A stretch of 32,081 bases of DNA from Catajapyx aquilonaris (Eukaryota): NCBI GenBank assembly GCA_000934665.2, contig JYFJ02004447.1, positions 1-32,081 of the forward strand, written 5' to 3'. Below the pieces are notes generated by a model. That model was not told the DNA's origin. It saw nothing but the letters and a program-made list of their open reading frames with translations, and ran no database searches. Below are positions 1 to 32,081 of this stretch, one piece after another; position 1 is the first letter of the stretch; each line of letters starts with the position of its first letter. Both the position numbers and the translations under genes were made by a program.

Positions 1-70
1 AATAAATGTGAAATGAGAGATAAAGTAACAGCGAGAAAGGTCCATAGCGATAAAAAGAAACGACGTCTTC

Positions 71-140
71 CTTTCAGGATTCGATCCTTCAACCTTCTGG
101 TTACGAAGCGAGAGTCTTAACCACTAGACCACTGCGCTAC
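71..140 (-). mobile_element. tRNA-derived SINE head (body probably continues toward base 1)
   Basis: Reverse complement reads GTAGCGCAGTGGTCTAGTGGTTAAGACTCTCGCTTCGTAACCAGAAGGTTGAAGGATCGAATCCTGAAAG. It has a Pol III A box (TGGTCTAGTGG) and a B-box-like GGATCGAATCC at tRNA spacing, but the acceptor and anticodon stems pair poorly. Confidence 0.6.
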
Positions 141-1539
141 TTCGATACTGACACTCTCTCCAGCATGTACTTATTGTATAAAGAAAGGGCGCCACAAAAT
201 TCAACAATCACCATAAAATATTTGATTTAGTTTACATTTTTTTAGCCTTATTAGTGTGCTAAGTAAAAGAATGCGATAATTTGTGTTTCAGTTATATCAA
301 GTAAAAAAGGCATATTCATTATACAGTATGTTATCATAAACCATTATTTTCGCGGCTTTTCCAGTTTTCCCCGCCACTTCTTCCACCCTTTTCTCCCAGT
401 CTCACAGTCTGATATCTTTTCTCCAACTGAACCTGCGTTACTGAGCTAGTCAGGGTGTGACCCGAGGTCATGGGTCACACAATGTATTGTACTGTATAAA
501 GCATATATACGATGTACCTACCAGCTGTGTCCTTCTTTCTGAAAATTTGGAAATGGCCACCCTATACCTGCTACAGAAGGCCTAAAAAGGGACATGTCCA
601 CTAAAAGAAAATAATACATTCCCACACATGAAGAGCATCGACTCTCACACTCGTCAAAAACAAACAAAAAATGGTAAGAAACTGCGTATGTTCACAAATT
701 ATTCCGTATGCAGTACACCACCACCATCATCACAAGATGTTACTCTGGAACTGATACTGCAAGGGGCACTCTCTCAAAAGCAACGTTGCAATTTTTTTAA
801 AATGCAAAATGTGTACTGCATTATGTACATTAGTTAGTACAATGCAGTACACAATGTTGCCATATTTGTGCAGAATCATATCAACAATGGTTCACGTATT
901 CTTGAAGCATTGTGTTTGTAGTTATCACGGGTGATACATTCACATATGCACATCTAGACGCAGGAAGTACCAGTTTATTGCGTAATAGTTGCAAAGAGTT
1001 GATGTGATGCTTCCGAAGATTTGTCGCGTGATTCAAGATGAAAACAACGGCTGCGGGGTCAAGAAATTTTTTACGTAATGTTTTACGGCTTCAATGCATT
1101 TCTCGGTAAGTTATTTGAATTATTTTATGATCGAGTATTCTGAAAGAAAATCGATACCCGTATATACTTTACCTTATTCAGCCACTGTGAGTTGTATTTG
1201 TAGAAAATCACGCATACGGTATTTTTGTTCTTTTGATAACTTGGTCATTTGTCACTTTTATTTTCTTAAACACATGGTACTGTACGTTGCGTACATTTTT
1301 GATCTGTTTCAGGAAGTTTGCAGATGAGTATTCCTCTTTGAGGGAGGGGGTGGGGGGGAGTAGGCATAAACAACCTCTGTATACACGGTGCACTAAAAAT
1401 TCTCACACAAATACATAAGACCCACTCATTGTCCACTCGCACGTTGAATGCACCCATTTAAAAAATTTGCTTCATCGCAGCCTCGAGCCGAGACTGCAAC
1501 AATACTCTTTTCACCTGAGCTGCCTTAGGAGCACACGCA

Positions 1540-4500
1540 TCATTTTTGAGGCTCTTCATTCCCATTTGGCACTTGTTTCCGGTGGACGACTCCATTATGT
1601 TGCGGCACTTTCTTCCCATTAGCAGACGTGTCGTCTTCCGCTGATTTCTCTTTTACCTGCTGTGAAAGGTCACGGTTATGCAAATAAGGCAGGGAATATT
1701 CATCTGTGTGTCTGGGAATATTTTTTTACTCCACTTTCAGAGGATTTGCAAGGTCATTGCACCTCCGGGTTGTCTGTTATTTTTAATTTAAGGAGCATTA
1801 GATGTGCATTGACTTGCATCATCACGTTTCAAGGTTAATAGAATGGTCTTTTCTTCCTGTTGGGTATGAAACGGGACTGGTTATGCGTATATACCCACCT
1901 TGCGTGATGAGCTCTTCAACATGTACGCCTTGATGTAGAAATTCATAAACAGGACGAAGAAGAAGACCGCATTGGTTCCGATATACCATACGACGAACAT
2001 GGGGTAGTCGCACTGGACGAAGAACAGCTGGAAGTTGTGTACTACCAGCAGCACAAATTGAACCTTTAAGATGAAAACAGGGCATGGTCAGTGAATACAT
2101 CTCACGAAACTTCCATCACCTCAGTTTAACTTAAAATTACGTAGCAGTATCGGGCATATTAAGTGAAAAGACCAAGGTTGCACGGTGGGATGCATACCTG
2201 CCAGGATATGTAGGCTAATACCTCGTGGCTGAAAATCTCTACCGAATGTCTCCTAAGTTCACATCCGCTAATTTCCACTACATTAAATATTATGAAACAC
2301 CTGTATTGTTGGACACCCACCAGTTGTAAGATGGTCATGTACTTTTTCCACCACAAGTATTTATGGAATTTGGGTCCCAAGGCTGCCAGCATGTAATACG
2401 CGTACATGAAAGTGTGTACACCAGAGTTGAGCATCCCAGCGAATATGCTGTGACCCCCTGGTACAAACTTGACGATGATCCAAAGAGTGAGAGGCACGGA
2501 GGCGTGGTGCAACACGTGCAGCATAGACACGTGCTCGGATTTTTTCCTCAACACAAAGAAGATCTGGAAAGGAAAAAAAGGAGGGTAAAGCACTTTTAAT
2601 CCCGAAGCCGCGACCCCGTTTCATCATCATCAAGAAGACAATTTCTTCTCCGTCTCCCACGAAAAACCATACCGGAAATTTGCCAAGCATGTTGCTCCCA
2701 ATACTCACCGTGTCTATGAAATCGACGAACTTCCCCAGGTAGAACGCATATACCAGGAGTGCAACCTGCAACGAGCAAATGAAGTCTGGTTACGCCCCTG
2801 CCATGAAATTTTTCGGAGCGGATAAATCCAGGCCAGCGGATGAGACGTCTCACGTCATTTTTATGACTCCAAAGAACACGGAACCGCTACCTGGACCGCA
2901 ATATCCGACGTTGAGAAGATGGGGAGAGAGAGAGTATACCATACTACTAGTATTCAAAACCTGTTCGGAGAGTTCCGGAATTTTTTCGAGAGGTCAGAGA
3001 CAAACAAGTTCGAAGAGTTAGGACGAGGACCTTGCAAGACCCAGTTACGTCGAGGCGTCAACATGACCTAGTTTGATGCCCGTAGGCAGTGTAATGTGGT
3101 TCACTTCGCTTTTTTTAATTTGTTCACTTTTACATAGATGATTTGGGTGGGAAAGTAAAGTTTATCAGGTGGCGCTTATGTCACGGGGAAGCGCGGAAAC
3201 GTGCAAAATCACGCACGCATTGCAATAATTAGCTGCGGACCTGGGGTGTACTTGGGTAATTTTCTACACGCGCGTTGCATTGTGTTTCGATATGAAATTG
3301 CGCGATCTGATTAGATGAGCTGATATGGCCGGTTATTAAGGACTGATAATGTGTGGTAAGAATTGTGTATCGCCATTTTGGCAATTTTTTAAATAACTGT
3401 TCTTAATTTCAATTGTTAATAATTGAGCAATTTTACTATTCACCGGAGTTCATTTTAAAATTGGAGAGCAAGGAAAATGCCCAGATTTTTTTTACATTAT
3501 AACTTTTTGCTGTGTAATCCCCCATTTTAATGAGACATACATAATTACACTAAATATATAATTAATAAATACTTTTATAACAAATTGCAATTAAGCTAAA
3601 TGATAAGGAAATGTGGGGCATTATTCTCATAAAAAGTCCTTTGCATATCATATTCTCAACTTAATTTCTTTGTGAGTGTACTTCAAGGCTTCTTTCTTCC
3701 TGAACTGGTGAAATGTGAGACACCTTCCTCAATTAGAGGTGCTAAGTGACCTTGCATAATTAATAAGCTGCAAGAAATTTTTTCCCCTTACAAAATTCCA
3801 CGTGCATTTGCATCGAGCCTCCTTCTTACTTCAGGCGACAGAGTCACGTGTATCTTAAAATTCCAGCCAGGTATTGACCCGGAGGTTAAAAATACCTGTG
3901 GCAATGCCAGATATACAGCTAGACTCGTGTGGCTCCCCCCAGTGCCCTATGGGGGTGTAACTTCCCCTTTTCCGATTTAGACTTGACCCTTCATCACCTT
4001 AACGTTTTCTGGCGTGTTGGCATAGTTGACTGGCTGGCATCGAAAGGAATATCCGTGAAGAATGAACACGGCCGAAGACTACGAAAAAATTAATTTGAAT
4101 CAGTACAGTACATCATACATCTCCCTTAAATTAAAAAATAATTAAATGAAATATCAGAGAAAAATAAATGCTTGTATCACAATTTTTATTTTTATTTATT
4201 TATTTATCTTACTTGGATGAACATGACGCCGCTGAATATAGTTTGGGCGAAATTGTAGATTACTATAAGTGATCGTAGTTCGTATGGTTTCCTGTTCTTC
4301 ATGTATTGGGGCCCAGCCACCTTCACCCAGTATGTGTATGCAATGCACAGCCATATTGTGGGCCAAGGTGAGGACATCAGAGGCCATTCCTTCACACGAG
4401 GATCTAGAAATAAGGTATCAAAAAGTCAAGTAATTGGTGGATATAAAGGACAGGTTTCCAATGCCGAGCGTGGAGATAATTACCTGACTTATTATCCATG

Positions 4501-4544
4501 AGGTCTCTGTAGCCCTCGATCACCCTGTTGACTATTGACGTCAT
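1540..4544 (-). CDS. ELOVL: Elongation of very long chain fatty acids protein (GNS1/SUR4/ELO family, ELOVL1/7-like insect type), 304 aa; complement(join(1540..1656,1899..2063,2321..2563,2709..2765,3998..4078,4213..4403,4484..4544))
   Basis: Spliced translation: MTSIVNRVIEGYRDLMDNKSDPRVKEWPLMSSPWPT...GPQYMKNRKPYELR...YSFRCQPVNY...FYLGKFVDFIDTIFFVLRKK..HVSMLHVLHH (HxxHH box at 2504-2518)...NSGVHTFMYAYY...KYLWWKKYMTILQLVQF...CDYP...NFYIKAY. All six introns are GT-AG with matching phases. An acceptor (TTTTCCCTCCGCAG) just above 4555 indicates further non-coding 5' exon(s) upstream. The last exon (1540-1656) is the least certain. Confidence 0.95.
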
Positions 4545-5631
4545 GTTTAAGGTCGCTGCGGAGGGAAAAGATATTCATGTTTTTATCCAACCCGATACAA
4601 AAAAGTGGCGGGGAAAATTTTTATGCCATTTCAGCAGTTGTATAAAAACCTAAATCTGTGAAGCGTGAAGTGTTATTTTTCCCATGCATGATTATGCCAT
4701 GTTTGTTGTTGCTAATTTTGTTGCTCCAAACACCTTCATTTTTTAAATAGTACACTAAGCTACCGTAAGGTATATTGTGGGAGTTGGAGTAGTACTCTAT
4801 TGCAAAATTCGTAATTATAATTTGCCAACAAGATCTATTTTGAAATTACAACTTTGTTCAACACAATGATACATATTGCCCGTTAGTACAGAAAAATAAA
4901 TTTATTGAGAACCTATGCATATTTTGCTTCTAGAGTAAAAAATACTCTAAATACCGGTTTGTGTTACTCTGCTGCTGCAAACTGCGCATCTTCAACCAGT
5001 GTCTTCAGCAGTTATATAACGGCTGACTTAAAATCGCATTAATTACAGCCTTCATTATCAGGTAGAGAAATGAACAAATTAATGCTTCAAAATTTACAAA
5101 GTGAAGATTTGAAATTGAGCAAGATATCTAACTATATATCCATATCACATAATATTGCTCTAGCATTTGTTTTCTTTACCCTTAACGATAAATAATATTT
5201 TTCTTCTCTATTCCACATGTTGGCAGAGATGAACAATGTACAGTATATAGATGAGAGTTACTGTATAAAAACAGCTTTTAGTGTTTATTCCTTGCCGATA
5301 TGGGCCTGTTTGTAACCTCATAAATGTCTCCGTTATTCAGCCCAGATCACAACTGCCAAGTATTATCCTTAAGGGAGTGGCATTGTTGTAAATTCAAGTT
5401 GGGCACAGCCCTCAGCACCACCTTACCTCGAAACGTGCCTTCTGCGAGTGAGACTGACGTCTGGCCTCATTGAACTATCACAAAGTCAGATTGTCACTGA
5501 TTATAACCACATGGAAATGTTACTGATGTAACTGCACGATGTGGCACACCTTCCTTTATGAGGTGTTTTTAAATTTTTGTCGCCGATTGGGTAATTGTGA
5601 CGAAAATCCTGAAGCAGATTTTCTGCATACC

Positions 5632-5632
<1 letters not shown>

Positions 5633-5715
<83 letters not shown>
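5633..5715. repeat. (TAT)n microsatellite, ~27-28 units
   Basis: Perfect TAT run, with the motif TACCGTATTATTAT at both ends. Confidence 0.97.
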
Positions 5716-5717
<2 letters not shown>

Positions 5718-8402
5718 GTATTATTATGTCGCCCTATTTTCAGCAGTAAAACTTGAACTATGACTCATGTTTTAACACTGAAGTGTTTATGCAATTGGCA
5801 AATGAGGAACTTAACTACGCTGTAAATTGCTCATCCTCATGCGTATGGGATATTATCTAAATCCATGACTTCCACATGGGAAATTCTGAATTGCACGCAT
5901 CGTGCCCATTGCCAGAGTATTAATTACTTCCCAGTAGATATTGAAATTTTCTCATGCTAGGTTTTCAGACAAAAAAGCATAATGCATTGTACATCTGATG
6001 ATTATGAACCATATCGCTGTTAATTGCGAGTTATGTAAAATCTAGAGGAGCTACACCCAACTTCGACCTAAACAAAAACGCTATGGGTTACTATGAGGAA
6101 AGTATACAGAATTGCAGCCTCTTTTATTGCAGCTCGTCATAGAAGTTTATATGTGTGCATGCCGTGACTATCTCTTGGCTTTTAGAGAGACTTCTGCACG
6201 ATGAGGTATATGTGGTGATTCCTACACCGCGTCTTGAAGATGGTGTGTCATGTCGGAATTACCTGATTTGAAGTTTCATGTTCGGATTACCGTAATTCAT
6301 TTTCAGTTGAGGAACTTTTGAGTGGTTTAGTAATATTAATTTCGTACTCATAGCTCAAATAACGGCACACTTTATGACGCTTAGAAAACATATGTCATCA
6401 ATGTGTTGCTAACACATACATTGGAAAATAAATTACGTAATAATTGATAACACAACAGTACATGTGCGCATGGCGTTTACTTCAGCAAAATTACGTTAAC
6501 AAAACCACTGCTTTGTATAAGTAGCTCAAATTTTGAGTGCGGACTTCCGAATTTCTTGGCAGTGAAGAGAAGCCAGAAAGAATCCGCAAATATAAATGCC
6601 AAGTAGTTAAATCGTATCACCGACTTGGAAGGACAGGAGTCTCTTGGGTCTCTTTTCCTATAATGAATTGTTAAATGAATGGTGCTTTGACCTGTGCGCC
6701 GTGACCACGGCCGTGACTCATTACTCACATTCAAAATATTTAAATGGGACTTGTGAATTAAGCACTGTGTAATATTTGAATTAGTGAATCGCCCTGTGGC
6801 AAGGTTTTTCGTGAATGTTGTGTAAAGTAGTAATTTAGAATGGTTTTAGTTCAATATTGTCAGGCCCAAAACCACTTATTTATGCCGCAAATTAATTAAC
6901 ATGTAGTCTACATTACAGTAGATGACAATAGAGTTGTGGACAATAATAATCAGCTAAGGAGGAAACTTCGTTACTTTTCGAGTAGGCGACACCTGCTTTA
7001 CTCTCGTCTTAACTACGCCCTGTACAGGCCATTAGAGTCAACAACTTAAAGTGTGCAGCATGGTAAAGGGGACATGACATCTGAGCCTTCTTTACACCGG
7101 AAGTACCGGTATGAGGAAAGAGAAAAGTCCTTGGCATCAGAGAACTAGTCGACTAACAATGTGTGAGTTTATTCATGGACAAATTTGTTCCCAGAAATGT
7201 CCAAGAATATCCAGCTTTGAAAAGACACTGTAAAGGTACAAGCATGCTACCTGTTACTGACATGCTCAATTCATATTCGACTGCAATGTTTTTTTTACAC
7301 CCTTGCATGGCATTGAAACAAGTTGAGCAAATGATGTTAGGTAAATTATTAGTTTCTATCATTATTGCGCAAATTTCTTCGCGAAAACAAGTGTTTCCAG
7401 TTTGAAAATTGCGTAACTGCAATCATGGAAGTACTCTTCATTGCATTGTTTTGTATGTTTCAAGCAATTCCACTATTCTTGCCCTTGACTTATAATTTTA
7501 CATGCAAACCATTCATTGTTAATGACAGTTTACCACTTACAGCAAGGACTACAAATTACAGTGAACCTAATAACACGTGATTTGAATCACATCTTGAGTT
7601 ACAGCCTCCTTGCTACAAGCGCTTCAGTTTTTCTTTCCGTAAACAGAGCGTAAAGGAAACTCCAATGCCCGAGTATGGCACAAGTTCACTTAGAAACTTT
7701 CATGTGCGCTACTGTTTATAGTTGCTGAATCACCCGTAATTCATACCATGCATCCGTAAATAATATGAATTAATAGTGCTCATAACCATCTGAAGCAGCA
7801 GTATGCGCTTATATTCACACGGCCTCCTACAGCGTCATTACCTCAAGCATCTCCTTCCTTATCTATCAAGGACAACGCGCTTTGTGGAAAGTTTTCACAA
7901 CTCTTACTCTACATAAACGTATGGTTCAGCCCTAAATTATATGGGAGAAAAACACTTAATTAGCGACCCTCTTTTGTTTATAACATTATTATAATTATTC
8001 GAACAGCAATTGATTACCAAGCGTTTTTTCTAGCAGAACCAAGGTGTCTGCATGTGCTCTTGAACCTTCGCGTCAACATTTACGGCCCAGTGAATATAAA
8101 AACTCAGCATTGGAAGAGAAAACCGGCTGGCATTGACGTCAACCAGACCTACTTGAAGATATGAAAAATTCCGGTCTTCGCCTCATTGAAAACACATCCG
8201 CACAGTAGAAAGCGAAATTTTTTGATTTAACGCGGCAGACAACCCCACAGCCTATTGAATTGTGTTGAGGAAAATAACTGCCAATCTTCAACCGGTGCTT
8301 GGCAGGTGTTTTTCCCTTACATGCAAATTATGTCACATGTTCCAAAATATCAATTGTGATAATCGTCCTCCCTTCAGTTAGTCCCTTGCGAGGACCTCAA
8401 CC

Positions 8403-9160
8403 TTGAATTTTGGTGCCAAAAAGTTAAACCACTTCAGAGGTCCACCTTTCTTACAACTGGATAACACCGCATCAATCCACTTTTTCGCACATTCCCAAAG
8501 ATACCATACCCATCCAGGATGTTCAGGCTCGATCCGTTCTACCAGACACGTTCGTACGTGTCCACATTATCGAATTAAACTGAAGGGCACTGCTGCTAAA
8601 AAGTTTTACAATATTATGCGCATAACTGCTAATTTATCCAGGAAGTTTTTCCTTATTACAGACCATCATCCCGCTGGCTACAAAAATTGCGCTTAACACT
8701 TAAGATATACCTACAGGTGTGATGTCTCGATGCTCAATGGACTGTTGGACAAAAAGTGTCCGATGAGACCCGCCACTGTCAGCAAGTCCCGTTTCCAGTT
8801 CTTATTTGTTGGAACTGGATCGGCAACGTGAATCAGAAGAGGGCAACCACCAGTGCCTCTGGACAGGTCTCCAGAAGCTTCAAATGGAAACTGGCTGGAC
8901 TTGAAGAGGTCTTTACCGTCTGGTGGTCCCGACCTTAATATGCTCAGAGCCACCTGTTACCGGCTTAGGGAAACGGTGCGGCGCAGGTCTCTTGGTGACT
9001 CCAATTGGATGTGACGGCTTTACCTTCGTGCGATCCTCGACGCCATCCGCCAATTGAATAGCATCCCGGTTCTTTGCACAATTTTTGCACTGATGAGGAC
9101 GCTGGGTAATTACGAAAAGAGAGAGAGAAAAAAAAGAAAGGATTTGTAGTGCGACGGAGA
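8403..9160 (+). mobile_element. Highly degenerate Ty3/Gypsy-like pol remnant (RNase H and post-integrase fragments, possible PPT and LTR start)
   Basis: Frameshifted translations FGAKKLNHF... and AAKKFYN...RKFFLITDHHP/LAT...DIPTGVMSR resemble the Gypsy RNase H motif GVKKFHxYLYGRKFxLxTDHKPL...IPx.ARLQRW. SSYLLEL../VNQ.R resembles the pol C-terminal SYxV...RHVxQLR region. A purine run at ~9115-9142 is followed by TGTAGTG. Confidence 0.5.
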
Positions 9161-9711
9161 TGCAAAGCTATAGTTTTCGTGCAAGAAAAATGGGTCAATT
9201 CGACTCTGGTTGTTCAACAAGACAATTAGTAAGGAGATGTGATTATTGTGTTTCCTGAGGAGGAATAACAATAGGCAAGAAAATTAGAGAAATTGCACAA
9301 GAGACATGATTGAGCGGATCTTCTGCTCTCTAGAAAAGCTTATTAGAACATTTTTGTTAAATTGTTGCCACTGATATCAATCAGGACCAGTACTCTTATC
9401 TGACTTCGGCAACTTTGTTTTGTTTGACATTGTTGTGGATGTGGATTGTGAACTTGAAAGCTCATCTCCTGCACAAGTTCCAGTCCTAGACCTAGAGTTT
9501 GCATAAAAAATTTGATTGGAGGGTTAATGCATCATAAAACAGGTTGGGGAACATTTATCTTCAGGACGCTGCACTGGTTGAAATAAAAGCAGCAATTAAG
9601 ATCACTTTCCTTTCTTTCTATACTCATTTTGAACTATAAGCAAATTAATGTAGTTGCTTAGTCTCTCTTTTCTCTTTTTTTTGATCTTCTCATCATGTTA
9701 TGCAATGGGAA

Positions 9712-9900
9712 GAGTTTCGATGGGTTCTTTCAGTGCTCGCGTGTGTTTTCTCGGGGTCCTCCCGTTTCCTCCCACTGCACTGTCCAAAAATCTCTCTTCC
9801 TCTTACATTACATTTTGAGTTCTTTTCATTCCCTTATATCTTATGACTTATGCGCCTATAACTTTATAGGCCTATTACATGAATGTGACATAAAGCCTAA
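9712..9900 (+). mobile_element. 5'-truncated SINE sharing a central domain with the SINE at 17389
   Basis: 9712-9772 matches 17478-17538 at 54/61 nt (GAGTTTCGATGGGTTCT...GTTTTCTCGGGGT.CTCCC.TTTCCTCC). The 3' boundary is approximate. Confidence 0.6.
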
Positions 9901-12900
9901 ACCACGGTCACGCTAATTTAGGCAGTGGAAGCTAAAATTCTATGAAAATGTTTCAATATTATTACGCGTATTTGCAATCGTCAACAGTTGCAGTGACTAC
10001 AAAGCGTATACACCTTGCGTGACTAGAACCTTCTCCTTTTTCTTTTCATATGTACTAAAAGAATGGAAAACCCCACAACATGTAGTTTTTATTACGATAA
10101 AGTATAATCAGTTAGAAAACTGGTTTCCTCAGCTGCAGGCTTCGTCGCTGTATCAATAGCTCGATGAACTTTATATTCAGAGAAAATATATAATGCATAA
10201 CAAAGAGCAATATAAGAATGAAAATGATGGATTCATCAACCTCACCTTCTGTCCGCCAATAAAATAATTGTTGTCTTGATTTGTTGCGTCACAGTTTGCT
10301 GGCGGGGAAAAATCACGTTCATTCTTCACTGTTCTTTAGTCAAAATAACATTCCGAGATGATTTAAAAGTGCTTTCAACAAGGTCATGTCTTGTCCTTCA
10401 CATCGAAATGCATATATGACTCCCACGTTTTCACATTTCCGTCCTTTTCCTGTTGGCTAAATTCAAGTCAGGAAACAACAACTTGTATCCTTACATTCAG
10501 CACAAACTAAGGAAAATTTTACTTCTGCCATTTCCTTTTAGAATATCCATCATTAAGACGAGCCCTTCATAATTCGCAATTTTTCACATTATCTTGAAAC
10601 GTGAATATTGATAGCTGTAGATTTATTTACAGTATATGTAAAAATTGCAAGCACTTGTCGGACATTTATTATGTGATATACTCGTACATGAAATACACTG
10701 ATCCGTTTTACAGTTGATGACTTTCCTGCAACAATGGGCACTGGTTCAGACCACTTCTCGTTCTCTCTTGCTATTATTGGTTATATAAACTATTCCAATT
10801 ATGCTGTAGGGCCTAGGTCTATACCTCTCAGTATGCTCTCATACGCTCGTAAAATATTATGTTTACTACCCTATAGTCTCTGCTTTGTTCCATTTTCTGT
10901 GCCATTTCTGTAAGATAATGTGAAAAGTGATTTTATTGCATGACTTCTTCTGAATATAATATGCGAAAGTTATATTATGCTGTAAGATAACACAAACGCA
11001 TACCAGTCCTACACACGCAGCTTTGTGGACCATAAAATCCCAGACCAATGCTACGCAACAAAATGTTGCCCTAGTCCTTGTTAAAAACTTTAATAACGCA
11101 ATTATTGCAATTATACCACATTATGAACGATTCGTTGTGCACGCAACCGACTGCAGGATATCCACGCAATAACAAGTCTAACAAACAAATAAGATTAGTA
11201 ATGATGAAATTTAAAAATATCCTGATATTTGCACAGCAAAACCATCCTGCAGGATTGTCATATAGAGCCATTATGCCTGCTCGGACCAATGATGTGAGCC
11301 TGAATAAACCGACAATATAAATGCAAATTATAACATAAACAGTATTGTAATTATTAGTGACTTTGAGGATTTATACCAGATTCCTTACATTTATTGCGGA
11401 AATGTACTTTTATGCCAGTATCAGGTATTACGACTGACATTTATACATGACGTGCAAAATTATGTGCATGAAGAGTAACCACTCCTTCTTAAGCATCTCA
11501 TTAATCAACTTCAGCACGCCAGGTCTCTACTTTTTTGTAAATATGGGCATTTAATAGATACTTCTACGCGATCGTATGCAGGAAGATGCGGGTTGGCATA
11601 TACCTTCCACTCGGTTCACTGATGGGTTGTGCCCTGCAAAATATTATTATTGCTTCAAAAAATCTCTGATGGATTTTTGTAGTTTCAGAAAGCAGCCTAG
11701 AGGCATATATTAATATTTTTAGCCCTTAATTGTAACATGCAGAGATGGGTAAGCCATGCTTGCCAGAATGTTGTCAGCACCAGACGTAGCCCGTCATCTT
11801 TTCCGAAAATAGTATGTGCCAATATTATTGCGCCTAAAGGAATTAGATGTAGGAATTAGATCATGTGTGGGTATATTTCGATTTTCTTGACCGCCACCAT
11901 TATTTTTAACAAATATATTGTCCAGGAACATTTATTATAGACAGGTAATAGCCCTTACTATTTTGATGTCCTCTACTTCACATTACTACTGTAGGTGAAT
12001 CTAAGATATTTACACAATCATATCCACTATTCAAGGCTACTGTTTTTAAAATATTCATTCCCACTAATTGACAATGCTTGGGATGCGATGTAACCCGGAA
12101 CTGTAATTTATTCTAGCGTGTCCTATAAGCATCTCTGCAGCCTATGGTTTCCATTGGATACCCACGTCAGCATACAGTATATTCGCTGCTCAAGGAAAGG
12201 CCGAGGGAAATCCGAGAACCAGTTTGAACTAATTTTCTAGACTGTCGAGTAACACTTTGCAAATGCAAAAATATTCCGGATCTGTAAAAGAAAATTAAGT
12301 GGATGTCATCATTTTTGACATACGTAATTTTTTGCACTTTTGCATTTTAATTGGCGCCTAACACCCTCGCATTTTAAAAACTTTGTAGTTATTCTGATAG
12401 ACAAGTTGATAAGAAGATATCCCATAATTAGCCTCAGTGTTACGAAAGGTTTGTGTATAGTGTGAAAATTATTGCATTTATGAGAATGGGAAAGAAATCT
12501 TTGTTAATGATGATCATCAACATGTTACGTATCGTTGCCCTTCACTGATAGTACCGCCAAAATCATTACAGTCTACTCTAGTATAGCTTTCACATCAATC
12601 GAAGTAAATCGCAGCAGTTTTTGCCTGCTTTTTAAAATACATCAGTGGTAAGAGAAACGGAGAAATGGATTGGTTGGGATTAAAATTAGCGCAAAAGTAG
12701 GTATCACTACATTTCGCCATAGAAATCGTGATTATAATATTTTGATTAGGGCTACAAGGACGAGCAGAACTTGGGTCTACATTTTAATTGAGATCAGACA
12801 ACCTGGTGTCATATTGTGAAAACTGAAGGAAAAAAGTCATCTTTTTTATATGGGTACAAAATACACGAATAAAAATTATTACTACAATGTCACCTGCCTA

Positions 12901-13764
12901 ATAGGGCTTCCATGGAATTTGATAATGCTCGCTTCACATGTTTCGAGGTCATTTGAAACTTTAAAACAATGCCAATACTTTTTACAACTCGAAGAATTTC
13001 TCTATAAGAAAAAAAAACTTTCACTTTTTCATCTGATATTATTAGAAACAACACACACTCAACATACGGTACATGCTATTAACGGTGCGCCTTCATATAA
13101 GAGCACCCTTGGGCAATCAGTGTATAAATGGTAGCCTGAGAAGTATCACATATACGTATATCACATTAGCAACCTTTTGTGTGTGTACAGTGTCTACACT
13201 GTTGCTAGCAGAAATGATTGTATCGAAAGTGTCTTGCGAAACAAAGGCTGGAGCGACAATGGAAAAGGTTGCATTGTACATTATAATATTCCATTTTGTC
13301 CTTCTCGTCGCAGGATATCTACCAGAACTTACTTATAACTGAAGGAGTCGCACGCAAAAATACTCGATACAAATTCCTTATAGGTTTTTAAATGTTCTTA
13401 ATAAAAATATTCCTTTCTTCAAAATAATCAAAACGTAATATGTGACGATTTAATTTCAAGACAGAGAAGCTCGAGCCTATCAGAACTTGACGTTTTTCTT
13501 GATTTTCTGTAAGTGTGTTCAGACTGGATTTTTTTCACCCGGAGTTCCAGGGTAACCGGCACCACCTGGTCTAAACAGCCCTTGACAAAATATATAGCTT
13601 TAAATCCCGCTTAAAGTAACCTTGAAGCTGTCTTCTAGCAAACTCGAAGTCACATGGCTAAAATAAAAAATATAATACTCTGGAAAAACCCGGAGGCCAC
13701 AACCCAAACCTGGTCATCGCACGGACAAGGAATGCAAAAGTGAAGGACCTGCCGAAAAAAACAC

Positions 13765-13788
<24 letters not shown>
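13765..13788. repeat. (AG)12 microsatellite
   Basis: Perfect AG dinucleotide run. Confidence 0.9.
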
Positions 13789-13795
<7 letters not shown>

Positions 13796-14840
13796 AAATA
13801 ATAAACTCTTTCGTAAAACCTTCAAACTCCCTAGCCAATGAAACTGACACGCAACATGACGTCAATTCTGACCATGTCCTCGAACCATGCCCTACCACAA
13901 GGCGCATCTATGAATACATTATTAAATATTAAGTTATACTTTTTATATTGCGTTTTCAAGAAGGGTTGCTGTAAACCAGTTTTCCCTCTTCAGTTTCAGG
14001 GTCTGAGTTTTCTCAACACCACGAAGCTGCAAAAGACGATGCGACTTCTCGCGTATTCCCCACCTGCGTAATGCCACTGCTATACCACTTAATTATTACA
14101 TAACATGTAACTATATGAAAATGATGTAATGAGCCCCTATGACATAAGACAATTCAGTTTCAGAAATCCCGCAAAGTTAATTCTACGTCAAAGATCAAAT
14201 GATACGCATAAACATTCAAAAAAATGGGACTTATTCCTTAAGTACCTCCTACTATGTTCATGACTTATGAGGTGCTTTGTTTAAATAGCTATTCTTGCGT
14301 CACAATTTTGCCTTTTGCATGTTGATCAGTTTTTGTCTTACATCACTGGACATTTCAGGTCTTATACTGATGCTGCGATGGTCATGTGACGCATATATCA
14401 ACGGGTTACAACAAAAAACAGGTTATTTTCCAGAAATATTAATGTCCTCGTGTTAAACATAATTTTTCTGTAAGCAACAATTTATGGACGTGACTCCAAG
14501 TAGATTTCAGCTGGAGTAACAGTGTGCCCAATATGGATTCAGTGACCTCGTGCGTCCTTGTCTTGAGTGCTGAGTAAGAGATCAATCTTCCTGCACTGCA
14601 TTGGAATGTCGGTTCACTGGGATTACTTGATGTGGAAAAGGACTGTGTGCTGGGCACCTTGAGTGAGCTCCATGGGGAATCAGATTTATCACTTGTTCCC
14701 TGACGTTTTGCAGGTGATACATGAATCAGCGTCGTCGTTGATAGTGGCAACATTGCCCTGTGTTGGCTTGAGTAACTTAGCAATAGAGAAAGTGTAGTTC
14801 AAAGCGTGTCAACAACCGGCAAAATCAAGAGTAGTACAGC

Positions 14841-16065
14841 ATGGCTTGTTCTGTTAAATTGCACAGTGCAAGTGAGGTAGGATCAAGGGTGAAATACATC
14901 AGAGATGACAAACACTTAGAAGAGCTGCACCATAAGTACTTGTGCACCAGAGACCCGAATGACAAAATAGGCAACGAAGTCTTGATGGAATATGTGATAA
15001 GAACTGTACGTCCAAATGCACATTAGAAAGGTGTAATAATATTGTTACCAGCATGTTTCTCTTGTTCTTTCTGTCTGGGCAAAAAAAGAGGAAATCACAA
15101 AGTGCACCAGATGGCAAACGAAGCTACGGCTTGCATGCTGAACAGGAACGTCACAGTGCTCTTCATCCAAAAGAGCGGAGAAAGATGATTCGCAAGGAAA
15201 GGAAAGAATTGGTGAGTATCTTAATGTCCCGTGATTTTTTAGCTGAGGATTGTGCAGAAAATGAATCTTCTTCTGCATGAAAAAGAGTCAAGTATTAAAG
15301 TAATATTTGCAAGTATAACAGGTCAGATTTTTCATTCCCATTGCCAGTCAGCAGTGCTGCTACTGGTTTTAGTTAGTAATCTCTGTAAAATTAACGTGAT
15401 TCAGGCTTGACACTTTAACTTGCTGTTATTGATTCCAGAATAGGAGGCTTGGTCCTGGCTACTACACGGTGGAGCGATGGCCACCCACCCCACCACCACG
15501 TCGCCTCACTCGTCAGGAAATGGCAAATCTGAGAGAAAATGGTGTTCAGGAGAAGCCTAAACCCAAGTCTGTGTCCAAGATGTTCATCTTCAAAAAACCA
15601 AAGCCTGCTAAAAAGAAGCCAGTGTCCAAATGTCAAAAAAAGGTCAGATGTCTTTTTTCTGACCCAGTTCATGTCACATTTGAGCTGGGGGATTGTGCAG
15701 AAAATTAATATTCTTCTGCATGAAAAGAGGAGTCTTAAATATGTGCAGTCTGGCAATCCCCATACTTCAGTACCATAATTTCTAACAGAACAGACTTCTT
15801 TCAGCTTCAGCAACCTCCTTCGCCCTTGTGGTTCATGCCGGTTGGATACCAGTGCACTACATACTTAGCTGACTACGTGGAACCCACGCCTGAGCCTGAA
15901 CAGGCCAAGTGTCCTATTGACATAAACTACCTGAGGAACTACAAGAAAATGGCAAAAGAGTGGACATATTCTCCCATCCCTGACACCCCCAAATCTCAGG
16001 AAAAAACAAAGATCCCATTTCACCTTAGAAAGGGTGGAGAGACCAAGTGGTACATATACATTTAA
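14841..16065 (+). CDS. Uncharacterised 250-aa basic protein, candidate ciliary/sperm microtubule-associated protein; join(14841..15005,15089..15211,15439..15642,15805..16065)
   Basis: Four ORF-track fragments join into one open frame through three phase-0 GT-AG introns. Donors are ACT|GTACGT, TTG|GTGAGT and AAG|GTCAGA. Acceptors are AAG|AGG after a pyrimidine tract, TTCCAG|AAT, and TTTCAG|CTT with a CTAAC branch point at 15782. The protein contains LGPGYY (15448-15465) and TTYLADY (15856-15876). Confidence 0.75.
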
Positions 16066-17388
16066 ACAAGTGCACTTTGCACTCTGCAACACAAACACAG
16101 CTAGGCCTGTAAATACTCAGAGCAGGGCCTATTATTTCCGTACCTGATTGCTCAATCAGTAGAGCATAAGGTTGGGGATTCTGTTTCAGGCAAAGGGTTG
16201 ATAATTATTATTTTAAAATAATGCAAAAGGCCAAAAAAGGATCTCAGTATACAGGAACAGCTCAAGAAACTTGTACAAGGATGCAATATATTTTTTATTG
16301 AAAGACAGTCATATCTTTTTTTTTTTTAAAAAAAAAGCACAAGAACATGTTACTCCACTTTTCAATAATGCAGACCCAAAAATGCTTTTCAAATGAATAT
16401 TTTGTTTCTCTTCTTTGGGATCAAGGTACTAGTCTTTTCGTATCATGTCTTTTGTTTTTTGTTAAGAACTCGAGTGTGATACATTGCAGCAAGGCTTTAC
16501 ACAGCTAAATCTCACACGAGTAGGGCAATGCAAATGGCACATTATGACTTGACATCCCTAACAATCCCCATTCCCATTCTGCAACTGTGGGAATATAAGT
16601 TCCACATGCTTTAAAAAACTGTAAAAATGTCCTTACCCACACAATGTACAAAACATGTAAAAGTAACAAAAGACTGAGCAATTAATATAAGTAAAAAATA
16701 TCAACCTAAAATAAAATAACACTGGTGCATCTCACATGAGGCCTCTGGATAACCGTCAGAGATTATGAAATTTTATTGCTCCGTCAGTTTTACTCCTAAC
16801 TCGCACCATTCTATTTGGAGGGGGAACATTATTCGAATATTCAAGGTTTTGCTGGAATTAGGCATTTTGTTGCTGCATAAACACATTCACTTGCACTGCA
16901 TTCATTCCTGCATTACTGGTATGTCTTGTTGACATATCCATCTTCAAGACTGTTAATCACATCCTACACCATGTGAATTCTCAGAGTGACTTTTTATTCT
17001 TTGCTCAATGGTACTTCAGGGGCCCATACATAGAAAGAAGTATGATGTGACACACATTTAGTGTCACTCTTATTTTCGTGTGTTTGCTGTCTTCTTGTGT
17101 TGAAAGAGAACATCAACGCAACATAATATTCAAAGTGGACGTCAACCATTTACAGACTACATCACCTACACAACAGCATAACCAGGGACGACAATGTCGA
17201 CACTGCTTAGAACATCTAGCAGATACTCTCTTCCCCTCCCCTCTTCACCTTTTGTGCGTCTGATCAGGGTTCCATTACAGTCATTTGAGATGACAAGGAA
17301 TGCAACATAATTATTGTGATTCTTTTGTTATCGCTGGCTTCCCCTTCCATTAGGGATAAGCAATTATGTAAATTAACTAAAGACTATA

Positions 17389-17643
17389 AGGGCGACACGG
17401 TGGCGGAGTGGTTAGCACCACAGCCTTCCACCTCTAAGGTCCCGAGTTCGATCCCCGGGAGGATACTTATGTGGATCGAGTTTCGATGGGTTCTCTCCGT
17501 GTTCACGTGGGTTTTCTCGGGGTTCTCCCATTTCCTCCAGCAATCAAAATCCATCACACGCAGGTAATGATTAAAGTCGGTTCACGAAAAGAAGATCCCC
17601 TAAGAGGCCCAAGGCCTGTCACGGGGTATCCATTATGATTAAA
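17389..17643 (+). mobile_element. Apparently full-length tRNA-derived SINE with a V-SINE/Meta-type central domain
   Basis: A box TGGCGGAGTGG and B box GAGTTCGATCCC, followed by GGGTTTTCTCGGGGTTCTCCCATTTCCTCC and an A/T-rich end. Flanked by a near-perfect TSD: TAAAGACTATA (17378-17388) and TAAAGACTGTA (17644-17654). Confidence 0.8.
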
Positions 17644-18811
17644 TAAAGACTGTATTGAAATGATGCCAATTGTCAAGCTCCAGTTGGCATTTAGGTAAAA
17701 ACTACAGAGCAGCTACATCAACGCAATGATGGATAGTTATCAGGCAAACAAATAATTATTTCTGATTATCGTTTGCATAGGCCATACCATTACGCGTTTT
17801 ATTTATTCCAATTTCAATGTAGAAAAGCAAAGCACAATTGAAGTACTCAACTTGAAATTTTGTTTTAATGATATTGAACAAAAAAGCCAGGAACAGCATT
17901 GGAAGACTATTCTTGCAGACGTTTTCCATTCCCATGACAACAAATGTCACATCCAACTATTTTTTAGTCATGTTAATCCATTTTTGGGAAGAGCTTAAAT
18001 TATGGCCCTCATGCAAGTTATTGGCCACCAGTTGCCATTATGGCCTATTTCTTGCAAGTTACTTGTTGCATGGCCAAGATATGAAAGAGGAAACGATAAA
18101 CATGTGTCATTCACGATCTGAAATTATTGTAACATCAGAAGATCAAGAGACAAGCATTTTCAGTGAATCCCAACTATAGTTTTACGGGTTCTCTCTGCAT
18201 TCCCCCCTTAACTCTCTTTCAAAGCCCATGAACACTTAGGGCTTCTAATTAAGTCACATGAAGCAAAAAGTCCCTTGCCTATGACTATATGACGAAGGAG
18301 GCCTCACAGAATTACTATTATCACCCTCAATTGGTACCAATGATCACTTGTAGGATCAAATATCAGCATAATTGCAAGTGAATGTTCATTTGGAAAATGC
18401 CTCTGCCAGTGTTGCTCATCACACAAGCTTTCCAATAGCTTTGAAAAGTTGTCACTCCTAAAGGTAGTAAACGTTCTTTGTAGAAAGAGTGAGAAGTACA
18501 CCTTTTCCATTAGGGGCATCCCTCAGAATTTAAGGAGTAAAATATTGTACATCAACAAAATCCCAAAATCTCAACATATCCCAGGGGCCAGTCACGATCA
18601 GTCCTCTTAAAAAGTAACCTAAATGCAATCGACAAATTAAATGCTGTTATTACTTACGGCCAAAGTTTGGTATCATATGTACACAACACTCACTCACAGA
18701 TCTCTTCCCCAACCACTCCTGATTTCTTTGCACTATAAACACCTTCTGAGTGGCAGCCTCAGCATGTTGAGTACCGAAAACACTGCAATGAACCATGAGA
18801 TCGCTGCCCAC

Positions 18812-21231
18812 TCAGATGTTGGATATCTTAGCCTCAGGACCGCAACCATAAGGCGATCCTGGTGGAGGAAGCCTAACCACCAGCTGGGCAGCTGGGCTGG
18901 GGAAGCCCATGCCTGGATAGGGGCAGGGGTTTTGGTGGGACATGACCTGTGAGGAACTGCAGGAGGTCTGGGCTTGCTGCTGGGGAGCCACCATCCTCTG
19001 GGTCGCTGTACTCAAGTTGGTGGAGCCAGTGTTGTTGGATGGGCCCGTGTTGCTTGAGTGCTGGGAACCTGAGTGATGAGTGCTCAAGCTGCGGCTGCCA
19101 CTCAGATTGCTGGGAAACAAACAGGTTTCATTAATTGGCAAGACTGCAATTTAGCCACTATTCAACAACAAAAGGCAGTCATAAAATAGCTGGAGAAGAC
19201 AGCTTGTGTACAACACCTTGCTAATCCAGGTGGGATCCCAAGCAAGCCCTGCCAGGATCTCAGCTGCGTATGAACATCCCTAAAAGATGGCCTTCTGGCT
19301 GGCACCTCATGCCAGCACTCAATCATGAGAGCATAGACTCTTGAGGGGCAGTCCTCTGGACATGGGAGCAGTTGCTGGGATCGGATCATGTCAATGACTT
19401 CCTGATTGCTGTACCCATAGTATGGTTGCAAACCATAGCTGTAAATCTCCCACAGGACCACCCCAAAGCTCCACACATCTGATTCAGTGGTAAACTTTCC
19501 ATACAATATGGATTCTGGTGGCATCCAGCGGACAGGAAGAAGGGACTTGGACTGGACGCGGTAGTAGTCCGAGGAGTATATGTCCCGAGAAAGGCCAAAA
19601 TCAGATATCTTAACCGTCATAGAATCACCCACCAAGCAGTTTCGGGCAGCAAGGTCACGATGGACATAATGGTGCCCAGCTAGGTAGTCCATTCCTGAGA
19701 AAAACAGGATTTCATCCCTAGTAACTCTTGCACATAACATTTGATTAATTTCTTTTCAAGATATTAAATTCAAACTTACCTGCAGCAATTTGCAATGCAA
19801 TGAGCAGAAAATCACCCTGCTCCAAGATGCGCAAATTCCCATCGTCACTACATGCTGATACGTCTGACCTTGGAGAATGTGCTATCAGAAACTCATGCAA
19901 GTCGCCGTGGTTCATGTACTCAAATAACATGCACATGGGCTCCTCCTTCATCACAACTCCGAGGAGGCAGACAATGTTTGGGTGACGCAAGTCCGTCATG
20001 AGCTCAGCCTCTCGCTGGAAGTCCTGCCGTGTCTTTGCAGTTGCATTGGCTTTGAGCGTCTTCACTGCCACTTGGGTTATATTCCCTGTTGCACCCATCA
20101 GTTCCCCCTTGTACACCTTCCCAAAAGCACCTTCTCCCAACTCCTGCAGGAACCGGACGTTCGCCAGGGGAAATTCAGTTGCCCTCACAACCGCCTTCGG
20201 CAACAGGCTGCTCAGCTCCACGTGCTGCTGACCAGTGGATGGTCGTAACAAGCTGCCAGTTATGGATCCATTCTTGGTTCCAGTACCCACTCCGCCCACT
20301 CGGAGGCTCCCAACCCCCATACCAGCCACACCACCCATGCCCATCCCACCCAGGGAACCCAACCCAACCGCTCCAGCAGCTTTCGGGCCACGGGATCTCC
20401 TGCATCGCCATCCACACCACAGAGCCAATGCAGTCAGGAGTAAAGCAGCACCTCCTAGGCTTGGGACGAGGACGTACAGCCACAGGGTGTCCGCTGAAAT
20501 AATTGACGTCAGTTGAACTCAACAATTTATCCCCTAAAAAGGGTTATGACTTAAAAGGGGCTTCATAATTAATTAATTAATAAATGAACTCAACAATTTC
20601 CATTTTCAAAATAATATTTGAAATTATATCTCCTTTTTTTCAAAAGAAATATTATGGGTGCACAATGGAAGGCAATGGAAGCAGCATTTCAAGTGCTCAA
20701 ATGCTACACTTACTGCATTGAGGAACAGAGCAGATCTCTCTCCTGACGTGATCAGTGTCCGTGAAGCACCAGGGCTGACCCTCTCCTCCGCCTGGATTCC
20801 GACAGTAATTATGTCCCCCTATGAGTTCTGGATGGTCCGACGTCTTCAGCAGAAACTGATGGCTCCACGGTCTGCATGGCAATCCAGATGCAGTGAGAGA
20901 AAAGGTCCCCCTGTATCCCTCACCAGTCCCCGTGTAGCAAGAGTGGTTCTCCACCACCTGGTGCAGCAATGGGAGACCCAGGCGGATGCAACCAACACTG
21001 TCCCTGGATCCTACTGGTGGAAGCTCATCGCACTCGGGAATAACAAGCTGCTGGCCTATCAGTGGGTGTCTCTTGGCAATAGCGTACTCCATACGGCAGA
21101 CCTCATGCTCCAGGAGCTCACATTCCTCACGGCAAATACGACGTGGCCCGCCTTTTATCCCACCACACAATGGAAAGGCAGAGAAGCACAGTGATGGGAA
21201 GGCAAAGTCTGAACAGCGTTGAGACAAGTCG
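18812..21231 (-). CDS. Ror: Receptor tyrosine kinase Ror, 5'-partial (~668 aa in window); complement(join(18812..19109,19217..19694,19780..20493,20714..21231))
   Basis: C-terminal half of the Frizzled-CRD ([17 protein letters not shown]...[18 protein letters not shown]), a kringle ([11 protein letters not shown]...[14 protein letters not shown]), a TM helix ([24 protein letters not shown]), and a kinase with [66 protein letters not shown]. The tail is Ser/Thr- then Pro-rich. Three GT-AG introns with matching phases (1,1,2). An acceptor TTATTCCAG lies immediately above 21231. Confidence 0.95.
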
Positions 21232-21316
21232 CTGGAATAACGAAAGTGGCAATTAACTGTCATGTCCCGCTCTCCTAATAGCCCAGGCATAATAGGTTTT
21301 TACCTTGAAATAAATA

Positions 21317-21939
21317 CCGTATTTACGCGCATATAAGATGCACCTTTTTCCGAGTTTTGTAGCTCAAAAAGTAGGGTGCGTCTTATACGTGTGTGCGTCT
21401 TATATGGCAGGGCACAACGGGTGAAACCCGTGAGAAATCGTGAAAATCGTTTAAATTTTAAAACATCGATGGGCACCCATTTCAGCTTCCATTGACGAAC
21501 CATGCATTCATTCACGCCGAATTGCCTTGCAGCTTGTCGGTTTGATGTCCTGTCAGCACAGTTATCACTTTCCTCTTGAAATCGGCATGGCACGACCTGC
21601 GTTTCTCCTTCACTTCCATTGTTATGCTCTCCCCGTCCACACATGTGCACAATTCCGGTGTGACCTTGCCACCTATACCTTTCAGATGCGTAGCATTGTC
21701 CCATTTTCCACTTGCCCCCCCCNCCCCCCCCCCCCCCCCATTTTACTGGATTCTAATGGATTCCACACGCACATGCATTGCACACGAGGTTGCTGCCAGC
21801 AGCTCGAGGCCAGTTCCCAAACTACGGCAATAAATCTGGGTGCGTCTTATATGAGTCAACAACCGATTTTCCACGATTTTTCGCCTCAAAACCGGGGTGC
21901 GTCTTATACACGTGTGCGTCTATATGCGAGTAAATACGG
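21317..21939 (-). mobile_element. Non-autonomous pogo/Tc1-mariner element with a Brinker DNA-binding domain transposase remnant
   Basis: TA TSDs at 21315-16 and 21940-41. TIRs are CCGTATTTACGCGCATATAAGATGCAC and, reverse-complemented, CCGTATTTACTCGCATATAGACGCAC, with repeated GGGTGCGTCTTATA subterminal motifs. Minus strand 21479-21619 encodes MEVKEKRRSCHADFKRKVIT/(frameshift)CADRTSNRQAARQFGVNECMVRQWKLK. Confidence 0.85.
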
Positions 21940-22395
21940 TAGTCATGTTTTTAATTAAATGATCAAAACAAAACACATTTGTACAAGAGCACATCTCATA
22001 AACGGCAAGTTCCTGCATTGCAGGCATGTATCATTTGGACTGCTACTCGAGTCGAAGCAGAATTCGGAAGGCGTTTGGAACGCATCAGGCCTCTCTTCTA
22101 AATAGCCAGCTTTGTAAAATGCGTACTTAATGAAGTTAACAAACCGAGGAGCCAAAAACTGAAAATGAGTGAGTGCCTGCAGGAGAAGAAAGTTCTCATG
22201 TTGTCAGATTGCATAGTCAGGGCCAATATACAAAGACAAATCAGTTACATACTTCACAAAATTTTTGTATGGGTGGAAGAAATACATATCTAGGGGCTGC
22301 AGTCGCTGCACCAACCCGGTGCACTTGGGTGGCAAGTAGCACAATAATGTTTCCATCTGGTGGAACTTTTTGCTCTATTGCAGCATTATTTGTAA

Positions 22396-23750
22396 TAGTC
22401 CGGACGTTAAGGGACGAATAATGGGTCAACCGTGCATTTAGTGAAAAAAGCATGAAATTTGGTACAAATGTCCCTGAGAGCATACTCTTCAAATTCAGAT
22501 ATGGCGCCACGCCCGTTTTCGCCCAGGAGGCGGGTTGGCTACACTGAAGCGAGTGACAAGTCTTTTTCTGAGCGAACTATGCTTCCTAGGCGGATATGTG
22601 CCAAACAAATGTTGTGGGGAAACATGTATCCTACAAAAAGTATATAGTAACCTTTCCACGTACGGTCCGTATTTTCGGAGCTACAGCGACTTGAACCAAA
22701 TTAAGGGACGAAAAAAAAGGCAACCGTGCATTGGTGAAATTTTGTAGGAATATCCCTGGGACCATACTCCTCCAATCCAGATATGGCGCCACGGCCGTTT
22801 TCGCCCAGGTGGCCCGTAATTGCGGGTTGGCTACCTTGAAGCCAGTTAAAGGTCTTTTCTGAGCGAACTATGCTTCTCAGGAGGAAAGGTGCCAAACAAA
22901 GGTTGTACAGAAACATGTACTCTACAAAAAGTATGAAGTGCCTTTTCCACTTAGAGTCCTTATTTTCGTAGCTACAGCAACTTTAAAATGACTTCTCACT
23001 CTCTGAAGGGTAGCCAACCCGCAATTACGGGCCTCCTGGGCGAAAACGGGGGTGGCGCCACATCTGAATTGGAAGAGTATGGTCTCAGGGACATTCTTAC
23101 CAAATTTCATGCATTCATCACCAAAGTGCATGGTTGACCCTTAATTCCCTTTATTCCATTACTATGGGTTCAAGTCACTGTAGCTCTGAAAATAAGAACT
23201 CTACGTGGAAAAGGTACTTATACATTTTTGTAGAACACATGTTTCTGTACAACCTTTGATTGGCACATTTCCTCCTGAGAAGCATAGTTCGCTCAGAAAA
23301 AGACTTTTCACTCTCTGAAGGGTAGCCAACCGGCAATTACGGGCCACCTGGGCGAAAACGGCCGTGGGGCCACATCTGGATTGGAAGAGTATGGTCTCAG
23401 GGACATTCCTACCAAATTTCACCAATTCACGGTAGACTTTTTTTTCGTCCCTTAATTTGGTTCAAGTCGCCGTAGCTCCGAAAATACGGTCCGTACGTGG
23501 AAAGGTTACTATATACTTTTTGTAGCATACATGTTTCCCCACAACATTTGTTTGGCACATATCCGCCTAGGAAGCATAGTTCGCTCAGAAAAAGACTTGT
23601 CACTCGCTTCAGGTTAGCCAACCCGCCTCCTGGGCGAAAACGGGCGTGGCGCCATATCTGAATTTGAAGAGTATGCTCTCAGGGACATTTGTACCAAATT
23701 TCATGCTTTTTTCACCAAATGCACGGTTGAATCCCTTAACGTCTGGACTA
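22396..23750. mobile_element. Fold-back non-autonomous DNA transposon (Academ-like termini) built from ~290-bp modules
   Basis: Termini TAGTCCGGACGTTAAGGGA ... TCCCTTAACGTCTGGACTA with a 3-bp TSD TAA (22393-95, 23751-53). Two forward modules (start 22407 and 22701) face one partial and two complete reverse modules. The outer modules are ~98% identical. The superfamily assignment rests on termini and TSD only. Confidence 0.85.
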
Positions 23751-23929
23751 TAAAGTAAGTCCATGAGTCAAGAATGCACATGTCAATGTTTTTCATTTCA
23801 TCTGCAAGTGGCTTATGCTGCTGGCTTACGACAAATTAGGGAACCTGATTTTCTACATTTTTCAAGAGTAGGCTATAAGCTGGATTTGATGCCAATCGGG
23901 CATGTAATTTGAGAGAAAATAATTTTGTT

Positions 23930-24344
23930 ATTATATTTTTCGAAAAACTTCAGAAGCGATTTTCTCAAAAATAGCTTCTATCTAGCAGTTCTTGTATAGT
24001 TTGTTGTAATCAGAGTAATTATCCCTTTCCAATGATGTAATGAAATGTCTGCTTTTTTGAGTGGGATATCTGAAACTTCGTTCCTAAGCTAAGCTGTTCG
24101 GGCTGACACCAAAAGGTCATAACTTTTGACCTTGTAGCACAAGGCCAAAACTGTTGTATTTTGATTAATGACTTACCTGCCTCTATTACTGTGCCAAGTT
24201 TCATTCAGCAACTCCATGTACAATGCGTGACCTTCCCTTGTAAGATGAGAGAAAAACTTCAGACATTTCTTAGCATTTACATATGTCTACAAGTTTTCAA
24301 GTTATAGGGTTTTAAAATTGGGACAGTCTTTTTCGATGACCCTG
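23930..24344. mobile_element. Truncated Tc1/mariner-type MITE (one terminus visible)
   Basis: The right end, reverse-complemented, reads TA-CAGGGTCATCGAAAAAGACTGTCCCAATTTT. Internal ATGAAACTTGGCACAG-type motifs are common in such MITEs. The left end was not found, so the start is approximate. Confidence 0.45.
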
Positions 24345-25159
24345 TATAGTACAGCATGAATCCCTTTCCAAATGTTGCGTCAGTTACGGTGGAATTACCC
24401 CAAGTGTATTCTTTTCACTGTGGTGCAAGATATTCTTGTGCCCAAAGCAGATAAAAGACACAGCATCCTGAAGTGATTGTAAGGCCATGAGATTTGAGAA
24501 AAATTGGAGACAAAACTCTGAATATTGACAGAAATAAGCCAGCAAGAATGCTCAATTGTAGAAATTTAACTTTTTCTCCACACATGTTGAGTCAGGTAGG
24601 GATACACCCTTCCTGAGCTCTCAATTCCCTGTAAAGCCTGGCCTGTTTAGACTCCACCCATGAGTACTGAGAGTTCCTTTCCTGGAAACATAAGGTTTGT
24701 CAATATATTTTAATTCCAGGTGCTGCCAATGATGCTTTGATAGAGGGCACCAAGGAGCTTGGTGATGGGTTGCAGAATACTTGTGCAGGGAGCAGTAACT
24801 CAAGTGATAACAGCAGTCAACATGCCAATAGGTCTTTGTGGTGTTGAAGTATTAGGTTTTGCAAGTGAAAAGGACTGATGATAATATGTCATTGCAGGAA
24901 GAGATCTCTGAGGTCCCATACCCTTGAGGACTCGGGAAGTTCCAGCAAGCAAGTAAGAGTGAATGAGGAAACATGCGATGGGAAAAACCATGATGATATT
25001 GAACCCAAAGGACCTTACATTTGCTTTAGCGTTCCGTAAGAAACAATAGTAATTTTATACTTTTTTTAAAGAATCCCTTCCAGGATGGATTTGGTGATGT
25101 AACATGATAATTTTTATTGGAACTTGTTGTTAATGATAGTACAGCAAAACCTCGATATG

Positions 25160-25643
25160 CGAGGGTCAGTCAATGAATTATTATCGGCCTGGCATAGAAG
25201 TAGTTGATGTATAAGGACATGCTGAAACTACTAAATTGTAGGGGATTGCATAATTATTCCACTGGTGGTATTGACACTTGAGATGAAGGTGTGGGTTCTT
25301 CTTACGATGGAGAATATCCACACCTCACGCGTCGCACTGTCATTGTCACTGGCAAAACGAGTACCATGCAGGATCATTCATCTTTGGGAATGGGGTAGTC
25401 CAGAGTAGTCAGAGGAAGTCTAATCCCGGGGATGGGGAAGCAGTTCAAAGCCACGTCAGTGACTGTTAGAAGAGCCCACACTTTCACCCATCTCAAATGT
25501 TCCAATACTCCCAGTGGGATTATGCAATCAGAACGAAACGTAGCAGGTGCTGTTCTAGAGAGTGCCACTACAATTTAGTGGCAGCATGTCTTTGTATGTT
25601 AACTCCTTTTATGTCAGGCTGAAAATGCATTGACTGACCCTCA
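25160..25643 (-). mobile_element. Internally deleted mariner element nested in the Tigger-like TIR
   Basis: TIRs (C/T)GAGGGTCAGTCAATG at both ends, flanked by TG (decayed TA) and TA. Minus strand 25339-25390 reads FPKMN./LHGTRFASDND, similar to the mariner C-terminal FxxLKxxLxGxRFxSxxE motif. Confidence 0.75.
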
Positions 25644-25816
25644 TAATGCTCTTGAAGGGACTGCCCAAACGTACCGTTATAAGTGGGAATTCATTATATG
25701 TGGGAAAAGTGATTTAATTCATACTTTTCTCAGGAAATAAATGCCTTCACTGTTGTTATCTATGTGGATGATCATACAAGTAAACCAAGTTAACATTTAT
25801 CTGACCTGCCCACGTA

Positions 25817-27855
25817 CAGTGCTGGACAAATTAGCCATCGCTGAATGTTTTTTTTCCGTCGGCGACGGCGCTGCGTTACCTGGCAACCCCATCCGGCGGG
25901 CCAATTCAAACATCGGCACATGGAGAGTGCTTCCATTGTTGCCGCTGTTTACAAATCGAGTGAGTGACGCGGACGACCCAGCGACGGGTCTCTTCTGCCT
26001 GCTTACACATCAGTAGCAAGGGATACGCAGGAGAAAACGGGAAAATAATGATGTTAGAAGCAAACCACGTTGGGAAGATCCTGGACTCAAAGAGAGGTTT
26101 TCGTCCACAGCACACGAAATACAATATTCCACCCCTGAGGAGGGGGTGTCAATTAAGATCAGGGGTGTGCTCATTGAAAGTGCGTCAACTGACGGATTCT
26201 TTTGGTTTTTGTCTTTATTCTGCATACTTCGACACCTCTAAGACGAACGGAGACCATGCCCCGTATGTCAGACACCACGTCAGTCTCGTAATTTGTCCCC
26301 AAAGACGTCATATCTCAAAATGGCTTCTGTCATGCCGCCTACGGCATAACAAGGACTTAATTACGATATTAAGTGGCATTTAATTACACACTTAATAACC
26401 CTAAAATTATTACAGTTTATTGAAAACACGCGTCTAAATTAACCTAGAGAATGGGCTAGGCAGCACGGAATCTATAAAGCAGTAGACTCCCTGGCGCCAG
26501 TAATCTATACAAAAAGAGCCATTAGAGTCCAAGCGCAGTGGAAGGGATAAGAAACTTACAGCATCAATATGATACACTCATTTCGGGATGCAAGAATCAG
26601 ATTAATACAGTTGTGAAAATACAGGACCCCACCCCAAACCGGGCACTATAAAAGCAGGTCCGAGTCATAGAATCAAACAGAAAGAGAGACACAGAGACAG
26701 AGAAAATCAGAGAAGCAGCAGACGCAGATCAGACGCAAGTCAGGCAGTAATCAGGTAAGCCAGCCATGTTGCAAAATTTCCAGTTGCATTTATTTTACTT
26801 TTCGTGCAACCATAGGTTGAAGTGTAATGTGCATGATTATGGCATACGGATGTAAAAGTATATGTAGTCATTCCATTTAGTAATGAGCAGAATTGTAGAC
26901 GTTGTTGTTGATGTTATAATATGTGGAAAAGAAGTATTATTGGACTTGTGAACTATGTATGTATGTATGAAGCTTATTATGTGTGTAATAGTGAAATGTA
27001 ACGTGATGATATAACACAGAGCCTTACGTGGCTGCATTAAATAGGTTATTTGAAGTCATTCCCCGACATTATTTATTTCCGCTGATACCCGACGCAAATA
27101 CCTCTACCTAACTTAAGTTCGAACCCGTACCTGCGTTGGTTCGACACTTCCGCTGCTCCGCATATACGAGTAAGTGTCGTTCGCGTCATATTCACGCCAG
27201 GAAGAGATACACGGCGAACGCTTGTTGCAGGTGTTCATATTATTGTGTCCAACCCCTGTACGTGTCATGTTAGTCATGTATCTCTTCCTGGTGTGAATAT
27301 GACATGATGAACGACAAGTACTCGTATAAATATGCGGAACAGCGGAAGTCATTTTGAGATATGACGTCTTTGGGGACAAATTACGAGACTGACGTGGTGT
27401 CTGACATACGGGGCATGGTCTCCATTCGTCTTAGAGGTGTCGAAGTACGCAGAATAAAGACAAAAACCAAAAGAATCCGTCAGTTGATGCACTTTCAATG
27501 AGCACACCCCTGATCTTAATTGACACCCCCTCCTCAGGGGTGGAATATTGTATTTCGTGTGCTGTGGACGAAAACCTCTCTTTGAGTCCAGGATCTTCCC
27601 AACGTGGTTTGCTTCTAACATCATTATTTTCCCGTTTTCTCCTGCGTATCCCTTGCTACTGATGTGTAAGCAGGCAGAAGAGACCCGTCGCTGGGTCGTC
27701 TGCGCCACTCACTCGATTTGTAAACAGCGGCAACAATGGAAGCACTCTCCATGTGCCGATGTTTGAATTGGCCCGCCGGACGGGGTTGCCAGGTAACGCA
27801 GCGCCGTCGCCGACGGAAAAAAAACATTCAGCGACGGCTAATTTGTCCAGCACTG
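25817..27855. mobile_element. Palindromic Tc1-like MITE (~1216 bp without its LTR insert; arms ~570 bp)
   Basis: TA-CAGTG...CACTG-TA termini. 25817-26322 and 27350-27855 are 506-bp inverted repeats with 7 mismatches by hand comparison. The arm continues after the LTR (27147-27213 versus 27277-27348). Confidence 0.92.
26328..27146 (+). mobile_element. Solo LTR (819 bp), Gypsy-type 4-bp TSD
   Basis: Starts TGTC and ends GACA, flanked by the duplicated CTTC (26324-27 and 27147-50) that is single in the opposite MITE arm. Contains TATAAAAG at 26647 and ATTAAA at 27036. Confidence 0.85.
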
Positions 27856-29083
27856 TACCAGGTAGACCCCAAGAGTAACCCCTGAAGTAGGCCTACCCAA
27901 AGCAATAGTAACTAACCAGGGTCACAGTTAATATGAGCTGCCTCTCCGCAATGTTCTCATGTTTTAACACTTGGCAACAAGGCCCACCTTACACCTTCTC
28001 ACAATGGCCCACATACCTTCAAGGAGTATGGGAAATAATGCCTAATTTCAAGATCACCCTGGCCTTCCCCTGTGGGTCTCATGCCACACCCTGCCAGGAC
28101 TCAGCAAGCCTATCAGCTCAGCAGAGCCTCCCTGCCATTGCCATATCATTGCCAGCCCCCCTCTTCTCCTCCAGTCTGTCCCCGAAGGCTCTTCTCTCCC
28201 CAAACCAAACTTCAGCCAGCAGTGTGGCCTTCAAGCCCTGTATACATGATGTGCCTTTTGACACAATATGCGGGATGAAGTTTATCTGGGAACCAGGGAA
28301 GCCTAGCAATATTCAGTATATGCGGGAAAACATTATAAGTGGAAAGTGTTATAAGCAGAAAAATTTACCATTGGCCCTAATGGGGCTGATCAACGGACCG
28401 GAAAAAAGGGTGCTAAAAGCAGTTTAGAGTTATATGTGGGAGCATTATATTGAGGTTTTACTGTACCAGTTTGTAAAAAAGTGGAACTCACTTTTTAAAC
28501 ATCTGTTCTCTGAATAATGAAAACCTAGGCTTGAAAGTTAAGAATTTGCAATTTATTCGCAGTGGAAATGGCCATGGGAGGTGCTGAGAACCCAGCAGAA
28601 TTATAATTGCAATTTTTATGGCAATGGTAGGTGGTGATGATCAATTTTTTGAGTGGAATATTGTTTATTTTAACCTATATTGAATAAAATAAATGGTGGT
28701 TGAACATGGTGGCAACTCCTCATGTGGGTATTACCGTGGGAAATCGCGCATTTTCACATTTTTAATTGATTTGAAATTATTGTTTTTGAATAATATCATC
28801 ATCATCATCATCCTTCACGGCTTTTTCCCAAGAGACGGGATATGCTATGCAAAATGTTAGATATCATCTGCAATTGTCTTAAATATGAAAATGAACCCAG
28901 GTTTGTATCACCTTCTGTGGGCATTTTAATGGGAAAGAATTGCAAATTCTCAACATTGAAGCCCATTCTTTCACTATTCAGTGAACAGCTATTTTTAAAA
29001 TGAGTTTCATTTTTTCAAATAACTTATTATTAGGAACAACTTCCAAGAAAAATTATTGTGGTAAGCTACACTGCAAAATCAAT

Positions 29084-29757
29084 GGGGAAGTAGCCTTGGT
29101 CTGGGATTTGGGATTTTTGTTAATAACTAGCTAGCCCATGCCTGTAAACACACATTCCATCACTCTGTTGCATCAAAATGACATTACTGGATAAATTATG
29201 GCATATTTAAAAGTGCCTTGAAAATTGGCGGGAAAAACGGGGCAGCCGGGTGGTGCCAATCGAAAGGGTACACTGAAATGCCTGGTTGACTGCGAGATAT
29301 GAGGAATTTGACTTTGAATTAACCGCGGACACGACGGAAAGCATTCGCAAGGCGGCTGTAGGCCATCGAGGTGGAGAAGGGGGGCCTTCATGTGCCGAAT
29401 TCGGGTGACAGATAATTCCTACCAGTTGGCACCACTGTCAGCCCAGAAGCGATTTGAGCGGCCTGGAATAAATACGCGCCCCGGCCGCTATCTTGCTCAC
29501 GGAATGGGACGGTTGCTAACAACAGCGAAGCATTTTACGACAATGACGGGGCGCGTTCTATAACACCATTTTTGCGTTCATTTCACTACGCGTGACGTCA
29601 ACATTTTCAAGGCAAACAGTGACGTCACCATTTGCCTACATAAAAACCCCAATTACTCCGGAACTGAAACTGATATCTTAAAACGGAATATGCCAAAAAA
29701 ATCCACAAAATATGGGCGAATTTATTATGTAGTTTCCAAAATGAAGGCTACTTCCCC
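29084..29757. mobile_element. MITE with GGGG...CCCC termini and an apparent AT TSD (ISL2EU/Harbinger-like)
   Basis: Perfect 17-bp inverted repeat AATGGGGAAGTAGCCTT (29081-97) / AAGGCTACTTCCCCATT (29744-60). The interior is CpG-rich relative to the flanks. Confidence 0.6.
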
Positions 29758-29797
29758 ATTCTGGAAGACATCCTTCAGATAAAGATCATCCTCTTTT

Positions 29798-30030
29798 GAG
29801 GAATTACAGCTACTGATTTCAAGACTGATATAAAGTAACATAGACTTACTGGAAATGCAGGGATGTTCCTGGCATGACTCCTGTCATGAAGGCAGTGAGG
29901 GCTGGCCACTATGAAGTTGTGGAAACTTTTGTGGAAGCTGGAGCAGATTGCAGTGTGCTGGAGGAATTATGGAACTATTTACCCCTCCATTGGACAATGA
30001 CCACTAAGAATAACAGGCAAGTAACCAAAA
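29798..30030 (+). pseudogene. Ankyrin-repeat gene fragment (probably a pseudogene)
   Basis: RDVPGMTPVMKAVRAGHYEVVETFVEAGADCSVLEELWNYLPLHWT fits the ankyrin consensus D..G.TPL..A...GH.EVV..L...GAD...PLH.A. The upstream continuation EELQLLISRLI*SNIDLLE contains a stop and needs a 1-nt frameshift. Confidence 0.6.
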
Positions 30031-30340
30031 GGCAGCCTCAGGTGTTCCTGTATCCAGTATTGTAGGGCCCCTTTTTGATTACCCATCTTTTTCGAGGAAG
30101 GTTCTGCAGAGAAAATTTTTTGGCATGTAGTGATGAACATGCGAAAGGCTAAAGGGGTTCAAAGTGTGCACCTAGGGTGTATTTACAAGCCTTTGGCAGC
30201 TTGGATTGCAGCTAATAAATTTTTTTAAATGGGATTGAATGCTCAACTGTTGCAATGGGGACAGATAGATAATAATTGGGCCTGAAATTTTTAAAATGCA
30301 TTACCCTCATTTTAATGTCCTTTCAACTTATCCCAACAAC

Positions 30341-30634
30341 CAGCACCAGATTTACGGCAAGGCAACCTAGGCAGTTGCCTAGGGTGGTGGATTTCAAGGG
30401 GTGGCATTTAGGCAAACAAAAAAAAACAAAAAAAAACGAAGAATTAATAACAAATAATATATTACACCACTGGAAGCAGCGCCGGATTTACCATTAGGCA
30501 GAGTAGGCAATTGTCTAGCGGCAGCCGCGAGTTGCAATAAATATTTTTCAAATAGGCTACAATAATAGGAAATAGAGGCCATATCATTGAAGAATTCAAA
30601 ATTTTCTCTACGGGATACCCAGCACCGGATTTGC
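30341..30634 (+). repeat. Three copies of a hAT-MITE-like terminal motif
   Basis: CAGC(A/G)CC(A/G)GATTT occurs at 30341, 30477 and 30620. The first two continue into AGGCA...TAGGCA.TTG.CTAG. No matching right TIR or 8-bp TSD was found. Confidence 0.4.
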
Positions 30635-32081
30635 CACTGTGATATACATTATGCGAGCTTATGCTGTGTGTTCATTGTGGGTTTTGTATCTGCAACATTA
30701 ACTGTCCGTCTTGTGGCACTGCAGACCAATGTTAAATTGTGTCTTTGCCGAGCCCCAAGCTCACGCTGAGATCTAATTGTGCTTTTGTGTTCGATTGATT
30801 TGTTTATGCACCTAGGATGCGTCTCCCTTGGCAACAGGTGTTCCAAAAACAACCAAGCTCAGTGAACTCAGTGAAGCTCAGCGACTTCAATGAATTGACT
30901 CCGTAGCAAATTGACCAGCAGCCAGTTGCACGGCAGTGAAAAGTCGTAGATTCACTCGTGCCAATTCTTTGCACTCATAATGGAGGCCTATCTGTTGCGA
31001 TTGCTCATTCTCTTGAGAGTCACTATTTTAACCCTTTGTCTGCCGCAGCCTTGTTGGTTGCATTATAATGCAACCAAACAAAAGAATTTTTTAAAATTCT
31101 CTGGTATAACCCCAATGGAAATTTCTTTCACCATAGAAACGAGAAGAGTTACCTAAGGCTATGTTCATGAGTATTTATGCCACTCGCGTGATATTTTTAA
31201 TGGCACGACGCCATAGGCCAAAGGTCTCCTTCATAGTAAACAAACACTGCACGAATTTAAAGAGACATAGCTCCCTGCCGCATATTTCTCGGTAAGTGGA
31301 CATGCCGCTGAAAACCCTGTGAAAACCATTAAAAAATTCTCGAAACTCTGTCACTTTTCGCCGGGGGAAAAAATCAGAACGATCTGTGAAGGGTAGGCAA
31401 ACTCCCCCGGCGCCGTTGTGGCCATGAAAGTGGCCTTGCTCCTAATTGGCAGGGCGGACTGCCCCGAGCTCTGGGCATTACCAGCTCGCCACCTAAGCCA
31501 CCTTTTTTTGCACCTGGTGACTCACATTACCTCCTTTTAAACTGGACCTTTAAAATTTGTTAAAACAAAAAAATAATGTTTTCATAATTTATCAGAGGGA
31601 CTGGGAAATCATATAGAATTATCTTGGATTTTTTCAAGGGGCGGAAGCCATCTGAAGAAAACCGCGTAAGTGTCACAATAGGATGAAGTCACCTTCTTGC
31701 GCATAGCATATGAGGCGATATATCCTCCTGAGACCTGAGAAGAATTTTTTAACGCAATGTCAGTTCCTATTGCATTTTCTGAACATGTTCCCAATAAGAA
31801 ACAAGAAAAAAATTTTAGTTTTAAAATATCGACAAAAATGGCGACAAACAACCAATGGGAACATTAGGACCCAATTGGTGTTACAAAAGCAGAACGGATG
31901 AAAGCTGAAAATTGAAATACCCCTTAATGGATCACTCACATAGTGCTCTATCCTCCAAACAATGTTTTTAAAATTCATTTGTGGAATTAGTGGTAGCAAT
32001 TCCTCTCAGAAGACAATTAAAGATAAATGAAATCATTTTTGAACGCCACCACTCCAGGCATGGGGCTTGCTCCTTCCCTTC

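Follow-up and report, generated by a model that had tools for sequence, protein, structure and literature searches.

What is encoded at positions 14841–16065 of the window, and does its product belong to cilia or sperm tails, as a preliminary description proposed from two short peptide motifs? The window comprises all of contig C2442 (JYFJ02004447.1; 32,081 bp) from the 285.6-Mb assembly of the animal Catajapyx aquilonaris. It carries an ELOVL elongase gene at ∼1.8–2.9 kb and, on the minus strand and reaching down to 18812, a gene for the Ror kinase with Fz, kringle and kinase domains; the gene studied here is encoded on the plus strand, so that its tail faces that of Ror. Four exons joined across three phase-0 GT..AG introns give a stop-free frame of 250 aa that contains both of the motifs first quoted, NRRLGPGYYTV and YQCTTYLADY, just as had been described. 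Exon 1 (14841..15005, 55 codons) opens with an ATG in A-3/G+4 context and aligns with exon 1 of a paralogue on contig C20 as far as a shared donor. It is followed by a predicted intron of 83 nt (15006..15088), exon 2 (15089..15211, 41 codons, with the family motif YG...ERH.AL.P..R...I...R.EL), a predicted intron of 227 nt, exon 3 (15439..15642, 68 codons), a predicted intron of 162 nt and exon 4 (15805..16065, 86 codons plus stop), all on the plus strand, and the first AATAAA 3′ of the stop (16710..16715, plus strand) is a candidate polyadenylation signal. Exon 3 is a symmetric phase-0/0 cassette with a PG motif first and a Pro/Lys-rich stretch after it. The protein is rich in Lys, Arg and Pro (K+R 21%, Pro 10%, pI 9.85), and because its best 19-residue hydropathy is only 0.43 it should have no transmembrane segment, again as first noted; none of the four window exons matched any Pfam family. 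Because the four exons recur in the paralogues on C7697 and C20, with identical phases and donors that match, the gene model is more than chance, and at the level of sequence the four-exon gene is confirmed as real.

The remaining DNA of the window offers some separate observations. Two pairs of near-identical ORF translations (25741-26383 / 27349-27766 and 22241-22747 / 23201-23678) mark duplicated DNA upstream of Ror, probably repeats, and a tRNA-like GC-rich stretch at 17390-17570, also present in the locus of the C1630 gene described below (L053), is probably a SINE-type repeat. Within the gene itself, a 37-nt element occurs on the plus strand in intron 2 (15247..15283) and, 95% identical, in intron 3 (15690..15726), each copy starting 35–47 nt past the donor; its 19-nt core recurs in intron 3 of the C7697 copy in opposite orientation (L014 1555-1573), and the element may be small and mobile, may reflect gene conversion or may act in splicing.

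A DNA search of the genome with the window gene reached one further place, on C7697, where four collinear phase-0 exons encode 247 aa, identical to the window protein at 74 of 213 aligned positions (z = 16 against 1,000 shuffles); taken exon by exon, exons 2–4 were each significant and exon 1 was not (P = 0.19). A 19-base upstream pattern common to these two loci matched the genome seven times at no more than one mismatch, with no match for the reversed control, and five of the seven matches precede family exons (window, C7697, C4883, C1171 and C2135). No family exons were present at the other two, C33 and C972, and none at C2018 and C199, which had come up as weak protein matches. Protein queries added an intact four-exon gene of 407 aa on C20, whose exon 1 is the most like that of the window, and a genome search with PF07004 added exons 3–4 on a 1,268-base contig (C14109) together with a distant gene on C1630. 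The family as defined here therefore comprises eight loci including the window, which is a lower bound. Complete intact copies number three (window, C7697 and C20); in C4883 exon 3 is short and exon 4 was not found, in C2135 exons 1–2 are not recognisable and exon 4 contains an insertion, and in C1171 the first exon is long, at ∼410 codons with internal repeats, and two exon-3 units are degenerate. Profiles built without the window copy recovered its exons 2, 3 and 4 from 2,952 six-frame ORFs at E values of 1e-8, 2e-7 and 2e-7. The gene had been called an orphan, which holds outside this genome, where we found nothing related, but not inside it, where seven related loci exist. These comparisons show that the window gene belongs to an old, dispersed family whose small basic proteins diverge fast and which has so far been met in this genome alone.

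In the multiple alignment, pairs that include the window copy show 27–32% identity, a pS of 0.61–0.79 and a pN of 0.46–0.51. In 9 of 10 pairs conservation was lowest at third codon positions, in a test that is biased by protein-guided alignment, and omega among the copies ranged from 0.30 to 1.01, values that are unreliable at such divergence; because synonymous sites are near saturation, we claim no positive selection. The frames of the three full-length copies nevertheless remain open at near-saturated synonymous sites, and therefore show that the window gene is protein-coding. The last ∼45 nt of intron 2 (window 15395-15438) can also be aligned across copies whose proteins are only ∼30% identical, which suggests a constrained branch or acceptor region. 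In C1171 (L024, G000:C1171:48500-56421) and C2135 (L023, G000:C2135:9500-19400) the exon-3 cassette of 180–216 nt is tandemly duplicated with its own acceptor, and the duplicates are without the PG motif. All five modelled members are basic (pI 9.5–10.1, K+R 18–22%, D+E 10–14%) and have no transmembrane segment. Such a composition would also suit a testis protein outside the axoneme, namely a basic protein of the spermatid nucleus or of an accessory structure, with Lys/Arg/Pro-rich parts that bind DNA or RNA, and the Lys/Pro-rich run in exon 3 of the window copy and the rapid divergence and expansion of the family are consistent with it. We nevertheless consider a protein of this kind improbable, given that the residues conserved among the copies form aromatic, Gly and Pro motifs and not basic runs, that no copy but that of the window has the Lys-rich run, three others having Y[Q/K]WYR.PP in its place, and that this content of acidic residues is too high for a protamine-like protein.

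One feature sets the window copy apart from its relatives. In four of four aligned paralogues a TAG directly follows the pyrimidine tract of intron 1, and the window has CTG TCT there, so that the ancestral acceptor near 15071-15076 lacks its AG. The junction at 15089 uses the next AG (15087-15088), 12–15 nt further on, which is in frame and is a weak acceptor (AAAAAAAG). By computation, retention of intron 1 would bring translation to a stop after 61 aa, and skipping of exon 2 would keep the frame open to give 209 aa. The missing AG may mean that the acceptor has shifted or that the copy has begun to decay, or it may be allelic or an error of assembly. The family may be functional and the window copy itself decaying or poorly spliced: besides the lost AG and the truncation that a retained intron would cause, the Y.WYR.PP motif has gone from this copy, and the loci on C2135 and C4883 look broken or truncated. 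Against such decay, the replacement acceptor preserves the frame, all four exons are stop-free despite ∼30% identity to the paralogues, both of the upstream blocks described below are retained, and the change in the AG could also be an assembly error or an allele; we consider decay quite unlikely.

The first of the two motifs, LGPGYY (15448-15465), stands near the start of exon 3 and is followed by RWP (15475-15483; together 15448..15483, plus strand). It had been likened to the SHIPPO repeat, and the family bears this out in part: GPGxY is present in five of seven aligned exon-3 copies, but the window has L for the first P, and the full PGPGxY is found in two of the seven only (C14109 and C1630). 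C1171 and C2135 have further exon-3-like units that lack the motif and are not among the seven rows. Invariant in all seven rows are the G, the Y four places on (G-x-x-x-Y) and RWP, and the departures from GPGxY are GAGYY in the intact C7697 copy and GPSRY in C2135. When the window protein was shuffled 20,000 times, GPGxY arose in 0.24% of cases. The two PGPGxY rows matched PF07004 (E = 0.00098 and 0.033), and the other five, the window row among them, did not; genome-wide, two of 14 PF07004 matches are family-type exons, and exon 3 of the window is not one of the 14. Against the 20-bit cut-off, C1630 scores 19.8 bits (20.6 with its neighbours) and C14109 17 bits, with no score for the window. 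The C1630 gene (L053 5372-5845, minus strand), which thus scores at the cut-off, has an exon that opens with LDHPGPGYYNIKRWP in the family register and an RFX-type half-site ∼185 nt 5′ of its candidate ATG; it is a possible outgroup or progenitor of the family.

Structures show that outer-wedge proteins bind microtubules through P-G-P-G-x-Y, and likewise through P-G-P-x-Y, and in Tetrahymena doublets STPG1A and ODF3L repeat it with ∼40-residue spacers (both from part of PMC10105768). Because each of the five modelled members has at most one GPGxY and no repeats spaced by ∼40 residues (8 nm), and because likeness to the true ODF3 of the same genome is confined to seven columns (probability 1%), the family, judged by its sequence, is not a member of the ODF3/STPG group, and it may still work like a PG-motif protein. 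Exon-3 profiles matched no ciliary chain in the PDB, although CIMAP1/ODF3 chains are present there. True ODF3 genes exist separately in this genome, the one on C531 matching ODF3 of PDB 8snb at E = 1e-34. Several multi-repeat ODF3-like genes were seen altogether (C40, C296, C531, C8164, C9191 and C13897; L041-L051), two of them ∼10 kb apart on C40 and at least one with a perfect X-box.

The second motif, TTYLADY (15856..15876, plus strand; residue 182), lies in exon 4 and fits the minimal Mn signature [TS]-[TS]-X4-[YF] (as given in part of PMC10973386) exactly; a match of this kind is also contained in 17% of shuffles. Its resemblance to the Mn motif does not survive comparison with the paralogues, the test of conservation that had been set beforehand: it is private to the window, one of five copies, and is absent from the site in C7697, C20, C14109 and C1171. 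Across the five exon-4 rows the same site reads GYKGxYLNE or GFKGKYLNE in three and GYKLQFLTE in one, the family consensus being GYKGxYLNE, and none of the other four modelled proteins matches the minimal signature anywhere. What the copies do conserve in exon 4 is PL...P.GY and a helix, YL..Y.K.A..W. This aromatic helix (YLRNYKKMAKEW, 15928..15963, plus strand) is the best-predicted part of the exon, as helix 40–51 with a block pLDDT of 82, in an AlphaFold2 model from a six-row alignment that otherwise consists of short helices, three in all, and loops (mean pLDDT 64.8, pTM 0.26). The version first put forward, in which an axonemal protein employs a SHIPPO motif together with a luminal Mn motif, could draw on the exact fit of TTYLADY, on a short modelled helix at exon-4 residues 19–23 and on Atlas feature neighbours of exon 4 that include CFAP68, TEX37, SPAG8 and CFAP107 at 0.85–0.86. 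These Atlas scores, however, fall below the lead threshold of 0.9, with low recognition (1907) and the three best neighbours unnamed, and Pfam found no Mn family in any of six exon-4 rows. Because the Mn-like motif fails among the paralogues and is matched so often by chance, there is no support for a protein that combines the two types of motif, and we consider it the least probable of the readings discussed here.

In six upstream regions TGGCAACATTG is the sole long invariant run, with 11 consecutive invariant columns in six of six. It belongs to block A (14737..14755, plus strand), the upstream block with the highest conservation and the one behind the seven genome matches given above. Block A, 104 nt 5′ of the ATG, is a near-palindromic X-box-like site that reads GTTGCC-ACT-ATCAAC on the minus strand, one mismatch from RTNRCC N1-3 RGYAAC, the strictest Drosophila X-box consensus (PMC2375033, in part). 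Block B (14772..14784, plus strand) is a second RFX-type half-site, AGCAAT in the window and AGCAAC in four of six copies; it takes the form CT(C/T)AGCAAC ∼25 nt downstream of block A in four of the six regions and is absent in C2135. With C2135 excluded, as no ATG was assigned to it, the block A site is within one mismatch of the strict consensus in four of five promoters, the C20 promoter retaining half-sites only, and block B matches the degenerate consensus perfectly in one of the five (C1171). Because an X-box at one mismatch or less also occurs in 38 of 581 background windows (6.5%), a single such site is weak. In the prediction of RFX targets it is conservation of the site, and not its presence, that is predictive (70% versus 23%; PMC2375033, same part); the conservation of block A is among paralogues, which are non-independent samples. 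In the mouse, RFX2 acts through start-proximal X-boxes to drive genes of spermiogenesis (from part of PMC4498915), and an ODF3-like gene on C40, taken as an internal control, has a perfect X-box ∼60 nt before its first ATG, a distance comparable to that of block A. The idea of a role in cilia or sperm receives modest, though independent, support from the X-box-like element.

Other factors could bind GCAAC, and blocks A and B could sit within a 5′ UTR rather than in the promoter. A donor-like GTAAGC at 14471 and, at 14714, the acceptor-like TTTTGCAG could delimit an intron in the 5′ UTR. A minus-strand ORF at 14439-14798 (119 codons, Ser/Thr-rich) overlaps the upstream blocks, with its ATG inside block A; it lies in single-copy DNA, its frame, judged by eye, is not preserved in the paralogues, and it is probably due to chance. 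The protein might have a function unrelated to microtubules, for example as a fast-evolving adaptor, with GPGxY..RWP as a binding motif that does no more than resemble a PG repeat and the upstream block serving as the site of another factor or as an RNA element of the 5′ UTR. Its single motif with the first Pro in two of seven copies, the invariant RWP outside the published PG pattern, the lack of a ciliary match in the PDB, the background rate of the X-box and the acceptor-like sequence, which could put block A inside the transcript, all agree with such a function. We consider it unlikely, though the strongest of the competing readings, as two predictions of the ciliary idea were borne out independently, by the PF07004 matches of paralogues and by the RFX-type element.

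Searches beyond this genome gave little, and these blanks are weak because the libraries are mostly microbial and the queries were single exons. Exon 4 of the window had 13 candidates among longer proteins, none at E ≤ 10; the exon-3 alignment had 3,493, none at E ≤ 1; and the C1630 exon had three, none at E ≤ 10. In the Atlas the C1630 exon reached 0.90 to unnamed clusters, one of which has PF07004 in 19% of its members, a lead only. An exon-4 profile run against 1.84 billion representatives gave two matches (E = 1e-5 and 6.5e-4), summed over nine and five stretches of long repeat proteins and unrelated by inspection. Likeness to a PAN2 linker (PDB match, E = 0.45) was set down to chance, since exon 4 of the window gave P = 0.02–0.04 against the PAN2 linker of its own genome, five paralogue rows gave P = 0.42–0.79 and the family profile had no match. 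A ryanodine-receptor repeat match (E = 0.012) came from two stretches, neither passing alone; like the MYB3/DnaJ matches (E = 0.35–0.75), it rested on one short helix and was rejected. Likeness of P.GYKG to a PYG repeat was also rejected, PGY.G being absent from the five proteins and no such Pfam family turning up. In a literature search that covered few subscription papers, no published description of the family was found.

These comparisons show that the family retains two features, an RFX-type X-box-like element ∼100 nt 5′ of the ATG and, opening a cassette exon, a single PG-type motif (GPG[Y/H]Y..RWP). Our main reading, to which we give a probability of roughly one half, is that the window gene encodes a ciliary or sperm-tail protein under RFX-type control, whose one PG motif would bind the outer wall of microtubules. 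Expression of the genes would begin as part of the programme of ciliogenesis, with spermatocytes or spermatids as the most likely site and ciliated sensory neurons as a possible one. Their product would be an extended, mostly non-globular protein whose PG motif docks in an outer-wall groove of axonemal or accessory microtubules, while the basic Pro/Lys-rich stretch would touch the acidic tubulin tails and the conserved helices of exons 2 and 4 would attach to a partner or to the next copy along; TTYLADY, the Mn-like motif, would have no family-wide role. More tentatively, and with the odds rather against it, the family may be an undescribed, lineage-specific group of outer-wall microtubule proteins with a single PG motif, derived from a PG-repeat ancestor (C1630 keeps PGPGYY in the same exon register), now in about eight dispersed copies with one shared RFX-type promoter, varying by duplication of the phase-0 cassette and together forming some part of the sperm tail that is peculiar to the lineage, for example a decoration of accessory tubules or outer fibres.

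Lineage-specific microtubule-binding proteins of sperm tails escape homology searches, and their naming by cryo-EM has covered mainly mammals, sea urchin and ciliates. If the ciliary reading is true, a family without detectable outside relatives, traced through five residues of motif and a promoter block that its members share, would contribute candidates of arthropod type, and it would be an example of a PG-repeat gene pared down to a single motif before it expanded. As a probe for family members the upstream block outperformed the protein, and the approach can be reused for such orphans. Should the ciliary reading fail, an unannotated gene family of eight loci still remains.

Several known systems invite comparison. 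Like the RFX/X-box ciliary promoters of Drosophila dRFX and mouse RFX2, the family has a near-palindromic site and a second half-site at no more than ∼110 nt from the ATG, and its block A, a putative site, differs from the strict RFX consensus by one mismatch. With the Mn-repeat MIPs (SAXO1/2, MAP6, TEX37/SPMIP9, CFAP68, CFAP107 and SPAG8) the window copy shares one minimal-signature match and a weak Atlas likeness; it differs from them in having one unit only, without an NWE motif or a Pfam match and unconserved in the paralogues. The layout of CIMAP2 and CIMAP3, with few PG motifs, may resemble that of exons 2–3. Both those proteins and the family are short, and single exons and exon profiles of the family gave no match to them in the PDB or the databases, whose coverage of these two chains may be incomplete. 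CIMAP2 (LEXM) and CIMAP3 (PIFO) are short proteins of the outer doublet surface, CIMAP2 being sperm-only (PMC11779644, in part), and sperm have additional outer-surface proteins, such as CIMAP2 (parts of PMC11779644 and PMC13406575). ODF3/CIMAP1, Tetrahymena STPG1A/STPG2 and ODF3L (PF07004) are, like the family, small, basic, Pro-rich and non-globular and carry (P)GPGxY. Unlike the family with its one motif, the PG-repeat proteins have 5–12 motifs ∼40 residues apart (in the part of PMC10105768 cited above), and in the family the motif is followed by the invariant RWP and accompanied by family-specific helices in exons 2 and 4.
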